Sequence record: KT895374.1
Direction: 5' to 3' (one strand)
Length of the DNA: 64,000 nucleotides
In this document: piece after piece, positions 1 through 64,000 of the stretch
Position numbering within the stretch: position 1 is the stretch's first letter
Layout: every line of letters starts with the position of its first letter
Translations under genes and position numbers: made by a program
The notes under the pieces: model-generated
The model's input: the letters and a program-made list of their open reading frames with translations, nothing else
Told to the model about the DNA's origin: nothing
Databases searched by the model: none

Positions 1-242
1 TAGTTTCCTATGAGATGAGACTATATCACTATCCTATATAAATAGGATAACTCCCATTTCCACTGTCAATCGCTTACAGTGTACTCTACTAACTTATTAA
101 TAATAAGCTTTCGATAGTCGTTGAACCTTCCTCTTTAAAGAGGCTTGGATGCTGATTTTCCAATTCTATTTAATAGAATCTAAGGAATTTCCAGCAGTTA
201 AGGAGTTTTGCATATAATATTACTATTATATGGCACGTACCC
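1..242 (-). mobile_element. Group I intron 4 of RNAP beta gene (3' end runs off the window)
   Basis: P1 GCAU|G..CGUGC with U.G pair at the 5' splice site; P3 ACUCCU/GGGAGU; P4 UGCUG/CAGCA; R motif GUUCAACGACUA; S motif UGAUAUAGUCU (P7 GACUA/UAGUC). Confidence 0.9.
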
Positions 243-275
243 ATGCTTCTGTTGCGTTGACTGCATGCCAATTCT
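243..275 (-). CDS. RNAP beta subunit exon 4 (33-nt micro-exon, RIGMQSTQQKH)
   Basis: Follows intron-terminal UAAUG at 276. Joined to exon 3 it gives HADPP-RIGMQSTQQKH, matching the beta HDD.NR..M...MQRQ region. Confidence 0.88.
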
Positions 276-572
276 CATTAATATTCTAATAGATTCGCTA
301 AATCTATCACGTTCTCTTATGAACTGCTTATGGTTATCCCATAAGATTAGACTATATCAAGATCCTATAAAGGATCCTTCCCATTTCCACTGTCAATCGC
401 TTACAGTGTACTCTACTAACTTATTAATAATAAGCTTTCGATAGTCGTTGAACTTTTCCTCTTAAAAGGAATTAGCTTCTGATTGTCTAAACTCTAATAA
501 TTAGAGTATAAAGATTTCCCAGAAATTAAGGAAGTTTCGACATACTATTACTAGTATGAAGCCCAGTTATTT
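276..572 (-). mobile_element. Group I intron 3 (297 nt, no ORF)
   Basis: P1 CCU|A..UGGG with U.G; P3 CUUCCU/GGGAAG; P4 UUCUG/CAGAA; R and S motifs present; ends UAAUG; restores the frame. Confidence 0.9.
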
Positions 573-723
573 AGGTGGATCGGCATGTCTTACGGTAAAG
601 GAACTTAATAGCTCTGCAGGTCCATAGATATTTGTTGAATCATTTTTTGTTTCGCTATTGGTATCTAAGAATCCTCTAGTATTAATAACACTTGGATCAT
701 AACTTAATTGTCGGACAACACCA
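573..723 (-). CDS. RNAP beta subunit exon 3 (151 nt)
   Basis: T + 50 codons: GVVRQLSYDPSVINTRGFLD...GPAELLSSFTVRHADPP, a beta-like conserved sequence. Confidence 0.9.
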
Positions 724-1020
724 CATTATTGTTCATATAGATACGCTACTACCTATACCGTCCAAAGGACTGCTTTAGATTTCTCTAAAGATCAGACTAT
801 ATCAAAATCCTATAATTAGGATTCCTCCCATTTCCACTGTCAATCGCTTACAGTGTACTCTACTAACTTATTAATAAGCTTTCGATAGTCGTTGAACTTT
901 TCCTCTTAAAAGGAATTAGCTTCTGATTGTCTAAATTATATTTATTTTATAATTATAAAGACTTCCCAGAAATTAGAGAGGTTTAGACATACTATTACTA
1001 GTATGAATGGCTATCAGTTA
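724..1020 (-). mobile_element. Group I intron 2 (297 nt, no ORF)
   Basis: P1 GGU|UA..UAGCC with U.G; P3 CCUCUC/GGGAGG; R and S motifs; ends UAAUG; core nearly identical to intron 3. Confidence 0.9.
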
Positions 1021-1161
1021 ACCTTGTCCGAATCTGGGGTACTAACAGAGAAAGTACCTACCATTGTTTTATCAAATGCACGAATTTCTTTTGTATAACT
1101 CATATCCTCATTCTGTCCTGAAAGACCTTTATAGGTAGATGCGCCAGTTTTTTCAATCTCA
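1021..1161 (-). CDS. RNAP beta subunit exon 2 (141 nt)
   Basis: T + 46 codons + GT: EIEKTGASTYKGLSGQNEDMSYTKEIRAFDKTMVGTFSVSTPDSDK(V), matching the beta R....GR.CP.ETPEG.N.G region. Confidence 0.9.
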
Positions 1162-1368
1162 CATTATCTTCTATTAGATACGCTACTATCTAATACGTCC
1201 TTAAAAGAACTGCTTTAGATTTCTCTAAAGTTGAGACTATATCATTATCCTATAAGGATACTTCCCGTTTCCCTTATCAATAGCTTATAAGGTACTCTAC
1301 TCACTCTATTTATTAATAGGCTTTCGATAGTCGTTGAACGTTAACTGTATTGAAAATAATAATCAGAT

Positions 1369-1377
1369 ATATATTAT
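1369..1377 (+). promoter_or_regulatory. ATATATTAT putative early (virion RNAP-type) promoter motif
   Basis: Same motif, in the correct orientation, is found upstream of other genes (see findings). Function is inferred. Confidence 0.5.
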
Positions 1378-1422
1378 AATTATGAAGTACAAAGAATTTT
1401 ATAGTAATGGAGGTATGCAACA

Positions 1423-1743
1423 ATGAGTGAAAAAGAAAAAATGTCCCTCGTTATTGATTATATCCTTAGTGAAAAAATGAAATCCGCTAAAGACGATCCT
1501 AAAAATGATGTCGTATACGATATAGCACTTAAATTCTTTAGACAAAGATTAAATGATGGATCTATGTCTACTATTAGAACTATAAAAGACTTTGCGACTT
1601 ATGGAAATGATTTTTATCTTCTAGACAAGCAAGATAAATCTGATTATAAAGATCATCTAAGCATTTGTAATAAGATAATTTATTTAGCTAGAGAAATTAA
1701 TAGTTACTATATCAATAAATTACCTAATGCTAGAGTTATCTGA
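1423..1743 (+). CDS. Hypothetical 106-aa protein encoded antisense inside intron 1
   Basis: SD GGAGG at 1409-1413, upstream promoter-like motif, downstream terminator; no HNH/GIY-YIG/LAGLIDADG motif seen. Confidence 0.8.
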   Translation: MSEKEKMSLVIDYILSEKMKSAKDDPKNDVVYDIALKFFRQRLNDGSMSTIRTIKDFATYGNDFYLLDKQDKSDYKDHLSICNKIIYLAREINSYYINKLPNARVI

Positions 1744-1753
1744 TTAAAAAGAG

Positions 1754-1783
1754 AATACCTTTCTATGAAGGGTATTTTTTTTT
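1754..1783 (+). terminator. Intrinsic terminator of the intron-embedded gene
   Basis: AATACCTTT/AAGGGTATT hairpin followed by a T run. Confidence 0.7.
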
Positions 1784-1897
1784 CAAATACAGTTATTCGC
1801 TTCTGATTGTCCAATTTTATTTAATTATAAAATCTAAGGAGTTTCCAGAAATTAGAGAAGTTTTCATTAAAATAAATTTAATGCCCCTGAATTGTTA

Positions 1898-4668
1898 AGG
1901 GATGGATTAAGAACTGAATACTCATCTACTGTAGGAGATTCTAACAATTGTTTAATTAGAATATCTCTAGGAACAGAAAGTTTAATAGGATTTCCTGCTT
2001 TTAACGTATCTTTATAAGTTTTAAATGAGTCTGCTAAAATTTTATAAAGATATGCGTTTACTTGTTCTGCACCTCTAACTCTATAAGAACTCATATCGTT
2101 AAGCTTAGTATGGGTACTATCTTCTAATAATGTATTTGCATAGAGAAGAATATCATAGATATGCTCTGGTAATTTTAACTGTTTTAAGACATCTAATGTT
2201 ATTGGATCTACCATTAATGAAATTGTATTATGGAATCCTTTACCTACATTTCGACTTCCGTATAATTCATTGAAAGTCTCAATATATGGATCAATTTCAT
2301 CAAATTCTTCAAAATCATACATTTCAGTAGCAATTACACTAAGACCACTAAGCAATAGTGAGTTTCTAATTTTAGAGTTATCATAATATAAGTAACCATT
2401 CTTAAATTTAATTCTATTATAATTACTTAATCCCATTTTTACTGCCTTAGTTTCAAATCTATATTCAATATCATATCGTTCTAATAATTTTGTTAAACCA
2501 ATTTCATAACCAAGTAAAACACCAATAGGAATTGTTTTATTATTAATCTTGACTCTTGTATAAGCAAGAGTTTTGGTATCAGAGAATTTCTTAAGAATAT
2601 CATATCCTTCATTACCATAGGCTTTAACAATATAGCTTAAAACTAATTCTGTTAAGTTTGGTGCTAAAGGATTAGCATTTTCCTTATCTAAAGAATAAAC
2701 CTTTTTATTATCATATTTAATTCCAATTAGATTAGTCTTATCCGAATTAAAACCTATAATTAGATAATCTTCAGTGTTATATTTGGAATTTGATTCTTTA
2801 ATTTCTCTCAATTTTTTTATTGAATCTAAGTCACTACTAATAGTTTTATTAATTTCATTTTGGTCAAATATTAATGTACCATTAGATGTTGTAATCTCAA
2901 GTAAGAATGATGAAAATTCATTGTATTCTAGAGTTGTTTTAGATGAAGCATTAATTGATAGAGCATTACCCAGTTTGTATTTAAATTTATCATCTTTTAC
3001 CTTTAATTCTTCTCTATCTTTCGTTCTAAAGAATTTTTTAATTCTTTCTGTCTTTTGAGATATTTTAGAACCAAATCTAGTAATAATAAATTTATTATAG
3101 TTTGTAGTTACTTGCACAGTATCAGGTTTTGTTTTAACAATAGGTAATAAGAATATTTGCTTAAGAATTAATTTTTTACCACCATTAATTCTCATAAATC
3201 TACCTTCTTGCATAATTGGGTAATCAAATTTGATACTATGTCTCGTATTATTTTCATCTTGGAAAGTTACAGAATAGGTAATTCTTTTTGTTAAATCATC
3301 AGAAGTATTTTCTGACTCAATATTAGTAATGTATAATTTAATATCAGAATCCCTATTGAAAGATGAAAGTACTGAAACTAAATCTCTCTTCATTTGTTTA
3401 TTATAATAAGATAAATCAAAATCTTTTAGATTAGACTTTCTAGTTTCGTCCATTATAACGTTTACATTTTCAATTATTTCGGTATCAATACTTGATGCCT
3501 TGAAACCATCAATAATATCCTGTATATTTTCCCCATCCAATTCAACTTTGGATTGAAGAGATTTCAGACGTTCAAGTACTTTATTTTCTTTAACCTCATC
3601 CCCACCAACAACTTGTAGGTCACTAACAGTTTTTAAATCAATTTTAATATTTTTATATTTATTTAATAATTCTATTAATTCTTCTTCAGATTTATTTTCA
3701 ATATCAACTTCTTTTGATAAAGTTTCTTTGATATCATCAGTTAGTTTTTCAATGGCTTCAGTAGTGTTTTTACTTAATTTGGTATTCTCATCAATATCTA
3801 ATTTTGATAGAAGTTTTTCTTTAACCTTATTAACTACTTCATCATTGCTATCAGGTGTTAATTCCGAATTGGATCCCTCTGATTCTTCCTCAGAACTGGG
3901 AAATTTAGAACCATCACCACCCTTAGATGTGTTTTGGTTGGCAATGTTAATTAAGTTTCTAATAGCACCTGCAAATCTATTGATTTTTTGTAAATCATTA
4001 ATTTTCTCATCAATCTTAATTGTTACAATTGATTCTTTTACAGGTGTATAGAATACTAAACTAATTCCCTTTAAAGCTTCAATATCAGAATTTGATAATA
4101 ATTTTCTTTTAATAGCCGCATAAAGATAGGCAAATGGATTATCTACTTTATTAAGATCGGCAAATGAACTATCTGTAATAGTATCTGGGATAGGAACTAA
4201 AATTGCTTTATTAGGATAAACAGTTTTAGAACCCTCATTTACTTTTTCAATTAAATATTGAATAAATAATTCAATTCTTCTCTTACCTCTTGATGGTATT
4301 TCAGCTTCATTTTCTAGCCACTGATCAGTAATATCATAAATTAGATTATATTTGTTATAATCTGGGATACTACGTTTCATCATTGTAATATTATTTGTAG
4401 CATTTTTTTGAATATAATCATAATATGCTTTCTGATCCACATAAATTCTTTTACCTTTATAAATAGAAGTAAACATACGTGGAACATATACTGCTTTAAA
4501 TGTTGTAGGGTGAATAATTTTTGTACTTAATAATTCACTAATATTCTCCCTTTTATTTCCGATTAGAAAAATCATATTTGATGATCTGTCACTTTTACTT
4601 TTAGTAATAGCATATATCGGTTTTTTTGATAAGACTTTTAATTCGCTCAAAGAATCGAGATAATGCAT
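1898..4668 (-). CDS. Multisubunit RNA polymerase beta-like subunit, exon 1 (probably virion RNAP)
   Basis: Motif GRFMRINGGKKLILKQIFLLP resembles the beta N-terminal F.ING.ERV.VSQL motif; continues through spliced exons; late-type promoter. The ORF-track tail NNSGALNLF is intron sequence. Confidence 0.85.
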
Positions 4669-4693
4669 TATTATATCCCTTCCTTTCTTATAA

Positions 4694-4705
4694 TATTATT
4701 ATGTT
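4694..4705 (-). promoter_or_regulatory. Late-type promoter AACA-N6-TA
   Basis: AACA TAATAA TA, matching the AR9 nvRNAP late consensus as recalled. Confidence 0.6.
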
Positions 4706-4761
4706 CGTGAAAATTATAAAAACAAAAAGAATAGATAAACTATTCTTTTTGTCCTTTAATA

Positions 4762-5019
4762 TTAAACTTCAAGTTCTTTTTCTTCTAATTTCTCAACTTC
4801 TTCTTTATAAACAATGATTTCATTATTCTCTTCTTTATAGAGATAATCATAATCTATAAAATTACTTAAGATAAAATTTTTTGCATCATCATATGTCTTA
4901 AATTTCTTATTATCATTAGGATTAAAAGCTTGTTTTAAAAATAATTGACCGCTATAATCATAATAGCCCTTAATAATAAATATATCACTTTCATTAATGA
5001 TCCTAAATATTTTATTCAT
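4762..5019 (-). CDS. Hypothetical protein
   Basis: 85-aa ORF, translationally coupled to the upstream gene. Confidence 0.7.
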   Translation of the reverse strand: MNKIFRIINESDIFIIKGYYDYSGQLFLKQAFNPNDNKKFKTYDDAKNFILSNFIDYDYLYKEENNEIIVYKEEVEKLEEKELEV

Positions 5020-5576
5020 TAGAGCACCTTCCCAAAGTTAGTATCTACAACATTTAGAATAATCGTAATTTCACTTCCGCTTCTTAAAAACACGGAAAAT
5101 TGATGTTCCCCTAATATAAAAGGTACTCCTTCAATAACGCCTTCATCTTTAGAGAAATTAATGTTTTCAGGTAGATTTTTAACATTACTAATTAACATGT
5201 CATTGTTTGTTATAATAGGATTTAAATTAATTTTAAAGTATCTTCCAGATAATACTGTTATTCTAGCATTTTGTAGACCATTAGCCATTGGAGTTAAATA
5301 TTGTTCAAGGTCTAAATCTACATCAATCATATCACTATTAATGAATATATTAGTAACTCTTTCACTAGTATCCACCTTATTTACAAAGAAATTACTCACT
5401 GTAAAGTAATTTACATATCTAGTATTAGATAAAACTGGAAAAGGATCTTTAAAACTATTTAAATAATCTCTAAATTTTTTATTTTTATTTCTAATATTAT
5501 CAGAAGGATCAATAACATTAAGAGAATTTAATTTTTTGAAGTTTGATGGATAAGATAATTTTTCTCTTATTAACAT
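5019..5576 (-). CDS. Putative virion protein with C-terminal Ig-like (He_PIG-type) domain
   Basis: NLPENINFSKDEGVIEGVP...GEHQFSV resembles the putative Ig domain; lies in a structural operon. Confidence 0.55.
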   Translation of the reverse strand: MLIREKLSYPSNFKKLNSLNVIDPSDNIRNKNKKFRDYLNSFKDPFPVLSNTRYVNYFTVSNFFVNKVDTSERVTNIFINSDMIDVDLDLEQYLTPMANGLQNARITVLSGRYFKINLNPIITNNDMLISNVKNLPENINFSKDEGVIEGVPFILGEHQFSVFLRSGSEITIILNVVDTNFGKVL

Positions 5577-5578
5577 AA

Positions 5579-7513
5579 CTATTCACCATACACTGGAGTT
5601 ACATTAATAGATCCAGATCCAACAATAACAATAGGTACTGAAAGTGCCTGTGTATCACTAGTAGTTAATGTTATAGATTTAGATTGAGTGTTTCTAAAAA
5701 TAGCATTTCCTTCTAAAAATAATTTGATCTCGGTTGCTTTTCTTTCACCTGCAAGATTTTTACTATCGACAATAATATTGGTATTAATATCATTTCCTTG
5801 ATAGATTAAAGATGTATCAGAGAATTTAACTGTAATATCTAAAGCTAAATAAGGACTAACCATTTCAAGATTATAATTATTTGTATTTTCTATATACCAT
5901 AATCTCTCATTGTCATCAATTCCAAGACTCTTTACTTCATTATTGGTATAATTTATAGATAACGAAAATTTATTAGTAGATAGATCCACTGTGTATAATT
6001 GTAATAAAGAATCTCTTACAATTAATAAAAATTCACTACCCATTGGGAAAATAGCACGAATTCCCTCAGTTTGAATATTTCTAATCGATAAACTATCTCT
6101 ATAAATAATTGCGTCATCTACAATTTCAAATAAATACATAGGGAATTCAGTAGTTGCATATAATCTAGCAAAAGTTGAAATATTTGTTGCGCCAGACTTT
6201 ATATTTGCATAAGATGATGTACTGGAAGGACTTACATAATTATAATCTTCAGCATAGTGTCTTGTTAAATTACTAGTAACTGTAGTAAATGTTAAAAATT
6301 TACGATTATTTATTTTTAAATAGTTAAGTGACATTTTAAAGTTATTTAGAAATTCATCATGTTTATATATATTTAGTATATCAGGAATTGTATTCGATAC
6401 TGTTAGTTCTTTTTTAGCATCACTTTGACCAATTTTATTTAAATCATATTTTATAAATTTTACACTTAGGGAATCTTTCATTATGCTATAATACATAGTT
6501 CCTTCATCTAAATCAAAGGTGGGTATTTGTGCCATAAAAGATCTAATTCTATCTGGACTCTCTGGAGTTGCTACTGTCTGCCTTGTAATATCTGTGAATA
6601 AATAACTTACAACTAAAGTGTTAGAGACAGATATAGCATTTAATGTAGTAGTAACTACTCCTGAAGCAATTTTAAATTCTTGCGTAATAAAGATAATTTC
6701 ATTATCATTCTTTTTAACTGCATTAATTATTTCGCCACCAGTAAAAAAAACCTCTTTTATAATATTTAAACTTTTATCAAATAAAACTATTGAATCTGTA
6801 TATTTTAATATATAGTTAGGAGTTGCCGTAGAAGTAAAACTCAATGCTCCTGAAGTAGAGTTAAAAGAAGCAACAGTAATATATCTTTCATAAAATGCCC
6901 TATCAATATAAAATCCTGGAGCAGATGTTGATACTTGAGGTGGTTTATTTCTATCTTGAATATTTCCTGGACCTAAAAATTGTCCTGCATAAATTGTATC
7001 AACAGGATCATTTGTATCAGTATCAAATTTATGGAAAGCAGATCCATTTCTAACTATTATAAAACTGCCTTCATCTACTTTAACAAATGAAACTTTACCT
7101 AAACCATTTGAAATAACCTTACTATTTAAAATTTCTCCATTTTTATATTGATAAAGAACCACATTACCATTACCAGCTTGATCAGAAGCTACAATTTCAG
7201 TTCCATCAGCAAATTTTATATTATTTCTAAATAACGTATCTTTTGGTTTAAAAGGAATTCTACCACCTACCATTTTACCATCATTATTGATTGAATAATG
7301 TCTAGTTATGGTATTAATGTTGTCTGCACTCAACCTACTAGCACTTTGATACCTTGGCATTTTTGCTACTTTTTCTAGTGCAATATTTTTTTTATTGTAG
7401 TTTTCCCCTTCAATTTCAATATAATCATTAGCTTCAAAAAATAATGATTGTTGAGTAAAATTATAATATCTTAGATTTTTAATTCCTTTTGGAAGAGTAT
7501 AAACAGTACTCAT
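5579..7513 (-). CDS. Putative virion structural protein (beta-rich, propeller-like)
   Basis: 644 aa, beta-strand rich, SLGIDDNERLWY blade-like motif; operon context. Confidence 0.5.
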   Translation of the reverse strand: MSTVYTLPKGIKNLRYYNFTQQSLFFEANDYIEIEGENYNKKNIALEKVAKMPRYQSASRLSADNINTITRHYSINNDGKMVGGRIPFKPKDTLFRNNIKFADGTEIVASDQAGNGNVVLYQYKNGEILNSKVISNGLGKVSFVKVDEGSFIIVRNGSAFHKFDTDTNDPVDTIYAGQFLGPGNIQDRNKPPQVSTSAPGFYIDRAFYERYITVASFNSTSGALSFTSTATPNYILKYTDSIVLFDKSLNIIKEVFFTGGEIINAVKKNDNEIIFITQEFKIASGVVTTTLNAISVSNTLVVSYLFTDITRQTVATPESPDRIRSFMAQIPTFDLDEGTMYYSIMKDSLSVKFIKYDLNKIGQSDAKKELTVSNTIPDILNIYKHDEFLNNFKMSLNYLKINNRKFLTFTTVTSNLTRHYAEDYNYVSPSSTSSYANIKSGATNISTFARLYATTEFPMYLFEIVDDAIIYRDSLSIRNIQTEGIRAIFPMGSEFLLIVRDSLLQLYTVDLSTNKFSLSINYTNNEVKSLGIDDNERLWYIENTNNYNLEMVSPYLALDITVKFSDTSLIYQGNDINTNIIVDSKNLAGERKATEIKLFLEGNAIFRNTQSKSITLTTSDTQALSVPIVIVGSGSINVTPVYGE

Positions 7514-7917
7514 TCAGATGAACCCCCTAAGTATTTAAGTGTATAATCTAATGAAAAATTACCTTTAACTTTTATAATAAAATCAGAATCCTCTATTCTT
7601 ATAAAAAATTGTCTCGAAGGTGGGATAGTACCTTCATACATCTTAGTTCCATTATTATAAACTTCATAACTACCATTAGATGTTGAACTTTTATTTATTA
7701 ACGATATTGAACCACTAATTAATATTTCTTTTGAAAGATCTAATAGTTTTGAGATATTTAATAATTCACTCATCTCAGCTTGTTGAACAGTCTTAGACTC
7801 CTTTTTTTCTTGAACGCTTAAACTCCCACCTGCATTTTCTTTTAAACTATTGATATCATCCTTGAGAGTATTTCCTATGATTCCTCTAATTTGATTTTGA
7901 TTTATCATTGTCATCAC
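7510..7917 (-). CDS. Hypothetical, putative virion protein
   Basis: 135 aa, overlaps the next gene by 4 nt (ATGA). Confidence 0.65.
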   Translation of the reverse strand: MMTMINQNQIRGIIGNTLKDDINSLKENAGGSLSVQEKKESKTVQQAEMSELLNISKLLDLSKEILISGSISLINKSSTSNGSYEVYNNGTKMYEGTIPPSRQFFIRIEDSDFIIKVKGNFSLDYTLKYLGGSSE

Positions 7918-7931
7918 CTATGAAATTGTTT

Positions 7932-7977
7932 AAATAATTCTAGTATACTTATGAAAAGTATACTAGAATTATTTTTT
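7932..7977. terminator. Inverted repeat / terminator after endolysin
   Basis: 19-bp arms AAATAATTCTAGTATACTT / AAGTATACTAGAATTATTT. Confidence 0.7.
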
Positions 7978-7983
7978 AGTTTG

Positions 7984-9201
7984 TTACTTTATTTTTAATT
8001 TCTGTCCAGGAAAAATAACATTAGGGTTACTAAGTTTATTAAGCTTTGTTAAGTTACTAACAGTAGTTCCAAACTGTTGAGCAATTGCACCTAAATTATC
8101 ACCTTTTTTAACTGTATATGTTGTAGAAGAAGGTTTAGATACTGGTTTAGATGCTGATGAACTAGTAGTTGGTAATTTAATTACTTGACCAACACTAATA
8201 ACATTAGGATTTTTAATATTATTTAATGATGTTAGTACTGAAACTGAAGTTTTGAATTTGCTAGCAATTCCTCCAAGAGTATCACCTTTTTTAACTGTAT
8301 ATGTTGTAGAAGAAGAAGGTTTAGATACTGGTTTAGGTTTAACAGTAGTACTAGTTGGTAATTTAATTACTTGACCAACACTAATAACATTAGGATTTTT
8401 AATATTATTTAATGATACTAATACAGACGTAGTTGTTTTGAATTTACTAGCAATTCCTCCAAGAGTATCACCTTTTTTAACCGTATAACTAGATGAACTA
8501 GAAGAGTTTTTAGATGGTGATGGAGCTGGTTTAGGATTACTAGAACCTGATTCCTTAACTACAGTTTTACCTTTAGTTAATTCTGATACAGGAACATAAG
8601 ACCAGTTAACGTCAACTGTACCTTTAATACCATTAATTAGACCTTTTTCGGTATATTGCCAAATGCTAACACCATTTGGAATAACAGATTCTTGACTTGT
8701 ATAACGAGCATACCAAATACCATAAGGTTTCATTGTATTAAAATCTAATGATGAATCAAAAAATGCTTTATACGCATAAACCATTACATTAGCACCTTTA
8801 GCTTTTAGAGTTTCTAGAAACTTAACAGCTAATTTTGTAACATTAGATTTTCCTAGACTTGTAAAAGATCCATGTTCAATATCTAAAACTAATGGTAACT
8901 GAAAATCAATATCTTTAACTTTACTATAAAAATAGTTAGCTTCAGCTACTGCCTGACTTTCATTTTTAAAATGTGCATAATGATAAAAACCAATAGGAAT
9001 CCCAGCACTCTTAGCACCACTAGCATTAGTTTTTAAAGTTGGATCTGTATAAGAAGTTCCTTCTGTAGCTTTAATAAAGGCAAATTTAACACCGTCATTA
9101 GCAACTTTTTTCCAATCAATATTTTGACGGTCTTGTTGCCAGTGACTAATATCAATACCTTTAATCTTAACAGCGTTACTTGATCCCTTCAAAAAAATCA
9201 T
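7984..9201 (-). CDS. Endolysin: GH25 muramidase plus three LysM domains
   Basis: [41 protein letters not shown]; three YTVKKGD.LG.IA repeats. True start may be TTG at 9192. Late motif at 9227-9238. Confidence 0.95.
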
Positions 9202-9242
9202 CCTTCCTAGAACTTTTATTTGGAACTAATATTTTGTTCAAA

Positions 9243-9716
9243 TTAAAGTATAATTATATTTATATAATCTAAATCTTTTTCTAAAGGAGTTTTTAAATCA
9301 AAATCAATACTGGAATACTTAGTATAGTCAATTCCCTCTTCTAAAAGAACTCCATTTTTTAACAGAAGAAGAATATTATTTTCCTCTAAAGGTATTGGAT
9401 AGGTAATCCTAGTTTGACCTTCATATGGTTCAATTTTAATTCTATCTTTTTTCGAAGCACCATTTGATACTTTTTCAAACTTATTAGAAGATTTAATATA
9501 AATATAAATCGTTTTATTTTCTTTTACCAATATTAATTTATTTTCTATTTTATTATTAGTTAGATCACTTTCTTTATCAATAATAATAGTGTCAGTTATT
9601 TTTATTCTACTATCAGATAGAATATAAAGATTTTTTTGTTCTGTAAAAATTAAAGATCCTTTTTCAGTTATGGTATTAATATCACTTTCTTTAACAGCAT
9701 GTAGATTGAGATCCAT
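9243..9716 (-). CDS. Hypothetical, putative virion protein
   Basis: Start reassigned to MDLNLH with SD GAGGTGG. Confidence 0.65.
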   Translation of the reverse strand: MDLNLHAVKESDINTITEKGSLIFTEQKNLYILSDSRIKITDTIIIDKESDLTNNKIENKLILVKENKTIYIYIKSSNKFEKVSNGASKKDRIKIEPYEGQTRITYPIPLEENNILLLLKNGVLLEEGIDYTKYSSIDFDLKTPLEKDLDYINIIIL

Positions 9717-9727
9717 TAGACCACCTC

Positions 9728-9982
9728 TTAGATATTGAATGTCTTCCATTCCATTTTATTTAATTTCTTATTTTCAAATTGATTAGTTGTACTATTAAAA
9801 ACTAATATGTCCTCATTTTTTAGATCTTTCAAATTTACACCCTTGATATTTTTTAGTTCTACATTTTCTATATTTTTAACAATTTCATTTACAATTCGAT
9901 CAGGAGACCAAGCATGATCTTTTCCATAGTTTCCATCATCAATTACTATACCGCTAACTTTATTATAAAAAAACTTAGCCAT
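9728..9982 (-). CDS. Hypothetical protein (84 aa, MAKFFYNK...)
   Basis: SD GGGAGG before ATG 9982; the upstream part of the ORF-track ORF crosses the promoter region. Confidence 0.7.
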   Translation of the reverse strand: MAKFFYNKVSGIVIDDGNYGKDHAWSPDRIVNEIVKNIENVELKNIKGVNLKDLKNEDILVFNSTTNQFENKKLNKMEWKTFNI

Positions 9983-10081
9983 GAAAAAACCTCCCATTAT
10001 TATAAATTCTAGGAATAAAACAAAAATCAAAGGATAAATTAAATATATATCATAATATTGAAAAAACTTAGAATAATTATT

Positions 10082-10095
10082 AACATGATATTGTT
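10082..10095. promoter_or_regulatory. Back-to-back late promoter AACA-TGATAT-TGTT
   Basis: Reads AACA-N6-TG on both strands, between divergent genes. Confidence 0.6.
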
Positions 10096-10130
10096 CTGAG
10101 AAAATAAAAACTATTAGGAGGAAACAAAAA

Positions 10131-10793
10131 ATGGTAGTACGTAAAATGGTTAAACCAGTAAAGGTAGTAGAAAACAAAAAGGAACTAGAAAAAGAATTAG
10201 AGAATAGTGTAGAAACGGAAGAAGTTCAAGAAGCTACACCAGTAAAAGAAGAGAAGAAAGTAACAAAACCAAAGACAGTTAAAAAACCAAAGGTAGCGGA
10301 AAAGAAAGAAGAAAAACCAAAAGCAGTTAAAAAGGAAACTAAAAAGACAATTAGTTTATCTGGTAAAAAGAAAGAAGAAAAACCAAAGGAAAAGAATGAA
10401 GGTCCAAGAGCAAGACAAGAAGATGTTATTGCTCTAACAGTTAAGAAGCTAGAAGAAAAAGGATATGAAATTTCTTTAAAAGAAGCAACTATCTTTAAAG
10501 AGGCATATGAAGCGGCAGTAGATGAAACTACTGATACACAATCTTATAAATTTGCAGGTGGAATGATTAAGGTATTAGAACGTAAACCTCAAGTACATTC
10601 TTCACCTAAGACTGATTATGATTCATTAAAAATGGGATATAGTTATAAAACATTCTCAAAAGATATTGGTGAACCAGTAAAATATCGTGGTACATTTAAT
10701 CCTGAAACTAGAGAGTTTAAGGCTGATGGAGTATATAACTATGAAACAAAAGAGTTTGACAAAGTTGATGAAACAATTATTGTAGAGAAGTAA
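10131..10793 (+). CDS. HU/TF1-like DNA-binding protein with Lys/Glu/Pro-rich N-terminal extension
   Basis: RQEDVIALTVKKL..ISLKEA..AAVDETT...YKFAGGMIKVLERKPQVHSSPKT aligns to the HU fold pattern; strong SD AGGAGG. Confidence 0.6.
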   Translation: MVVRKMVKPVKVVENKKELEKELENSVETEEVQEATPVKEEKKVTKPKTVKKPKVAEKKEEKPKAVKKETKKTISLSGKKKEEKPKEKNEGPRARQEDVIALTVKKLEEKGYEISLKEATIFKEAYEAAVDETTDTQSYKFAGGMIKVLERKPQVHSSPKTDYDSLKMGYSYKTFSKDIGEPVKYRGTFNPETREFKADGVYNYETKEFDKVDETIIVEK

Positions 10794-10795
10794 TT

Positions 10796-10830
10796 ATAAT
10801 AGAGATATTGAAATTCAATATCTCTATTAT
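10796..10830. terminator. Perfect 17-bp inverted repeat
   Basis: ATAATAGAGATATTGAA-A-TTCAATATCTCTATTAT followed by T-rich sequence. Confidence 0.65.
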
Positions 10831-10903
10831 TTCTTTTATTTTTACTATGATCCACAAAAACAACAAGAGAAAACATAATCTAAAGAGAAAGGATAATTCA
10901 TTA

Positions 10904-11173
10904 ATGTATAAAAACATTGAAGATTTGAATAAGTTTGCTTCTAAAATCCTAGAAACTGAAATATCATTTGAAGAAAGTATTACATTTACTCCTGATGAGG
11001 TAGAAGAAAATATTGGAGAGAAACCTAATAGAGATAAGATCTGTCATAGTACATCATTAGAAGACGGTAGAGTAATTATGTTATTAACAGAATTAGAACC
11101 AAACTATACTCCTTGGAAGTTATTAGAATTAGAAGAAGATGGATTTAAAGAACTGTATAGTAAGAGTATCTAG
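10904..11173 (+). CDS. ugi: Uracil-DNA glycosylase inhibitor (Ugi family), 89 aa
   Basis: EESITFTPDEVEENIGEKP vs PBS2 Ugi QESILMLPEEVEEVIGNKP; IMLLTELEPNYTPWKL vs VMLLTSDAPEYKPWAL; acidic; SD AAAGGA; start reassigned to ATG 10904. Confidence 0.92.
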   Translation: MYKNIEDLNKFASKILETEISFEESITFTPDEVEENIGEKPNRDKICHSTSLEDGRVIMLLTELEPNYTPWKLLELEEDGFKELYSKSI

Positions 11174-11191
11174 ATAGAGGAGATAAATTAA

Positions 11192-11440
11192 TTGGATAAA
11201 GAAAAATTAATTTCAAGATCTTTAGACATTATGGAAAGCGTTAAAATGATAGTAGGATCTCATGGTGAAGATGTGCCAGAGGGTGAAAAATCCATGCTAG
11301 ATAGTATCATTGATAAATTAAATACTGATAAGGATTTTAATAATCTAACTGAAATAGAATTTAAATATGTAAGAGCATCATATGATGCTATTTATGATAA
11401 AGAAGAAAAAATAGAATGGGAAGAAATTTATAAAAAATAA
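11192..11440 (+). CDS. Hypothetical protein
   Basis: 82 aa, SD GAGGAG, TTG start. Confidence 0.75.
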   Translation: MDKEKLISRSLDIMESVKMIVGSHGEDVPEGEKSMLDSIIDKLNTDKDFNNLTEIEFKYVRASYDAIYDKEEKIEWEEIYKK

Positions 11441-11465
11441 ATTTTTAAATTGAGAGGTAAAAAAC

Positions 11466-12062
11466 TTGGATTATAACTACTTCAGCATTGATAATGACTT
11501 AGTCATATTCAACTATCAAGAATTTTTAACTGTTCAAGAAAGAATACAAAGAAAATTTAAAATCAATTACTCTGGAACTGAATTATTTGATAAATTTGCA
11601 ATGCAAACTTTAGAGGAAATCTTTGAAGTATTAACTGAAAAATCAGGAGAAGAAGGCATTAAGAAAGAAATTGTTGATGTAATTATGTACTTAGGAAGTT
11701 TATATTCAGCTTTGTTTGACGATAATTTTAAAAATAAAGATATCAAAGAAGATACAATTAAACTTGAATTATATGAAGTAGGATCAATGGGTCATTATCC
11801 TGCACAGGATGTTGAATATCGTATGATTGCAACCTTTAAAAGTATTTTTAAATTAAGAACCTTATTAAAGGATAGAAAATGGCATAAAAAAACTGATTAT
11901 AGTTTAAGTAAAAACTTAGAGGACTTAAGAAGTATATTGGAAAGTATTAGATACATGATTTCTTATCTAGTAGAATTTTTAATTGAATACTCATACAATA
12001 ATATAAATGAGTTAAATTCTTTATTTAAAGCTAAACAGTCTTTTATTTTAAATTTAGAATAA
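11466..12062 (+). CDS. MazG-like / all-alpha NTP pyrophosphohydrolase
   Basis: EEIFE...KKEIVDVIMY (ExxE...ExxD) and RKWHKK motifs. Confidence 0.65.
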   Translation: MDYNYFSIDNDLVIFNYQEFLTVQERIQRKFKINYSGTELFDKFAMQTLEEIFEVLTEKSGEEGIKKEIVDVIMYLGSLYSALFDDNFKNKDIKEDTIKLELYEVGSMGHYPAQDVEYRMIATFKSIFKLRTLLKDRKWHKKTDYSLSKNLEDLRSILESIRYMISYLVEFLIEYSYNNINELNSLFKAKQSFILNLE

Positions 12063-12482
12063 ATATTCTTTTAAAAAATAAAAAGAATTAGTATTAAACT
12101 TAACATTAATATATTAATTATTATTTTAGGGGGTAGGGGGTTAGAGAATCCATATGAATAAAAAAATAATAATTAATAATAAATATAATAAAAAAGAATT
12201 AATTAAAAAAATAATTAATAATAAAAAATCTTTAAAAAAGATTAATTAAAATAAATAATAATACTACTTATATATTAATATATAAGTAGTATTATTTTAT
12301 AATTATTATTTTTTTTTTTTTGTTTATTATATTCAAAATATTATAATCTATTTATTTATTAAATTCTAATAATAATTATTATTAATATATAAAAATAACT
12401 ATTTTTTAATTATAAAACATTATTATATAAATAATAAAGAATTATGAATAAATTATTATATAATAGTGTGGTGAAAAATTAA
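12063..12482. other. Long extremely AT-rich intergenic region with a perfect 40-bp palindrome (12257-12296); candidate origin
   Basis: Palindrome verified by eye; A-tracts on the left, T-tracts on the right; GGGGGTAGGGGG island near 12128-12139. Confidence 0.5.
12416..12427 (+). promoter_or_regulatory. Late-type promoter of the tail operon
   Basis: AACA TTATTA TA. Confidence 0.6.
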
Positions 12483-15400
12483 ATGCCAATAAAAGTAGGT
12501 AGTTCATTTTTAAGAAATGTTTCTAAATCATTAGGTAATTCAACTGTATCAGCTATTGGAGATTTATTACCTAATGTAAAAAATAGTGCAATGCAAACAA
12601 AGGACTATGTATCTCAAACATATAGAGCTGGAAGAGATAATTTAAATGGTTCTTCAGTTAAACAAACTTATGCTTATAAATCTACTCAAGAGTTAATAGG
12701 TAATGCAATTAAAGATTTAAAATCAGGAAATCTTTATAATAAAAAGAGACAACAAGAAAAAGAAAATGAATCATTAAAAGAATTAGGATTTGATTTTGAC
12801 TTTGATACTGATGGTTCTTCAAATAATAATGAATCAGGATCAGTTAATAATAGTCAAATAGTAGTAAATAATATAGATACCAATGCAACTGGTGAATTAA
12901 ATTTAGGTATTAGTAAACTAAGCAATTTGAATAAAGCTTCTATGGTTGCTAGTCAAGCATCTTCAAGTATTATTAGTCATCAATTATCAAGTATTGTAAA
13001 GTTCCAACATGATAATACTGCTAAGTTCTATACAGAAATGTCTGAAAAGATTACTGATCTAGCAGATAATACAAGACAGATAACAGCATTTTCTAATGTA
13101 ATGGCTGAAGTATCAGTTGGTGGAACAAGACATAGAAATGATAGAACCATGAAGGAACAACTATTAGGCTTATCAGGTATAGATCCATTAGGAATGGTTG
13201 ATTTATACAAGAATAAAATGAGAAGATCTAATGGTGGTTTATCTAAAGAATTATTTAATATGTTAGTAAAACCTAAAATTGATAGTACTGTAGCAAACCC
13301 TATTGGAACATTAATGACTGAAAGTTTAAAATTTGCTATGCCTAAAGTAATGAAATCAGCTCTAGGTGAATTTGATGAAGTATTTAAAAATTTACCATTA
13401 ATGATGCAAGGTAAGTTAAGTAATTGGAAAGATAGTAATAATCCTTTTAAAAAATTATCTTCTCAAATTTTTGGTATTGATTTATCAGATGCTAACCAAT
13501 TAGATTTTTCTAACTATGAAAAAGGTAGAGTAGCTTTTGATGGTAAGACTAGAAGAGCTATTACTACAGTTATTCCTTCATTACTATCTAAGATATTATC
13601 ACAAGTAAGTAGAAATGAAAACTATCAAAAAGAATTAGTTTATAATTATGAAACTGGTAAATTTACTACAGTTGATAAGATTAGAAAATCTATGGATGAA
13701 GAAGCAAATAGTTTTTCATTTGATAGTTATGAATTAAAAGAATACAAAAATAATATCTTAAGTGCTAATAAAGATTTATTTGAGAATGTTGACCAAATGA
13801 GTGCTATCAAAAAAGAAATTGACAAATCATTTAAAAATATGGTTAAAAATAATCTATTAGTTACTGATGGAACAAAGGATAATGAGATCTCTTCTAACCC
13901 TATAGTTTCTAAAATGATTAAAGATTATTTCAGAAACATGAGTCCAAGAGATAGATCTAATTTCCAATATGAGGTTATGAGATCTTCAAAAGAATATTCT
14001 GATATATTTAGAAGAATTGAAACTGAAGAATCATACCATCAAGCTTACGATATTGATACACGAGATCCTTTTGAAGAGGAACGTATGTCAAGATTATCTG
14101 AAGAGGATAGGCAAACATTTAATCGTATTAAATTATTTGCAAATGGTCATGCTGAAAAAGGAATTGAAAATAATCTAAATCGTAAAAATCCTTTGTATTG
14201 GTTGACTGAAGGGATTAGAAAAGGTAATAAGAAGATTACTGATTATTTTTTAGGTGAAGAGCAATCTAATCCTAATAAAGAAAATAAATTATTTGATAAT
14301 ATTTCTTCGAAGATGAAGGAAAAGGAAAAATATACTCAATTTGCTAAAAATGTAATGAAGAGTACTGCTTCTTCAATGGCTAGAAATAATAATAGTAACT
14401 TTATTGCTGATGATCGTTCTTTTTCTATCAATCCAATTGTAAGTAAATTTATTAATAGAAAAAATGCTGATCAGGTTATGAATAGTAAACAGAGTGACGT
14501 TTCTGAATTAAAGGAATCTATCATTAATCTAAACAGTAATATTGAAAAAAGTAATAAACAAAGAAATTCAGAAATAATGAACTCTTCAGCATCTATTTCA
14601 AATGACTCTAATAATGAATCTATTAAAAATTTAGATTTTTTACCTAAAATAAATGATAATATTCTGCATATTATTTCTTTAATGGAATCTAAATATAGTG
14701 CAGAAGGATTAAAAATTGATAGAATCGGTAAATTTAAGGATAAAATATCTCAATTTAAAGATACTTCTGTTTCTTTCTTTGAAAGATTTTTTGGTAGAAG
14801 AAAAAGATCACCTAATGCTAGAACGTTTCTTACTAGAACAGCAGGAAGATTAAGAGGTTTCTTTGATCAAATTTTTGGAAGTAAAGATAAAAAAGAAAAA
14901 GGATCTCAAAATAATAATTCTTCTAAAGGTGGAGGAATCTTTAATAATATTCTAAATAGACTTGGTGGAGTAAAGGATATAGATTTTAAAAGTAAATTAG
15001 ATCCTGTTTTTGACTTCATAAAAGGTGTTCTTGGTTCATCTTTAGATATAATTAAAAAAACTCTTCCTAAAGCAAAAGATTTAGTTTTAAATGTAGGAAA
15101 GACTGCAGTAGGGTTTGGTCATTCAATTTTAAACACTCTAATTGGTTTAGGACAAAAAGGTGCTAATAAATTAGGAGACTTAAAAAATAATAGAAAAAGC
15201 TCTCTATTAGGCGGTGTTTCTGGTATATTCCAGAATATACTAATGGGAGGATTAAAACTAGGAGGATTAGCTTCAAAAGGTTTAGGTTCTTTAACAGGAA
15301 AAGTTTCATTACCGTCTTTAGATGGTTTAAGTAGAAATAAATCTAAAGCATCTTCTAAAGGTAATAATAAAATTAGTAATGTTCTTACAAGATTAAAAGG

Positions 15401-17876
15401 TAAAAATGGAAAAGAAGCTTCCCATGTAATTGTTGAAGGTGGATTTATTGATCGTATTAAAGAAATTGTAACAGTAAAAACTCATGTAGGTAATGGGAAT
15501 TCAGCAAAAGAACAATTAGCTGAATTTGAGGAAGCTAGAAAAAATAGAAATGGTCTCCCATCTAACAAAAGAGGTAAAGACGAATCAAGAAATGATTTTT
15601 ATAAAAGAATGATGGGGCAACAAGGTCAAGGAGCTGTTAGCGGTTTCCTATCCTCAATGGCTGCAGAAGTGGCAGGGGAGGTTATTGGTAATACAATCAG
15701 TGGTAACACTGGAAGAGGTAGACGTGGAGGTAGATTGGGCAGACTTGGTGGAGGAATAAAGAACGGTGCAGGTAAGTTAGTAGGGGGAGCAAAAGGTCTA
15801 TTAGGTAAAATACCCAAATTTGGTAGACTTGGTTTAGGTGCATCAGCATTAGCAGGAGGTGCAGGTGCGGCTACTGCAGGAACATCGGCACTAGGATCAG
15901 CAGGAGCTACATCAGGTGCTTCAGGTCTATTAGGAGGAGCAGGTAAAGTTCTTAGCGGTGCGGCTAGGTTTGGTAAATTCATTCCTGGAGTTGGTTTAGC
16001 TTTAACAGCAGGAATGGGCTTAATGGATGGAGTAAATGGTTTTAATAATGCTTCGCAAACATTTGGTACTAAAGATCCTACTCTTGGACAAAAAATTTCT
16101 TCATCAGTTGGAAGTATTACTAGCGGTCTTACTTTTGGTTTAGCTAATAAAGATAGTGTATCAAAAGGATTATATGGACTTGGTGGTAAAGTTTCATCAG
16201 GTTTTAATAAAATAAAAGAAAATCCATTAAAGGCTTTAGCTATGGCTTCCCCTTTTGGTTTAGCCGCATCAGGTATGTCAAAGTTATTTAATAAAGCTAA
16301 AGAAGATAAAGACTCACCAATTAATAAAATCTCTGGATGGGTAGAAAAAGTAGGTAAATTTTTAACAACTGGTCCAGCAGGTATGTTCTTCGGTGGAGCT
16401 GTAAGCGCTATATTGGGAACTCCAGTTGGTGGTTTCTTAGCTAAAGTAGGTAATGGATTTAAAAATTTCTTTGGTAATTTATTTGGTAAGAAAGATTCGG
16501 ACTCTTCTAGTGGAGGTTCATCTTCTTATAATGGTAAGATTGGTTCTGGTATTGGTGCTTTAGCTAAAAAATATGAATCTAGTGGTAATGCTGGAACTGT
16601 AGTTAATGCTAGAGGGGATATTGGTGGTCAATCCTTTGGAATGTTCCAATTAGCTAGAAATACTGGTTCTTATAAAACATTTATAGATTCACTTGATTCT
16701 TATGGTCATAAAGATTGGCAGAAAACTTTAAAATCAGCCTATAGTAGCCAATCAGCAAGTAAAGCAGCATGGCAAAAAATAGCAAAAGATAACCCAAAAG
16801 AATTTGCTAAAGTTCAAGAAAAATATTTTGCTGATAAGTTCTTCAGACCAGTAGCAGGAAAAATTAAATCAGTATTAGGTTTAGATGTTGGTGAACGATC
16901 AACAGCTGTTCAAGCCGCTCTTCTTTCAACTTCTGTTCAACATGGACAAGGTGGGGCATTGAATGTATGGAAAAATGCTCTTGGTAAAAAAGCTAGCAAA
17001 ATGAGTGACGCTGAAATTATTAATGCTGTATATAACGAACGTGGGGCTAATAATGGAATGAAATATTTCCCTAGCTCATCTCCATCTATTAGAGCTTCAG
17101 TTGTTAAACGTTTTAAAAATGAAAAACAAGATGCTCTTAAAATGCTTAAGAAAGATGGAGGAGGAAAAGAAGAATCATCTGATAGTAAAGAAGATAGTAA
17201 TGATAAAGGATCTACTGCTAAAGTTTCTGATCTTAAAACTGATAGAAGTCAGTTCTATAATAATCCTTTTGAAAATTCAAGATCTTTTGGTACTTCTTCG
17301 GGTGACTCTAGATTCTCAGGAGGTCCATCTTCATCTACTTCTAAAGTTTCTTTCTCAAGTGGAAGTTATGCTGGTTCAGTATTATCCAAAGCATTGGGTT
17401 CAGGATATGCTGATGTGTCAGGCAAACTTTCTACTTCAGATTTAAATATGACAGATTTAAGATGGAAATTAGATCCAACTAAGGTTACTAAGAGTAGTGC
17501 TTCTAATATTGCTAAAGTAAGTTCTATGAGTAGTCTTTCTAATGATTCTATTAAAAATTTTAACGCTAAGAGTGTAGTAGATAATTATGTAATTAATTCT
17601 TTAGGTGCTATCCAGCAAAAAGTTTCAGAAAATTCAGCAACAATTCAAAATGGCGATGATCTAAAGACTAAAGGTGAAAATGAAGAGTATTCTAAAATGA
17701 TTAGTATTTTGAAAGAAATTTCTAACAATGGGAATACAACTAACAGTAAATTAACTGAAGTTGTAAATGTATTAACAGTAATTTCTCAAAATATTACTAA
17801 GAAAAAAGAATCTGTAAGTAACGTAGTTCAACCAACTATATCAAATGAAACTAAAAATATCTTTAATGGTATGTAA
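12483..17876 (+). CDS. Tape-measure-like tail protein with VgrG3-C-like peptidoglycan hydrolase domain
   Basis: 1797 aa, Gly/Ala-rich helical region; AKKYESSG...GDIGGQSFGMFQL and AVQAALLSTSVQHGQGG motifs. Confidence 0.7.
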   Translation: MPIKVGSSFLRNVSKSLGNSTVSAIGDLLPNVKNSAMQTKDYVSQTYRAGRDNLNGSSVKQTYAYKSTQELIGNAIKDLKSGNLYNKKRQQEKENESLKELGFDFDFDTDGSSNNNESGSVNNSQIVVNNIDTNATGELNLGISKLSNLNKASMVASQASSSIISHQLSSIVKFQHDNTAKFYTEMSEKITDLADNTRQITAFSNVMAEVSVGGTRHRNDRTMKEQLLGLSGIDPLGMVDLYKNKMRRSNGGLSKELFNMLVKPKIDSTVANPIGTLMTESLKFAMPKVMKSALGEFDEVFKNLPLMMQGKLSNWKDSNNPFKKLSSQIFGIDLSDANQLDFSNYEKGRVAFDGKTRRAITTVIPSLLSKILSQVSRNENYQKELVYNYETGKFTTVDKIRKSMDEEANSFSFDSYELKEYKNNILSANKDLFENVDQMSAIKKEIDKSFKNMVKNNLLVTDGTKDNEISSNPIVSKMIKDYFRNMSPRDRSNFQYEVMRSSKEYSDIFRRIETEESYHQAYDIDTRDPFEEERMSRLSEEDRQTFNRIKLFANGHAEKGIENNLNRKNPLYWLTEGIRKGNKKITDYFLGEEQSNPNKENKLFDNISSKMKEKEKYTQFAKNVMKSTASSMARNNNSNFIADDRSFSINPIVSKFINRKNADQVMNSKQSDVSELKESIINLNSNIEKSNKQRNSEIMNSSASISNDSNNESIKNLDFLPKINDNILHIISLMESKYSAEGLKIDRIGKFKDKISQFKDTSVSFFERFFGRRKRSPNARTFLTRTAGRLRGFFDQIFGSKDKKEKGSQNNNSSKGGGIFNNILNRLGGVKDIDFKSKLDPVFDFIKGVLGSSLDIIKKTLPKAKDLVLNVGKTAVGFGHSILNTLIGLGQKGANKLGDLKNNRKSSLLGGVSGIFQNILMGGLKLGGLASKGLGSLTGKVSLPSLDGLSRNKSKASSKGNNKISNVLTRLKGKNGKEASHVIVEGGFIDRIKEIVTVKTHVGNGNSAKEQLAEFEEARKNRNGLPSNKRGKDESRNDFYKRMMGQQGQGAVSGFLSSMAAEVAGEVIGNTISGNTGRGRRGGRLGRLGGGIKNGAGKLVGGAKGLLGKIPKFGRLGLGASALAGGAGAATAGTSALGSAGATSGASGLLGGAGKVLSGAARFGKFIPGVGLALTAGMGLMDGVNGFNNASQTFGTKDPTLGQKISSSVGSITSGLTFGLANKDSVSKGLYGLGGKVSSGFNKIKENPLKALAMASPFGLAASGMSKLFNKAKEDKDSPINKISGWVEKVGKFLTTGPAGMFFGGAVSAILGTPVGGFLAKVGNGFKNFFGNLFGKKDSDSSSGGSSSYNGKIGSGIGALAKKYESSGNAGTVVNARGDIGGQSFGMFQLARNTGSYKTFIDSLDSYGHKDWQKTLKSAYSSQSASKAAWQKIAKDNPKEFAKVQEKYFADKFFRPVAGKIKSVLGLDVGERSTAVQAALLSTSVQHGQGGALNVWKNALGKKASKMSDAEIINAVYNERGANNGMKYFPSSSPSIRASVVKRFKNEKQDALKMLKKDGGGKEESSDSKEDSNDKGSTAKVSDLKTDRSQFYNNPFENSRSFGTSSGDSRFSGGPSSSTSKVSFSSGSYAGSVLSKALGSGYADVSGKLSTSDLNMTDLRWKLDPTKVTKSSASNIAKVSSMSSLSNDSIKNFNAKSVVDNYVINSLGAIQQKVSENSATIQNGDDLKTKGENEEYSKMISILKEISNNGNTTNSKLTEVVNVLTVISQNITKKKESVSNVVQPTISNETKNIFNGM

Positions 17877-17891
17877 GGGTAGGTGGTTTAA

Positions 17892-19361
17892 ATGGCAGAG
17901 GAAGAAAGTGCTGATCTCTCCCAGATAATTGGTGATGACTTTTTTGGATCTGGTGGTCAAGTATCTACAGATACAAAAGGTGGTTCAGGTTATCAGGAGT
18001 TAGGTAAAAATTTTGATGAATTAGTCGGTCAGTCTAAAACTACAAAAGGTCATGGATACGCCACTGTAAAGTGGAATCCCTATTCCTCTGATAGAATTTT
18101 AGGATTACCTTTATATTATAATGATTTTGCTGATCCAAATGGAAGAGTATATAATCAGACAATTATAAAGGATATTCCAAGTGTTTATATAGTTCCAGGA
18201 GTACCTTCTGTTAATAGAAAACTAATAGACGTAGCAGGGAAACGTATTATCCCTGCTGATCTATCTAGAGCATTAATGAACTTCACTAATGATCCTTCAA
18301 ATATCTTTAATTTTGGTATGAGGGGATTGAGTAGTTCTAATGATTTAAGATTTATTGGATTTAAAGCCGATTACTCCGAGTATTTCAAATATGTACAAGT
18401 AATGTTAAGTACTATTCACTCATATCTTAATATGACTGGAGTATTTGATGTATTTGCTTTCTCAAAAGAATTTAATAATAGTTTAAGAAACTTTGGATTA
18501 TGTTTCTATGCTGATAAAGCTACTTCAGTTTCTGAATCAGCGGATAATACCTATAGTCCATCTAAAGTAGCTGAAATGGTAAGCGAACAAAGTGCTACAT
18601 TAAGGGAAGCAGACTTGCTTTATCCTACTGGTAGTACAACTGCTAGAATTGTAGATTCTATTAAAGCGGCTAATCCTTTAGGGGTTCTAGACGCTCTTGG
18701 TACTTTTGATGGTATTATTACAAGAACATCTAATGCTTTATTTAGGGTTGTTAATGGCTCACAATTATTCTTTCCTGATATGTGGCAGGAATCTAGATTT
18801 GATAAATCATACAATATAAGTTTTAAATTTTATAGTCCTTATGGAGATAAAATGAGTATTTTCAGATATGTATATGTGCCTTTTATAGCGTTACTAGCCC
18901 TGACTCTTCCTAGACAGGATGGACTTCTAGCTTATCAACAGCCATTTTTTGTTAAGATGAGCCGTCCAGGATTTTTTAATATTGATATGGGTGCTATTAC
19001 TAGTATGTCTATTATTAAAGGTGGATCGGATAATCTATGGACAATTGATGGTTTACCACAGGTTATTGAAGTAAACTTAAACGTTGTTGATCTTTACCCA
19101 CAAATGGTACAGGTTAAAGATATTGGCTTATTAGCTTATAACTTAGGAATTTCTTCTTTCCTAGAGAATATGGCAGGGATTAGAGCTGATCAATTAAATT
19201 TCTCCTTGAGGGCTAAGGCTTTAATTCAAAGAACTTTATCTAACTCAATGATATCCGATTTATTATTTGGTAATAATGGTAAAATTAAAGATACAATTGG
19301 GAATAACGTAGAAGATTTTGTTTATGAGTTGCAAAATAAGGTAACTAATATTCTCCGTTAG
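17892..19361 (+). CDS. Virion structural protein (baseplate hub / tail-tube-initiator-like)
   Basis: FPDMWQES..SYNISFKFYSPYG...WTIDGLPQVIEVNLNVVDLYP pattern; directly downstream of the tape measure gene. Confidence 0.6.
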   Translation: MAEEESADLSQIIGDDFFGSGGQVSTDTKGGSGYQELGKNFDELVGQSKTTKGHGYATVKWNPYSSDRILGLPLYYNDFADPNGRVYNQTIIKDIPSVYIVPGVPSVNRKLIDVAGKRIIPADLSRALMNFTNDPSNIFNFGMRGLSSSNDLRFIGFKADYSEYFKYVQVMLSTIHSYLNMTGVFDVFAFSKEFNNSLRNFGLCFYADKATSVSESADNTYSPSKVAEMVSEQSATLREADLLYPTGSTTARIVDSIKAANPLGVLDALGTFDGIITRTSNALFRVVNGSQLFFPDMWQESRFDKSYNISFKFYSPYGDKMSIFRYVYVPFIALLALTLPRQDGLLAYQQPFFVKMSRPGFFNIDMGAITSMSIIKGGSDNLWTIDGLPQVIEVNLNVVDLYPQMVQVKDIGLLAYNLGISSFLENMAGIRADQLNFSLRAKALIQRTLSNSMISDLLFGNNGKIKDTIGNNVEDFVYELQNKVTNILR

Positions 19362-19467
19362 TATAAAAAAAATAAAGTTTAACTAACATTTTTATAATTA
19401 AATTTATTTATTAATAGAGATCCTTAGTGATCTCTATTAATAAAAAATAAAATAGGGATGGTAAGTT

Positions 19468-20097
19468 ATGGCTTTAGAAAGAGGAAATATTAATAAGAAT
19501 ACTAAGTTACAAAATAAAAAAGTTAATAATTTAAAAAATTCTAAAAGTTATTTAGATATTAAAGAAGATGAAGATTATTATTTTGTAGAATTTAATATTG
19601 AAGGAACAATAGAACCTTATCAAAGAAATAGAAGTAGAAATATTTCTAATAAAGAAGGACAAATTGTAGCATCTCATATGTATGACCCATTAAACATTTA
19701 TAAGAAAAACTTTAAAAAGATTTTAAAAAATGAAATTGATAACTATGAAAATTTTAAACCAGCAGAGGGAGAGATTGAATTATTCATTGATATTTATCTA
19801 GATCCTCCTAAGACTAGTTTTTCAAATAAACAAAAAGTATATGCTATTATTAAAAAAATACTTAAACCATTAGCAAAACCTGATTTAGATAATACCGCTA
19901 AAACTATAATGGATTCATTTAATGAAATATTTTGGAAAGATGACAATCAGGTAATCGATCTTAGAATTAAAAAACAATTTAGTATTAAAAGAGAGACAAA
20001 AATTAAAATAAAAATGAAAAAAGAGAGAACGGTTATAACTGGAAGAATGAATAGTGAGGAGACAGAAATGTGGGAAAAAATCAAGGTTCAACTTTAG
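19468..20097 (+). CDS. rusA: RusA-like Holliday junction resolvase
   Basis: KPDLDNTAKTIMD...WKDDNQVIDLRIKK. Confidence 0.9.
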   Translation: MALERGNINKNTKLQNKKVNNLKNSKSYLDIKEDEDYYFVEFNIEGTIEPYQRNRSRNISNKEGQIVASHMYDPLNIYKKNFKKILKNEIDNYENFKPAEGEIELFIDIYLDPPKTSFSNKQKVYAIIKKILKPLAKPDLDNTAKTIMDSFNEIFWKDDNQVIDLRIKKQFSIKRETKIKIKMKKERTVITGRMNSEETEMWEKIKVQL

Positions 20098-20561
20098 ATG
20101 TTGGTAATTTATTAGATAAAGAAGATATTAAAGCGTTAACCGACTTTGTTCAAATTAAGAGGGATATTGCTACTTATTTTGATATGGAATTATTTACAGA
20201 TAAAATGAAAGAAATTATTGAAAAATCAGAAGTATTTGAATTTAGAAGTCGAAATGCTAAAAAATCAATTAATTCAAAATCTCCAGTCTTTATTTTAAAA
20301 ATTAAGGACAATAATATATATAATGAACTATTAAGTTATAGTGATACAAAAGAGCAGATTGACAAAGTTAATAAGATTATCTTTAAGGAAATTTTAGATA
20401 ATATGTCACGTTTTATCACAGAATGTATTATGGAAGAAGAAAAAACAAGTGAGTTGTTTGTTGATCTTCCTGATGATTTAAAAACCTTCTTTATTACAAA
20501 TATCTATTCTACTAAATCTAATATTGAAGGCAATAATATTCAAATCTCTTATTTTATTTAA
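20070..20561 (+). CDS. Hypothetical protein
   Basis: GTG start with SD GAGGAG. Confidence 0.7.
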   Translation: MGKNQGSTLDVGNLLDKEDIKALTDFVQIKRDIATYFDMELFTDKMKEIIEKSEVFEFRSRNAKKSINSKSPVFILKIKDNNIYNELLSYSDTKEQIDKVNKIIFKEILDNMSRFITECIMEEEKTSELFVDLPDDLKTFFITNIYSTKSNIEGNNIQISYFI

Positions 20562-20600
20562 ATATAATAGACCAATCAATTAAGATTGGTCTATTATATT
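20561..20600. terminator. Bidirectional terminator between convergent genes
   Basis: 17-bp perfect arms. Confidence 0.75.
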
Positions 20601-21417
20601 ATTTTTTATTGAAGAATCTTTTCATCCCTCTTTGGATTGAATCATTATTAAATTCTACTAATCTTAAAGTATTTAGTGTTTCAAGAATAGTATAATCTAA
20701 AACTGTTTCCCCTAAAGATCTCTCCATAACGTCTTCATTAACTGTTTCTACTTCTTCCTCTTTCATTGCCATTTTGATATTTTCAAGATGTAATGATCTG
20801 AAAAGAGTTTTATTATTGCTTAGTTTAACATTTTCCACTTCTTCATTAATATTTTCAGAAAATTCTTTCTCAAATTTAAAAGCTTCTAGTACTTTATCTG
20901 AAATAACTCCTGAAGCTAGGAAAATCATTTTCTTAGAATCTTCTTTAAATCCTTCATAATATTTTTCAGGTTCTAATCCCTCATTATCTTTAAAAGCTTC
21001 CTCAATATATAGGTTAGCCAGATCAATTACACTTGAAAAAGTAGAGGAATGATTTTTATTAAATAAATCATTTTCCATAATAAAATTAACTACATTTTCA
21101 GTTTGTTCATGAATATATTTTTCATTTAACGATTTTTCTTCATCATCAATAATCAGAGATTCAAGAACTAAATCTTTAATAAATCCATCAATTAACTTAT
21201 CAAAGCTTTCTTTATAAAATGTATTCTTTCTATTATTACTAAGTTTTTTATCTCTTTCTTTTGAAGTATACATCTTTGAGAAATAACTTTCTAGAAGAGT
21301 TTCTTTCTCTAATTCTTCACTTTCCTTTAAAACTTTATTCTCACGTTCTTTTTCTTGTAAAATATCAGAAACGTTATTATGGAAATCCTTTACTTTATCT
21401 AAATGGCGATCAGACAT
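20599..21417 (-). CDS. Hypothetical, putative head-associated protein
   Basis: 272 aa, SD GAGGT, late motif at 21447-21458. Confidence 0.65.
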   Translation of the reverse strand: MSDRHLDKVKDFHNNVSDILQEKERENKVLKESEELEKETLLESYFSKMYTSKERDKKLSNNRKNTFYKESFDKLIDGFIKDLVLESLIIDDEEKSLNEKYIHEQTENVVNFIMENDLFNKNHSSTFSSVIDLANLYIEEAFKDNEGLEPEKYYEGFKEDSKKMIFLASGVISDKVLEAFKFEKEFSENINEEVENVKLSNNKTLFRSLHLENIKMAMKEEEVETVNEDVMERSLGETVLDYTILETLNTLRLVEFNNDSIQRGMKRFFNKK

Positions 21418-21439
21418 ATTTATAGTACCTCTCTTCTTT

Positions 21440-24151
21440 TTAAATATAATTAATTGTTATAGCATAATCAAATGACTGTTCGATGATATATTCTTCATTT
21501 TCAAAATAAGAAAGATTTTTTCGAATATTTAAATATTCTGGCACATAATTAATAATCTCTTTCTTTGTCATATCCTCAAATGAACTATATTTATTTTCAA
21601 TTTTTTGCATATTTTTATTATTCACTGAATTTAATTCAATAAACCTAATAATCTCAAAATTTTCTTCTAGTCTTCTAAATAAGTTTGAAACAGGGAATAC
21701 ATTTTCTTTATTACAACTTTCAATAAAATCAGAAATATATTTTTTAATAGCCTTATCATCATCTGAACTAATAGCATTATTAACATAGATATTTAAATTC
21801 AGATCCAAATCTATTCTATCGATATTATTGAATTTATAACTATTAGTAGTGTTAATGTATTCTTTATTCCCATAATAGTTCATAGATTTACCATGAGTAT
21901 TGTAAAATTTAATATCAATATCTGTATTATTTTCTAATTTATCAATATTAGCACGAATACTACTACTAAACCCCTCAATAATTTCGTATATTGATTTATA
22001 GTTAGCTTGGAAATAAATATATTCAATTAAAGGTACTGACTTTAAAGTAAAACCATTCTCATTAGGGAATACATTGCTCTCTATAACATTAGAAAGATTT
22101 TCAAAGAGGCTAATCGGTCTAGATGTAGATAGCATACTAACGGTAGCAAATTCCTCCATATCAGGCATGTTAATAGAATCATTTACCCTTTCCTTACTAA
22201 ATTGATTTTTATACATAATATATAAATCAATATCAACATCACTATCAATAAGAGCATTCTTCACTGATGTAAATCCATTGTTATCTTTAATTGGTACTGA
22301 TGAAATAGAATATAGACTATTATAAATATTCATTTTATTATTTGTAATAGAATTAAATTTCTCAGTAGCTAAATAACCTTCATACAACATATCAGAATCT
22401 TCTAACTTATTTAAATCAAAATATCCATATTTTTCACCATTTTTAGATTTTAAAACTGCACGGATTTTTACGTTAGAATCAAAATCTTCTTCAATAACAT
22501 TTGTATTTAAACTAACTTGAAATTTATAAGTTTCATTATAAACATTATCTCGATTAACATTGAATGATGAAATATTAAATTGATAAGGTATTGATGGATT
22601 GATATATTTATAATTAATCTCTATATCTTCATCTTTATAAGTTTTATAGTAATAAGAAGATAGATAAGGATTTCTTTCAATCTTAATTAGATAAGGAATT
22701 GAATATACTAAATAATTTTCATTATTTAAATATTCTTTAGCTTCTAGTTTATGAAATGCAACAAAATAATTATTATTTTTAATATCATATATAATAGAAG
22801 AATTTTCATTAATAGTATAATTATTATTTTCTAATTCTTCTTTAGTAATCTTTAATTCGGGTATTGTTTTTGAAGGAATAACTTTATTATTTACATCTTT
22901 TAAAAGAATATAAGCATTAAAGAGTCTTTTTATAACATCATTTTGCTTTTTAATGAACTTAATACTACTATCATTGATCTTTTCTTTTTCATCAATATCA
23001 TTGAAGAATAAATTTAAATCTGATTCAGTAATTAAATTATCTCGATAAAGATAATTTTGAATTAATTTATTTTTAATTTCTTTTGGTTCTGGTTTATCTT
23101 TACCTCCAGAAGCGTCAGTAATAGGAGTTACCAAAACTGGAATTTTAGTCATTTCACTAGATTCTATATAACTTGTTGTGATATTACCCTCATATTTAAA
23201 ATTTCCTTCATTACCTAACGTGGTATAAATTTCAATTTCTAATGTAGAATTTATTCTAGGTCTAAAACTATTAGGTAAAGCTGAAAATGAAATTTCAATT
23301 TTATTATTATCAGTATATGAGTAATAATAAAATTTTTCCTCATCATCAGGATTAAAGGTATTATTGAAATATTTCTTAAGTAATACTTTTTCTCCTTCAT
23401 AATTATAATAGATATTAAAAAATGAAAGCTGACCTGTATAGTCTAAATTATAAAATAAATTTTCAGAAATATCCTCATTAGTAATAGTTAATGTAGTATC
23501 CTTTTTTTCCATTTGAAAAATATCTAGACTAAGAAATATATAACGTACTCCACCAACACTTGCTTCCCATAATTTAATATAAGGACTTTTAATATTAAAA
23601 AATGGAAAATCGCCAGATTCTGTCATATATCTTGCTACAACACTATATTCTCGGTTAACACTATTAGGTTTGAATAACATCTGTACAGGATAAGGTAATC
23701 TAAATTCATAATCACCAAGATTAAATACATAATTATCTTCAATTATAAATTCATATGAACTATCTGAATCAGATAAGTTATCGTTTGTAGATACTTTTCT
23801 AAATAATGAACTAGAAGTAATATCACTCTTTTTTAAACTAAAGTTAACTCTCATATGAGATGGTATAGCATTACTTACTTCTGTATTCTGAACTTTTGCA
23901 AAGTTATATATTGATTTTGGTATAGAAGCAGTATTTAAAAAATGTTCATCATAAATTGCATTTCTATGATAAACGTTATTTTTAATTTCATTAGACATGA
24001 TTTCATTATTGTATCCAAATAGACCAGTTTTTAAAAGACTTATATCTAATTCATTATTATCATCTACCTCAAAAAACTTTTTAGCAATTTCAAACCATTT
24101 ATCTTCAATACTATATGATGTATTATTTACTTTAATTATATTATTTTCCAT
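21440..24151 (-). CDS. Baseplate wedge protein (T4 gp6 / baseplate J-like)
   Basis: FLNTASIPKSIYNFAK, IYTTLGNEGN, ASGGKD and LITESD motifs. Confidence 0.75.
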   Translation of the reverse strand: MENNIIKVNNTSYSIEDKWFEIAKKFFEVDDNNELDISLLKTGLFGYNNEIMSNEIKNNVYHRNAIYDEHFLNTASIPKSIYNFAKVQNTEVSNAIPSHMRVNFSLKKSDITSSSLFRKVSTNDNLSDSDSSYEFIIEDNYVFNLGDYEFRLPYPVQMLFKPNSVNREYSVVARYMTESGDFPFFNIKSPYIKLWEASVGGVRYIFLSLDIFQMEKKDTTLTITNEDISENLFYNLDYTGQLSFFNIYYNYEGEKVLLKKYFNNTFNPDDEEKFYYYSYTDNNKIEISFSALPNSFRPRINSTLEIEIYTTLGNEGNFKYEGNITTSYIESSEMTKIPVLVTPITDASGGKDKPEPKEIKNKLIQNYLYRDNLITESDLNLFFNDIDEKEKINDSSIKFIKKQNDVIKRLFNAYILLKDVNNKVIPSKTIPELKITKEELENNNYTINENSSIIYDIKNNNYFVAFHKLEAKEYLNNENYLVYSIPYLIKIERNPYLSSYYYKTYKDEDIEINYKYINPSIPYQFNISSFNVNRDNVYNETYKFQVSLNTNVIEEDFDSNVKIRAVLKSKNGEKYGYFDLNKLEDSDMLYEGYLATEKFNSITNNKMNIYNSLYSISSVPIKDNNGFTSVKNALIDSDVDIDLYIMYKNQFSKERVNDSINMPDMEEFATVSMLSTSRPISLFENLSNVIESNVFPNENGFTLKSVPLIEYIYFQANYKSIYEIIEGFSSSIRANIDKLENNTDIDIKFYNTHGKSMNYYGNKEYINTTNSYKFNNIDRIDLDLNLNIYVNNAISSDDDKAIKKYISDFIESCNKENVFPVSNLFRRLEENFEIIRFIELNSVNNKNMQKIENKYSSFEDMTKKEIINYVPEYLNIRKNLSYFENEEYIIEQSFDYAITINYI

Positions 24152-24167
24152 TAAGAACTAATACCTC

Positions 24168-25106
24168 CTATTTAAAAAATTTTAGCCTAAACCTAGTCTT
24201 AGGATGAATTGATGATTGATCTAGAGGATCAGATTTCAATACTAAAACTTTAGAATTTTTTACATGTTGTTCTGTAAAATTAGCTGGTAATAAATCATTT
24301 GTGGTATAAGGTATGAATCCCCTATTAGGTTGCTTCTCACTATATCTCATAGCTTCAGAATCTAAAGATGAAACCTTGTTGAAATCCATTAGAATAGCAG
24401 GATCTAAATCTTCTTTATACGAATAAGCGTATTCTACAGTAAGTTCTGCAATATCATGACTACTATGGTTTCCTACTAATTGACTATATGGTACTGAAAT
24501 AGGATAAGCGCCTGTATATTTGGCATAGTATAATATAGTTTCCCCATCCATATCCAATTCAAAATAATATATGGAACTGACAAAATCTAGATACCTTTTG
24601 GTAATAGCATCTTCTGAAGCTGTAAAGTATCCTCTACGGACATGCTCTGTATATTCAACCCAAATTTTATGAAGTTTTACAATAGGCAAATGTTTATATT
24701 CCTCAAATGCTATCGTAACAGTATCACCCTGAAGACTATCAATAATAGATATTGGTAATGTCTGTTTGTTACCATAAAATGTTTCATTGACATCAATTGT
24801 TCTTGCCGCCAAATCTTTTCCGTCCATATCTTTAAATGAGTTAGTTAAGATTTTAATAAATGGACTAATCCCAGAGCCTAATGTTGTTAAACTTTTAAAT
24901 ATCTCAGGTTCTTTATTCTTCATATAAATCAAGAAGTTATCACGATTAACATTACTATCAATTAAGTTTAACTTAGGAGTTGTAATAAATATAAAAGGTA
25001 TGCCTTTTATATAGACATCATGATCTTGTACATTTCTCTTTTTAAAAACATCATATTCCTTTGTAATATCAATATGCTGATTTATAGTAAATGAATTGCT
25101 TGCCAA
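24168..25106 (-). CDS. Virion structural protein (tail-tube-like fold)
   Basis: YYAKYTGAYPISVPY...LTVEYAY pattern; late motif at 25132-25143. Confidence 0.55.
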   Translation of the reverse strand: MASNSFTINQHIDITKEYDVFKKRNVQDHDVYIKGIPFIFITTPKLNLIDSNVNRDNFLIYMKNKEPEIFKSLTTLGSGISPFIKILTNSFKDMDGKDLAARTIDVNETFYGNKQTLPISIIDSLQGDTVTIAFEEYKHLPIVKLHKIWVEYTEHVRRGYFTASEDAITKRYLDFVSSIYYFELDMDGETILYYAKYTGAYPISVPYSQLVGNHSSHDIAELTVEYAYSYKEDLDPAILMDFNKVSSLDSEAMRYSEKQPNRGFIPYTTNDLLPANFTEQHVKNSKVLVLKSDPLDQSSIHPKTRFRLKFFK

Positions 25107-25184
25107 TTAAATCACCACTTCTTTTAATTTATAATCTATTGTTTTACTTATAAAATTAACTCTTTTTTTAAATACATATTATAG

Positions 25185-25425
25185 AAATGTCGAAATAGTT
25201 TAAATAGCTAGTATATAGGACCTTTAATAAACAATATATTAGAGACTGTAACCGCCTTAAATGGTCTCTGACTATTCGACATTTAAAATGGAGGAGTTTG
25301 AACCTTGTTTAAGTTAGTTCGTATAATTGTAAGTCTAATTAACGGTTAGGAATATGAATTTTAAAACTGGGTGCTATATACTTAACGTCATTAGTAATTA
25401 ATTTTGCTAATGACAAGGCGGTTTA
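25185..25425 (+). ncRNA. Candidate highly structured, pseudoknotted ncRNA
   Basis: Five complementary blocks including two long-range pairings (see findings); locally GC-enriched; no credible ORF. Confidence 0.6.
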
Positions 25426-25436
25426 TTTTTTTTCTT

Positions 25437-25448
25437 AACATATCATTA
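25437..25448 (+). promoter_or_regulatory. Late-type promoter of the head-protein cluster
   Basis: AACA TATCAT TA. Confidence 0.6.
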
Positions 25449-25487
25449 AACTTAATCTAAGAATAAGAATGAGAGGGATTTGATATA

Positions 25488-26735
25488 ATGGATATTCAAG
25501 CTTTAACTAGTTTTATTTCAGCATTTGGAATTAAAGCTGGAAAAGACAATGACGGTGAAAAAATTTTAGGTTCTTTTTTAATGAATAGAGCTTCTTCAAG
25601 AACTGGCAGTATTAAATTTAGATCTAGAGATTTAATTGCCCAATATCCTGTTCTTGCTTCTGATAATATTAGTGCAAAAACATTACAGATTTTAAATAAA
25701 GGATTAGAAGTGGAATATGTAAACTTGCTTAGACTACTCATCCAAAATGATGGAGCTACTAATTTCTCTAATACTGGAGAATACTTATCAAGATTCCATC
25801 AAAATATTTCTAATCGTGTAGGATCAACAGATGAAGATAGAAAAGATTCCAATAATTATGAAAAAATGGTAAAAGAAGATGTTCAAATTGAATCAAAAAT
25901 TCATAGTATTTCAAATAGAGAATTACTAGAAAACTTTAATGAAAATTTAAATTTTCAATCTCTAAATGAGCTAACTATTAGTAGGGCACATCAGCAAGTA
26001 GTAGTCAATGAAGCAAAGAAAGATGAAAAACCTAAAAAATTTGATGATGAACCAAAAGTAAAATCCAATATTACATCATCTGAAGTTAAAAAAGCAAATG
26101 AGTTATCCCCTACAAATATTACCGTTACAATTGACTATAAAATTGATGGTGGTAGCAAATCAAAAGATATTATCTTTGGTGTAAAATGTGTAACTCATTT
26201 AATTGAATCTGCGGATGTAGAATACTATCTTCCTAATGCAGTAGTAAACAAAACACCTGTTATGAGATTTATTCAATGGACTAGTGGAGAAATTAAATTC
26301 TTTAGCGATCTCTTATTCTCTATTGATGAAATTAAGAAAACAGCTATCAAATCAAATAGTAAAGGTAATTTCTGGTGGAGAAAACTTCAGACATTATCTA
26401 AAATCTCTAAACATCGTTCTAGCTTACTTGGATTAGCTAAAGGTAAAAATATTAAACGACCTATCCCTACATCTACAATGATTATTAGTAAAGAAAATGT
26501 AGACAATATTAAATATAAACATGGTATTGATATTTTAGAGAAACCAAGTTTTGCGGCTAAAATCATTGATAACTTTTTCTTAATGAATTTCATTATTGTT
26601 GATGAGTCTATTGAAACAGTATATATGTATAATGACGAAACTAAGGATTTTTCAATTCTTTCTTTCAGAAGTTTTGAAAATTTCTCTAAGCAAAAAAATA
26701 TTGATATTAAAGACATCTATAGTCTTTTGAAATAA
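25488..26735 (+). CDS. Putative virion (head) structural protein
   Basis: 415 aa, late promoter, gene context; no catalytic motif. Confidence 0.55.
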   Translation: MDIQALTSFISAFGIKAGKDNDGEKILGSFLMNRASSRTGSIKFRSRDLIAQYPVLASDNISAKTLQILNKGLEVEYVNLLRLLIQNDGATNFSNTGEYLSRFHQNISNRVGSTDEDRKDSNNYEKMVKEDVQIESKIHSISNRELLENFNENLNFQSLNELTISRAHQQVVVNEAKKDEKPKKFDDEPKVKSNITSSEVKKANELSPTNITVTIDYKIDGGSKSKDIIFGVKCVTHLIESADVEYYLPNAVVNKTPVMRFIQWTSGEIKFFSDLLFSIDEIKKTAIKSNSKGNFWWRKLQTLSKISKHRSSLLGLAKGKNIKRPIPTSTMIISKENVDNIKYKHGIDILEKPSFAAKIIDNFFLMNFIIVDESIETVYMYNDETKDFSILSFRSFENFSKQKNIDIKDIYSLLK

Positions 26736-26750
26736 GGAGGAAAAACTTTA

Positions 26751-27794
26751 ATGTCTAATGTTGAAGATAAATTTTTAACTAGTGTATTAATTAATGAAAA
26801 TTCTTCTTGGACTCAATATAGATTATCAGTATTGAGTGAAGAAAAGAAATCAGCAATGACTGATAAACTTGTTACTAAGCTTTTTAATGATGTTAAGACA
26901 AAATCTCTATCTGTTGATTTCACTCCTGTTAGTAAATCAAAAGGAGATATTACTAAAATTGATAACTTTAAAGCTTTAGAAGATGCAAGTACATTTCTTA
27001 ATCGAATTGTAACTACAGATCCAAATAAAATTAAAAATGTACCTGATCTTAAAATTGCGTCTAATGAAATCAACACAGCAATTGAAAACATTAAAAGAAA
27101 TAAAGAAGGCTTTAAACATGCCTTTGATTTTAATAATATTATTGGTATATTTATTTATAATAGTATTTCTGTTTCTCTTATTCAGGCTACTTCATTTGTA
27201 ATTGCAGAATCAGTAGAATATGCTAAAGGTAACTATGAAATGATGTTAAAAAAATCCAATAATATTTCTAAAAATAATCATTTAAAAGCTATTATGTCTT
27301 TTAATGAAATGGTTAAAAATAATCATCTTAAAAAAATCTTTAAAGATTTGCCATCTTCTAACCCTCTTAATGAAGGATTAGTGAGTGAAATAAAAGATGT
27401 ATATACTGATGTTAGTGGTCGAATTAAAAACCTTCCAGGATTTGTTAGAAAAACAATTGCTATTCTAGGTATTGCTGGATTTGCATTAACATTTGTTAGA
27501 GCTTCAGTTTATTTCTATTATGATAGTCGTGTGAGACTTTCTCAATATCTAAACTATCTTAAAGAATTTACTCTAATGAATGCATCTACTGTTGATCCTA
27601 ATGCTAAAAAAGTAATTGCTAGACAAGAAAAAATTGCTAAAAATCTTGAAAAGTTAGCAGATATTATTAGTGTAGATCAAAATGTGGCAAATAATAAATC
27701 AGCTAGTGAGATTGAAATTTCTAATAAAAATTTAGCAATTGAATCTCAAAAAAGTACAGATAGTGTAGATAATCTTGTAGGTAATTTATTCTAA
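26751..27794 (+). CDS. Putative virion (head) structural protein
   Basis: 347 aa, SD AAGGAGG, operon context. Confidence 0.55.
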   Translation: MSNVEDKFLTSVLINENSSWTQYRLSVLSEEKKSAMTDKLVTKLFNDVKTKSLSVDFTPVSKSKGDITKIDNFKALEDASTFLNRIVTTDPNKIKNVPDLKIASNEINTAIENIKRNKEGFKHAFDFNNIIGIFIYNSISVSLIQATSFVIAESVEYAKGNYEMMLKKSNNISKNNHLKAIMSFNEMVKNNHLKKIFKDLPSSNPLNEGLVSEIKDVYTDVSGRIKNLPGFVRKTIAILGIAGFALTFVRASVYFYYDSRVRLSQYLNYLKEFTLMNASTVDPNAKKVIARQEKIAKNLEKLADIISVDQNVANNKSASEIEISNKNLAIESQKSTDSVDNLVGNLF

Positions 27795-27849
27795 TTTAAA
27801 ACATTTTATTATAAGTTTTTAATCTTTATAAATTGAGAGGAGTAACACA

Positions 27850-28956
27850 ATGAAAAGTTTATTTTTTGAAGATACAGAATTAAAACATGATGAAGGTGTA
27901 GAGCTTCAAGAGGAAGAAGTATTATTTGTTGAGGACGTAACTGGTCTTATTTCAGCTACTCTTGAATCTGAAAGCAACTTCCATAATATTTATACTACAA
28001 CTCTTACTGAACAAGCTCAAGCTTTACATTTGGAAGATGAGGCGGCTATTCAATCCTCTAAAAAACAATATTTCGAAAAGATTATCAAATTCTTCCAAGA
28101 ATTGTGGAAAAAGTTTTCTAGTCTTATCCAAAACCTAGTTAATCGACTTACTTTAACTTATACAAATGGGGATAAATTCCTTAAATCAATTAAAGGTAAA
28201 ATCAATACTGCAACTCTTTCTTCTAAAGAAATGGAAGTATATAATTGGAAATTTAAAACAATGGCTAAAATTTCAGCAGGTTTCCCTAGAGCAATTGGTG
28301 CAGTATTAGCCAAATACGTTAATGAGTCTGCATCTACTGGTACTTCTTACACTGCTGATCAATTAGCACAGAAATTAGGATATGCTAGTCTTTCTGAGAT
28401 TGATACTAAAATTGTAGGCATGGCTAGAGACTCTAAAAAGAAAAAAGTTAAATTGGATACAACTATTGTTGGATTTGCTGAAGGTGATGTTGCTACAGCT
28501 AAAAACATGGTTAGTGTTATTAAAGATCTTTCAAGTTCTTCTAAGAAAGTAATTGAAGATGGTCTTAAATATGCAAAAGAAGGAATTTCAGCTTCTAAAG
28601 AAGATGGAAATAAAAAAGCAGCAGCTACATCAACTGCAAAATCGGCTACTTCTGTTATTAATAAAATTCTAAATGTTTATGTAAAACTTCAAAGTGAAAA
28701 ATTCTCTGAATCTTTAGCTATTCTTAAAAAAGCGGCTGGTTCTTCTAGTGCGCCTAAAGATGATGCAGTTAAAAAAGAAGATGAGGAAATCCTAGAAGAC
28801 ATTAACTTCGATGAAGAAGAAACTGAAACTCTTATTGAAGGTGAACAGGAAGAAGAAGTTGCGGAAACAGAAGAAAAATCTGATGAAGTTAAAAAAGAAG
28901 ATGAAGAGTATGTAATTGATTATGACCAATTACTCTTTGATGAAGACGATAAGTAA
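27850..28956 (+). CDS. Putative internal head protein
   Basis: Acidic termini, TLESES motif, EKIIKFFQELWKKF helix typical of jumbo-phage internal head paralogues; late motif at 27800-27811. Confidence 0.6.
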   Translation: MKSLFFEDTELKHDEGVELQEEEVLFVEDVTGLISATLESESNFHNIYTTTLTEQAQALHLEDEAAIQSSKKQYFEKIIKFFQELWKKFSSLIQNLVNRLTLTYTNGDKFLKSIKGKINTATLSSKEMEVYNWKFKTMAKISAGFPRAIGAVLAKYVNESASTGTSYTADQLAQKLGYASLSEIDTKIVGMARDSKKKKVKLDTTIVGFAEGDVATAKNMVSVIKDLSSSSKKVIEDGLKYAKEGISASKEDGNKKAAATSTAKSATSVINKILNVYVKLQSEKFSESLAILKKAAGSSSAPKDDAVKKEDEEILEDINFDEEETETLIEGEQEEEVAETEEKSDEVKKEDEEYVIDYDQLLFDEDDK

Positions 28957-29031
28957 TTAACTAAATAATAACCCATCATTATGTAATAATGATGGGTTAT
29001 ATTATTCTAATAAGAGAAGGAAGATGACGGA

Positions 29032-29808
29032 ATGCATGATGAATTAGACATTCAAATGATGTGTTTGGACGCTATTACAGAATCTGAAGTAAATTTAATT
29101 AATATTCAGATGTCTATTAAAGAAGATATAAAAGAAAAAATCTCTATAAATATAAATAAAATTGTTGAAAAAATTAAAGAGGTATTAAAAAAATTTATTT
29201 CCTTTTTTATGAATCTTTATAATAAAATTTATAGAGCAACAGAAGTCCATAAAAAATTTATTAGACAAAATAAAGATCAAATTTTAAAATTTGAAAAAGG
29301 TACATCAGAAATAAAAATCTCTATTGCAAGTGCAAAACCAGAATATATAGAATCTTACTTAAAAGAGAGTGAAGACGTTTTAAAGAAATGTGAAAAAATG
29401 ATTTATTTTAAATTTAATTCAAAGGAAGAAATGGCAAAAGCTTTTAGTGATATTACTTATAAAATGAAAAACTCTGCTGTAGGAAAATTAATTACAGAAT
29501 TAAACACTAGTAAAGTTCCAATTAATGTTACTAAGGATCATGTAATAAAAGCAGTAAATTTTATTGATAAGGAATTTCAGAATAATGAAAAAGATTTACT
29601 TCGTTATAAGGAACGTGCTAACGAGATCTCTAGTAAAATTATTGCTAGGGTAATAAGAGAAACAAATACTAGGGCTGCCCATGTTTATTCATTAATGGCA
29701 TTTCATAGTTATATTATTAATTTTATGTCAAAAGCTGTTTCTGATATGGTAAAATTAAACAATGTAATGTTAATGGATGCTCTAAGAATCTGTAAAACCC
29801 AATTATAA
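29032..29808 (+). CDS. Putative internal head protein (paralogue-like)
   Basis: ITESE plus KIVEKIKEVLKKFISFFMNL helix, similar to the preceding gene. Confidence 0.5.
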   Translation: MHDELDIQMMCLDAITESEVNLINIQMSIKEDIKEKISININKIVEKIKEVLKKFISFFMNLYNKIYRATEVHKKFIRQNKDQILKFEKGTSEIKISIASAKPEYIESYLKESEDVLKKCEKMIYFKFNSKEEMAKAFSDITYKMKNSAVGKLITELNTSKVPINVTKDHVIKAVNFIDKEFQNNEKDLLRYKERANEISSKIIARVIRETNTRAAHVYSLMAFHSYIINFMSKAVSDMVKLNNVMLMDALRICKTQL

Positions 29809-29812
29809 AATT

Positions 29813-29847
29813 AAAAAGAAAAGCATAATTATTATGCTTTTCTTTTT
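29813..29847. terminator. Bidirectional terminator
   Basis: AAAAAGAAAAGCATAAT / ATTATGCTTTTCTTTTT between convergent genes. Confidence 0.75.
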
Positions 29848-31025
29848 AAATATAGATTCATTTGAACTCCACCTTGCCCATTACTACCAAAATTAAGAGA
29901 AGAGACTGCTTTCATTAAACTATAATTGCCATCATATTCTTTATAGTTATCATTATAAAATTTTAATAAGAAATTGTTAATTGGGTTTATACTATTGATA
30001 TCTAAACCATCAACAGTTAATACAATATAAAAATCTTCATTTAATTTATTTGTTAATTCTTTTTCTTTTAATTCATTCTGATATTTATGATAATAGACTT
30101 TTGTTCTATATTTATCATCACCATAAAAATTTTTATTAAGTTTATTATCTGATTGAGAAATAATTAGATTTTCTGTTCCTAAAAATTCTTTACGGGAATC
30201 CTCATAACTAATTACTCTTAAACTAGATATATGTGAATTCACATTAAAAGTTCCGTCTTGATCCCTTTCAACTTCAATTAGTTCAGAGGAATCATTATCA
30301 TCTGAAAATATATTTATGAAGACATTTTCAGAGTATTCTTTTAATATCTCTTTATCCTTTATTAAGTGTTTATTAGTTATATAGTATCTGTTAATATCAA
30401 AAAATACTCTAATTCCACTGCTATAAATACCATATACTTCATTTAGATACTTTATAGCTAAAATTGGATTAAGCGGTGGAATGATTATTTGATCATAAAT
30501 CTTATTATTTTCAGGATACTCTATTATTAGATCTCTATCAGAAAAATATTTAGATATATAAGATATCATAGAATACATATCTGTTTCACTACCGACAGTA
30601 TTAATTAATTTCTTATTATTCTTTAATTCATCTTCTCCTATTAAAATAAATGAATTACTTAAAATTGGTAGTTCCTCATTACTAATATTATCGTTAGATG
30701 ATTCAGGTTTATTTATTAGATTTTTATTTCTATCAATAGGAGTAAATATTTTATTCTTAATAAAATAACTATATACAGTTCTAGAGTTATTAGCTAATAA
30801 TCGCTGTTCATATTTTTTTATAGTTAATGAAAATTTAACATTGCTACTGCTCTGAATATCATAATAACTATCAAAATCTAACTTAGTATACAATCGGATC
30901 ATAGGAAAAACTGCATTATCATACTCATTAATTATCTCAAACTTATTAATCATATTATCTAAAATAATTGGTTCTTTTTTATCCATTAAGACTTTACATT
31001 CTATTGAATATGATATATTTGCCAT
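29832..31025 (-). CDS. Hypothetical, possible baseplate-hub-like virion protein
   Basis: Start reassigned to MANISY with SD AGGAAGG; beta-rich sequence. Confidence 0.5.
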   Translation of the reverse strand: MANISYSIECKVLMDKKEPIILDNMINKFEIINEYDNAVFPMIRLYTKLDFDSYYDIQSSSNVKFSLTIKKYEQRLLANNSRTVYSYFIKNKIFTPIDRNKNLINKPESSNDNISNEELPILSNSFILIGEDELKNNKKLINTVGSETDMYSMISYISKYFSDRDLIIEYPENNKIYDQIIIPPLNPILAIKYLNEVYGIYSSGIRVFFDINRYYITNKHLIKDKEILKEYSENVFINIFSDDNDSSELIEVERDQDGTFNVNSHISSLRVISYEDSRKEFLGTENLIISQSDNKLNKNFYGDDKYRTKVYYHKYQNELKEKELTNKLNEDFYIVLTVDGLDINSINPINNFLLKFYNDNYKEYDGNYSLMKAVSSLNFGSNGQGGVQMNLYLKRKA

Positions 31026-31071
31026 ATTATCATTCCTTCCTAAAAAAAAAATAATCATCTCATTGAGATGA

Positions 31072-32205
31072 TTATTCGTACTTCTCTCCCTCAAATAATT
31101 CTTGTAGAAGAATTGGATACCTTGTGAAATACTGATCAACAACATATCTAACTGATTTGACATCAACTCTTTCTACTATTTGATCTTTAATCTTAATAAT
31201 TTCATTCTTTTTAAAGTTATAATTATCATGGTTTAATATATTTAAATTTTTTTCTAATTGAATCATTTCTTCATCATTTAATTTTTTTCCCAGATCCGTA
31301 TATTCACTTACTTTTGAAGTTTTATATTTCATATTACTAATTAATTGTTCGTCCAGAGCTTTTTGAAGAAATTTTAAAGCTTTTACATTTCCCATTTTTT
31401 TAATTCCATTAGTTGAAAAGTTTTTATAACCTGTTAGACCAATTAATAGAGAATACAAATCTGGTAGAAGTGTAAAATCAGATGATACACTTTTAGTTTT
31501 CTCTAATAGGTTATCTATAATGTCATCAGACATTACAAATTTACTTTTTTCCGAACCTCTTAATTCCAATTGAAGCATATTGTCTCTAATTAATAAGTCT
31601 TGATAGTGTATTTTCTCATTAGAAACAATAATACTAAAATTATTAATATCAATAGCATCCTGTTTTAAGGGAGAATCATCTGATAAAAATAAATATGGTA
31701 CTAAAGAATGATCAACGGTTCTACTATTAATTACATGTACATTTGGAACATATTGTAAGAAGTTTTCAATTAGTTTAAAGTTATTATTAATAATAGAACT
31801 CATTTTTCCAAATACAGGATTATTCAAGTCTAATCTTTTTTCATAAAAATCTTCTCGGTATGATGGATTTTCTGAAATCATATCAGGATCTTTTTCATTT
31901 GAATAATAGAGAATAAAATTAGTATAAACTTTTTTTCTTGATGCAAAGAAATGTCTATAATGAGCTACCATATTTATAATCTCGGTAGAAATTATAAATT
32001 TTTCATGTGATTTGAAAGTACCTAATACTTCTAAAGTTTTTGGACTATAAATCTGTTTTACAACATCCCATAAGTCAATAAAAATATTCACAGTGTCAAA
32101 TTTTTTAATAGGTATATATTGGTCTACCATTGGTAACAGTCTATCATATCTTATCTTTTTAGAATGTAAAATCTTTTCAATCTGTAGCAAAATTTCTTCC
32201 CCCAA
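31072..32205 (-). CDS. 5'-3' exonuclease / flap endonuclease-like protein
   Basis: N-terminal NIFIDLW, H3TH-like TGYKNFSTNGIKKMGNVKALKFL; some acidic residues appear divergent. Confidence 0.6.
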   Translation of the reverse strand: MGEEILLQIEKILHSKKIRYDRLLPMVDQYIPIKKFDTVNIFIDLWDVVKQIYSPKTLEVLGTFKSHEKFIISTEIINMVAHYRHFFASRKKVYTNFILYYSNEKDPDMISENPSYREDFYEKRLDLNNPVFGKMSSIINNNFKLIENFLQYVPNVHVINSRTVDHSLVPYLFLSDDSPLKQDAIDINNFSIIVSNEKIHYQDLLIRDNMLQLELRGSEKSKFVMSDDIIDNLLEKTKSVSSDFTLLPDLYSLLIGLTGYKNFSTNGIKKMGNVKALKFLQKALDEQLISNMKYKTSKVSEYTDLGKKLNDEEMIQLEKNLNILNHDNYNFKKNEIIKIKDQIVERVDVKSVRYVVDQYFTRYPILLQELFEGEKYE

Positions 32206-32242
32206 TAGTTATATATTTATTATGTAAATAATATATGTTTAT

Positions 32243-32722
32243 TTAAATCTTTAACAGTATAACTCCGTTATCCTCTAAAAATCTCTTCACTGTTCTAAAA
32301 TCATCATATTCATTTCTATAAACTATTTTTTCTACTCCAAAGGATACTAATGCTTTAGCACAATTAAAGCATGGTGACATTGTTACATAAGCTGTAGATT
32401 TAGAAACACTAACGCCAATCTTATTAGCTTTTGATAGTGCATTCATTTCTGCATGAATTTCATTTATTAATGACCACTCATGATGTTCATTCTTATTCTT
32501 ACTAGCAATAAATTCTCCAGTAGAATCATCCTTAACAAACCATACCCCAGCAACTTTATTAAATTTATCATTACAATTTAATTTTCCTGGCAGAGTACCA
32601 TTAATTCCAATAGAAAGTATATTATTATCTCTTACTAAAATACACCCTACTTGTTTTGCTGAACACTTTGAATGTTTTGCTGATATTTCTGCCATTTCTA
32701 AATAACTCTTATCCCAATTCAT
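32243..32722 (-). CDS. dCMP deaminase
   Basis: HAEMNAL and PCFNCAK zinc motifs; SKCSAKQVGCILV. Confidence 0.92.
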   Translation of the reverse strand: MNWDKSYLEMAEISAKHSKCSAKQVGCILVRDNNILSIGINGTLPGKLNCNDKFNKVAGVWFVKDDSTGEFIASKNKNEHHEWSLINEIHAEMNALSKANKIGVSVSKSTAYVTMSPCFNCAKALVSFGVEKIVYRNEYDDFRTVKRFLEDNGVILLKI

Positions 32723-32785
32723 TAATAACCATTCCTTTATAATACAGGAAACTAGGTTGGTTATCCCTAGTTTCCTGCTTTTTAT

Positions 32786-33793
32786 TTAAGGTAAAATAGA
32801 TTCTTTTAATTGATCAAAATCAAAATCGTCATCTGTTAGAGGTGTAACATTTACTGCTTTCTTATATCCATTACCTTTAGCAGAGAAGAAATCATGATTT
32901 TTCACACTAGTATTTAATCCTGCTTCTACTACTGGATTAATTTCTACATCTTCATAAAGATGATCAAGACCTAAGTTGTCATTAGCTTTATTGGCATTAT
33001 ATTTTAGAAAGTCATTAACCTCTCCAGTTAATCCAATTTCACTATATACATCTTTAGTATATTTAATTTCATTTTCCATTAGATCTTCCATTAATTCTTT
33101 AGAGAAAGAATTCATTTCTAATTTTTCTTCTTCATTAAATTCTTCATATAATTCTTGAGCAAGCATTCCAATGAATTGTCCGTGAACTGATTCATCCCGA
33201 ATAATTAGGTTAATAATCTCACCACTTGCTTTCATTAGACCTTGACCTGCTAGATATAATGGATAGAAGAATCCTGAATAGAATAAGAAACTCTCTAAAT
33301 AAACACTACCTACCAGTGCTTTATATAATTCTTTTTTAGTCACTTCTGGTTTAAATAGACCTTCATATAAAGCTGTAATTCTTTCAGCTTTGTACTGAAG
33401 ATGTTTATTACTTTCAATCCATTTAAAAATTTCTTCAATTTCAACACTAGAACAAATTGTCATGAAGATTTTTGAATAAGATTTAGCATGTTCACTTTCC
33501 ATAAAAGAACTAACATTCAATGTAGCACTTCTAATTGGATCTTTCATATAGTGTAGAACTAATAAAGGTAGTCCTACAGTGGACTGTTTAGTATCCAATA
33601 ATGTCAATCCACTTAGAGCTTTACTGTAGGTACTCTTGACAGGTTTGTCAAGAGTCTCCCATACTGAAATGTCTTCAGATACATCAATTTCATCTGATAG
33701 CCAGATATTTGATGTGTTAATTTTATAGAATTGATCGGAATATCCATCCTTTGGAGTATTCCAGTTTGCCGCTTTATGAATTCTCTTCACCAT
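32786..33793 (-). CDS. nrdF: Ribonucleotide reductase class Ib beta subunit
   Basis: LTLLDT, MESEHAKSYS, LESFLFYSGF, RDESVHG ligands intact. Confidence 0.95.
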   Translation of the reverse strand: MVKRIHKAANWNTPKDGYSDQFYKINTSNIWLSDEIDVSEDISVWETLDKPVKSTYSKALSGLTLLDTKQSTVGLPLLVLHYMKDPIRSATLNVSSFMESEHAKSYSKIFMTICSSVEIEEIFKWIESNKHLQYKAERITALYEGLFKPEVTKKELYKALVGSVYLESFLFYSGFFYPLYLAGQGLMKASGEIINLIIRDESVHGQFIGMLAQELYEEFNEEEKLEMNSFSKELMEDLMENEIKYTKDVYSEIGLTGEVNDFLKYNANKANDNLGLDHLYEDVEINPVVEAGLNTSVKNHDFFSAKGNGYKKAVNVTPLTDDDFDFDQLKESILP

Positions 33794-33823
33794 TTATAAT
33801 AATCCCCTAATCTCTCTATATTT

Positions 33824-35908
33824 TTAAAGTGCACAAGATAAGCATTCAGAATCACTATTTCTTACATAATACGTACTCTTTAGTCCTCTATGATGAGCAT
33901 AAACTAATAATCTGACTAATTCATTAGAAGGAATCTCTTCACGAACAAATAAAGGCATTGAGATACCTTGATCAATGTGTTCCTGAATAACAGCAATCAT
34001 ATCAATTAGTTTGTATTGATCCATATCATAAGCTGAAATATAACTCCATTGTGTTCTTTTATCAAGGAAAGGCATTGGATAGTAAGTGCTAGCTTTACCA
34101 TCTAATCTTTCTTCAATTTTATCTGGAACAGGTAAAACGCTTGGAGTAGAATTTTGAACATAACTGATTGATTGTGTAGGTGCAATACATAATCTATATG
34201 AATTATATAAACCATATTTCATTACTTGTTCTTTAAGTTTAGACCACTCAATAGTGCTAGGAACTTTAATTCCTTCAAAAAGAGTTTTTACTTTTTCTGT
34301 TTTGGGTAAATAATTATTTACAAGGTATTTATCAAAATAATTCCCATTAGCATATTCCGATTCCTCAAACTTATGGAATGTACTATTTTTCTCTTTGGCA
34401 ATTAACATGGATTTTTCTAAGCTGTAGAAATTCATCATCATAAAGAATACATTAGCAAAATCTCTTGCCTCTACACTATGATATTGAATATTATTCTTAG
34501 CTAAATATCCATGCAAATTCATTGCACCTAATCCAATTGATCTAAATTTTTCGTTAGCATGTTTGACAGCAGGGGCATTTTTAATATCACTTAGATCAGA
34601 AACATTAGAAAGAAGTTTAATAGCTGTATGAACAGATTCTTTAATCTTTTTAGTTTCCATTACGTTTACAATATTTAAAGAACCTAGATTACAACTAATA
34701 GCAAAGTTGATTACATCTTCTTCACCATAATCAGTAATTTCAGATACAGAACTTAATTGCATAACTTCAGTACAAAGGTTAGAGAATTTAACTTTCCCAA
34801 TATTCTTTAATGCATGATTTTTGTTTGCAGTTGATTCAAACATTAAGTAAGGATATCCTGATTCTTTTTGTACTTTTGTAACATGCGTTAATAGTTTTCT
34901 AGCGTTTAAAGGTGATTTAATTTTCTTTAGATTTTCATTAGCTACCATGTTTCTATATTCTTTGTCAAAATCAACATCGCTCATTTTAATACCATATTCT
35001 TTTTCAATTTCATATGGTGAGAATAAATATAAATCTTCATTATTCTTAGCAAGCTCCATGAAGATATCAGGAATAACTAAACCAATGGATAGTTTTCTAA
35101 CTCTAGAAGAATCATCTGCATTGATTTTCTTACTATCTAGAAATCTAATTACATCACCATGAAAAATGTGTAGATATCCTGCGCCTGCACCCTCACGTTG
35201 ACCTTTTTGATCAGCATAGTTAAATGCACTATCCAACAATCTAGCAACAGGCACTACACCTTTAGCCGCATTATCTTCGCCATCAATTGGATCATTTAAC
35301 ATTCTAAGGTTAGATAAGTTAATAGAAACTCCCCCACCAATTTTAGATAGTTGAGTAGATTGGGAGAAAATATGGTTAATAGAGTTTAAACTGTCATCTA
35401 CTTCATCTAGGAAGCAAGAAACTAATTCTCCACGTTTAGCTCTACCTGCATTTAAGAAAGTAGGAGTGGCAGGTTGAACACGTTGTTCAATCATTGAGAT
35501 GGCAAGTTCTTTTGCAAAATCAAAATCGCCTTCAGCAATAAATAATGATACAATAATAATTCGATCTTGATACCGTTCAAGGTAGTATTTTTTATCACCA
35601 GTTCTTAGAGCATAAGATTTATAAAATTTAGATACTGCCATAAATGATTGGAAGGTAAATTTATGTCCATAAATAATTTTTTCTAATTCTTCAATTTGAT
35701 CTAAAGTATATTCATTATATACATTATAGTAATAACCTTTGTTGATTAAGAAATTAAAACGATCTTCAGTTGTTTCAAATTTAATTAGCTTTGAATTTAC
35801 TTCTTCTTCAAATAAATCTCTAGCTTCTAAATCTTTACCTAATTGCCAGAAACCGTCTTCTCCCTTTTTCATAATCTCTTTATTTAGTTTTAGATAATCC
35901 TTAATCAT
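33824..35908 (-). CDS. nrdE: Ribonucleotide reductase class Ib alpha subunit
   Basis: QPATPTFLNAG, LVSCFL, SNLCTE, ISCNLGS, APTQSISY, C-terminal CLSC; no intein or intron seen. Confidence 0.96.
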   Translation of the reverse strand: MIKDYLKLNKEIMKKGEDGFWQLGKDLEARDLFEEEVNSKLIKFETTEDRFNFLINKGYYYNVYNEYTLDQIEELEKIIYGHKFTFQSFMAVSKFYKSYALRTGDKKYYLERYQDRIIIVSLFIAEGDFDFAKELAISMIEQRVQPATPTFLNAGRAKRGELVSCFLDEVDDSLNSINHIFSQSTQLSKIGGGVSINLSNLRMLNDPIDGEDNAAKGVVPVARLLDSAFNYADQKGQREGAGAGYLHIFHGDVIRFLDSKKINADDSSRVRKLSIGLVIPDIFMELAKNNEDLYLFSPYEIEKEYGIKMSDVDFDKEYRNMVANENLKKIKSPLNARKLLTHVTKVQKESGYPYLMFESTANKNHALKNIGKVKFSNLCTEVMQLSSVSEITDYGEEDVINFAISCNLGSLNIVNVMETKKIKESVHTAIKLLSNVSDLSDIKNAPAVKHANEKFRSIGLGAMNLHGYLAKNNIQYHSVEARDFANVFFMMMNFYSLEKSMLIAKEKNSTFHKFEESEYANGNYFDKYLVNNYLPKTEKVKTLFEGIKVPSTIEWSKLKEQVMKYGLYNSYRLCIAPTQSISYVQNSTPSVLPVPDKIEERLDGKASTYYPMPFLDKRTQWSYISAYDMDQYKLIDMIAVIQEHIDQGISMPLFVREEIPSNELVRLLVYAHHRGLKSTYYVRNSDSECLSCAL

Positions 35909-36275
35909 TTAATCTTGCCACCCTTTCAAGAAATGTTTCTCTGTCTTTTTTTGTTCCTCTTTTTTCAAACTTAAGTAATACTTTTACTTTATATAAGTCG
36001 CTAATAATGTCTGCACATTTAGCGAAATTATCAATACCCCAATTTCTATCACCACTAGCCGCTACACCCATCAAGTTCTTATGATTTTTTTCTAAGAATT
36101 TTAGAGTAGTTTCTGGTGGAACACCATTACCTTTACCACTAATTGATGTGGTATAGGTCACTAAAACAAAAGGTTCATCAATTAATAGATCTTTGTCCAA
36201 CTTAACCGCTGGAACATTTAAATCCTTTAAAAAATTTCTCGTATTACCAGTTCTCGTATCAAATACAAAAACCAT
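35901..36275 (-). CDS. nrdI: Flavodoxin NrdI
   Basis: FDTRTGNTRNF, GVAASGDRNWG, LLKFEKRGT. Confidence 0.93.
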   Translation of the reverse strand: MVFVFDTRTGNTRNFLKDLNVPAVKLDKDLLIDEPFVLVTYTTSISGKGNGVPPETTLKFLEKNHKNLMGVAASGDRNWGIDNFAKCADIISDLYKVKVLLKFEKRGTKKDRETFLERVARLND

Positions 36276-36294
36276 AAAAGATCACCTCTCCATG

Positions 36295-37329
36295 CTATAG
36301 TTCTATTGCATTAGAGGGTAATATTCTATTCTTGGTTACTCCAAAATCTTTTTCATTATCATAAGTATTATAGAAGATTTTTAAACCATTAAAGTAAGCT
36401 AAATTATTATTTTTAACAACTGATTCGAATCTTTTAATATTATTATCGTTATCAGAGTAAATTTCAATATCTACATTTAATAGAGATATTGAAGATAAAT
36501 AATTTAGTAATACTAAAAAGCTTCTTCCATTACTTGCCATGAAAATTGGATTAGTGTCTCTGTCATAAACATGAAAGAAGACCCCAAGCAAATCTATTAC
36601 CCCTTCTGTCAAGATAATTTTATGTTTCGATTCTGCCAAATTGATTTTTTTCTTAATAGAATAGAATTTTTTCGAATCTAAGATTTTGGGATAAATTGGA
36701 AAATTGTAATATCTAAAACCAGTCTTATCAGGATTAAGACTTCTAAAATTGATAACTGTTTGATCGGTAGATAAGAATCCTACACATTCGTCATTAAGTT
36801 TATTTAGCAGTTTTCTATAGAAGCTAGTATTATAATCTTTTAAGTTTATTTCATTTTTAGTTACAAAATCTTCAAAGTTTAATATAATTTTAAATCTATC
36901 AATATCATTTTCTTCAAAATTAATACCTAGTCTATTTTCTAAATATTTAAGTCTTAATGATTCTTCATTTTTTAAATTTTTTGATTTAAAATTAAGTTCT
37001 CTTGTGTTTAAATCTTTTAAGCTAGTTCCATAAACATATTGAATATTTTTCTGATATTCAATAAAAACTTCTCTTAATTTTAGGTCAATACCTGCATCAC
37101 CAATTTTTAATATGGATAAAAGTTTAGTTGAAAATATTCCACTACTTTCACACTTTTGACAAAAATATTTAAATGGTGATTTATTTTCAATATAAAAGTG
37201 ACCTTTGTTTTTATTCTTTGTACTATCTCCACAAAAAGGACATCGAATAATAGTTTCATCTTTCCTATTAGTTAAAGCACAAAATGATAACTTTGCTTTT
37301 AGGTAATTATAAAGAAAAAAATTATCCAT
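36295..37329 (-). CDS. DNA primase
   Basis: CPFCGD..HFY..CQKC zinc domain; TOPRIM ILTEGVIDL and IYSDND. Confidence 0.85.
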   Translation of the reverse strand: MDNFFLYNYLKAKLSFCALTNRKDETIIRCPFCGDSTKNKNKGHFYIENKSPFKYFCQKCESSGIFSTKLLSILKIGDAGIDLKLREVFIEYQKNIQYVYGTSLKDLNTRELNFKSKNLKNEESLRLKYLENRLGINFEENDIDRFKIILNFEDFVTKNEINLKDYNTSFYRKLLNKLNDECVGFLSTDQTVINFRSLNPDKTGFRYYNFPIYPKILDSKKFYSIKKKINLAESKHKIILTEGVIDLLGVFFHVYDRDTNPIFMASNGRSFLVLLNYLSSISLLNVDIEIYSDNDNNIKRFESVVKNNNLAYFNGLKIFYNTYDNEKDFGVTKNRILPSNAIEL

Positions 37330-37455
37330 ACTATTAACATTCCTCTTTCAAATATAAAGTATTACTATGTTAGATATTATTTTTTAAATAAATAAAAATG
37401 TAATTGCAGATTCTGCAATTACATCTAGTTTGAAATTTGTTTTCAGTCATTTTAA

Positions 37456-38850
37456 TTAAGGTAGAAAAAGTAAATCAAGTAATTCTTCTGCAAGTAAATC
37501 TAATGGAATTTCAATTTCTCTTTCTTCTTTATCAATGAATTTATAGTTTCTAATAGACATTAATGCTAGAATAGAATTATTTTTATCTAATAAGCTTTCT
37601 ACTGGTTTGTAATCCTTCAAAAGATCACTATATTTTTCAGACATTACCACACGTTCTACAAGTTTTCTCTTATTTGTTATTTTCTTTACATTTGAAGCCA
37701 CATTTGATTTAAGTATTTTTGGTAAAATAGAAAAGTTCATACTCTCTAAATCTTTAACCATTCCGTAAATTAAATAGAAGATATCCTCTTTTTTAGAACC
37801 AATTTTTAGTTTATTAGAATAATAGATTCTAGCTAAATGTGTTTGGACGGAGTTTAAATCTCTACCATCAACAAATTCCATTATATCTTTTTTCTTAAGG
37901 TTATATTTTTTCTTAATCTTCTGAATCTCTTGTCTGATTGTACATTCATTGATAATAATAGATCCTTCATCACTTCTTAGTAGATTAATTTCTAATTTTT
38001 CTTGTTCTGATAAATCTCCATCATCTTCAGTATCAGCTCTAAGAGGTTTATAATTAGTTTTATAATCATACTTAAACATAAATTCAATTCTATTTTTTAA
38101 TACGGAATCAAGGAAAGAGATGAATGAACTATTATGTTTGATTTTAGGCATAATTTTCTTTATAATATGGTTGAAATTTTGTTTAACAATAATAGTTGGA
38201 TCTTTAGACATATTTTTAATATAACCCCAAATTACCTGATCCGAATATTTTGTTCGTGATACCCTACTATAGATAATCTTATATAATTTATTTGTAGCCG
38301 CTTCTTTTCTATCAGAAACATCAAAAAGTCTTAAGATCTCTTCAAATAAATCAGTCATCATAGCTTCTAGGGCATCATCATTGCCTTCATAATCACATAG
38401 TACTGGAATTAGTGCTCTCATAAGAATAGATGATTTAAGAAATACTTTATTTAATTCATCAGTAATCTGTAATTCAATATTAATTTTCTTACTGTTACTA
38501 ACTTCATTAAGATTTAAAGTATATTCATCTTCAACAATCTTAGAGATAGTTTCTTTAAGCTTCTCATCATTCAGGAATAATCTTTCAATATCTTTATAGA
38601 AATCCATATAATTGTACGATTCTCTATTTATTGACAAATTATATTTGATTTCTAATAGTGAAAATGCGAATTCGTCATAATTATTAATGATCAAATTTAA
38701 ATCTTCACTAATTAAATCTAGTAGACCATAATAAGCTCTTTTATTAATAATGAAGACATTCATATGAGAAATATCTTCTCTTTCAAAGATCTTATCAAAC
38801 GCAACGTTGATTCTTCGAGTTTTTTCATCATAACCTACTAAGTTTTTCAA
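37456..38850 (-). CDS. Sigma-like promoter-specificity subunit of non-virion RNAP (AR9 gp226 homologue)
   Basis: INVAFDKIFEREDISHMN, KKINIELQITD, NKLYKIIYSRV, TKYSDQVIW, IINECTIRQEI closely match the recalled AR9 gp226 sequence; start reassigned to TTG after SD GGGGG; synteny with the chaperonin. Confidence 0.85.
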   Translation of the reverse strand: MKNLVGYDEKTRRINVAFDKIFEREDISHMNVFIINKRAYYGLLDLISEDLNLIINNYDEFAFSLLEIKYNLSINRESYNYMDFYKDIERLFLNDEKLKETISKIVEDEYTLNLNEVSNSKKINIELQITDELNKVFLKSSILMRALIPVLCDYEGNDDALEAMMTDLFEEILRLFDVSDRKEAATNKLYKIIYSRVSRTKYSDQVIWGYIKNMSKDPTIIVKQNFNHIIKKIMPKIKHNSSFISFLDSVLKNRIEFMFKYDYKTNYKPLRADTEDDGDLSEQEKLEINLLRSDEGSIIINECTIRQEIQKIKKKYNLKKKDIMEFVDGRDLNSVQTHLARIYYSNKLKIGSKKEDIFYLIYGMVKDLESMNFSILPKILKSNVASNVKKITNKRKLVERVVMSEKYSDLLKDYKPVESLLDKNNSILALMSIRNYKFIDKEEREIEIPLDLLAEELLDLLFLP

Positions 38851-38934
38851 TTTTAGTTTTCCCCCATTTACCTGAACTTTCATATTAAAACTGAAAACAA
38901 ATTTCACTATTATAATATATATTTAATAATCATA

Positions 38935-39699
38935 TCATCCTTTCTTTTTATTTACTTTCATATTGTGTTTCATATCACGTTTTCCTAGAGATTTTTTATT
39001 CTGAGATGTCCGTCCTTTTTGAATTTCTCTATCTCCATTATAACTATTTTTAGTCTTTTTTGCAACTGTTTTTTGAGTTTTTCTTTTGGAAACTTGATTA
39101 TTTTTAATTCTATTATATTCCTTCATTTTATCATCTGAAGAGCTTATGGATTTTAATAATTCCTTCTTTTTTAATGGTTTTGATTTGCTCATAATATTTG
39201 ATTTAACATGAAGTTTAAAGTGTTTAATAAATAACATAGCAAAATAAACACTTTTTTCAAAACCATATGATTGTAAGGGGTTTTTCTTTTCAGGAGGATC
39301 ATTTAAAGCCTTATCATTAATCTTATCTTTCAAAAAGTCAATTATAATTTTATCTTGATTATAAACATAAGTATAAGAAAAAATAAAGTTAGGAGAATTA
39401 CTAAATAATCTTAAATTATAATTATTTAGTGTAAAGTCATTACTAGATAATTCAGAAGCAGGGGAAAATTCTAAAACTACATCATATTTTAATTTATTAT
39501 ATTTTTCTGATGGAAACTTAATAAAGAAATAGTAAGAGTCATCTTTATCATAAATTTCATAATCTATCTTAGGGTGCTTCTTAATAATTTTAAAAAAACG
39601 ATCAGTTAAGTTATCTATGATTAAATCTCTTCTAGAAAAATAAGCGGTATTTGGTCCAGAGGGATTCTTTAGTAATTGATTCATTGTTACTTTTTTCAT
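38935..39699 (-). CDS. Hypothetical protein with basic C-terminal tail
   Basis: 254 aa, SD present. Confidence 0.75.
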   Translation of the reverse strand: MKKVTMNQLLKNPSGPNTAYFSRRDLIIDNLTDRFFKIIKKHPKIDYEIYDKDDSYYFFIKFPSEKYNKLKYDVVLEFSPASELSSNDFTLNNYNLRLFSNSPNFIFSYTYVYNQDKIIIDFLKDKINDKALNDPPEKKNPLQSYGFEKSVYFAMLFIKHFKLHVKSNIMSKSKPLKKKELLKSISSSDDKMKEYNRIKNNQVSKRKTQKTVAKKTKNSYNGDREIQKGRTSQNKKSLGKRDMKHNMKVNKKKG

Positions 39700-39778
39700 A
39701 TTAATTCCCCTTTTATATTTATATAAGAAAACCAGACATTATAGATAAAAATCTAATAATGTCTGGTATTTAATTTAA

Positions 39779-41476
39779 TTAAAATTCTTGGACTGCAATA
39801 AATTGGTTACTTGTAGCTAATAATCCAATAATACTAAATGTAGTCTTCATAATTTCAATATCAGTCTTAGATGAATTGATTACATCTGTCTCATAAATAT
39901 CTTCATATTTATCAGTCTTTAAATTATAAATTTTATCCTCTTTAATACATGTATCAATAATTTTGTCTCGATTTTCAATATCATCCACATAACGATTATC
40001 TAAGACTTTCTCATAGGAATAGATAAATGAATTAGACAAGATTTGAAGAAATTGATAAAAAAAGGATTCTCTATCTGATTTATTTGTATGGACTCTTAAT
40101 AACTCTTTATCATTAATTAATTGATTAGCAATTTCAAAGAATTTATCTTCATCTCTAAGAATTCTAGGGATTGTTAAATTTCCACCTGCAACATAACCGA
40201 ATTTCAATGAAGATTTACAAGCATATACTGCATCCTCAAAAAGATACTTTCTAGTTTCTCTTTCCATATCACTTTTTCCACCAATATATAATGTGGCATT
40301 TTGACCTTCTAGATCAGCAATACGTTTTAAGAGTTTAAATTTATCAGAATCAGTATTAATGAATCTTTCTTTTTTATCTAACTCTTTAATTTCATTCTTA
40401 ATTAACTCAATTCTATCTTTTAAATCTTCTTTATTTCCTTTACCTTCAATAAGTTTAGTATCTGTTTCATTACAAATAAACTTTCCACAAGAACCTAAAT
40501 ATTCTTCTGGCTTTAGACCGACTGTTCTTGGATCTTCTTTATTATAAATAGTTGCCCCAAGATAAATTGCTAAATCCTCAAATGCACCCTCTGCATTTTT
40601 ATTTGTGATTGCATAGTCAATTGTAACTACTTCTGTTTTACTCTTCATTCTATTGAGCCTAAAAAAGTTAAATGCAGGTTCATCATAGCCTTTTGAGATA
40701 ACCACCAAAGGTCTTTGTAAAGATACTGCATGTTGGAGAACATTATAAAGTACACTATTAATTTCTTCTTCTTCTAATTTATTATTGGATAAGAAGATAA
40801 GTGGTGAATTATACCTGCATGTAATGTTGTCTTTTTCATTCGCATAAAGGGCTGACATGTAACCTCTTGCTAATTCAATACCATCAGAAATAGTATAATC
40901 ATCATATTCACTAGGAGAGTTTTCTAATGAAATAAATCCATCTCCACCAATTTCTTTATAAATGTTATAAATTAATTCACCAGCGGATTTATCATTATTA
41001 GTTGAAATAGAAGCAATTGATTTAATCTTTTCAAAATTATCTTTAGTAATTGGAGTAGATAATTCTTTAATTTCTTCCATTAAAATTCTTTCAATTCTAT
41101 TTAAAATGTCGATAATATCTTTACTAGGAATCTTATTAGCTTTCATAATTTTTTTCAGATTTCTATATAATGAGCCAGAAATCATAATTGCTGAAGTTGA
41201 TCCATCACCAACTTCTTTAACTAAGTTACGACTAGTTTTTTTAGTAATTTCTAAAATAGTGGATGCAACTCTATCAGAAAATTTAATTTTATCCAAAATA
41301 GAGTAACCATCTTTTGTAATTCTATGTTCGATAGTCATTGGATCTTGAAGGATAGTAGTAGAACCATAAGGTCCTAAACTCTTAGATAAAACATCAGTTA
41401 GTTTATCAAGAATACCCTCAATAATTTCTTCTGTTTTTTCCTCGTTTAATACATTACTTCTAATCTCAATAGTCAT
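39779..41476 (-). CDS. GroEL-like phage chaperonin
   Basis: LGPYGST, ITKDGYSIL, VGDGSTSA, GYVAGG. Confidence 0.93.
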   Translation of the reverse strand: MTIEIRSNVLNEEKTEEIIEGILDKLTDVLSKSLGPYGSTTILQDPMTIEHRITKDGYSILDKIKFSDRVASTILEITKKTSRNLVKEVGDGSTSAIMISGSLYRNLKKIMKANKIPSKDIIDILNRIERILMEEIKELSTPITKDNFEKIKSIASISTNNDKSAGELIYNIYKEIGGDGFISLENSPSEYDDYTISDGIELARGYMSALYANEKDNITCRYNSPLIFLSNNKLEEEEINSVLYNVLQHAVSLQRPLVVISKGYDEPAFNFFRLNRMKSKTEVVTIDYAITNKNAEGAFEDLAIYLGATIYNKEDPRTVGLKPEEYLGSCGKFICNETDTKLIEGKGNKEDLKDRIELIKNEIKELDKKERFINTDSDKFKLLKRIADLEGQNATLYIGGKSDMERETRKYLFEDAVYACKSSLKFGYVAGGNLTIPRILRDEDKFFEIANQLINDKELLRVHTNKSDRESFFYQFLQILSNSFIYSYEKVLDNRYVDDIENRDKIIDTCIKEDKIYNLKTDKYEDIYETDVINSSKTDIEIMKTTFSIIGLLATSNQFIAVQEF

Positions 41477-41497
41477 ATGTTTTTCACCAATCTCTTT

Positions 41498-41800
41498 CTA
41501 AATGATTGTAAATTCAACAGTGTTACTATCTAATAAGTTAACTGATTCTACTGCAGGGTGTTCCTTAATAAATTTTAAACTTTCATTGAAGCTAAATAGT
41601 TTAATAGTACAACTCTTGAAATTACCAGAAGGAGGGTTCTGATTAGAATCAAAACCCTTCACAATATCATAGTTATCTATTTTCTTTAAAATTTCTATGA
41701 TCCGAAAACCATTCTTTTTAAATCGAAGACTCTTTAAAAAGTTTTCAGTATTATCTTCTGAATTTGTTAATTTATTATATAACGCATTATTTTCATTCAT
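41498..41800 (-). CDS. Hypothetical protein
   Basis: 100 aa, SD AAGGGGA. Confidence 0.7.
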   Translation of the reverse strand: MNENNALYNKLTNSEDNTENFLKSLRFKKNGFRIIEILKKIDNYDIVKGFDSNQNPPSGNFKSCTIKLFSFNESLKFIKEHPAVESVNLLDSNTVEFTII

Positions 41801-41837
41801 ATACAGATCCCCTTATATTTTATTAACCCTAAGAGAA

Positions 41838-42098
41838 TCATTTAACCTTATTAGTTTTATTAGTTACTACTTTTTGTTTCTTTTCTGCATCCTCACGAAT
41901 AGCTCTAATTTCTCTAGTTTCTTTTTCTAAAGCTTCTTCCTGTTTCTTTTGTAAACTATAAAGAATTGGAAGTTCCATTGTTACAATTTCGTTATAAGAT
42001 AATTTACCATCAAAAAGTTTTAATAAATAGAGTAAAAATTCAGAATCTTTATTTTGATTGAATTTAACTCTTTTACCTACTCTTCCTTCTCCACCGTA
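41838..42098 (-). CDS. Start-less 86-codon ORF reached by a putative -1 frameshift from the gp26-like gene
   Basis: Slippery CTT TTT TTT at 42106-42098; the -1 frame is open to TGA 41840-41838 (YGGEGRVGKRVKFNQNKDSEFLLYLLKLFDGKLSYNEIVTMELPILY...). Confidence 0.65.
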   Translation of the reverse strand, partial: YGGEGRVGKRVKFNQNKDSEFLLYLLKLFDGKLSYNEIVTMELPILYSLQKKQEEALEKETREIRAIREDAEKKQKVVTNKTNKVK

Positions 42099-43246
42099 AA
42101 AAAAAGCATTTCTTCCATATTGACTCCAACATCACCAAGATCTTTATCACAATTTTTACATTTAGGAGCTTTAATTTTATAATCAATTTTATATTTATCA
42201 GTTCGTTTACCAACAAATTTACCTAATTCTTTATAATCCTTAACACTTAGTTTTTCAATGATATTAAGCATCATATTTAAATCTTCAATTTGAATATAAC
42301 TAACTTTTCCCGTTTGTTTGAAAACTTCAATATCAACAATATAAAGGTTTTTAATAAATAATAGAGTTGTAATAACTGTTTCTTTATCTTCTGAAGAATT
42401 ATCAATTGCTCTTAAGATGTTAAGATGATCTTCAAGAGTTGGAGTTTTAATATCAAATAAAATTTTACTTTCAGGTAGGACAACTCTATCAAAAGTATTT
42501 ACTAATGATTTCTGTACCAATTCAGAAGGCGATTTAGCAGTCTTAGTGATCTTTCGAATATTATCGAAGATCTCTTCATCTTTATAACTAATTAAAGAGT
42601 TATTATCTACCATCACTGGAGTTGTATCTTCACATTTTGCACAAGTAATATCAAATTTAACTTCATCAGGGAATGTTTGACAGTAAATTCCATAGAATAA
42701 CGTATCAAGATCAAATAGTGAAGTAATTTTTAGAAACTCTTGAAAATTAATTTCTCCAACTGAAGTACCATTGATCTTGCTATGAACCATTTGATACAAT
42801 TTTTTTCTATAATTATATTGATCAAGAGTACTATTACTTAGAGAACTAGAGTCAATCATTTTAATTGATTCCATATGAGCTACATAACCAGATTGATTAG
42901 CTACTACCTGATAAGAAGGTTTACCATTAAGTACAAAATCAATATCATTACTAGTTTCAAAAGTAGATTTATCTGATAATGTAATATTAGTGATATCAAT
43001 AGTAATATCTTTTAAAGCTTCACGAATTGATTCTGATTCACTCATATTCTTTTTTTCAGCAGCTTCAAAAGCAAACTCTGGTTCTTCAGGAGTTTGTTCT
43101 ACCTCTGGAATTTCTTCTTTATCTTCTTTCTTTTGTAGTTTTGTTTCATTTGGAACTACTTCTTCTGGATCAATATCAAATTCCTCTAAATCTTCTTTTT
43201 CTTTTAAAGTTTTAATTAAATCCTCACGATTTTTTCTAACAACCAT
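42077..43246 (-). CDS. Baseplate hub assembly chaperone (T4 gp26-like)
   Basis: FDLDTLFYGIYCQTF...ITCAKC and C-terminal CKNC; adjacent to the gp25-like gene. Confidence 0.7.
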   Translation of the reverse strand: MVVRKNREDLIKTLKEKEDLEEFDIDPEEVVPNETKLQKKEDKEEIPEVEQTPEEPEFAFEAAEKKNMSESESIREALKDITIDITNITLSDKSTFETSNDIDFVLNGKPSYQVVANQSGYVAHMESIKMIDSSSLSNSTLDQYNYRKKLYQMVHSKINGTSVGEINFQEFLKITSLFDLDTLFYGIYCQTFPDEVKFDITCAKCEDTTPVMVDNNSLISYKDEEIFDNIRKITKTAKSPSELVQKSLVNTFDRVVLPESKILFDIKTPTLEDHLNILRAIDNSSEDKETVITTLLFIKNLYIVDIEVFKQTGKVSYIQIEDLNMMLNIIEKLSVKDYKELGKFVGKRTDKYKIDYKIKAPKCKNCDKDLGDVGVNMEEMLFFTVEKEE

Positions 43247-43261
43247 TAATGATCACTCTTT

Positions 43262-43690
43262 CTATAAATATATTTTTGATATAATATTACTATTATCTCT
43301 ATCTTTACCAAATACTAAATTAAGAGTATAAACTGATTGATACTCATCATTCCCTGATACCAAAAACTGAATAAATAAAACACTTCTGTTAGATTTATTT
43401 TTAATAGTATTTATCTCAAAATCCACTATATCATTATTAGGTATGAATCTTTCAATTTGATTACTAATGCTACTTTTTAATTCATTCATAGTTATATCAT
43501 CTGAAAATTCAAATTGATAATTCTCTATTCCTACTCCTAGTTCTGGTTGATTAGGGTAAGTACCTCTTTCTATAATAATAATATTCTGAATGGTTTGAGC
43601 TAAAGCTTCTAATTTTTTTCTAGAAGCATTACTACCAAAATTATTTTTTTCTAACAATAATTCATCCTTAAAATCATTCATTAGAATCAT
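43262..43690 (-). CDS. Baseplate wedge protein (T4 gp25 / GpW-like)
   Basis: ERGTYPNQPELGVGIENYQFE motif; late motif at 43719-43730. Confidence 0.8.
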   Translation of the reverse strand: MILMNDFKDELLLEKNNFGSNASRKKLEALAQTIQNIIIIERGTYPNQPELGVGIENYQFEFSDDITMNELKSSISNQIERFIPNNDIVDFEINTIKNKSNRSVLFIQFLVSGNDEYQSVYTLNLVFGKDRDNSNIISKIYL

Positions 43691-43855
43691 CCTTTAAAAC
43701 TTTATTATATATAAAAGATAATATTTTGTTAAACTATCTATTAATTAATAAAAAAAATTATGAATATTCATAATAATATATTATTCAGAGAACATATAAG
43801 TAATAGATATTATATTAAATAATTAAATATTAATAAAGGTGGTATATTAAATATA

Positions 43856-44572
43856 ATGGAATTATTTAGATGTCCTCTATGTATTAATAAATATAATAGT
43901 AAAAAATATTTATATAATCATTTAGAGAATGAGCATAAAAAAGATTTAAATAATTTATCACCAGCACAATATTATTTCAATATTAAAAATAATAAATCTG
44001 GTGGAAGTTGTATTATATGTAAAAAATCAACTAGTTGGAATGATGCTACAGAACGTTATGAAAGACTATGTACTAGAAATAAGGAACAATGTAGAGTTAA
44101 GTATAGAGAAATGTTTAAGCAAAGAATGATGAAAAAATATGGAAAGACTACTTTACTTAATGACCCAGAAGTTCAGCAAAAAATGTTAGATAATAGAAAA
44201 ATATCTGGCGAATATACTTGGAGGGATAGAAAAACTAAAACTAAGTATACAGGTACTTATGAAAAAGAATTCTTAGAATTTTTAGATATTTTTATGAAAT
44301 TTGAACCTTCAGATGTTATTAGTCCTGCCCCTCAAATCTTCTATTATGTTTATAAAGGTAAAAAACATTTTTATATTCCAGACTTTTATATATCATCAAT
44401 AAATACAATAGTGGAAGTAAAATCATATGAAAATAAACATTATAGGGAAAGAGATATTGGTAAAGAAAAAGCAAAAGATAATGCTGTAATTAAAAGTAAT
44501 TATAATTATATTAAAGTACATGATAAAGAATATGATGAGTTCTTCAAATATATTTTTGAATATAATAGTTAA
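43856..44572 (+). CDS. Zinc-finger plus PD-(D/E)XK (TnsA-like) putative endonuclease
   Basis: CPLC..HLENEH C2H2 finger; FYIPDFYI..IVEVKS. Confidence 0.7.
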   Translation: MELFRCPLCINKYNSKKYLYNHLENEHKKDLNNLSPAQYYFNIKNNKSGGSCIICKKSTSWNDATERYERLCTRNKEQCRVKYREMFKQRMMKKYGKTTLLNDPEVQQKMLDNRKISGEYTWRDRKTKTKYTGTYEKEFLEFLDIFMKFEPSDVISPAPQIFYYVYKGKKHFYIPDFYISSINTIVEVKSYENKHYRERDIGKEKAKDNAVIKSNYNYIKVHDKEYDEFFKYIFEYNS

Positions 44573-44692
44573 ATATATATTATTTAATTGTATAAGTTTA
44601 AATATTCTAGTTAGTATTTTCATTAATTAAATAAAAAATTACTAGTATTTTAACAAATTTATATTAAAAACTTAAACCTAGAGGTGTACAAA

Positions 44693-45046
44693 ATGGAAAA
44701 TAAACAAGAAGAAGTAAAAGTAGAAAACCAAACAGATCAAGAAAAACAATTTATTACATTTAATGTTGGTATTAGAGGTACTGGTGAATTTATTACTAAC
44801 ACAAATGTTAAGGATCAATTAACTGTAAATGATATTACAGAAGCATTAGTAACTGTTGAAGCAGATGTACTACAGCGCTTAATTATCTCTTCAAGTGAAG
44901 ATAATATTGTTAGTAACTTAACTAGTTTTATTAAAGCTAAACAGGAAGTACTTGGACAATCTCTACAATTAATTCTTGAACATTGTGGAGTAGAAGAAAG
45001 TAAGCAAAAAGAAATTCTTGATACTTTTAATGAAACTTCAAAGTAA
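44693..45046 (+). CDS. Hypothetical protein
   Basis: SD GAGGTG before ATG 44693; late motif at 44652-44663. Confidence 0.75.
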   Translation: MENKQEEVKVENQTDQEKQFITFNVGIRGTGEFITNTNVKDQLTVNDITEALVTVEADVLQRLIISSSEDNIVSNLTSFIKAKQEVLGQSLQLILEHCGVEESKQKEILDTFNETSK

Positions 45047-45195
45047 TATTAAAAATAAAAATACAATTATGACTTAATATGTCATAATTGTATTTCTCTT
45101 GTTCATTTAATAGTAATAAGTCTAAATTCTTTATAAAAAATATGACTATTACTAACATAAAGTTATTATACAGTGAATGAGAGGATGTAAATTAA

Positions 45196-45711
45196 GTGAG
45201 AAAAAAACTTCTAGTTATTGCTGGTCCATCTGGTTGTGGTAAAAATTATATGACTGATTTATTAGTTAAAGAGCATGGTAATTGGTTTAAACAAATGCCA
45301 CAATATACGACACGAGCAAAAAGAACACCTGACGAAAACACTTATTACTTTGTAGACAAACTCCATTTTAAATTAATCGAAGATAAATTAATTGCAAAAA
45401 CTGAAATTCATGGAGATTTTTACGGAACTCTTCCAACAATGCAAGATAATAAAATTGGTATTGTAATTGCAAATAAATTGGGTATTGAGAACTTAAAGAG
45501 GACTATTGATGAAAATAACTATCAAGTATTTTATTTAGGTATTGATTCTGAAATTCCAGTAAAACGTGAAGATAGAGATGAAACTTATGTGGAAAAAGAA
45601 AGACAAGGATTAAAAGATTTAATGGATACATGGTTAGTTTCAAAAGAAGATAGATTCTTAACAGCTGATGATATTGTTAAAGAATTAATTGATAAAGATT
45701 TTTTATTCTAA
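45196..45711 (+). CDS. Guanylate-kinase-like (d)NMP kinase
   Basis: VIAGPSGCGKN P-loop, YTTRAKR, HGDFYGT. Confidence 0.8.
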   Translation: MRKKLLVIAGPSGCGKNYMTDLLVKEHGNWFKQMPQYTTRAKRTPDENTYYFVDKLHFKLIEDKLIAKTEIHGDFYGTLPTMQDNKIGIVIANKLGIENLKRTIDENNYQVFYLGIDSEIPVKREDRDETYVEKERQGLKDLMDTWLVSKEDRFLTADDIVKELIDKDFLF

Positions 45712-45772
45712 TATAATAAGTAATACCATTAATGGTATTACTTATTATATTTTATTAAGAAAGGTGATAGGA

Positions 45773-46381
45773 ATGAAAGTTAATATTGACGAACTTAAAA
45801 GATTAATAAAAGAACATCCTGACTGGACACAAAAAGAATTGGCTGAAGAATTAAATATTAGTAGATCCTATATTGTTTATTTATTTAATAAATATGATAT
45901 TTCTTATCATAAAAAAAGAATATATGTTAAAAGAAATATTGATAAGCTTAAAAATCTAATAGAAGAACATCCTAACTGGACACAAGAAAAACTAGCTGAA
46001 ACGTTAAATGTAAGTTCGAAAACCATCGGTCGATTAATCAGAGAATATAATTTATCTTATGAAAGAAAATATTATAGAAAGGGGGAAAGTATATACTTAG
46101 ATAAGCTTAAAAAATTAATAGAAGAACATCCTAACTGGACACAAAAAGAATTGGCTGAAGAATTAAACATTTCTCAAACACATATTAACAAATTAATTAA
46201 AAATCATAAAATTCCTTATAAACAAAAGAAAAGAAAAGCATCATACTTAGATAAGCTTAAAAAATTAATAGAAGAACATCCCGATTGGAGTCAAATGAAA
46301 TTAGCAAAAGAGCTAAACATTCATAATGCTACTGTTGGTAGATTGATTAAAAAATATAATTTAAAATATATAAAGAAATAG
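45773..46381 (+). CDS. Tandem HTH-repeat protein (4 repeats)
   Basis: LK.LIEEHP.WTQ.ELAE.LN repeat x4; start at ATG 45773 with SD AAGGTGA. Confidence 0.85.
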   Translation: MKVNIDELKRLIKEHPDWTQKELAEELNISRSYIVYLFNKYDISYHKKRIYVKRNIDKLKNLIEEHPNWTQEKLAETLNVSSKTIGRLIREYNLSYERKYYRKGESIYLDKLKKLIEEHPNWTQKELAEELNISQTHINKLIKNHKIPYKQKKRKASYLDKLKKLIEEHPDWSQMKLAKELNIHNATVGRLIKKYNLKYIKK

Positions 46382-46392
46382 AGGTCAATTAG

Positions 46393-47736
46393 ATGAAAAT
46401 TAATATTGAAGAGCTTAAAAAATTAATAGAAGAACATCCTAACTGGGATCAAAAAGAATTAGCTAAAGAACTAAATACTAATAGCCCCCATATATCTTAT
46501 TTAATAAGAAAATATAAGATCCCCTATAAACAAAAGAAAATAAAGAGTATATACGTTGATAAGCTTAAAAAATTAATAGAAGAATATCCTGACTGGACAC
46601 AAGCACAATTAGCTAAAGAATTAAATACTAGACAAAGCAATATAGGTCGTCTAATTAATAAATACAATATCCCTTATTATAAAAAGAATAAAGATATTGA
46701 AGAGCTTAAGAGACTAATAGAAGAATATCCTGACTGGACACAAGCACAATTAGCTAAAGAATTAAATACTAGCCTTAGTAATATTAGTTATTTGATTAAA
46801 AAGTATAATATTCTCTATCAAAGAAAAAAAAGAGATGCAGAATTAGATGTAGTTACTCTTAAAAAATTAATAAATGAAAACCCTGAACTTAAACTAAAGG
46901 AACTAGCAGAAGAGCTAAATACTCATATTGGCTATATCAGTTATCTAATTAAAAAATATAATATTGTTTATAAAAATAAAAGCCACTTAATGAGATTAAA
47001 TATTGAAGAACTTAAAAATCTAATAGAAAAACATCCTGACTGGACACAAGAAAAGCTAGCGAAGGAGATGGGTACTAATACCTCCTATATATCTTATTTA
47101 ATAAGAAAATATAAGATTTCCTATGAACAAAAGACAAAGAAAGAAATAGACATTAATAGACTTAAAAATCTAATAGAAAAACATCCTGACTGGACACAAA
47201 AGAGATTAGCAGAAGAATTAAATGCTACTTTAAATTATATTAGTTTATTAATTAAGGAAAATGATATCCCTTACCGCAGAAAGAAGAGTAGTTTCTCAAA
47301 AGATATAGACATTAATAGACTTAAAAATCTAATAGAAGAACATCCCGACTGGACACAAAAGAGATTAGCAGAAGAATTAAATATCTATCCTACTACTGTA
47401 TGGAGATTAATTAAAGAACATAGATTAAATTATAATAAAAGAGTAGATTTAAATATTAATATACTTAAAAATCTAATAGAAGAACATCCCGACTGGACGT
47501 ATAGGGAATTAGCTGAAAAGTTAGGTTATTCACATAGTTATATAGGAGATTTGATTAAAAAATATAATTTAAAATATAAAATTAACAGAAGTAAATTAAA
47601 TATTAACGAGCTTAAAAGACTAATAGAAGAACATCCTGACTGGACGCAAGAGGAATTGGCTGAAAAACTAAACACTAGTCGAACAACTATTAATAGATTG
47701 ATTAAAAAATATAATTTAAAATATAAAAAGAAATAA
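46393..47736 (+). CDS. Tandem HTH-repeat protein (9 repeats)
   Basis: Same repeat x9; near-identical DNA blocks between units. Confidence 0.88.
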   Translation: MKINIEELKKLIEEHPNWDQKELAKELNTNSPHISYLIRKYKIPYKQKKIKSIYVDKLKKLIEEYPDWTQAQLAKELNTRQSNIGRLINKYNIPYYKKNKDIEELKRLIEEYPDWTQAQLAKELNTSLSNISYLIKKYNILYQRKKRDAELDVVTLKKLINENPELKLKELAEELNTHIGYISYLIKKYNIVYKNKSHLMRLNIEELKNLIEKHPDWTQEKLAKEMGTNTSYISYLIRKYKISYEQKTKKEIDINRLKNLIEKHPDWTQKRLAEELNATLNYISLLIKENDIPYRRKKSSFSKDIDINRLKNLIEEHPDWTQKRLAEELNIYPTTVWRLIKEHRLNYNKRVDLNINILKNLIEEHPDWTYRELAEKLGYSHSYIGDLIKKYNLKYKINRSKLNINELKRLIEEHPDWTQEELAEKLNTSRTTINRLIKKYNLKYKKK

Positions 47737-47746
47737 GGAGATAAAT

Positions 47747-48166
47747 ATGACTATTGAAGAATATGAAAGTTTTGGAATAGCAGGTGCTGGTAGAAAGAAA
47801 AATTGGATGGAAAATATAAAAGTATATAAAAATTTTATAGAAGTAACTTATATTTTTAACCATCTTGAATTTCTTGATTTATTTGATCGACCATATTTTC
47901 CAAAATTTGATGAATTTAAAAACTATTTCGAAGGAGCAAGATCAATAGAGTTAGATGACCTAGAAGGATTTTTTAATGAACATATTGAGTCTCCTTATCG
48001 TATAGAATGTACTTCAAAGAATAGATATGTTACATTAAATTTAGATGAAGAACCTATCCCTAGACCTATAAGAGAATGTAGGTTTATATTTTATTATGAT
48101 AAAAATCATGAAAACTACAAAAGATTTTTAAGGGAATTAGTTATACCTAGCCTTCAAAATATTTAA
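47747..48166 (+). CDS. Hypothetical protein (paralogue A)
   Basis: Shares YFPK, RSIEL.DL.GFFNE, PYRIE and FIFYYDKNHE with the next gene. Confidence 0.8.
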   Translation: MTIEEYESFGIAGAGRKKNWMENIKVYKNFIEVTYIFNHLEFLDLFDRPYFPKFDEFKNYFEGARSIELDDLEGFFNEHIESPYRIECTSKNRYVTLNLDEEPIPRPIRECRFIFYYDKNHENYKRFLRELVIPSLQNI

Positions 48167-48183
48167 TGAATAGGGGGATAAAT

Positions 48184-48594
48184 ATGATTATTGAGGAATA
48201 TGGATCTTTTGAAAAAGATATTTATGAAAATATAATGTGGAGTGAAAATAAATTATTGCATAATAATCTCATAGAAGTGACATTTAATCTTATTAATAAA
48301 GAGCTAACTGACGGAATTAGTCAAACCTATTTTCCAAAATATAATAAATTTATTGATCGTTTCAAGGGGGTAAGATCAATAGAATTAGTTGATCTAAAAG
48401 GATTTTTTAATGAAAATATTGATTTTCCTTATCGTATAGAATATAAAGCAAAAAGTAAACGTACAACTGTTTCAAATATAGATATTTCTAAATCTGTAAA
48501 AGACTATAGGTTTATATTTTATTATGATAAAAATCATGAAGATTATAAAAAATTTTTAAAGGAAATAATTGAGTCTAAACTTAATAATATCTAA
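48184..48594 (+). CDS. Hypothetical protein (paralogue B)
   Basis: Start reassigned to MIIEEY with SD GGGGA. Confidence 0.8.
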   Translation: MIIEEYGSFEKDIYENIMWSENKLLHNNLIEVTFNLINKELTDGISQTYFPKYNKFIDRFKGVRSIELVDLKGFFNENIDFPYRIEYKAKSKRTTVSNIDISKSVKDYRFIFYYDKNHEDYKKFLKEIIESKLNNI

Positions 48595-48661
48595 AAATTT
48601 TAGAGTTATCTACAACAGATAATTATAATTTATTGTAGATAACTCTAAAGGGGTAATAGTT

Positions 48662-49429
48662 TTGAATTTATATGAAAAACATAATTATACAAATAAAAAT
48701 ATTTTATATTTAAAAAATAATATAGTTTATGAATATGATATGGTAAACGCAGGAATAAATATCTTATTTCATAACAATGTTTTAAATAAACAGCAAGTAG
48801 ACAGATTAAATAATATGGAAAAGTTAGAAAAAAATATAACAGTAGGTAAATTTCTTAAGAAAAATAAAAGTATAAATGATGGTCTAATAAAGGAATTTAT
48901 AAACATTAGAAAGCATCTATTTGAATTAAATAATATAGAAAATAAAGATGTTTTATCTATTAAAAAAGATGCTATATTTCTTATAAATAAAGAATTAGAA
49001 CATCTTGAATTAAATGAGAACTATAAATTTCAAGAAAAAAATAAATATACCGCCTTTATACAAATTAACAATAAAGAATTTTTCTATGATCCAAAAAAAG
49101 AAGAATTTGATATTAAGGGTTTTAGTAAGAATATTAAAGATCATCATGTAAATTTTCTTTTTAAAGAATTAAGAGAAATAATGCTATTAGACATGAATAA
49201 TAATTCAAGAGAAGTATTTGAGAGATTACTAACATTAAAATATGAATTTCTAGAAAAGCAACTAGATAAAGGTTATTATCTAGACATTCAACAGGGAAAT
49301 TATATTATAAAATTAAATGACACATTTACCTACTCATTAGAAAACATTAATAAAGAAACAATAAAACATTGTTTAATAGATAATAATCTTAACTTTATAG
49401 TTAATATGATAAAAATATTAGTTTCATAA
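48662..49429 (+). CDS. Family-B DNA polymerase palm-like protein (short/split subunit)
   Basis: EYDMVNAG (motif A-like) and SIKKDAIF (motif C-like); only 255 aa. Confidence 0.55.
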   Translation: MNLYEKHNYTNKNILYLKNNIVYEYDMVNAGINILFHNNVLNKQQVDRLNNMEKLEKNITVGKFLKKNKSINDGLIKEFINIRKHLFELNNIENKDVLSIKKDAIFLINKELEHLELNENYKFQEKNKYTAFIQINNKEFFYDPKKEEFDIKGFSKNIKDHHVNFLFKELREIMLLDMNNNSREVFERLLTLKYEFLEKQLDKGYYLDIQQGNYIIKLNDTFTYSLENINKETIKHCLIDNNLNFIVNMIKILVS

Positions 49430-49451
49430 CTTAGCAGAAATAATTGTTAGG

Positions 49452-49913
49452 TTATGAAATTTTTTTTTTAAGCTCTCTATTAATTTTAACTGCATATTCG
49501 TCAAATTTATCATATACCATCCTAGTAACAAATACCTCAATATCTGATACATATTTTAATAATAATTTTTTATAATCTTCTGACATTTCTTCAAGAATTT
49601 TAATTGAAACTTCTTCTGTTAGACTTCCTACATGACCATCATTAACAAAATTTCCACCCATTCTTTGATAAGGAATCATTTTAGCGTCTCTAATAGTAGT
49701 GCAGTTATATTCTATCATAAATAAAAGAAATTTAAAGTCTTTTTCAAAATCTACATTTATATCCAATGTATTAGTTTTATTAATAGGGTTAGGTTCAATT
49801 TCATTTTTAACTACTTTTTTATCAGGTATCAAAATAGCAATAAAAACAAAAACAGTAAAAACAGCAGGTGTAATTATATATAAATTTTCCATTAACATAT
49901 CATATTCCTCCAT
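49452..49913 (-). CDS. Hypothetical single-pass membrane protein
   Basis: N-terminal hydrophobic segment IITPAVFTVFVFIAILI. Confidence 0.7.
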   Translation of the reverse strand: MEEYDMLMENLYIITPAVFTVFVFIAILIPDKKVVKNEIEPNPINKTNTLDINVDFEKDFKFLLFMIEYNCTTIRDAKMIPYQRMGGNFVNDGHVGSLTEEVSIKILEEMSEDYKKLLLKYVSDIEVFVTRMVYDKFDEYAVKINRELKKKIS

Positions 49914-49942
49914 TTAAAGAGGAATATGATAGTATTCCTCTT

Positions 49943-50467
49943 TTATCTATAGTGTTCAATCAATTTATTTTTATATTCAACGGCTTTCGTATCGCTTAAT
50001 TCTTGGTAATAAATTACTGGATTTTCTTCTTTTGTAACAGCTTTACCCTTATGTCCTTTTACCCATGTAAATTTTAAGGGTATTCTGTTATTATTGAAAT
50101 AATTAATATAATTATATGTTAACATCCATAGTTTCTTATTTTTAATTTCCTCACCTGAACTACCAATCCATCCATTAGTAGACCAATTATATAACCATTC
50201 ATTACAACCTCTAATTACATAAACTGCATCTGAAATTATTTCAATTGATTTAACATTTAGTTTCTTATGATTATTGTATAAATAGTCTAATCCTGATAAA
50301 GCACCCATGAGTTCACAAAAGTCATTATTTTTTTGATCAAAACCTTTAATAACTGTGTCAATAATTTCTTCCATATTATTAGTTATAATAGCACAAGAAG
50401 TTCCAATAGCATCTTCTTTTCCATTGTGATATGATGCGGCATCTGAAAATAAAACGATATTAGTCAT
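49943..50467 (-). CDS. rnhA: Ribonuclease HI
   Basis: FSDAAS, NNDFCELMGAL, IISDAVYV, WVKGH, DTKA. Confidence 0.9.
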   Translation of the reverse strand: MTNIVLFSDAASYHNGKEDAIGTSCAIITNNMEEIIDTVIKGFDQKNNDFCELMGALSGLDYLYNNHKKLNVKSIEIISDAVYVIRGCNEWLYNWSTNGWIGSSGEEIKNKKLWMLTYNYINYFNNNRIPLKFTWVKGHKGKAVTKEENPVIYYQELSDTKAVEYKNKLIEHYR

Positions 50468-50527
50468 ATAATCATCCTTTTAGTTTATTTGAACAATATA
50501 ATATTTTATATAGAAAGGGGTAAGTCA

Positions 50528-51250
50528 ATGATTCTTCCTAAATTGAGTAACTTAAAATTAAGAGAAGAAGGTAAAAAGTATGAACACGTTATTGAAAGCA
50601 TCGAAGACAAAGCTGAACTGATTGACATAGAATTTCTAAATGATGAGAAGAAATATATAAACTACGTTAAAAAAGTAGAGAGTATTGTTAGAACTTCTAT
50701 GGAATATAAAAGCTATATTGGCTTTCTAAAAAATGAATTAGACCTTAATAAATGTACCTTTCTTCCACAAGTAGATATGAATGAAATTAAGTCAGTGGGT
50801 CTTGAAATGCATCACTATCCTTTTACATTATTTGATATTGTTAATATTGTATGTGAAAAAAGGTTACTAACACCAGCTAATTTAAATCCAATATTAATGT
50901 TAGACATAACTCCGTTTGATATTGCTGAAGAAGTAATGAAATTACACTATATGAACTATATTGGATTAGTACCTATTACTAAAACTATTCATGAATTAGC
51001 CCATTCAGGTAAAGTATTTATCAATCTAAAATACGTTTTTGGTAATTATGAAAAATTTTCTCAACTCTATGAAAATGAAATCAACATTCACTATAAGGAT
51101 GTTTTAGAAAATCTAAAATTATTAAGTAAAAAAGAAGATCTGGAAGGTACTCTTAATGGAGATATTCTAGACCGTAAGATGTTAGTTTTAAATATCAAAG
51201 ACTTAGATAAGACAGAAGCTATAAAAATTGAAGAAGAAAAATTAGCATAA
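50528..51250 (+). CDS. HNH-like fold protein (paralogue of 60335..60979)
   Basis: C...HHYPFTLFDIV...GLVPITKTIHELAHSG; start at ATG 50528; late motif at 50492-50503. Confidence 0.55.
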   Translation: MILPKLSNLKLREEGKKYEHVIESIEDKAELIDIEFLNDEKKYINYVKKVESIVRTSMEYKSYIGFLKNELDLNKCTFLPQVDMNEIKSVGLEMHHYPFTLFDIVNIVCEKRLLTPANLNPILMLDITPFDIAEEVMKLHYMNYIGLVPITKTIHELAHSGKVFINLKYVFGNYEKFSQLYENEINIHYKDVLENLKLLSKKEDLEGTLNGDILDRKMLVLNIKDLDKTEAIKIEEEKLA

Positions 51251-51278
51251 TTTGTAAAAAATTTCGAAACAATTTATT

Positions 51279-51420
51279 AGACATTGTAGGTTTGTTTAGT
51301 GAGATAAATTTATCCACAGAGTTTGTCTTCTGATCAAACCTATAATACACACCTCCTAATTTTGTACGCATTAAATTAAAGATACCTTATACTAAATTAT
51401 AGTATAAGGTATCTTTAATT
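51279..51420 (+). ncRNA. Candidate late small RNA with anti-Shine-Dalgarno tail
   Basis: Own AACA-N6-TA promoter, 12-bp closing stem, ACACCTCCT tail, terminator; no + strand ORF. Confidence 0.5.
51374..51420. terminator. Bidirectional terminator
   Basis: 21-bp perfect arms AATTAAAGATACCTTATACTA / TAGTATAAGGTATCTTTAATT. Confidence 0.8.
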
Positions 51421-51427
51421 TTATTTA

Positions 51428-51838
51428 TTATGGTAAACGATGAACGGCACTTTCAATTAGAGCTTCTACAAGTTTTTCATCAAGTTCTTCTATTTTTAGA
51501 TCTACTGTTTTAGCAATACTGTAAAAAGACTCTTTAGCTAGAGATAATTTCTGTTCACTAGTTAGATCTCCTTTAGCAGAATATACCTGTTCAACTGCTT
51601 CCGTTGCAACTTTAGCAATCTCCTTAAGAGTTTCAAATTGTTTATAAGATTTAGAAGATTTATCCTTGTAAGCAAGATTCTCTACTAGATCTAAAACTAA
51701 AGGTAAAGATGTTGAGACTTTTTTAATAGTTTGCTGAATTGCAGAATTGCTAGTACTTTTAATTAAAATGAAAATAGCAAAAAGAACCACAAGAGCAAGA
51801 GATGCAATAGATAACATATTTAAAACTGTATCAGACAT
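51428..51838 (-). CDS. Holin-like protein (LL-H-like)
   Basis: One N-terminal TM segment, SEQKLSLAKE and IESAVHRL C-terminal pattern. Confidence 0.65.
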   Translation of the reverse strand: MSDTVLNMLSIASLALVVLFAIFILIKSTSNSAIQQTIKKVSTSLPLVLDLVENLAYKDKSSKSYKQFETLKEIAKVATEAVEQVYSAKGDLTSEQKLSLAKESFYSIAKTVDLKIEELDEKLVEALIESAVHRLP

Positions 51839-51879
51839 ATAAGAACACCATCCTATTTTTATTTAATAATTTTATGTTC

Positions 51880-52536
51880 TTATCTAACGAATGTCTGAAT
51901 AGTAAATTTTTTATTTGTGAGACCACTAAGCTCATTTTTAATTGGCTCTGCATAGTTTTCAATTAGATAATCTATCTTTTCTAAGACATTAAATTTTAGT
52001 TTTCCATCAAGCATTAGATTAATATCGTTTAAACGTTTTTCTAATTCCTTAATTTCTTTTCTATTTTTCTTAAGAAAAGGAAACATTACTAAACTTTTTT
52101 TGGATTTTAAAATTGATTTTATATGATAAGCAGATTCTTTTAATGAACGTTCTATTGTTACAATACTTTTTACATCAATTCCAATTATCTTTTCTTTTAA
52201 ATTTATACTTAAATTAATTATTAAAAATTCATTAGGGAAGTCTTTCATTGATATAGAATCAAAATCAAGACTAACATCTATAGTTATAAAATTTTCATTA
52301 ACCGTTACAAAATTTTTACCTTTGCCGTACTTCTCTGTTATAAATGAAAATATCCTTCTGTTACTTTCAATAATCTTATATTTTAATAGTTCAATCTCCC
52401 TTTCAATACCTTTCATATAAAATTCGACTTCTTTAAAATCTTCCCAAAAAATATCTCTAGAATCAAGGTTGGTCCTTGATGCTAAATTTCCCATTTTTCT
52501 TAATTTCTGATCTATATCAAAGTCCTTTAATATCAT
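51880..52536 (-). CDS. Hypothetical protein
   Basis: 218 aa, SD GAGGT. Confidence 0.75.
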   Translation of the reverse strand: MILKDFDIDQKLRKMGNLASRTNLDSRDIFWEDFKEVEFYMKGIEREIELLKYKIIESNRRIFSFITEKYGKGKNFVTVNENFITIDVSLDFDSISMKDFPNEFLIINLSINLKEKIIGIDVKSIVTIERSLKESAYHIKSILKSKKSLVMFPFLKKNRKEIKELEKRLNDINLMLDGKLKFNVLEKIDYLIENYAEPIKNELSGLTNKKFTIQTFVR

Positions 52537-52583
52537 TAATATACCTCTTTTCTTTTATTTTGAAAAAAAGATAAAGGGCTACT

Positions 52584-52895
52584 TTATCTTTGATAAATAA
52601 TGCTAGTATTTTTTGTTTGTATTCTTGGAAAAATATAAAAATTTAATATCGAAAGAAAATCGATACTTTTGTCTTTTTGAAATAAGTCACCTATTAAGTG
52701 ATAAAACTTTTTAGATTCGTCCTCTAGTAATATTATATCATTTTTAATTTTTTCTTTTATACAGAATAAATCAGTGGTAGTAATATCATATTTCTTTAAA
52801 GAGATTTCCATATGAAAACTTTTATCTATTGCATCCAAAGCCTTTTCTCGGACATTGTTAACATCAATACTTATAACAGCTTTCAAAACACTCAT
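52584..52895 (-). CDS. Hypothetical protein
   Basis: 103 aa, SD AAGGAG. Confidence 0.7.
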   Translation of the reverse strand: MSVLKAVISIDVNNVREKALDAIDKSFHMEISLKKYDITTTDLFCIKEKIKNDIILLEDESKKFYHLIGDLFQKDKSIDFLSILNFYIFPRIQTKNTSIIYQR

Positions 52896-52900
52896 CTCCT

Positions 52901-53512
52901 TTAAAGTTGTTTTGCCACTAGATAAGATAACTTATTAGCTACCAAAAGACGGTTTTCTAATTCTTCTTTAAGCTTAGTTTTTAATTCTTTTTCTAATCTT
53001 TTAATCTCACTTTCTTCACTGTAAACAAAGAAAGCAATAAGATCTTTTTTATCTACATTTGCTTTAATTTTATTAATTGAATTAGTAGATAATTTTCTTT
53101 TTCCGTTATTCCAATAAACTAATTTTGGATTTTTCTTCATTATTCTTTCTTTCAGATATTCATTGAAATCCTCTTCTGTTACATTTTTTACTTTTCCTTC
53201 TCTAACTTCTTTTATAAATTTTTCAAAGCTAATAGATTTTCTTTCAAATTTTATAATATTCTCGATATAATAACTAAAAGTTTTATAAAATTCTCTTCGT
53301 TGTAAAAATCTAGCTAAACCTTCAAATGTTTTATAATTATCTAAGTATTCCTTTGAAATAAATTTCTTATTATCTTCATATTCTACTTCAATCTCTTTAA
53401 TAGAACTATTAATTTCCATTCCTTCAGTACTATCAATTTCTTCTAGAAATTTATTAAATCTTTTTTTATTAATATTTAATTCTAGTTCTATTTTGTAAAG
53501 TTTGTTACTCAT
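52901..53512 (-). CDS. Hypothetical protein
   Basis: Start reassigned to MSNKLY with SD GAGGATGGGA. Confidence 0.7.
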   Translation of the reverse strand: MSNKLYKIELELNINKKRFNKFLEEIDSTEGMEINSSIKEIEVEYEDNKKFISKEYLDNYKTFEGLARFLQRREFYKTFSYYIENIIKFERKSISFEKFIKEVREGKVKNVTEEDFNEYLKERIMKKNPKLVYWNNGKRKLSTNSINKIKANVDKKDLIAFFVYSEESEIKRLEKELKTKLKEELENRLLVANKLSYLVAKQL

Positions 53513-53647
53513 ATTTTTATCCCATCCTCTAAAATTTTCTTTTTCAAAATAATAATATATATTTATACGATTGTTAAACATTTATAAATATTTTATTGAA
53601 TAATAAATCTCAATAACTCATTTTTTTATGAGTTATTGAGATATTTT

Positions 53648-54868
53648 CTATTCGATGTACTTACTGATATCAAATTCTACTACCTTTAATGATGTATCAT
53701 GAAAGGCTTTTAATGCCGCATTCAGTAGTGATGTTCCAATACGGTTAGATAGAATACCAATATTAGTGATACCTAACATGTAATATAACTCACCAGAGCA
53801 TTTACTACAATATTTTTCTGACGTACAGTACATAGGAGTTCTAAAATTAAGAAATCTACCTACATATTCATTTATATTATCTGAAGTTAATAATGTTAAC
53901 TTACCATTTGGTTCTACAATATATCTATACATAAACATGTTGATATTACTCTTTTCTAATTTAAAACCAATAGTCTTTTTAGTTCTACAGTCAGAACCTT
54001 CTTTATCTAATACAATATTCTGGAATGCGGCAGAAAGTTTCTTAGACTCATAACCCCCCTCACGAGTACCAACTGCTCTAGAATATGATGCTTGTGTAAT
54101 AGTATCAGCATAATATTGTAGTTCATCTCCAGGAATTCCTTCCATAAGAGACTTAGTAGAAATAAATACCTTTGAAGGGTCTGCTAAGTTTTTAATTGCG
54201 CCTCTTAACAATGACGAGTTTTTGTAATTATTTCCAAAACTTCCCCGACCACCACTATCGTATATCTGTAAATCAGGGATATCTTTAATTCTTTTTTTAG
54301 CATCAGCAATTAATTCTTTTTCAATTTTATTAATTGTAATTAAATCACCTGAATCAATTTCTTTTTTATACTTTTGAATTAAATCTTTCTTAAGTTCTTT
54401 TGTTTCTTTAGGTGGTTCTAATAGATCATATGTTAATGAAGAGTTAATGAATTTAGAAGAAATAAATCCTAACCATTGCATTTTATCAATATAATCGGAA
54501 AATTCTTTAACTGTTACTTTGTCTTCTAAAAGGTATTCAGATAATTCATTTTCCAATTTATTAATACCTCCACCATCCATAGGAGTATTAATATAACCAG
54601 TATGTTTTAATAAAGCATCTGATAAAATAAATCTATTAAAAATATACCTACCGACAGTAGTTTTAATAGACATTTTATTATAAAGCTTTCCTTTTGGAAG
54701 ATTAAAAAAGTCATTAGGTTTAAACATAGCCTTTGTATTCTTTTTATCTGCAAATAATTTCTCTAACATTTTTAAATCAATATCTTTTTCTTTTAGAGAA
54801 AATAAAAAATTTTTTTCATCTTCTATCAACAAACGAGGTCTTTCCACCTTTTGCATAAAAATACTCAC
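53648..54868 (-). CDS. RNA polymerase beta'-like C-terminal subunit (probably virion RNAP)
   Basis: SRAVGTREGGYESKKLSAAFQNIVL..DC.T (bridge helix), RTPMYC..YCSKCSGEL, NIGIL..LLNAALKAFH (trigger-loop region); late motif at 54883-54894. Confidence 0.88.
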   Translation of the reverse strand: MSIFMQKVERPRLLIEDEKNFLFSLKEKDIDLKMLEKLFADKKNTKAMFKPNDFFNLPKGKLYNKMSIKTTVGRYIFNRFILSDALLKHTGYINTPMDGGGINKLENELSEYLLEDKVTVKEFSDYIDKMQWLGFISSKFINSSLTYDLLEPPKETKELKKDLIQKYKKEIDSGDLITINKIEKELIADAKKRIKDIPDLQIYDSGGRGSFGNNYKNSSLLRGAIKNLADPSKVFISTKSLMEGIPGDELQYYADTITQASYSRAVGTREGGYESKKLSAAFQNIVLDKEGSDCRTKKTIGFKLEKSNINMFMYRYIVEPNGKLTLLTSDNINEYVGRFLNFRTPMYCTSEKYCSKCSGELYYMLGITNIGILSNRIGTSLLNAALKAFHDTSLKVVEFDISKYIE

Positions 54869-54987
54869 TTCCCTCTTTATTATAATATAATGTTTATCAT
54901 TTGTCTAAACCGTATCAAAAAATTGAATTAAATATATATTATATTTATGATAATCAAGAGAAAATAAAAGAAAAGAGGAGTAAAACT

Positions 54988-55665
54988 ATGGGTATTGATG
55001 ATAGAATTATAAAAATGATTAACTCTCTAAATGATCAAGATATTAGTAAACAAGATATAAGGAATGAATTAAAGAGTAGTGAAAAATTTGTAAAATTTCT
55101 ATGTACCATGAAAGAGAAAACAGAGAAACATTCAATCTTTACAGGAAAATATTTGGTTGAAATTAATCAAAAAACCTATAATGTAATATTAGATTTTGAC
55201 TCTAGTAGTATTACCATCACTGTTAATAATGGAGAAAAGAGAAGAATTAGCAAATTTTCAAAGAAAGAATTTTTAAAAAGATCTTATACTGTAAATAATT
55301 TTAAAATAGATCCTGAAGAAAATTTTTACAGTGTTTTTAATGAATTTATGGAGGATATTCTATCAGAAGGTCAATTTGAAGAAAATGATAGAGATTACTA
55401 TATTAGTTTTAAAGAAATGATTAATGAAGAATTTGAAAGAAAAATGATTCATACAGATAATAATGAAAAAAGATCGTATGATAAATTCTCATTAAATGAT
55501 ATTCTAAATTTTATTCAAAGGGTAATGTATAATAATAAAATTATGAAAATCGATAAAAAAGAAAAATTTGTTTATAATAGTTTAATCACTCATCTATTTA
55601 CGATCATGAAAAATACAGAAGATGCTAGAGAATGGGAAATAAATCATCTTGGCAAATCCATCTAA
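54988..55665 (+). CDS. Hypothetical protein (putative early gene)
   Basis: SD GAGGAG, ATATATTAT at 54934-54942. Confidence 0.75.
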   Translation: MGIDDRIIKMINSLNDQDISKQDIRNELKSSEKFVKFLCTMKEKTEKHSIFTGKYLVEINQKTYNVILDFDSSSITITVNNGEKRRISKFSKKEFLKRSYTVNNFKIDPEENFYSVFNEFMEDILSEGQFEENDRDYYISFKEMINEEFERKMIHTDNNEKRSYDKFSLNDILNFIQRVMYNNKIMKIDKKEKFVYNSLITHLFTIMKNTEDAREWEINHLGKSI

Positions 55666-55698
55666 TATGATTAATTCTATCATAGGGGTGATATATAA

Positions 55699-56049
55699 AT
55701 GATGGAAGGTATTATGGATTTTAAAGCTCAAAAACAAATAAGAAGTCATATAAATGGATTAATAAGACAACAGCATGTTCCAGAAGATTTTTTAAGGGAA
55801 TTTTCACAATTTATTAACTGGGTACTAGTATCTAATTACCAAAATCTATCTGAAGATTTTATAGAAGAATATGCAGATAAAGTTGATTGGAGTGGTATAG
55901 CTTCCAAGCAAAATATCTCATTATCATTTATTTCTAGAAATCTTGATAGATTTGAAATATCGGATTTTCAATTTTTTAAAATTAATAATCACTTAGACAA
56001 GGATTCAATTAATAAAATTGAAACTTTACTTAAGATAAATAGTATATGA
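55699..56049 (+). CDS. Hypothetical protein with LSEDFIEEYADKVDW-type repeats
   Basis: Trp-containing short repeat, shared with 56352..56624. Confidence 0.7.
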   Translation: MMEGIMDFKAQKQIRSHINGLIRQQHVPEDFLREFSQFINWVLVSNYQNLSEDFIEEYADKVDWSGIASKQNISLSFISRNLDRFEISDFQFFKINNHLDKDSINKIETLLKINSI

Positions 56050-56066
56050 ATTGGAGGAAATAATCA

Positions 56067-56336
56067 ATGAATAAAAATGAAAAATTAGTTAATAAATTAA
56101 ATACTTTAATTTACTGGAAACGCTTTTATTATCGATCAATTAAAAATCATTTGGAAATTTTAATTAATACAAAGAATAAGACTGATGATTTATTAATTCA
56201 GATAAAACAATTAGAATCTGACATTATTAATTTTGATAATGAGATAAAAGAATATGAATTGATTTTAGATAAAATTAATAATGGTGAAAGTATAAGTAAA
56301 GAGAAAGCTGAAGAAATCTTGAAAATTGGGGTCTAG
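56067..56336 (+). CDS. Hypothetical protein
   Basis: SD GGAGG, coiled-coil-like. Confidence 0.75.
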   Translation: MNKNEKLVNKLNTLIYWKRFYYRSIKNHLEILINTKNKTDDLLIQIKQLESDIINFDNEIKEYELILDKINNGESISKEKAEEILKIGV

Positions 56337-56351
56337 GGGGGTTAAAACCTA

Positions 56352-56624
56352 GTGATTAATACAATCAAAGATCTAAAAGAAAAATATGGAAATAATATTA
56401 ATAATTATGACTGGAATAAGATTTCAAAAGATGAAGAATTGTCTGAAAAATTTATGATTGATAATAGATATAAACTAAATTGGAATTTAATTTCTGTTTA
56501 TCAAAAATTAACTTTAGATTTTATTGAATTGAATTCTGATTTAGTAAATATGTCTTATATTGTTGATTATCAAGAACTCGATAGTAATACTATAAGCATG
56601 TTAAAATCTAAATATAACGTCTAA
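56352..56624 (+). CDS. Hypothetical protein with LSEKFMID..LNW repeats
   Basis: GTG start with SD GGGGG; related to 55699..56049. Confidence 0.7.
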   Translation: MINTIKDLKEKYGNNINNYDWNKISKDEELSEKFMIDNRYKLNWNLISVYQKLTLDFIELNSDLVNMSYIVDYQELDSNTISMLKSKYNV

Positions 56625-56646
56625 ATAAAGAAATGGGGAAAAGTAA

Positions 56647-57291
56647 ATGAATAACTTTTTGAGTATTATTGCAAGTAAAATAAGAAGAGATGAAGGTCTA
56701 TCCTTCAATCAATCTAGAGAGTTTTTAGTTGAGCTTTATTACACTAGATCTCAATTTAGAAGTTTTATTAATAATTTTATTAATAGAGAAGAAACTTCTG
56801 AAACAAACATTACGGTCTTGCATGTAGATAAATATGAAGGACCTTTTAAATTAGAATTTATAAGAGATACAGGGCAAAAAAACTTACTAACAGTAGTTGT
56901 AATTGGTAATAGTTTTGGAGGATATCGTACTGATATTATTTTTAAAGATGATGAAATTGAAAACGTTGATATTCCAGACATCAAAGAAATCAATAGCAAT
57001 GAATATCTCTGGAATAAATTTAATAGAATTCTTAATGATGAAGAATATAAAGACCTAAATCCTAAAATTCTTGAAATTGTTAATTCGACTATTTATAGTT
57101 ACGAGATTGGCAAAGAATATTTTGATTATGTTACTTTTAGAGACATATTGGGTCTGCTTAATGATTATTATAATGGTGAAGTTTTAAATACAAAAAGATT
57201 TGATCTTCAACTAGATTTAGGTCTAGATGAATTTGAAAAAGCAAAATTATTTATTAGAGATCTTAAAGAGAAGATGTTAGGCACTATTTAA
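56647..57291 (+). CDS. Hypothetical protein
   Basis: 214 aa, SD GGGGA. Confidence 0.75.
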   Translation: MNNFLSIIASKIRRDEGLSFNQSREFLVELYYTRSQFRSFINNFINREETSETNITVLHVDKYEGPFKLEFIRDTGQKNLLTVVVIGNSFGGYRTDIIFKDDEIENVDIPDIKEINSNEYLWNKFNRILNDEEYKDLNPKILEIVNSTIYSYEIGKEYFDYVTFRDILGLLNDYYNGEVLNTKRFDLQLDLGLDEFEKAKLFIRDLKEKMLGTI

Positions 57292-57366
57292 AGACATATA
57301 AGGGATAAGATTATCTTATCCCTTATATAAATAGAAAATCAATTAGAGTTGAGGGGAATTTTAAAA

Positions 57367-57588
57367 ATGCTAGTATTAGATAAAATTGCGGAATACCTTA
57401 TGAAAAAACATGAATTAGACAGACATACTCTTAAATTATTGAAGGAAACATTATCTTTTAATTACAATCAAATAAAAGATTACCAAATTAAAATTGAAAG
57501 CTTAGATCAGAAACTAAGGGGTGTTAGTGATGTTAAAGAAGAAGAATCATTACTAGAAGAGTTTCTTGAATCTCCAGCTTTTAATTAA
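57367..57588 (+). CDS. Hypothetical protein
   Basis: Start reassigned to ATG 57367 with SD GAGGGG. Confidence 0.7.
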   Translation: MLVLDKIAEYLMKKHELDRHTLKLLKETLSFNYNQIKDYQIKIESLDQKLRGVSDVKEEESLLEEFLESPAFN

Positions 57589-57611
57589 TTAAAATAAGGG
57601 GGATGATTTTG

Positions 57612-57761
57612 ATGGATAAAAAATTAAATAACTTTTTAGATGAATTATCTCGTGAAGAAATTGAAGCTATTAAACAAGAAGCAAAAGATCTTAATTTTGA
57701 AGAGATTGCGTTACTATTGCTGTTAGCATCAAGTGAAGAAGATGAAGAAAAATATGAGTAA
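57612..57761 (+). CDS. Small acidic protein (49 aa), not in the ORF track
   Basis: SD AGGGGGA; MDKKLNNFLDELSREEIEAIKQEAKDLNFEEIALLLLLASSEEDEEKYE. Confidence 0.65.
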   Translation: MDKKLNNFLDELSREEIEAIKQEAKDLNFEEIALLLLLASSEEDEEKYE

Positions 57762-57834
57762 GAGAAGATTCTACTCATTCATTTGTGTCAGCTTACTGAT
57801 TTCTATTGCTGGTTTTATTAATGTATTTTTTTAA
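57754..57834 (+). CDS. Putative 26-aa membrane peptide
   Basis: MSKRRFYSFICVSLLISIAGFINVFF; 8-nt overlap with the upstream stop; terminator follows. Confidence 0.45.
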   Translation: MSKRRFYSFICVSLLISIAGFINVFF

Positions 57835-57845
57835 AAATTAATGTC

Positions 57846-57885
57846 TAAATCCTATTCTTTTGCATATAATTAAGAATAGGATTTA
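57846..57885. terminator. Inverted repeat / terminator
   Basis: 14-bp arms TAAATCCTATTCTT / AAGAATAGGATTTA. Confidence 0.65.
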
Positions 57886-57975
57886 GTTCATATATTATCA
57901 ACAAGAATCTCTAAAAGTTGAAGGTGTTCTCCTTCAATCATCTTAGAAGTAAGCAATATTAAACTAAGGGAGAGA

Positions 57976-58380
57976 TTGTCCGTGTCAATTATGATATGTA
58001 AAAATGATATTATTTCAGATAATATCAATAGAGGTGATGTGATATTAAAACGTAATAATGAAGTAATAAAACTTGTTAGTTCAACAAAAATAAATAATTT
58101 AACAGATGAAACAAAATTGTCAAATTATAGTCCAAATGTGTTTGAAAAAGTAATTGAAGAGAATAGATCAACATTGGTTAAAACTGCAGTAGAAGAAATA
58201 ATAATTAATAATGTAAAAGTCCAAGAGATAATGAAGCATCTAGAATTAAAAAATCGTGACCAAGTAGTAAGTATAATTATAACTACCAATTTAAGAATAA
58301 CTATATTTCCTAATAATGATCTAGTTATTATTAGAGATGGAGATGTTTTTGAATTGAATCTTAATAAATATTTCTCATAG
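57976..58380 (+). CDS. Hypothetical protein (putative early gene)
   Basis: TTG start, SD AAGGGAG, ATATATTAT at 57890-57898. Confidence 0.7.
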   Translation: MSVSIMICKNDIISDNINRGDVILKRNNEVIKLVSSTKINNLTDETKLSNYSPNVFEKVIEENRSTLVKTAVEEIIINNVKVQEIMKHLELKNRDQVVSIIITTNLRITIFPNNDLVIIRDGDVFELNLNKYFS

Positions 58381-58398
58381 TAGGAGGATTTCTTTTTA

Positions 58399-58776
58399 AT
58401 GAAAAAAATTAATTGTATAGTCAGATCTGGAAATGATGCAAATAAAACCTTTCCTGTAGAAATTGAATCAACTAAAAATGTACCGTATATTTTTAGACAG
58501 GAAAGATCAATCCTAAGAGAGATCCTAAAAAAGCTAGACAAGATAAATGAGGAAGAAATTGAAGAACTGCTAAACAGTAAGGAATTCTACGAACTAATCT
58601 ACAAAATTAACGATCAAGATACTAAACAAGTTTACTCCGTTATCTTTGATTCTTTCAACCCTCCAATTTTTATCACCATTCGAGTATTTGAAAAAAGAGA
58701 TATTGTAAGATATATAACTTTTAACGATCAAGAAGAAATCCAATATATTATCAGAGGTGGCGGTTTTATTGAATAA
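58399..58776 (+). CDS. Hypothetical protein
   Basis: SD AGGAGG. Confidence 0.75.
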   Translation: MKKINCIVRSGNDANKTFPVEIESTKNVPYIFRQERSILREILKKLDKINEEEIEELLNSKEFYELIYKINDQDTKQVYSVIFDSFNPPIFITIRVFEKRDIVRYITFNDQEEIQYIIRGGGFIE

Positions 58777-59449
58777 TCGTTTTAGACTGTTTTTAACTGA
58801 TGAGTATCTTGATAAAGTTATAAAAGAAGCGAATATAACAAATTTAGAAAAAGAAAGATCTCTTAGAGCCTTAAAAGCTCTAAGAGATACTAATTTAAGC
58901 TTAACAGAGATATCAAAGAAATTTGAAATTGAAAAGAGTTTAACTAGATCTCTTAATGATAGTTTAGAAAAAAGAACTGGAATTAAGAGATCAAATTTTA
59001 TTAATATTAGTGATAGGAGCTTAGTCTTATCAGCCTTAGATAGCGTTAATCCATTAGGCATGTTAAAAGGTTTAATTTTGTCTAGAGATACTAGAATGGA
59101 TGTCGAAACTATATGTAAGCATTTAAAACTAGATAAATTAGAATTAATAGAATTAAGAAATAAATGTTACCTATATCAATCCAATGATAAGCATAATTAT
59201 ATTATAATTAAGACATCTAATAAATTGCCATTTAAAATTATTGGTGAAGTAGGTATCCGAAGAATACTAAAAGGAAACTTACTAACAATGGAGTTTCTTA
59301 ACAATTGGAAGTCTATGAATTTGGATTTTAATGAAAATGATGACTGGATTGAATTTGTAGAAAATGAAAAATCTAACACTATAAATTATTTACCTTTTAA
59401 AATATTTATTGACTCTGTAAAAAGAAAGAAAAAAATAAAAGCCCTATAA
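58757..59449 (+). CDS. Hypothetical protein, possible HTH DNA-binding
   Basis: NLSLTEISKKFEI and DVETICKHLKL HTH-like segments; the true start may be slightly downstream. Confidence 0.55.
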   Translation: MAVLLNNRFRLFLTDEYLDKVIKEANITNLEKERSLRALKALRDTNLSLTEISKKFEIEKSLTRSLNDSLEKRTGIKRSNFINISDRSLVLSALDSVNPLGMLKGLILSRDTRMDVETICKHLKLDKLELIELRNKCYLYQSNDKHNYIIIKTSNKLPFKIIGEVGIRRILKGNLLTMEFLNNWKSMNLDFNENDDWIEFVENEKSNTINYLPFKIFIDSVKRKKKIKAL

Positions 59450-59461
59450 GGTGGGATAAAT

Positions 59462-59776
59462 TTGTTAATAATTGACAATAATAAAGTTGTCAGTATGGAA
59501 GTAGTCAAGGACGATAGTTTAAAAAAGGAAATAAATTACCTTATTAGTGTTGCTGGAAATGATTTTTCTTATAGTGTTTATTTAATGGATACTTTAGATG
59601 ATGTATTAGTAGATGGTATAAACTTAGATGAAATTGAATATATAGAAAGTGCAACAGAGAATTATTACAAACTGTTAATATACAGTCAAGATTTAAATCA
59701 CTATAAATTTTATATGATTAAAAAAGATTTATTTAATTATGATCAAATAAAAAAATTTAAAGGTAGGTACAACTAA
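59462..59776 (+). CDS. Hypothetical protein
   Basis: TTG start, SD AAGGTGGG. Confidence 0.7.
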   Translation: MLIIDNNKVVSMEVVKDDSLKKEINYLISVAGNDFSYSVYLMDTLDDVLVDGINLDEIEYIESATENYYKLLIYSQDLNHYKFYMIKKDLFNYDQIKKFKGRYN

Positions 59777-59777
59777 A

Positions 59778-60308
59778 ATGAATAACACTCAAATTAGAAA
59801 TTTAAGCGAAGAAGATTATAATTTTATTATTGATAGTTTTATGGAAGAATTAGAGAGTCAAGAAGAGGGATTTCTTTTTGTTATGTTTGATAGTAAGATG
59901 AATGAGGATGTTATTAGAACAGTTAGAATTTATAGTAAAGGTAAACTAAAATTTCATGCTGTACAAAACTTGACTAATGAAAAAGAAGGATTAAGCTGTT
60001 TTATCCCTAATGAAGAAAGAGAAAAGGAATTAGAAGATAAAACAGGAAATATAGAGACAATTAAAACTTTAATTAGTAAATGTATTTTCTTTTATATGTT
60101 TAAAGGTTTAAGATGGAGAGATCTTCTCAATGGTACAAAACAACTGGATAGTATTGAAGAATTAAATGCTGGCGGTCTAACAGAATTCTTTAAAAATACT
60201 AAAGATCAATTTAATTATGTAATGAGTGATGGTAGAAAGACCAATCTGATTAAGGATAGAAAAAATATACTACAAGAATATCTACAAGGTGAGAGATCAG
60301 CAATATAA
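59778..60308 (+). CDS. Hypothetical protein
   Basis: 176 aa; followed by a hairpin and T run at about 60292-60335. Confidence 0.75.
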   Translation: MNNTQIRNLSEEDYNFIIDSFMEELESQEEGFLFVMFDSKMNEDVIRTVRIYSKGKLKFHAVQNLTNEKEGLSCFIPNEEREKELEDKTGNIETIKTLISKCIFFYMFKGLRWRDLLNGTKQLDSIEELNAGGLTEFFKNTKDQFNYVMSDGRKTNLIKDRKNILQEYLQGERSAI

Positions 60309-60334
60309 AAAATTGTTGCTGATCTCTTTTTTTT

Positions 60335-60979
60335 TTACATATCATAAGTCTTTTTCAATATATCGCTTTCACTATATTTAATATTTTTTTCTGAAAAATC
60401 AACCAATCTATTAAATTTATCAATCATCTCATCATTTAAAGCAATATTATATTTTTCAACAAATGAATTAATATCTCCATATACTTGATTAAGATTAATA
60501 AATATTTCTCCTGCATGAACTAATTCATGAATAGTAACAGATAAAGGAGTGAGACCAATAATATTTTCATAATGATCTTTTATTACTTCTTTTGTAATAG
60601 AAAAAGAATTAAAATTTTCTTCTTTTATAATTTTTCTATGAACCGCTAAAGTAACTATATCAAATAACGTAAAAGGATAATGATGAAATTCAATAGTAGC
60701 ATCTTCTTGTGTTACATTACCCAAAACAGCACATGATGTTAAACCTAGTTCATTTTTAAGAAAACCTATATATCGACTATATTCATTACTTTTTCTAACC
60801 ATATTTTCAACTTTTTTAATAAATTTATTCATCTTAGCATTATCATAATAATCGCTATAATAAAATCTTTCTTCAAAATAACCATCCATGTTAGAGAGAA
60901 TGATATTTTCTTTTGTTTGTTTACTCTGAATATTTACAATATTATTTATTTTCTTTTTGTTATCTATTTTTTTTATCAT
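60335..60979 (-). CDS. HNH-like fold protein (paralogue of 50528..51250)
   Basis: C...IEFHHYPFTLFDIV...GLTPLSVTIHELVHAG. Confidence 0.55.
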   Translation of the reverse strand: MIKKIDNKKKINNIVNIQSKQTKENIILSNMDGYFEERFYYSDYYDNAKMNKFIKKVENMVRKSNEYSRYIGFLKNELGLTSCAVLGNVTQEDATIEFHHYPFTLFDIVTLAVHRKIIKEENFNSFSITKEVIKDHYENIIGLTPLSVTIHELVHAGEIFINLNQVYGDINSFVEKYNIALNDEMIDKFNRLVDFSEKNIKYSESDILKKTYDM

Positions 60980-61031
60980 TTCTTATCAAAATCCTTTCTC
61001 TTAGAACAATTTGATATTATAGAGAACTAAA

Positions 61032-63248
61032 GTGGGTGAGAGCTTGAATAATAAATATAATTTAATATCAAAAGAAGATATTAAAGAAATAGATGATGTT
61101 TTAGATTTTGCTGAAGGACTAATTATTAAAGATGTAAAAAAAGCCGATCAAGAAGAAACTGTAACTAGTTTAAGAACCGCCAATCAGGTTATAACAAGTG
61201 CTTTAAATAAAGCAGATAGCAACGATGAAATTGATAATATAATGAAAAACTACAAAGATTTAAATCCTTACTATATTGAACTAAAAGAGAAATATAATAT
61301 TAGTTATTATAAATCTAGAACTGCAAGAGACTTTGCTATTTTAGAATCAACTAATAAGACTTTAAATCGTGAAGATACCGCATTATTTTATGAGTGCTAT
61401 TATGAAGTATTAGAATATCATAAAAAAGTAATTTCAACGAGAGCTTTTGAATCCCAAACAAAATATAGATCCTTTATTAAACTGTTTATAATATTCTCTA
61501 CAGTTCAAAGATATCTAACTAGAAAGATGGATTCTTTTTTTGATGTAGATGTCTATGACCTTAAGAGATTGAAGAATGCTTTTATATCAGTTGGTCTTGA
61601 TTACTTTGATAACATGCCAGCAAACTATCAGCGAAGACTATTAAAAATGGTTAATACTTTATTGTCTCATAAAGGTACTAACCTAGCTATAAAAGAAATA
61701 ATTAATTTATTTGGATTTAAAAACATGGATATATTTAAATATATCTTAGTTAAAGGCTATGGAACAGATAGAAGAGGACAAATAAATTATCAAGATCCAA
61801 GATTATTTTTTTATAAAACTCCTGCAGATGAAGAAATTAATCCATCAAAAAATATGAGATTTGATTATAAATCAATTACTTCTCAAGATCCTTATTGGCA
61901 AGCAAGTGAAGATCAAATAAAATCTATGGAATTTAATTCTATTACTTCTAAATATATGAGCATTGATAGTAGTATAGATGCAATTAAGGAGACATTGAAT
62001 TTATCCTACTTCATGTCATTACTGAAAAAATTTGAAGAAGAATATAAAGATAAACATGGAATTGATATAGGCTTTATCAATAAAAAAATATCTTTACAAA
62101 GTATTGATTTATTTGATAGCATTATAGCTCTTCAGTCATTAATTATTAGAAGTCATGGTTATAAGGACTTAATAAACAAAAATCCAGATAGTATTAACTT
62201 TATATATGGTTATAATGATATTGAAAATAAAATTGATATTAAAGAATTTGTAAAGAAAATTGAAGATATCTTATTGAAGTATCCGAATACAGAGGATCAT
62301 GAAACTATCAATAGTTTTTTAAAAGATTTTAAGATGTCTAATTTTGAAGATAAAGAAAATTATACTATAAATAGTTTTCTTGAAGTATTTAATAATAATG
62401 AAAGTATTCGAAATAGTCTAGAAGATTTAATTGTTAAGACCAATAATTATTATATATTTCGTGAGCTAAATAAAATATGGGATTTAAAGATGAAATCTAA
62501 AATAAATAATGATATATATGGTAATAATGAAACATTTTTAGATTTTTTAAAAGAAAAAAATTATGAACTCCATAATTATATTATTCCTCCTGATTTTATG
62601 GATGAAAAACAAAGACAATTGTTTTTTAAAGAAAAAATCTTTGAATTAACTGAATCTATTGCAAATCATATTGGAGATTTAAAATTAAGGAAATCTTTCT
62701 TAAATAATAATTTTATTGGTTTAAATTCTTATATTGAGGAATATCTATATACTATTGTATCTTTATTTAAGTCATATACTATTGATTTATTATCAGCAAA
62801 TGTTATATTTTCTCTTAATGATAAGAGATTGAATACCATTAAATTATTTGATCACTATCAAGGTTCTACTTATTCTTATGAAGCTGAAAGAGTAGATATT
62901 ATTGATATATGTAATATATTAGACGGTAATAAACTACTATTAAAAGAAGAATTCTTGGATGAAAAGTTGTATTGGACTTCAAGTCTAAAAGATCAGGATA
63001 TTTTAGATAGTATTTATGATGATAAGTTTATTCAATCAATTTATGATATAAAAGAAAAAAAGATATTTAATGAAAAATATTCATTATTCTTAGACTATAA
63101 ATTAAATAATAAACTCTTATTAAATCATAAAATTAATAAAGATTCTAAACAATATTTTAGTGATACAGGAACTCTCCGTGAACATTTAACAATAACTGTT
63201 GGTGAATCAGGAGAAGATGATAGAATAGTTGAAAATATAAATTATTAA
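61032..63248 (+). CDS. Baseplate/tail structural protein (P2 gpI / wedge-like domain)
   Basis: HKGTNLAIKEIINLFGF motif; late motif at 61005-61016. Confidence 0.6.
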   Translation: MGESLNNKYNLISKEDIKEIDDVLDFAEGLIIKDVKKADQEETVTSLRTANQVITSALNKADSNDEIDNIMKNYKDLNPYYIELKEKYNISYYKSRTARDFAILESTNKTLNREDTALFYECYYEVLEYHKKVISTRAFESQTKYRSFIKLFIIFSTVQRYLTRKMDSFFDVDVYDLKRLKNAFISVGLDYFDNMPANYQRRLLKMVNTLLSHKGTNLAIKEIINLFGFKNMDIFKYILVKGYGTDRRGQINYQDPRLFFYKTPADEEINPSKNMRFDYKSITSQDPYWQASEDQIKSMEFNSITSKYMSIDSSIDAIKETLNLSYFMSLLKKFEEEYKDKHGIDIGFINKKISLQSIDLFDSIIALQSLIIRSHGYKDLINKNPDSINFIYGYNDIENKIDIKEFVKKIEDILLKYPNTEDHETINSFLKDFKMSNFEDKENYTINSFLEVFNNNESIRNSLEDLIVKTNNYYIFRELNKIWDLKMKSKINNDIYGNNETFLDFLKEKNYELHNYIIPPDFMDEKQRQLFFKEKIFELTESIANHIGDLKLRKSFLNNNFIGLNSYIEEYLYTIVSLFKSYTIDLLSANVIFSLNDKRLNTIKLFDHYQGSTYSYEAERVDIIDICNILDGNKLLLKEEFLDEKLYWTSSLKDQDILDSIYDDKFIQSIYDIKEKKIFNEKYSLFLDYKLNNKLLLNHKINKDSKQYFSDTGTLREHLTITVGESGEDDRIVENINY

Positions 63249-63263
63249 GGTGGAGAGTTATAA

Positions 63264-63998
63264 ATGGAAAAAGTAATTAATTTTGAAGACGCTATGAACA
63301 TTGCAGAGGAAATTGATCAGAAACAAAGTCGTAAAGGTTTAAGAGGTCGAGTCAATGTTTATGATGATTTAGGTAATTTAATCCTTCAAAAAGACAATCT
63401 AATTGTAATGCGTGGTAGAACATTTGCTCTTGAAAAACTATTTAATTCACCAATTGATGCAGAAGAATCAGGTTATAAAGTTAATATGAATCGTACTATT
63501 TCTCTATTTAAAATTGGTTCAGGTGGTGCAGATTTAGCTTCCACTCCTTTCCAACCTTTTACACCAGTTTATAGTGATGAAGATTTATCCCAGCCAGTAC
63601 CATTTGTGGTCCAAGATCCTAAAAAAAATGAAGATCCTGAAAAAGAAAATAATCCATCAATTGTAGAAGCTTTAAGTGAAGAGCAATCTAAAAAATATTA
63701 CATTCCTAATGTAAAAGAAGATGGAACAACTGAATTCTATGGTAAAGTATTTGAAAGTCAACCACAATGGGTATTTAATAAAGAAACAAATGAAGTATAT
63801 AAAAAGATTACTTTAAAGGTTAATATTGATGAAGCTAGAGGATTCTATATTAATGAATTAGGTCTTGTTATTGCAGAATATGATGAGGAAAACAATACCT
63901 TTGACGATTCAGAGTTATTCTCTAGAATTACTTTTGATAGTGAATCTCTAACTTCTCTAACTAAAACTCTTTTGTTTGAATATTTAATTTTTGCATAA
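63264..63998 (+). CDS. Baseplate/tail-fibre attachment protein (tail-collar-fibre-like)
   Basis: FKIGSGG, FYINELGL and LFSRITF motifs. Confidence 0.6.
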   Translation: MEKVINFEDAMNIAEEIDQKQSRKGLRGRVNVYDDLGNLILQKDNLIVMRGRTFALEKLFNSPIDAEESGYKVNMNRTISLFKIGSGGADLASTPFQPFTPVYSDEDLSQPVPFVVQDPKKNEDPEKENNPSIVEALSEEQSKKYYIPNVKEDGTTEFYGKVFESQPQWVFNKETNEVYKKITLKVNIDEARGFYINELGLVIAEYDEENNTFDDSELFSRITFDSESLTSLTKTLLFEYLIFA

Positions 63999-64000
63999 AC

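Follow-up and report, generated by a model that had tools for sequence, protein, structure and literature searches.

The reading frames found in phage group I introns are treated as homing endonucleases. What, then, is to be made of an intron in which a 106-aa reading frame lies on the opposite strand, with a promoter, a Shine-Dalgarno sequence and a terminator of its own? This question is raised by a stretch of 64,000 nt from sequence record KT895374.1, which is called the window below. We think it likely that the P6a loop of this intron, here named intron D, houses an autonomous early gene on the opposite strand, whose product is neither an endonuclease nor a maturase.

The host gene and its introns

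Bases 1-4700 of the window are identical to Bacillus phage vB_BpuM-BpSp (BpSp), a uracil-DNA jumbo phage of the PBS1/AR9 type. On the minus strand of this part lies the gene for the beta subunit of the virion RNA polymerase (RNAP), and intron D interrupts it at NPSL/EIEK. Exon 1 (BpSp gp250, 1898-4668) matches the family of RNA polymerase beta subunits phrog_38251 with 1881 bits, its product is 54% identical to PBS1 gp80, and in AR9 the annotation of the orthologue names a virion RNAP subunit. A late-promoter motif, AACA-N6-TA, is found at 4694-4705 on the minus strand, 26 nt before the ATG as at the AR9 gene g189, and was assigned from the late consensus AACA-(6N)-TA and the promoter of g189 (PMC5312081). 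Downstream of intron D follow exon 2 (1021-1161), exon 3 (573-723) and exon 4 (243-275), all on the minus strand, and the last of these, with its 33 nt (RIGMQSTQQKH), was set by the uninterrupted homologues in PBS1 and in the L010 locus. An exon of 11 nt between introns B and A was considered as well, and was rejected for a frame problem and for the 33 nt that the same two homologues give. The public BpSp record lists zero introns, and the gene appears there broken into unrelated-looking coding sequences.

The sibling introns, all on the minus strand, are readily recognised by the Rfam model RF00028, with 66-77 bits. Introns C (724-1020, 76.9 bits) and B (276-572, 66.4 bits) are without a reading frame, and intron A (1-242, 70.1 bits) runs off the start of the window and is complete in the BpSp record. 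It can be added that the Rfam alignment of intron A swallows exon 4 into P1. Intron D (1162-1897, minus strand, 736 nt) was delimited by partial Rfam matches, by alignment with its siblings and by the joining of the exons. The intact intron does not give any single RF00028 match of at least 50 bits; the model matches it in two pieces flanking the insert, 1213-1312 and 1762-1850, the best with 35.7 bits, and the intron falls below the gathering score because its insert of 434 nt splits the alignment. With the loop deleted, intron D can be aligned with introns A-C over its full length, the identity being 73-75%, and 63 of the 70 consensus pairs are satisfied. In its Q, R and P7' sequences intron D, a group I intron of the phage type with P7.1 and P7.2, is identical to the siblings, and P7.1 and P7.2 show compensatory changes.

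The 5' splice site lies after U1898, where CCCU pairs with GGGG to form P1 (CCCU/UAAC...GGGG), and the 3' end reads AUAAUG/, with the terminal G at 1162. The joined exons read NPSLEIEK, a motif without interruption in PBS1, Internexus, AR9 and uncultured relatives. The U-G pair, the terminal G and an exon joining that restores the frame are thus all present in intron D, and splicing is predicted. Neither the intron nor its reading frame was found in PBS1, AR9, Internexus or those uncultured relatives whose junction motif could be identified, and among the relatives compared intron D is present in BpSp only.

The insert in the P6a loop

The Q element (GACAATCAGAAGC) lies on one side of the insert and the R element (TTCAACGACTATCG) on the other, which according to the Rfam structure line is the position of the P6/P6a hairpin. 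The loop itself covers 1352-1785 and is shut by an exact stem of 10 bp, an inverted repeat that can be read directly from the letters, with one arm at 1342-1351 (TAACTGTATT), its exact reverse complement at 1786-1795 (AATACAGTTA) and a duplex energy of -14.4 kcal/mol. The arms pair in the RNA of the minus strand, the first of them overlaps the upstream promoter element described below, and an inverted-repeat search lengthens the stem to 22 nt at 82%. The GC content of the insert is 25.8%, against 26.3% for the window, and an atypical base composition that would point to a foreign origin could not be found for it. An earlier note on this DNA had claimed a complete transcription unit on the opposite strand of the P6 loop, made up of the 10-bp stem, a promoter-like motif, GGAGG, the 106-aa reading frame and a terminator. 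We find all of these elements, with the same coordinates and with the insert between Q and R.

The promoter is the part of that description that needs to be redrawn. The promoter-like ATATATTAT is indeed present at 1369-1377, but it is too short, and is really part of a 13-mer that is followed by N6-G and accompanied by an upstream element. The 13-mer, AGATATATATTAT (1365-1377, plus strand), agrees in 12 of 13 positions with the early consensus of the AR9 virion RNAP, AAATATATATTAT-(6N)-G, which was published together with 41 mapped start sites (PMC5312081). The AR9 promoter P087, which is mapped and insensitive to chloramphenicol, has exactly this 13-mer. By the spacing rule of the same study (PMC5312081), transcription is predicted to start at G1384 on the plus strand, 6 nt past the 13-mer and after the spacer AATTAT, which would give a leader of 39 nt containing the Shine-Dalgarno sequence GGAGG (1409-1413, plus strand) 9 nt before the ATG. 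The spacing is general in this phage, where N6-G comes next at 18 of 19 exact 13-mers, and the 4 exact 13-mer sites in the window are all intergenic, 33-103 nt upstream of annotated genes. The upstream element, CTGTATTGAA (1345-1354, plus strand), ends 10 nt before the 13-mer. It is found at equal spacing in 8 of about 32 early-promoter sites of BpSp and, as judged by eye, in about 9 of the 41 mapped AR9 early promoters, and an identical CTGTATTGAA lies at position 105780 of the BpSp record.

One could also imagine that the unit is real but is transcribed by the sigma-A RNA polymerase of the host and not by the phage virion polymerase, as the sequence TTGAAA-16-TATTAT (1350-1377) agrees with the sigma-70-type consensus in 10 of 12 positions. 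Such matches are however not enriched in the AT-rich window, where 27 were found and 34.5 expected, while the phage-specific 13-mer, the spacing, the G and the upstream element are all in place. Infection by PBS2 and AR9 is resistant to rifampicin, which counts against transcription by the host enzyme too, and we give that reading very little credence. The virion polymerase is in our opinion the enzyme that would use this promoter.

At the other end of the unit an intrinsic terminator is predicted at 1747-1783 on the plus strand, a hairpin of 17 bp including a run of U9, with -16.1 kcal/mol and z = -4.4. On the minus strand the same hairpin reaches -8.3 kcal/mol only. Predicted terminators work in AR9. 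A simple terminator scan overlooked the hairpin at 1747-1783. The opposite orientation probably lets a cassette with its own terminator sit within an essential gene, and we infer that this is tolerated because the hairpin is strong on the plus strand only.

The 106-aa protein

The reading frame (1423-1743, plus strand) corresponds to BpSp gp249, a protein of 106 aa with 12.5 kDa and pI 8.6. When the insert was shuffled 5000 times with its dinucleotides preserved, a reading frame of at least 106 codons arose only once (p ~2e-4). The codon score in frame is 0.30 bits/codon, to be compared with 0.19-0.56 for the long genes of the window and with -0.5 to -2.0 for the other five frames of the insert.

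These values bear on the possibility that the insert is an inert relic, in which the reading frame is untranslated or the promoter unused, and which is kept since a P6 loop tolerates extra sequence. Such a reading draws on the fact that gp249 is an orphan without comparative support, and on the promoter, as the AR9 virion RNAP reportedly tolerates single departures from the consensus poorly, and one-base deviations can silence early promoters there, g057 with its one change being inactive (PMC5312081). The single deviation in the cassette is however the same as in the active promoter P087, so that the deviant 13-mer is identical to one known to work. The upstream element, 13-mer, N6-G, Shine-Dalgarno sequence, reading frame and terminator each remain intact and together occupy the loop exactly, and the length of the reading frame and its gene-typical codon score speak against decay. 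A relic is for us very improbable, and we continue with the insert as a probable gene.

A HMMER search against 1.84 billion representative sequences returned gp249 itself only, and there was no match in Pfam, PHROG, PADLOC or the sequences of the PDB. An unrelated type I toxin family of NCBIfam came up with E = 0.061, but its 13.7 bits lie far below the cut-off of 60, and the match was dismissed as noise. The AlphaFold model, built from the single sequence, is a four-helix bundle with a pLDDT of 74, for which Foldseek gave nothing significant apart from the protein's own BFVD model (TM 0.78). The best PDB match (E = 0.74) is a generic helical bundle, and bromodomain-like matches (E of at least 0.7) were likewise rejected as generic four-helix bundles. 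No motif, profile or fold of a homing endonuclease (LAGLIDADG, HNH, GIY-YIG, His-Cys box, PD-(D/E)xK or EDxHD) was found in gp249 by searches that did recognise gp149 and gp156 of the same genome, used as controls. The earlier note had seen no HNH, GIY-YIG or LAGLIDADG motif, and profile, sequence and fold searches bear it out; the structure search that it had proposed as a check for a degenerate endonuclease did not find any such match.

Intron reading frames are usually endonucleases, and gp249 could nevertheless belong to them as a novel or degenerate form, or assist mobility as an accessory factor, with an antisense orientation like that of I-DirII in the rDNA introns of Didymium. Antisense endonuclease genes with their own promoters are known (PMC3073962), and the presence of intron D in BpSp only would fit recent mobility. 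Against this stand the failure to find a nuclease family, motif or fold in gp249, and the protein itself, which with its 106 aa is predicted to be all-helical and has one His and one Cys. Furthermore, a sister cargo protein, gp246, is homologous to a free-standing early gene, and the recognisable endonucleases of the BpSp genome are all encoded on the sense strand. We find an endonuclease hardly credible, and regard gp249 as cargo of another kind.

Recurrence in BpSp and its relatives

The earlier note treated the case as unique, and this did not hold, since gp249 is in fact one of four such reading frames in three BpSp introns. The three others, also on the opposite strand and without endonuclease character, lie in two further introns, with gp190 antisense in a P6 loop behind a perfect AAATATATATTAT-N6-G, and gp247 and gp246 antisense in intron E. 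The gp246 protein is 28.6% identical (E = 9e-19) to the product of AR9 g169, an early gene that stands free in that genome and whose early start has been mapped. In an uncultured lineage the intron at the E site carries the same layout, antisense, with stem, early promoter, Shine-Dalgarno sequence, reading frame and terminator. Its reading frame has a dN/dS of 0.24-0.32, obtained with more distant orthologues from a protein search (the L010, L012 and L013 loci are 99.5-99.9% alike), and judged by these ratios it is under purifying selection as a protein. The AlphaFold model of that protein has a pLDDT of 38. Pairwise BLASTP among gp249, gp247, gp190 and the L010 reading frame, and against AR9 g170 and AR9 g171, which neighbour g169, gave nothing. 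A tree of the intron 3' halves was built to ask whether the cargo-bearing introns are one lineage, and its sole resolved grouping joins the intron at 138.6 kb with intron E (93/96). All five non-endonuclease intron reading frames are antisense, while the recognisable endonuclease reading frames, gp149 and gp156 in BpSp, are on the sense strand without exception.

Expression and role

AR9 offers a guide to when the two strands would be read. According to its RNA-seq data the orthologous beta gene, g189, is late, with FPKM values of 0, 24 and 390 at 5, 20 and 40 min, while g190, a gene with an early promoter in the g189 intron, is expressed early, with 291, 406 and 427, and has a mapped early start (PMC5312081). 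The suggestion of the earlier note, an early cargo gene within a late gene, fits this precedent, the identity of the cassette 13-mer to P087 and the late consensus in front of the host gene.

We hypothesize that directly after infection the injected virion RNAP would initiate at G1384, guided by CTGTATTGAA-N10-AGATATATATTAT-N6, and that the product would be a monocistronic mRNA of about 400 nt, stopping at the hairpin-U9 terminator. Translation from GGAGG and ATG1423 would then yield the helical protein of 12.5 kDa. Late in infection, the non-virion polymerase would read the other strand from the AACA-N6-TA at 4705-4694, and in this late RNA the cassette would form a long P6a loop, closed by the 10-bp helix (with imperfect pairing over 22 nt) and excised together with the intron. 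In a genome as densely packed as this one, the loop would be a place where extra sequence is tolerated, possibly the safe harbour that the earlier note had in mind, and the gp249 gene itself may be an ordinary, fast-evolving accessory early gene.

The earlier note suggested that the antisense RNA may modulate splicing, and it could be argued that this RNA is the main product and the reading frame secondary, the RNA pairing with the late beta pre-mRNA and delaying its splicing or triggering cleavage of the double-stranded RNA. The transcript would match about 400 nt of the intron with full complementarity, and early transcripts of AR9 last to 40 min, and therefore both RNAs could coexist. AR9 has antisense transcripts as well, and in cyanophage S-PM2 an antisense RNA runs over psbA and a homing-endonuclease gene. 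The predicted plus-strand transcript, from 1384 to about 1783, is however complementary to the peripheral loop only, and leaves the ribozyme core (P3-P9) and the splice sites uncovered. The reading frame has a good Shine-Dalgarno sequence, phage-like codon usage and a length improbable by chance, and the analogous cargo of the uncultured lineage appears to be selected as a protein. The remaining cargo cassettes vary in length and extent, and therefore no common RNA target is evident. A regulatory RNA as the main product seems quite improbable to us, and the protein-coding early gene remains our preferred reading.

A bolder, rather unlikely extension is that the group I introns of this lineage are carriers of opposite-strand early-gene cassettes in a functional sense, and do not merely tolerate them. 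The strict split, with antisense orientation in five of five cargo genes and sense orientation in all recognisable endonucleases, fits a rule rather than an accident. Two versions are possible. Early antisense transcription might gate the maturation of the late virion-polymerase mRNA, through double-stranded RNA or delayed splicing, or else a useful cargo might keep the intron from being lost, so that a selfish ribozyme would be retained for the needed gene it houses, in a kind of mutualism.

Comparison with known systems

In the phages studied here, intron loops of essential late genes hold what are predicted to be early genes on the opposite strand, with their own promoters and, in at least two cases, their own terminator. 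If their expression is confirmed, ribozyme loops would be insertion-tolerant sites for gene gain in dense viral genomes, and there would be a concrete case in which a shift between intron and host from parasitism towards mutual benefit can be studied. The regulatory consequences, if any, of early and late transcription converging in one gene could be tested on a natural example. On the practical side, the public BpSp annotation would be corrected, and P6a would be a permissive place for the insertion of engineered cargo in such phages.

The intron reading frames of T4 td, nrdB and sunY lie in peripheral loops, have their own promoters and follow a schedule unlike that of the host gene. They are encoded on the sense strand and are GIY-YIG or HNH endonucleases. 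The BpSp cassette is thus like them in its loop site and its own promoter, but differs in strand and in the nature of the product. Phage morons are units of promoter, gene and terminator between conserved genes, and the cassette resembles them as a self-contained promoter-ORF-terminator unit that is missing from close relatives and is predicted to be expressed independently. In contrast to a moron, however, it sits inside the ribozyme loop of an essential gene and not between genes, its composition is not atypical, and its carrier, a lytic jumbo phage, has polymerases of its own.

To our knowledge, genes housed in organellar introns, such as rps3, have the sense orientation, and their expression goes along with the host transcript or proceeds from it. 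The rps3 gene in a fungal mitochondrial rnl intron (PMC8393795) is similar in that a group I intron hosts a gene for neither an endonuclease nor a maturase, but cases of this type are organellar, not viral, and do not involve temporal uncoupling. I-DirII, from a group I intron in the rDNA of Didymium iridis, shares the antisense reading frame and the own promoter with the cassette. It differs in its eukaryotic nuclear rDNA setting, its Pol II promoter, spliceosomal intron and poly(A) tail, and in its product, a homing endonuclease (PMC3073962). CfrI of cyanophage S-PM2 is a case of antisense transcription in a lytic phage, at a locus where a group I intron is found together with a homing-endonuclease gene, but it is non-coding, about 225 nt long, and spans both the gene and the endonuclease gene (PMC2984593), whereas the antisense transcript of BpSp is a predicted mRNA confined to the intron loop.

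Another close system is the AR9 pair g190 and g189, where a group I intron in the orthologous late gene (Lavysh et al. 2017, PMC5312081) has a reading frame inserted just past the strand of Q/P6, with its own early promoter of the AAATATATATTAT type, so that an early gene lies within a late one. In AR9 the inner gene has the same orientation as its intron, its product is an HNH-AP2 homing endonuclease, and it is another intron at another site. An early gene in an intron of a late gene was thus already known, and what is new in intron D of BpSp is a cassette of opposite orientation that ends in a terminator of its own and does not encode an endonuclease.

Polymerase gene and splice map

Window 1-4700 shows zero differences from Bacillus phage vB_BpuM-BpSp (KT895374; BpSp), and since the first 431 bases are record 191570-192000, the 64,000-base window corresponds to record 191570-255569. 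BpSp belongs to the genus Takahashivirus in the PBS1/AR9 group, jumbo phages that have uracil in their DNA and two multisubunit RNA polymerases each. The minus-strand ORF 1867-4668 encodes the N-terminal part of a beta-like subunit of RNA polymerase (phrog_38251, 1881 bits); the orthologue in AR9 carries the annotation of a virion-RNAP subunit in six joined pieces. Rfam RF00028 matches on the minus strand at 1-274, 327-582 and 773-1030 are group I introns, and with relaxed thresholds a fourth intron was found as two pieces, 1213-1312 and 1762-1850, on either side of an insert.

The splice map was set by alignment to PBS1 proteins and to uncultured relatives that are uninterrupted at these sites. 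It consists, on the minus strand, of exon 1 (4668-1898), intron D (1897-1162), exon 2 (1161-1021), intron C (1020-724), exon 3 (723-573), intron B (572-276), the 33-nt exon 4 between introns B and A (275-243, RIGMQSTQQKH) and intron A, from 242 to past the window start. The Rfam alignment of intron A puts exon 4 into P1, which is wrong. In the public record of BpSp no introns are annotated, the gene is split into the CDSs gp250, gp248 and gp245, and exons 2-4 are unannotated. The gene has the late consensus AACA-N6-TA and a leader of 26 nt, just like the AR9 gene for this beta subunit, g189. In BpSp, a hairpin of 13-17 bp directly upstream of this late promoter (4718-4756) has T runs on either strand, the shape of a bidirectional terminator.

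When exons 1 and 2 are joined they read ...NPSL|EIEK..., which is uninterrupted in PBS1, Internexus, AR9 and four uncultured loci. Of the phages in which the motif could be located, BpSp is thus the only one with intron D.

The cassette in intron D

The insert separates the Q element GACAATCAGAAGC from the R element TTCAACGACTATCG, in the place of the P6/P6a hairpin in the Rfam structure line. Where the sibling introns have a hairpin of ~16 nt, a 434-nt loop is present in intron D, closed by an exact 10-bp helix (1342-1351/1786-1795) that can be extended to 22 nt at 82%. Without the loop, intron D is 73-75% identical to introns A-C and satisfies 63 of 70 consensus pairs, and there are compensatory changes in P7.1 and P7.2. 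Judged from these features of its sequence, it is therefore a complete group I intron with an enlarged P6a.

All the features that had been listed for an antisense transcription unit are present at their coordinates. On the plus strand, the upstream element CTGTATTGAA (1345-1354) is followed after ten bases by the 13-mer AGATATATATTAT (1365-1377) and after another six bases by the predicted start G1384, a 39-nt leader with GGAGG (1409-1413), the 106-aa ORF gp249 (ATG 1423 to TGA 1743) and a terminator hairpin (1747-1783, z = -4.4, U9 run included). The cassette fills the loop almost exactly: at one end the upstream element shares bases with an arm of the closing helix, and at the other two bases separate the U run from the second arm.

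The terminator hairpin is asymmetric, with -16.1 kcal/mol on the plus strand against -8.3 kcal/mol on the minus strand, where G-U pairs turn into A-C mismatches and the U run is interrupted. A cassette in the sense orientation would truncate an essential mRNA, and the asymmetry suggests why a terminator-bearing cassette would be tolerated only in the opposite one. Consistently, the 80 nt that follow the sense-strand endonuclease ORFs of BpSp show no evident terminator.

Predicted early promoter and timing

In AR9, 41 early start sites have been mapped, with the consensus AAATATATATTAT-(6N)-G (Lavysh et al., PMC5312081), and as early transcription does not need protein synthesis it has been assigned to the injected virion RNAP (PMC5312081). 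The AR9 promoter P087, which is among those verified directly, reads ...AGATATATATTAT-aaaaaa-G (PMC5312081 Table S2), and the cassette has the same 13-mer. Exact 13-mers occur 19 times in the BpSp genome, 18 of them followed by N6-G, and the four within the window each lie between genes, on the correct strand and 33-103 nt ahead of an annotated gene. A second element, (C/T)GTAT(T/C)(G/A)AA, is present 10 nt upstream of the 13-mer at eight BpSp sites, about a quarter (window 1345-1354; record 30787, 61673, 85676, 105780, 138705, 179964 and 246499), and by eye in about 9 of the 41 mapped AR9 early promoters; the cassette copy is identical to the one at record 105780. A sigma-A-like TTGAAA-16-TATTAT (10/12 positions) at 1350-1377 on the plus strand coincides with the phage early promoter, and such matches are not enriched in the surrounding AT-rich region.

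AR9 offers a precedent for the timing. The g189 gene is late (FPKM 0/24/390 at 5/20/40 min; PMC5312081), and g190, inside a g189 intron, is expressed early (291/406/427) from an early start site that has been mapped (PMC5312081). Unlike gp249, g190 is on the sense strand and its product is an HNH-AP2 homing endonuclease. The second promoter element of g190 overlaps the Q/P6 strand of its intron.

In BpSp, the virion RNAP would transcribe 1384 to about 1783 early, so that gp249 would be produced early, and in the late pre-mRNA the cassette would fold as the P6a loop and leave with the intron. The earlier note also had the idea that the antisense RNA may modulate splicing, which the present results do not support; the complementarity of the predicted RNA is limited to the loop.

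The gp249 protein

The only annotation of gp249 is hypothetical protein. Of 5000 dinucleotide-shuffled versions of the insert, only one reached at least 106 codons, and the in-frame codon usage is 0.30 bits/codon, compared to 0.19-0.56 for the long genes of the window and -0.5 to -2.0 for the other five frames. Tblastn against 50,697 phage records found it in BpSp alone, HMMER against 1.84 billion representatives returned only itself, and its 90% cluster has a single member. There were no matches in Pfam, PHROG, PADLOC or PDB sequences, and only a weak one, below threshold, in NCBIfam. The AlphaFold model (single-sequence input) is a four-helix bundle with pLDDT 74 and pTM 0.68, for which Foldseek gave nothing significant in PDB (best E = 0.74) and only the protein's own model in BFVD (TM 0.78). 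The claim that the protein is without an endonuclease motif thus holds, as Pfam, PHROG, NCBIfam, HMMER and Foldseek show neither a homing endonuclease nor a fragment of one. The protein is predicted to be helical with a pI of 8.6, and we assume that it is an accessory early factor.

Other intron genes in BpSp

A search for Q, R and P7' elements gave 14 group I introns in the BpSp genome, five of them ORF-bearing. By this motif count, five of the 14 are in the virion-RNAP beta gene alone. Two intron ORFs are on the sense strand, gp149 (treble-clef zinc fingers, CapR, DUF2726, phrog_559) and gp156 (LAGLIDADG_2); both are recognisable endonucleases, and both are preceded by the AR9 late-promoter consensus AACA-N6-TA (record 110.6 and 117.2 kb; 12629 and 19233 in locus L008). 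On the opposite strand there are four, gp249, gp190, gp247 and gp246, and none is a recognisable nuclease.

The orphan gp190 (123 aa) occupies the P6 loop of a group I intron that interrupts a prohead protease/scaffold-like gene (record 138.56-139.14 kb; L008 ~40560-41140). It has a perfect AAATATATATTAT-AAAAAA-G promoter with the upstream element ACGTATTGAA, there is no terminator within its loop, and its stop codon adjoins the Q element. Intron E, the fifth in the polymerase gene, just upstream of the window start (record 189.6-191.3 kb; L001 ~1163-2787), carries gp247 (112 aa, weaker promoter match) in its P6 loop and gp246 (306 aa) in its P7.1 loop. The 100 nt upstream of gp246 showed neither an early nor a late promoter motif, and BpSp has no second copy of the gene. 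It is homologous to AR9 g169 (28.6% identity, E = 9e-19), a free-standing gene that is early both by its mapped start and by its expression (258/166/136; PMC5312081). This homology is the strongest pointer that these intron loops hold ordinary early genes.

The split in orientation is strict. Over the whole BpSp genome and the uncultured loci L010-L016, the non-endonuclease intron ORFs are antisense to their intron in 5 of 5 cases, and the recognisable endonuclease ORFs (gp149, gp156, AR9 g190 and the zinc-finger ORFs of L012 and L016) are all sense.

An independent example in uncultured relatives

Uncultured relatives were retrieved by searching with the end of exon 1. One lineage (L010, L012, L013, L016 and the short contigs L017 and L018) has the polymerase gene without intron D, and at least L010 also lacks introns C, B and A. 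The L010-type lineage has an intron at the E site, with a 13-bp helix closing the P6 loop and, on the opposite strand of this loop, (A/G)AGTATATATTAT-AATTAT-G, an SD, a 125/126-aa ORF unrelated to gp249, and a GAGACC...GGTCTC-T9-11 terminator. Three variants were compared, with protein identities of 100%, 87% and 66%. They hardly differ in intron core, promoter, SD and terminator; the ORF has diverged yet is open, with dN/dS 0.24-0.32 at dS 0.27-0.63. By these substitution rates, at least one antisense cargo ORF in a P6 loop codes for a protein and is subject to purifying selection.

This dS stands against an intron core that is ~98-99% identical around the cargo (L010 2020-2900; L016 5700-6500; L017). 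Either divergence is far faster in the cargo than in its carrier, or a process such as homing keeps the carrier uniform. The uncultured phages L010, L012 and L013 are 99.5-99.9% identical, yet L012 (~1410-2500) differs from L010 and L013 in the presence or absence of a B-site intron with a sense-strand zinc-finger endonuclease ORF; such a pattern would be expected of an actively mobile intron.

Comparison with known systems

Anatomy, motif identities, lack of nuclease features, recurrence and selection on an analogous cargo could be shown. The feature, a predicted antisense transcription unit in an intron, is real and was correctly described in the earlier note. In the literature searched, which did not extend to the BpSp genome paper, we came across no early gene that is on the opposite strand of a phage group I intron and encodes something other than an endonuclease. 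The only antisense intron ORF there with a promoter of its own was the endonuclease I-DirII of Didymium; non-endonuclease intron genes were represented only by organelles, and phage antisense RNA near an intron by one case, S-PM2. The feature is best filed as a combination of known elements in a new form, and it gains interest from its recurrence and from the way in which orientation strictly separates endonuclease from non-endonuclease intron ORFs.

Follow-up and report, generated by a model that had tools for sequence, protein, structure and literature searches.

Phages of the AR9/PBS1 type are the model system in which uracil-DNA genomes and a pair of phage-encoded multisubunit RNA polymerases are studied, yet none of their genomes has an annotated gene for a small RNA or a micropeptide. 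A relative of these uracil-DNA jumbo phages, Bacillus phage vB_BpuM-BpSp (KT895374, 255.6 kb, genus Takahashivirus; BpSp below), contains a 381-nt gap between the divergent genes gp269 and gp270. This gap occupies positions 25107 to 25487 of the window, i.e., of the whole 64,000-nt stretch of DNA that was analyzed, which shows 100% identity to BpSp. It carries no annotated feature in the BpSp, PBS1, and Goe21 records, and an early promoter is its sole annotation in the AR9 record. A first-pass annotation of the window had proposed that the gap encodes a functional structured noncoding RNA with several pseudoknots. Is there a discrete RNA at this locus, does it fold as proposed, and is it noncoding?

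Results

Homologues of the locus among jumbo phages

The features of the locus are listed in Table 1. Products of gp270 to gp272 fall into virion structural PHROGs. The gap had been described as lying upstream of a head-gene cluster, which does not hold, as its neighbors are virion structural proteins of unknown role, one of them tail-tube-like. The description of the gap as locally GC-richer is right relative to its promoter part (0.29 in the RNA part versus 0.22) but not relative to the flanking genes. At the start of the window, three tandem group I introns (Rfam RF00028, 66 to 77 bits) occupy about 1 kb of the minus strand (1-274, 327-582, and 773-1030), and the exons between them must therefore be very short.

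Table 1. Features of the gp269-gp270 intergenic locus of BpSp (window coordinates)
Feature	Position	Strand	Remarks
gp269	24168-25106	-	Virion structural protein; tail-tube-like, Pfam PF23971 match
gp269 late-promoter motif AACA-N6-TA	25132-25143	-	Motif match; points away from the RNA
Early (virion RNA polymerase) promoter AAATACATATTAT	25170-25182	+	6-nt spacer, then predicted +1 at G25189
RNA gene	25189-25433	+	About 245 nt, from predicted start to end of U-tract; covariance model score on the BpSp RNA, 157.9 bits
Helix a, 5' arm	25189-25199	+	Starts at +1; pairs with 25271-25280; 6 of 10 pairs covary; z = -6.7
Helix d, 5' arm	25210-25222	+	In the bulge between a and b; long-range pairing with 25370-25382, crossing a and c
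Conserved unpaired A-rich motif CCUUUAAUAAA	25221-25231	+	Consensus CCWURAUAAA; near-invariant alignment columns
Helix b, 5' arm	25241-25246	+	Purine-rich; pairs with 25264-25269
Helix c, 5' arm	25250-25258	+	In the loop of b; pairs with 25415-25423 (pseudoknot), 9 bp, exact
Helix b, 3' arm	25264-25269	+	Always pyrimidine-rich in homologues; possible anti-SD
Helix a, 3' arm	25271-25280	+	As for the 5' arm of a
Shine-Dalgarno (SD) site GGAGGA	25290-25295	+	Missed by the first-pass annotation
Small ORF	25305-25349	+	TTG start, 14 codons plus TAG; peptide MFKLVRIIVSLING; like ORF in 15 of 15 loci
Helix d, 3' arm	25370-25382	+	As for the 5' arm of d
Hairpin e	25387-25414	+	11 bp (25387-25397 with 25404-25414); conserved loop UU-N3-U
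Helix c, 3' arm	25415-25423	+	Adjoins hairpin e; 2 nt before the U-tract
U-tract	25426-25433	+	Presumed 3' end/terminator; run of at least 6 U in 15 of 15 loci
gp270 late-promoter motif AACATATCATTA	25437-25448	+	+1 is A25448; homologous AR9 g214 late site mapped
gp270	25488-26735	+	Virion structural protein

When the gap was searched against phage records with blastn and megablast, BpSp alone was matched. Since the gap DNA is too diverged for blastn, homologues were sought through the flanking proteins. With tblastn, the two genes were found in the same divergent arrangement in AR9, PBS1, Goe21, and Internexus, where the gap measures 423 nt, and a protein search with gp269 identified relatives at 50 to 77% identity, all of whose contigs carry the gene pair, with 373 to 522 nt between the two genes. 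The gap sequence is identical in AR9 and Internexus, and PBS1 and Goe21 score identically; these four phages were counted as one, which gave 15 loci in total (homologous loci are labeled by L numbers below). L030 matches the covariance model of the RNA in two pieces, with all helices present plus an insertion, and the model yielded no significant match in Listeria phage LPJP1, L006 to L010, and L017. Further scans added no member: neither the IMG/VR proteins searched with gp270 nor the proteins of genome contigs contained a match, and the ca. 240 matches of exact DNA patterns in viral and genome collections were all judged by alignment and nhmmer to be chance, except for AR9's own contig.

Equivalent slots were also inspected in more distant phages. 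In Listeria phage LPJP1 (L003, 1840-2350), the homologous gene pair flanks an early-like promoter, about 460 nt of unannotated DNA, a 12-nt U-run, and a late-like motif, and the covariance model and a scan for small SD-led ORFs gave, respectively, no match and no clear candidate. In Staphylococcus phage MarsHill (L035, 1847-3300), an early-like promoter, AAATTTATATTAT, is followed by small hydrophilic genes of 42, 158, and 52 aa; to judge from this phage, early genes seem to be accommodated generally in the space between these two late genes.

ARAGORN detected no tRNA or tmRNA in the gap, and no family of Rfam 15 matched it at gathering thresholds, with tRNA, tmRNA, 6S, RNase P, riboswitches, group I and II introns, and pRNA included in the comparison. 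The best sub-threshold match (20 bits versus a threshold of 50; E = 0.23) links positions 25340 to 25413 on the plus strand to the model of flavivirus exonuclease-resistant RNA. We noted it as the fold may protect against 5'-3' exonuclease, and it is probably a chance match. Permissive Rfam searching thus agreed with the initial impression that the RNA is not a recognized tRNA, tmRNA, RNase P, 6S RNA, or riboswitch. No description of the RNA was found in the literature searched. As far as seen, the RNA family is new and restricted to AR9-like Bacillus jumbo phages.

An early promoter and a transcript presumably ending at a U-tract

For AR9, the consensus sequences are AAATATATATTAT-N6-G for early promoters, in which G is +1, and AACA-N6-T(A/G) for late promoters (Lavysh et al. 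2017, PMC5312081). The BpSp promoter (25170 to 25189) shows one mismatch to the early consensus and matches exactly the pattern AAATAYATATTAT-N6-G, which occurs 8 times in the window versus 0.9 expected. The early motif with G at +1 was present at 15 of 15 loci, and the homologous AR9 start site (181724) had been mapped by dRNA-seq with a TEX enrichment of 3.87, the highest among the early start sites. These data indicated that the early-like promoter noticed before helix a is genuine. The other seven matches to the early pattern (1365, 10041, 38905 on the minus strand, 44571, 53545 on the minus strand, 54930, and 63233) probably mark further early transcription units in this region of the genome.

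Two further promoter candidates were evaluated. The first-pass annotation had placed a late promoter at 25230-25241 and had suggested two isoforms. The string AACAATATATTA is indeed present there, but AACA-N6-TR is no commoner in the window than expected (96 occurrences versus 111 ± 10), the motif is absent at that place in AR9, whose late start-site table holds no entry for it, and just three other loci contain it, at other positions; the internal promoter, and with it the two-isoform idea, was therefore rejected. A sigma-A-like match (TTGAAC-18-TATAAT, 10 of 12) lies on the plus strand at 25298-25327 of the window, inside the small ORF, and such matches are as numerous in the region as expected from shuffled sequence. 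Transcription in AR9 is reportedly performed by viral polymerases only.

How far the early transcript extends bears on the nature of the RNA. The distance from the early start to the U-run is 244 to 265 nt in 13 loci and 333 and 370 nt in the two others. The AR9 study treats the RNA as a long 5' UTR, filing start site 181724 in its Table S2 as "g214, UTR 340" (PMC5312081), and the RNA lies on the same strand as, and directly upstream of, gp270, the counterpart of g214; it might accordingly be read as a long regulatory leader (riboswitch or attenuator) of gp270/g214. However, the expression of g214 amounted to 0.69, 20.7, and 1427 at 5, 20, and 40 min, the first of these values despite the early promoter, and g214 possesses its own mapped late start site (182012), after the U-tract and 53 nt 5' of the ATG. 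Moreover, AACAAATAATTA follows the U-tract in 12 of 15 loci, with the variant AACA-N6-TA in BpSp and L030 and no such motif in L028. In the latter, a metagenomic locus, a 154-aa gene with its own early-promoter motif separates the U-tract of the RNA from the gp270 homologue (1641-2172). A leader function is thus extremely improbable. With g214 silent at 5 min and started later from a site of its own, the early transcript probably stops short of g214 and constitutes a separate early RNA. From the AR9 data we infer that the RNA is a separate early gene that ends before the downstream gene, with its 3' end presumed at the U-tract.

Apart from 181724, the AR9 dRNA-seq tables list in this gap only late sites, namely, 182012 and the minus-strand site 181669 of g213, which is homologous to the gp269 site. 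Elsewhere in AR9 (KU878088), the early starts of g044, g226, g248, and g270 are followed by long "UTRs" of 200, 214, 191, and 161 nt, which could hide small genes or RNAs.

Five helices maintained by compensatory changes

All five pairings of the first-pass annotation (helices a to d and hairpin e) and the U-rich end were found at their positions in the BpSp sequence. Two of the helices required adjustment. Helix a had been drawn as 25185-25199 with 25271-25284 (10 bp, a bulged A, and 4 bp), and because G25189 is the predicted start, its first 4 nt fall upstream of +1. Helix d, given as 25210-25218 with 25374-25382, can be extended to 13-nt arms. The plus strand folds better than its shuffles (z = -2.73, versus -1.39 for the minus strand), and the structure was assigned to plus-strand RNA because it contains many G-U pairs.

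To see whether the pairings are retained in syntenic regions, as had been suggested at the outset, 13 RNAs were aligned. In a plain MAFFT alignment, 81% of the cells were paired versus 36 to 47% for slid controls, and 26 of 48 pairs had changed on both sides. The RNAs were then realigned by a covariance model to which helices a, b, and e only had been given, leaving c and d unfitted. With the full pseudoknotted structure, 88.6% of the cells were paired (39 to 41% when slid), 29 of 47 pairs were double-changed (8 to 11 when slid), and 75 cells had changed on both sides (11 to 18 when slid); none of 500 shuffles was as good. An alignment-free test, in which each RNA's own 3' arm was compared with the arms of its homologues, gave z values from -4.8 to about -8.7 for helices a to e.

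Hairpin e was 99.3% paired, with 8 of 11 pairs covarying (z = -8.7). In the alignment that had not been fitted to them, helix d was 93.5% paired with 7 of 12 pairs covarying (z = -7.2), and helix c was 94% paired with 4 of 8 pairs covarying (z = -4.8). Helix b is poorly aligned by column, and its own arms scored -138 kcal/mol versus -61 ± 9 for crossed arms (z about -8.5). Such covariation among homologues places the helices far beyond chance; they have been kept by compensatory changes in 13 to 14 syntenic homologues.

Helices a, c, and d mutually cross. Since the bulge between a and b contains the 5' arm of d, and the loop of b that of c, the three can in principle coexist, i.e., form together rather than alternate. 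A scan for canonical hairpin-plus-U terminators found none; hairpin e ends 11 nt before the U-run, and because the sole helix adjoining the run is the long-range helix c (spacer of 2 to 8 nt across homologues), helix c is the presumed terminator stem.

In addition to the A-rich motif that follows the 5' arm of helix d, the e-loop (UU-N3-U) and a UAAC linker are near-invariant and unpaired. These motifs, together with five helices, three of them mutually crossing, that persisted while the flanking proteins fell to 50 to 77% identity, go beyond what end protection needs and suggest that some factor recognizes the RNA. They would suit a dual-function RNA, the pseudoknotted scaffold of which is itself a trans-acting RNA or the partner in an RNP (e.g., with a phage or host protein) and for which any encoded peptide is a separate second product. 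Against this, a possible kissing interaction of the A-rich motif with the e-loop proved weak and inconsistent and was rejected, and one locus that lacks the fold argues in the same direction, as described below. We regard the dual-function reading as possible but doubtful.

A conserved ORF of 14 to 19 codons

The gap had been called ORF-free, which is correct for ORFs of at least 30 aa; however, a conserved 14-codon ORF with an SD site is found at 25290-25349. An SD sequence (GGAGG, GGGGG, or GGAGA) precedes an ATG or TTG start by 7 to 11 nt at all 15 loci. The ORF comprises 14 to 19 codons (14 or 15 in 13 of the loci) and begins at +111 to +129. The AR9 peptide is MFKALRTVLSIIGLQ, and further homologues read MKKLLEAIIIALSLR, MKKLALVVLQILSLR, and MRKLIKTFLLLLSY. 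The peptides share a cationic N terminus (M-K/R-K), a hydrophobic body, and a variable C terminus; they are hydrophobic overall (GRAVY, 0.84 to 1.51), with a net charge of 0 to +3, mostly +2 or +3. A peptide of 14 to 15 aa is too short for a membrane-spanning helix.

Changes between close pairs are mostly synonymous, with pS/pN values of 0.84/0.07, 1.04/0.15, and 0.68/0.17, and codon position 2 is the most conserved (diversity of 0.62, 0.41, and 0.63 over positions 1 to 3). Of the other two frames, one is interrupted by stops in 13 and the second in 9 of the 14 sequences. The conserved ribosome-binding site, start, and frame and the synonymous excess point to an ORF that is protein-coding and under purifying selection. 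We also considered a second ORF that would begin at the conserved CAUGA downstream of the stop codon but rejected it, since inspection by eye showed a 1-nt indel at this point between the close relatives L021 and L022.

These results bear directly on the view that the RNA is a purely noncoding structured RNA (a ribozyme, a packaging RNA, or an RNA polymerase regulator) in which the small ORF is incidental. Strong covariation, early expression, and the lack of a match to known families are what such an RNA would show, although no observation specifically favors any of these three functions. Yet an SD with a start codon at 15 of 15 loci, a nearly fixed ORF length, the pS/pN values and the stops in the other frames, and an ORF region devoid of conserved pairing of its own all speak against the purely noncoding reading and render it very unlikely. 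Of the original proposal, a discrete, pseudoknotted RNA on the plus strand is upheld by covariation and by the AR9 start site, and its noncoding nature is contradicted by the SD and ORF conserved at 15 of 15 loci. To judge by sequence conservation, the RNA is an mRNA for a predicted micropeptide, whatever else it does.

In L017 (1572-1941, minus strand), a divergent syntenic locus, the early promoter, the SD, a related 19-codon ORF, and a local hairpin-plus-U terminator are kept, and helices a to e are absent. Because the ORF is retained here without the fold, the peptide outlives the fold, which suggests that the peptide is the core function; it is also an argument against a dual-function RNA.

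Relation of the fold to the translation start

The SD and the ORF occupy a stretch of about 90 nt between the 3' arms of helices a and d, and this stretch itself shows no conserved pairing. Seven of the 14 homologues (L020, L021, L022, L023, L029, L031, and L032) have an SD/start region complementary to the stretch just past the stop codon. This additional helix, designated f, reaches 18 bp in L031 and buries the SD and the start codon; it passed the swap test at z = -2.9 (P = 0.003). Helix f is absent in BpSp and AR9, and gating of translation is therefore not universal. The 3' arm of helix b could act as an anti-SD, and RNAalifold picked its pairing with the SD; this pairing was, however, not separable from base composition, and it was not significant in the swap test (P = 0.15).

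A buried start codon is also a feature of type I toxin-antitoxin systems, in which a locked toxin mRNA is neutralized by an antisense RNA. In the hok and aapA1 toxin mRNAs, a hydrophobic peptide, 5'-3' pairing, and a buried start occur together. The phage RNA resembles these in its small, hydrophobic, cationic peptide of 14 to 19 aa (by analogy a candidate toxin), in the long-distance pairing between 5' and 3' parts (helices c and d), and in the burial of SD and start by helix f in half of the homologues. However, the AR9 dRNA-seq Tables S2 and S3 (one data set) contain no antisense start site in the gap, the minus strand of the gap carries no early-promoter motif, helix f is missing in BpSp and AR9, and the gene, flanked by late structural genes, belongs to a lytic/pseudolysogenic jumbo phage. 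As these data reveal no antisense RNA, the RNA does not qualify as a member of this class, and a type I system is most improbable.

Discussion

On balance, the locus probably, though far from certainly, encodes an early micro-mRNA whose 5' and 3' ends are clamped and which possibly has a dual function, its scaffold serving in termination, in end protection, and, in some lineages, in occlusion of the start. The main rival to such a clamped micro-mRNA is the dual-function RNA; a purely noncoding RNA, a type I system, and a gp270 leader are less likely. In the clamped micro-mRNA, transcription by the injected virion RNA polymerase would start at G25189 and stop at the U-tract near 25433, yielding an RNA of about 245 nt. 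Helix a, formed from +1 and stacked on hairpin b, would make up a 5' domain, and a 3' domain consisting of the 3' arm of d, hairpin e, and the 3' arm of c would clamp it twice, through d at the a-b bulge and through c at the loop of b. Helix c, beside the U-tract, may act as the terminator stem, and the paired ends may shield the RNA from Bacillus RNases. The loop of about 90 nt between a and d carries the strong SD and the 14-codon ORF for a cationic hydrophobic micropeptide, with the scaffold presumably gating translation; in 7 of 14 homologues, helix f buries the SD and the start codon. The peptide may act on the host membrane early in infection, and the predicted outcome is the controlled early synthesis of a membrane-active micropeptide.

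The scaffold may have a role of its own besides. A stabilizer or terminator would need neither so complex a fold nor the conserved unpaired motifs at 25221-25231 and in the e-loop, which together hint at a further function. A more elaborate proposal, which we consider rather unlikely, is a bifunctional early effector, in which the clamped pseudoknot would be a trans-acting RNA or RNP (directed, e.g., at a switch between the two viral RNA polymerases or at a host factor) and the 14- to 15-aa peptide, with its lineage-specific C terminus, would be a signal or membrane effector governing superinfection or the PBS1-type carrier state.

Whatever the scaffold does, the locus represents a missed gene with unusually strong comparative support, and the evidence for its start site has already been published under another label. 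It offers a tractable phage micro-mRNA whose ends are tied by pseudoknots and possibly a natural terminator signal for the virion RNA polymerase, and its peptide is among the shortest conserved phage-encoded ones in this analysis. Other long "5' UTRs" in the start-site maps of jumbo phages may likewise conceal genes.

Among known systems, the RNA appears by analogy to work most like locked type I toxin mRNAs and peptide-encoding small RNAs. With the former (hok of plasmid R1 and aapA1 of Helicobacter, and Ibs as regards size), it shares a transcript of about 200 to 400 nt with a very short hydrophobic ORF; in mRNAs of the hok/aapA1 type, too, a 5' element pairs with the extreme 3' end and the translation start is buried in some members. 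It differs from them in having no antisense partner found, in its shorter peptide (14 to 15 aa), in an SD that is free in BpSp and AR9, in being an early gene of a virulent/pseudolysogenic jumbo phage, and in showing no sequence or Rfam similarity. Bacillus subtilis SR1/SR1P and Staphylococcus aureus RNAIII/delta-haemolysin are likewise discrete structured transcripts with their own promoter and terminator and a small ORF, whereas the phage RNA encodes a much shorter peptide and has a pseudoknotted fold that ties its two ends together.

The peptide itself recalls the SHP/ComS pheromone precursors of Firmicutes in its 14 to 19 aa, cationic N terminus, hydrophobic body, and variable C terminus. 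No Rgg/ComR/RRNPP receptor gene is found next to the RNA, where the neighbors gp269 (PF23971) and gp270 to gp272 encode virion proteins. The prohead pRNA of the phi29 family is another structured early RNA of Bacillus phages with conserved loops. Unlike pRNA, which has an Rfam family, is noncoding, and lies at the genome end, the RNA described here has no Rfam match and encodes a peptide, and intermolecular complementarity between loops is not established for it. Finally, the 5' stabilizer stem-loops and SD-type stabilizers of Bacillus mRNAs resemble the phage RNA, which has a helix from +1 onward and, close to its 5' end, a strong SD; in contrast to these simple elements, the phage RNA combines five covarying helices with three crossing interactions.

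Follow-up and report, generated by a model that had tools for sequence, protein, structure and literature searches.

Bacillus phage vB_BpuM-BpSp carries a gene, gp286, whose 3' end raises the question of whether a single mRNA encodes two proteins through a programmed -1 ribosomal frameshift. The locus was analysed in a 64,000-nt window, the whole stretch of DNA under study, from record KT895374.1 (Table 1). gp286 ends in the codons ATG CTT TTT TTT ACG, five further sense codons and TAG, and its U_UUU_UUU heptamer lies in phase, six sense codons ahead of the stop. The -1 frame is closed by a TGA that lies 9 codons before the site conserved among relatives, is then open for 86 codons from position 42098 to the TGA at 41838..41840, and contains no ATG, GTG or TTG before an ATG at codon 42 after the site. 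The anatomy described in the first-pass annotation (a T8 run, an in-phase U-UUU-UUU, and a -1 frame that is closed and then open for 86 codons) is thus confirmed in the sequence, whereas the gap to the next gene, which had been described as otherwise empty, is occupied in GenBank by gp285, an ATG-started ORF made up of the last 46 codons. A T8 run alone is not unusual in the window, where 26 were observed against approximately 65 expected from shuffles. Among 99 T7 positions on both strands, the gp286 site is the only one to lie in phase in a long ORF, near its stop, with at least 60 open -1 codons behind it.

Table 1. Features of the gp286 locus and its neighbours in the BpSp window
Feature	Position	Strand	Remarks
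gp286 (GenBank 'hypothetical protein'), gp26-like baseplate-hub assembly gene	42077..43246	-	389 aa zero-frame product
T8 run, proposed recoding signal	42098..42105	-	contains the family-conserved CTT TTT (Leu-Phe) and the heptamer
Heptamer T TTT TTT within the T8 run	42098..42104	-	X_XXY_YYZ phase relative to the gp286 frame
-1 frame extension ORF	41838..42098	-	86 sense codons and TGA; aligned with 20 relatives
gp285 (GenBank)	41838..41978	-	ATG-started last 46 codons of the -1 extension ORF
Gly/Ser-rich linker and basic patch, extension residues ~1-20	42039..42098	-	start codon absent; alignment
Conserved helical core of the extension (L-L-x-L-F-x-G-K-L-S ... E-I ... M-E-L-P)	41919..42038	-	alignment
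gp287, gp25-like baseplate wedge / sheath initiator, upstream neighbour	43262..43690	-	Pfam, phrog_261
gp284, 100-aa ORF, phrog_27944, conserved downstream neighbour	41498..41800	-	own strong ribosome-binding site
gp283, phage GroEL-type chaperonin, conserved downstream neighbour	39779..41476	-	

The site and the -1 ORF were compared across 27 loci, which form 19 clusters at 70% identity and 12 at 50%. Searches with the 86-aa extension by tblastn and word-based methods returned no relatives, and its homologues were located solely via synteny. A conserved downstream ORF is present in the -1 frame in all 27 loci, where this frame is closed 2-21 codons before the site and open for 73-98 codons after it, and the +1 frame closes after 2-47 codons. 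An NNT TTY site encoding Leu-Phe is kept in 26 of the loci, and the remaining locus (L034) has lost Leu-Phe and carries an in-phase T TTA AAG in the equivalent place, which constitutes a site swap. The Leu codon before Phe is CTT in 22 of 22 loci, compared with 28% of Leu codons in these genes, suggesting a constraint at a synonymous site; CTT is kept even in a contig of 58% GC that prefers CTC. The first-pass annotation had proposed to look among relatives for a conserved slippery site with a -1 ORF, and both were found, more widely than expected. One refinement concerns the U-UUU-UUU: within the close family the full heptamer is specific to BpSp and the shared core is only NNU UUY, mostly CUU UUU in a T run of 4-6. 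In-phase X_XXY_YYZ heptamers are present in BpSp, in L025 and L031 (both T TTT TTC), in L034, and in the sampled T4-type gp26 genes that share the layout, except one from the Ackermannviridae.

Homopolymers are the commonest place for length errors, and a miscounted run in the BpSp assembly would make one continuous gene appear as two frames. One AR9-like metagenome fragment (P0019) does read as a single chain; its frame change, however, lies at a different position, a few codons upstream, and it is a single contig. The two-frame layout is present in every independent genome or contig examined (>30 loci of varied run length, sequenced in many laboratories by various methods), and a sequencing error in BpSp is very unlikely because this layout is conserved. 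Nearly all of approximately 147 family representatives end 4-17 residues past the conserved L-F, and no clean in-frame fusion was found among them. Speaking against a frameshift, the -1 frame of one metagenome contig (L027) is broken by an insertion, in which no Rfam family, clear structure or terminal repeats were found.

The same long product could arise if the polymerase stuttered on the T8 run and altered the number of U residues in some mRNAs. Stuttering becomes appreciable at a run of 8, which is the length in BpSp. The late genes of the phage group to which BpSp belongs are, in addition, read by an unusual multisubunit polymerase that the phage encodes and that works on DNA containing uracil (PMC5312081, PMC7598289), which may also favour transcriptional slippage. 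The runs in relatives, however, are of 4 (six loci), 5 (most loci), 6 or 7 residues, lengths that do not allow efficient stuttering, and still these loci retain both the layout in two frames and the phase of the site. Slippage of the transcript should not depend on phase, whereas every site found lies in the phase for tRNA re-pairing, and the swap to T TTA AAG in L034 fits tRNA slippage and not a homopolymer effect. Transcriptional slippage is therefore an improbable source of the extended product.

A further alternative is that two separate proteins are made and never fused, the downstream ORF being translated from an internal ATG, from a non-canonical start or by re-initiation past the gp286 stop. 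Separate ORFs are annotated in several records (BpSp gp285, AR9 g230, phiR1-37 g242 and cyanophage g51), and an ATG overlaps the gp26 stop in some T4-like phages. Separate translation, however, leaves unexplained why the downstream ORF always lies in the -1 frame, why that frame stays open as far back as the Leu-Phe site, and why the Leu codon there is fixed as CTT. Residues ahead of every candidate start are conserved, including a K/R patch, and show a coding-type substitution pattern, with 20, 10 and 44 substitutions at the successive -1 codon positions between the site and the first start codon (five close pairs summed). In 9 of the 27 loci there is no ATG, GTG or TTG ahead of the conserved motif, and the remaining candidate starts have, with one exception, Shine-Dalgarno pairing weaker than -3.6 kcal/mol, compared with -4 to -11 for most of the next downstream genes. 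An alignment of 21 extension sequences has L26 and F29 invariant and L28 and G31 at least 90% conserved, and the BpSp ATG lies inside this helical core, so that a product consisting of gp285 alone would lack the invariant L-F-x-G part. Independent translation of the downstream ORF is thus an unlikely explanation of the locus. The annotated first codon of AR9 g230 translates as Leu.

The identity of gp286 was addressed by profile and structure comparisons. gp286 matches phrog_18873 with an E-value of 9e-192, and its match to PF12322 (T4_baseplate) is below threshold (17.4 bits against a gathering cut-off of 24.5, E 0.0038); only 2 of 16 members of its family match PF12322 at all. An hhalign comparison of a hand-picked subset of the gp286 family with an alignment of T4-type gp26 that includes RHph_N34 gp086 (PF12322 E 2e-45) gave 93.5%, with an E-value of 2.2e-7 over 171 columns. 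The AlphaFold2 model of gp286 has a mean pLDDT of 86.7 and matches BFVD entries named 'Baseplate hub assembly protein, bacteriophage T4-like' and 'baseplate hub subunit' with E-values of 1e-9 to 1e-5 and target TM-scores of 0.5-0.67, the structures being predicted on both sides; no solved-structure relatives were found in the PDB or by fold search. Among 147 family sequences, C202, C205 and C363 never vary and C366 is kept in at least 90%, and these Cys pairs, which form a putative metal site, align with Cys pairs of T4-type gp26. The profile comparison and the predicted fold support gp286 as a distant homologue of the T4-type gp26 baseplate-hub assembly proteins, and the 'T4 gp26-like' label of the first-pass annotation is upheld on the same two grounds, Pfam alone being sub-threshold. 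gp286 is larger (389 aa) than T4-type gp26 (210-280 aa) and has a disordered acidic N-terminal part.

That gp286 may be needed for hub assembly is suggested indirectly by its place next to the gp25-like gene gp287. gp287 matches phrog_261 'baseplate wedge subunit' with an E-value of 3e-29, and matches Pfam Sheath_initiator and GPW_gp25 below threshold. The gene order including GroEL is also present in AR9, Staphylococcus jumbo phages, phiR1-37 and metagenome contigs. Of these products, gp287 is among the 23 proteins of the BpSp virion proteome, whereas gp286 and gp285 are not (PMC4870245), which fits a role as assembly factors.

The same layout is present in true T4-type gp26 genes, namely those of rhizobiophages, Agrobacterium phage Atu_ph04, cyanophages S-RSM4 and Syn19, Methylophilales phage Melnitz, Vibrio phage ValKK3 (KVP40-like) and Aeromonas phage Ah1. 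These genes carry an in-phase T TTT TTN 0-1 codons ahead of the stop; the exception among those sampled with this layout, from the Ackermannviridae, has ATT TTC instead. Their -1 ORF matches phrog_634 'baseplate hub assembly catalyst' from the second residue, upstream of the annotated ATG. A second match of this ORF covers the final 45 positions of phrog_150 'baseplate hub', suggesting that some annotated hub proteins combine the two parts in a single chain. In RHph_N34 and ValKK3, the ATG of the small ORF overlaps the gp26 stop, and coupled re-initiation could also yield the small protein in these two phages. The gp26/gp51 pair follows the tail tube gene in both, and the large gene after the pair is not identifiable as a tape measure. 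The T4 subfamily does not have the layout: as exemplified by a Jiaodavirus, gene 25 follows gp26 and a gp51-sized gene is separate and divergently transcribed, suggesting that T4 proper makes gp26 and gp51 as independent proteins. Genes of the gp26 type are present in roughly 1000 phage records and roughly 1000 metagenome clusters. No frameshift is annotated at gp26/gp51-type pairs in the records examined, either from the BpSp group or from T4-like phages.

These pairs bear on the identity of the BpSp extension, which lies where many T4-like phages have their small gp51-like ORF, after gp26, and shares its position and frame with true phrog_634 ORFs. An hhalign comparison of the extension profile with gp51-like small ORFs gave 12% when five sequences were used and 61.6% with eight (E 8e-5, 41 columns). 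No PHROG match was found for the BpSp extension or nine relatives at E-values up to 0.1, Pfam returned only chance-level matches, and no solved-structure relatives were found. A single extension sequence matches PF17388 below threshold (E 0.027), which is the sole sign of a relation to tail chaperones. The helical domain of the extension probably corresponds to the gp51-like 'hub assembly catalyst', an assignment with moderate support from profile and position.

Given the anatomy, conservation and homologies observed here, gp286 and the -1 ORF are very likely expressed by a programmed -1 ribosomal frameshift that yields a short and an extended product. Most ribosomes would stop at the gp286 TAG and release the 389-aa protein, and a minority would slip back one base as they read the Leu-Phe(-Phe) codons of the U run, the Phe-tRNA re-pairing from UUU to the overlapping UUU. 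In BpSp, the tRNAs in both the P-site and the A-site should be able to re-pair because the site is a full U_UUU_UUU; most close relatives have a U_UUY tetramer after CUU, whose tRNA re-pairs poorly, suggesting that efficiency may be low. Slipped ribosomes would read 86 further codons in the -1 frame to give a product of approximately 470 aa, consisting of the gp26-like body, a flexible Gly/Ser-rich basic linker and the small conserved helical domain. One mRNA would thereby supply both products in a fixed ratio, as in the G/GT tail assembly chaperones. The slip itself, its efficiency and the assembly role of both products are inferred. Stimulatory elements were sought around the site: downstream RNA folding showed no conserved structure (mean z -0.39, 27 loci), upstream Shine-Dalgarno-like elements inspected by eye are inconsistent among loci, and the zero-frame codon after the site varies, with no pattern of rare codons.

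The roles of gp26 and gp51 in T4 hub assembly have been unclear for decades, and the frameshift site, if real, offers a concrete and testable link between the two. A gp26 to gp51-like -1 frameshift may be old and general in T4-related and PBS1-like contractile-tailed phages, with the separate genes of T4 being derived, a proposition for and against which we hold the case to be evenly balanced. If true, it would give these phages their long-missing equivalent of the G/GT chaperone frameshift and join the T4 hub factors gp26 and gp51 in one two-product module. Annotation would be corrected in many phage genomes, in which the small ORFs are now arbitrarily started internally or left unannotated. 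The loci would also constitute a natural series of -1 sites, with a bare U_UUY tetramer at one end and full heptamers at the other, in phages of hosts from Firmicutes to cyanobacteria. Such a series lends itself to studies of the way weak slippery sites function, and the ratio-setting logic of G/GT would have arisen, or been kept, in an unrelated protein fold. No published description of a gp26/gp51 or PBS1-group frameshift was found in a literature search that mostly covered sources outside subscription journals.

That long-tailed phages have programmed frameshifts in the genes of their tail assembly chaperones is textbook knowledge. The reference case, summarised in PMC5009743, is the -1 frameshift of lambda G/GT (Levin, Hendrix and Casjens 1993; Xu, Hendrix and Duda 2004). 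Like G/GT, the BpSp pair consists of overlapping ORFs with a proposed -1 shift a few codons ahead of the first stop, predicted to give a minor product with a C-terminal extension; the second ORF does not carry a separate start, a strong stimulatory RNA structure is absent, and the products are apparently not in virions and would act in tail or baseplate assembly. Unlike G/GT, the pair has an unrelated gp26-like fold with no match to solved structures, lies between a gp25-like gene and the 100-aa ORF and GroEL rather than among tube and tape-measure genes, and has a slippery sequence that is merely a tetramer in most close relatives. Pfam, PDB and fold searches found no sequence or fold relation of gp286 to known tail assembly chaperones. 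The switch equivalent to lambda G/GT that was inferred in the first reading of the locus is supported, with one refinement: the extension is best compared with a gp51-like ORF, and so the closest analogue is the gp26/gp51 pair, not the tape-measure chaperone. In T4, gp26 is the hub assembly chaperone and gp51 the hub assembly catalyst (PMC3004832), and the factors of both systems are assembly factors that are not clearly virion parts. In the pairs of T4-like cyanophages, rhizobiophages, a KVP40-like vibriophage and an Aeromonas phage, the site is a full heptamer that sits 0-1 codons ahead of the stop, and the extension is shorter (57-66 aa) and does not have the long Gly/Ser linker. As in BpSp, the C-terminal Phe codons of their gp26 belong to a U run whose phase is slippery, and behind it comes the gp51-like ORF, in the -1 frame, with residues conserved upstream of its annotated start.

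Bacillus phage vB_BpuM-BpSp (BpSp) is a 255-kb member of the genus Takahashivirus and a relative of PBS1 and AR9, and the window is 100% identical to KT895374. The gp26-like baseplate-hub assembly gene gp286 ends in ATG CTT TTT TTT ACG, five sense codons and TAG, and the final seven bases of its 8-nt T run make up a heptamer in X_XXY_YYZ phase. A TGA nine codons upstream closes the -1 frame, which is then open for 86 codons, with its earliest canonical start, an ATG, at codon 42; gp285 of the GenBank record is merely the ATG-started remainder of this ORF, here termed the extension. The first-pass annotation had proposed a programmed -1 frameshift from the codons, T8 run, phase, -1 ORF and late ATG at this gene end, and all of these elements were found. 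With a genomic GC content of 26%, T8 runs by themselves say little, and the gp286 site is the sole one of 99 T7 positions that combines the right phase with a place close to the stop of a long ORF and a long open -1 frame behind it. T8 (T8/A8) runs in the whole window number 26, less than half of the 65 +/- 12 predicted by dinucleotide-preserving shuffling, suggesting that long homopolymers are generally avoided in this uracil-DNA phage.

Features of the gp286 locus of BpSp, in local gene order
Feature	Coordinates	Strand	Description
gp287		minus	gp25-like wedge / sheath initiator; first in local order
gp286	42077..43246	minus	389 aa, annotated 'hypothetical'
T run of gp286	42098..42105	minus	8 nt
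TGA closing the -1 ORF	41838..41840	minus	end of the extension
gp285		minus	46 aa; after gp286
gp284		minus	100 aa; after gp285
gp283		minus	GroEL; after gp284

Homologues of gp286 were found by tblastn only in the PBS1/AR9 group, Staphylococcus jumbo phages (S6, DC4, SA1, Machias, LY01 and others), Listeria phage LPJP1 and Yersinia phage phiR1-37. The homologue in each cultured relative is followed by a small ORF, then in most by an ORF of ~100 aa, and by GroEL. Homology between these small ORFs and the BpSp -1 ORF reaches upstream of the BpSp ATG, and the annotated starts of the small ORFs are odd or late: a non-ATG codon translated as Leu in AR9, a TTG within a conserved Leu-rich motif, or an internal ATG. 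A comparison set of 27 loci (19 clusters at 70% identity, 12 at 50%) was drawn from cultured phages, contigs encoding database homologues and metagenome loci. In all searches the gp26-like part and the extension served as separate queries. NNT TTY lies in frame 6-14 codons before the gp26-like stop in 26 of the 27 (CTT TTT in 17, CTT TTC in 5, TTT TTC in 2, ATT TTT in 1 and GTT TTT in 1); locus L034 lacks the Phe and carries an in-phase T TTA AAG in the same place. A stop closes the -1 frame 2-21 codons ahead of the site, past which it stays open for 73-98 codons, and the +1 frame closes within 2-47 codons. The -1 frame encodes a linker rich in Ser and Gly, a patch of basic residues and a helical core that is conserved (L-L-x-L-F-x-G-K-L-S...), in which L26 and F29 (BpSp numbering) are invariant across 21 sequences.

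The relatives thus bore out the first-pass expectation of a conserved slippery site and -1 ORF, the small ORF always lying in the -1 frame (27 loci, 12 deep lineages). A small ORF that was a gene of its own could sit in any frame with respect to the gene before it, and a -1 position in every one of twelve deep lineages would then be a ~1-in-10^5 outcome, other evidence aside. The possibility of an own start codon in relatives, also raised at first pass, was answered in part: ATG, GTG and TTG are absent at or before the conserved motif in 9/27 loci, and the remaining candidate starts are mostly conserved Leu or Met residues with poor Shine-Dalgarno pairing, whereas the next downstream gene usually pairs well, as judged by a rough score (a generic 10-nt anti-Shine-Dalgarno core from general knowledge) that serves only for relative comparison within each locus. 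In the stretch from the site to the earliest start codon, substitutions at -1 codon positions 1, 2 and 3 number 20, 10 and 44 (ungapped comparisons of close relatives, five pairs summed). These comparisons provide evidence for probable translation of the stretch ahead of any start codon.

The Leu codon ahead of Phe is CTT in 22/22 Leu-Phe loci, including a contig of 58% GC in which CTC is the preferred Leu codon, whereas CTT makes up 28% of Leu codons in the same genes (10-72% per gene). Because only CTT among Leu codons places U before UUY, this fixation points to selection that would act on the RNA sequence besides the protein. Searching 1.84 billion cluster representatives with a profile identified 1019 members of the family, of which 267 had E below 1e-30. 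Nearly all of the best 150 of the 1019 terminate 4-17 variable residues past the conserved (L/I)-F, F382 being at least 90% conserved (147 sequences), and no clean in-frame fusion of the gp26-like part and the extension was found among these 150. The only chain that reads through is P0019, an AR9-like fragment from one contig, which is more likely the result of an indel or sequencing error than of natural fusion, since its frame change precedes the Leu-Phe site by a few codons.

A ribosomal -1 slip at the U run would explain the whole family, because the site is in re-pairing phase at all loci and the run is usually short. Transcript slippage on the T8 run could contribute in BpSp alone, where the run is the longest among the loci (4 to 8 nt); in most loci it is too short for polymerase stuttering, and at every locus the site sits in the phase required for tRNA re-pairing. 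We therefore favour ribosomal slipping, inferred by comparison across the gp26-like family. U_UUY belongs to the Z_ZZN type, described as a minimal -1 site (PMC5009743), and full heptamers occur in BpSp, in loci L025 and L031 and in T4-type genes. As no conserved downstream RNA structure was found, slip efficiency would be expected to be low, of the kind in the lambda tail assembly chaperone pair G/GT. A joined CDS for the gp26-like/extension pair is absent from every feature table examined, and no published gp26/gp51 or PBS1-group frameshift was found in an incomplete coverage of the literature, where an earlier mention is possible.

The order gp25-like gene, gp26-like gene with extension, (mostly) ~100-aa ORF and GroEL-type chaperonin (window 39779-43690; loci L002-L005, L010-L015, L032-L033) is kept throughout the PBS1/Staphylococcus jumbo/phiR1-37 group and many metagenome contigs, and suggests that the module is an assembly-chaperone cluster. 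The linear LPJP1 record (L019:1-120, MZ422438) begins inside the gp26-like gene, 16 nt past its CTT TTT site, and gene and extension are therefore split by the record ends and unannotated. Metagenome contig Ga0326513_10051848 (L027:2250-2425), otherwise near-identical to L028 and L029, carries a ~173-nt insertion a few codons past the shift site that closes the -1 frame and leaves the helical ORF intact behind it. No Rfam match, clear fold or terminal repeats were found in the insertion, for which an intron, a small mobile insertion and a chimeric assembly are candidate explanations.

T4 gp26 and gp51 are listed among hub assembly chaperones (PMC3004832). The first-pass label 'T4 gp26-like' for gp286 is upheld by profile-profile comparison with bona fide gp26 (93.5% probability, 171 columns, both Cys pairs included) and by fold matches, and not by Pfam T4_baseplate alone, where the match is under threshold. 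An AlphaFold2 model of gp286 (147 sequences; pLDDT 86.7, residues 80-389 mostly above 90) matches in BFVD many entries that bear the name T4-like baseplate hub assembly protein or hub subunit, as well as larger proteins from other jumbo phages; no match was found in the PDB. The extension shares position, frame, size and an S-x-x-(D/E)-(I/L)...P pattern with gp51-like ORFs, and its match to a gp51-like profile rises from 12% with five sequences to 61.6% (E 8e-5, 41 columns) with eight; the BpSp extension is probably gp51-like. The BpSp virion proteome of 23 proteins includes gp287 and neither gp286 nor gp285 (PMC4870245). One small-ORF sequence has a sub-threshold match (E 0.027) to PF17388, a family of tail assembly proteins from mycobacteriophages, which is probably due to chance and is the sole hint of a tie to classical tail assembly chaperones.

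Weak tblastn matches led to true gp26 genes, and the layout recurs in sampled phages. Gp26 of Rhizobium phage RHph_N34 (PF12322, E 2e-45) stops two codons past an in-phase T TTT TTG and is followed in the -1 frame by an ORF that matches phrog_634 'baseplate hub assembly catalyst' (gp51-like) and has relatives in 80 phage records. In six further phages (Atu_ph04, cyanophages S-RSM4 and Syn19, Methylophilales phage Melnitz-3, Vibrio phage ValKK3 and Aeromonas phage Ah1), the Phe-Phe end of gp26 is encoded by an in-phase T TTT TT(T/C) that lies 0-1 codons ahead of the stop; the -1 frame becomes open just 2-15 codons ahead of that stop and extends for 55-65 codons. When these ORFs are read from the shift site, their match to phrog_634 begins at the second residue, ahead of the annotated ATG in phages whose record has one; the gp51-like ORF is wholly unannotated in Ah1 and Atu_ph04. 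A second match of these ORFs is to the final 45 positions of phrog_150 'baseplate hub', which means that both parts are joined in a single chain in some catalogued hub proteins. Ackermannviridae phage Sa157lw carries ATT TTC, and its -1 ORF of 53 codons shares the motif and is not annotated. The layout is absent in the sampled member of T4's own subfamily (Jiaodavirus), where gene 25 follows gp26 and a gp51-sized gene lies divergently upstream. Serratia phage Totoro (L035:2454-3002) and Klebsiella phage MJ359 (L036:2929-3462), from other jumbo groups, carry a 570-580 aa gp26-like 'baseplate hub' gene overlapped at length by a conserved -1 ORF that opens 43-59 codons before the stop and has non-ATG annotated starts; no convincing shift site was found in the two, T_TTG being common to both. 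In RHph_N34 (L037:1257-4120) and ValKK3 (L043:524-3425), the tail tube gene is followed by gp26, the gp51-like -1 ORF and, after a 139-aa ORF in RHph_N34 only, a 600-660 aa protein that has only a weak 'tail associated lysin' match and is not identifiable as a tape measure. This order resembles that of lambda: tube, G, T, tape measure.
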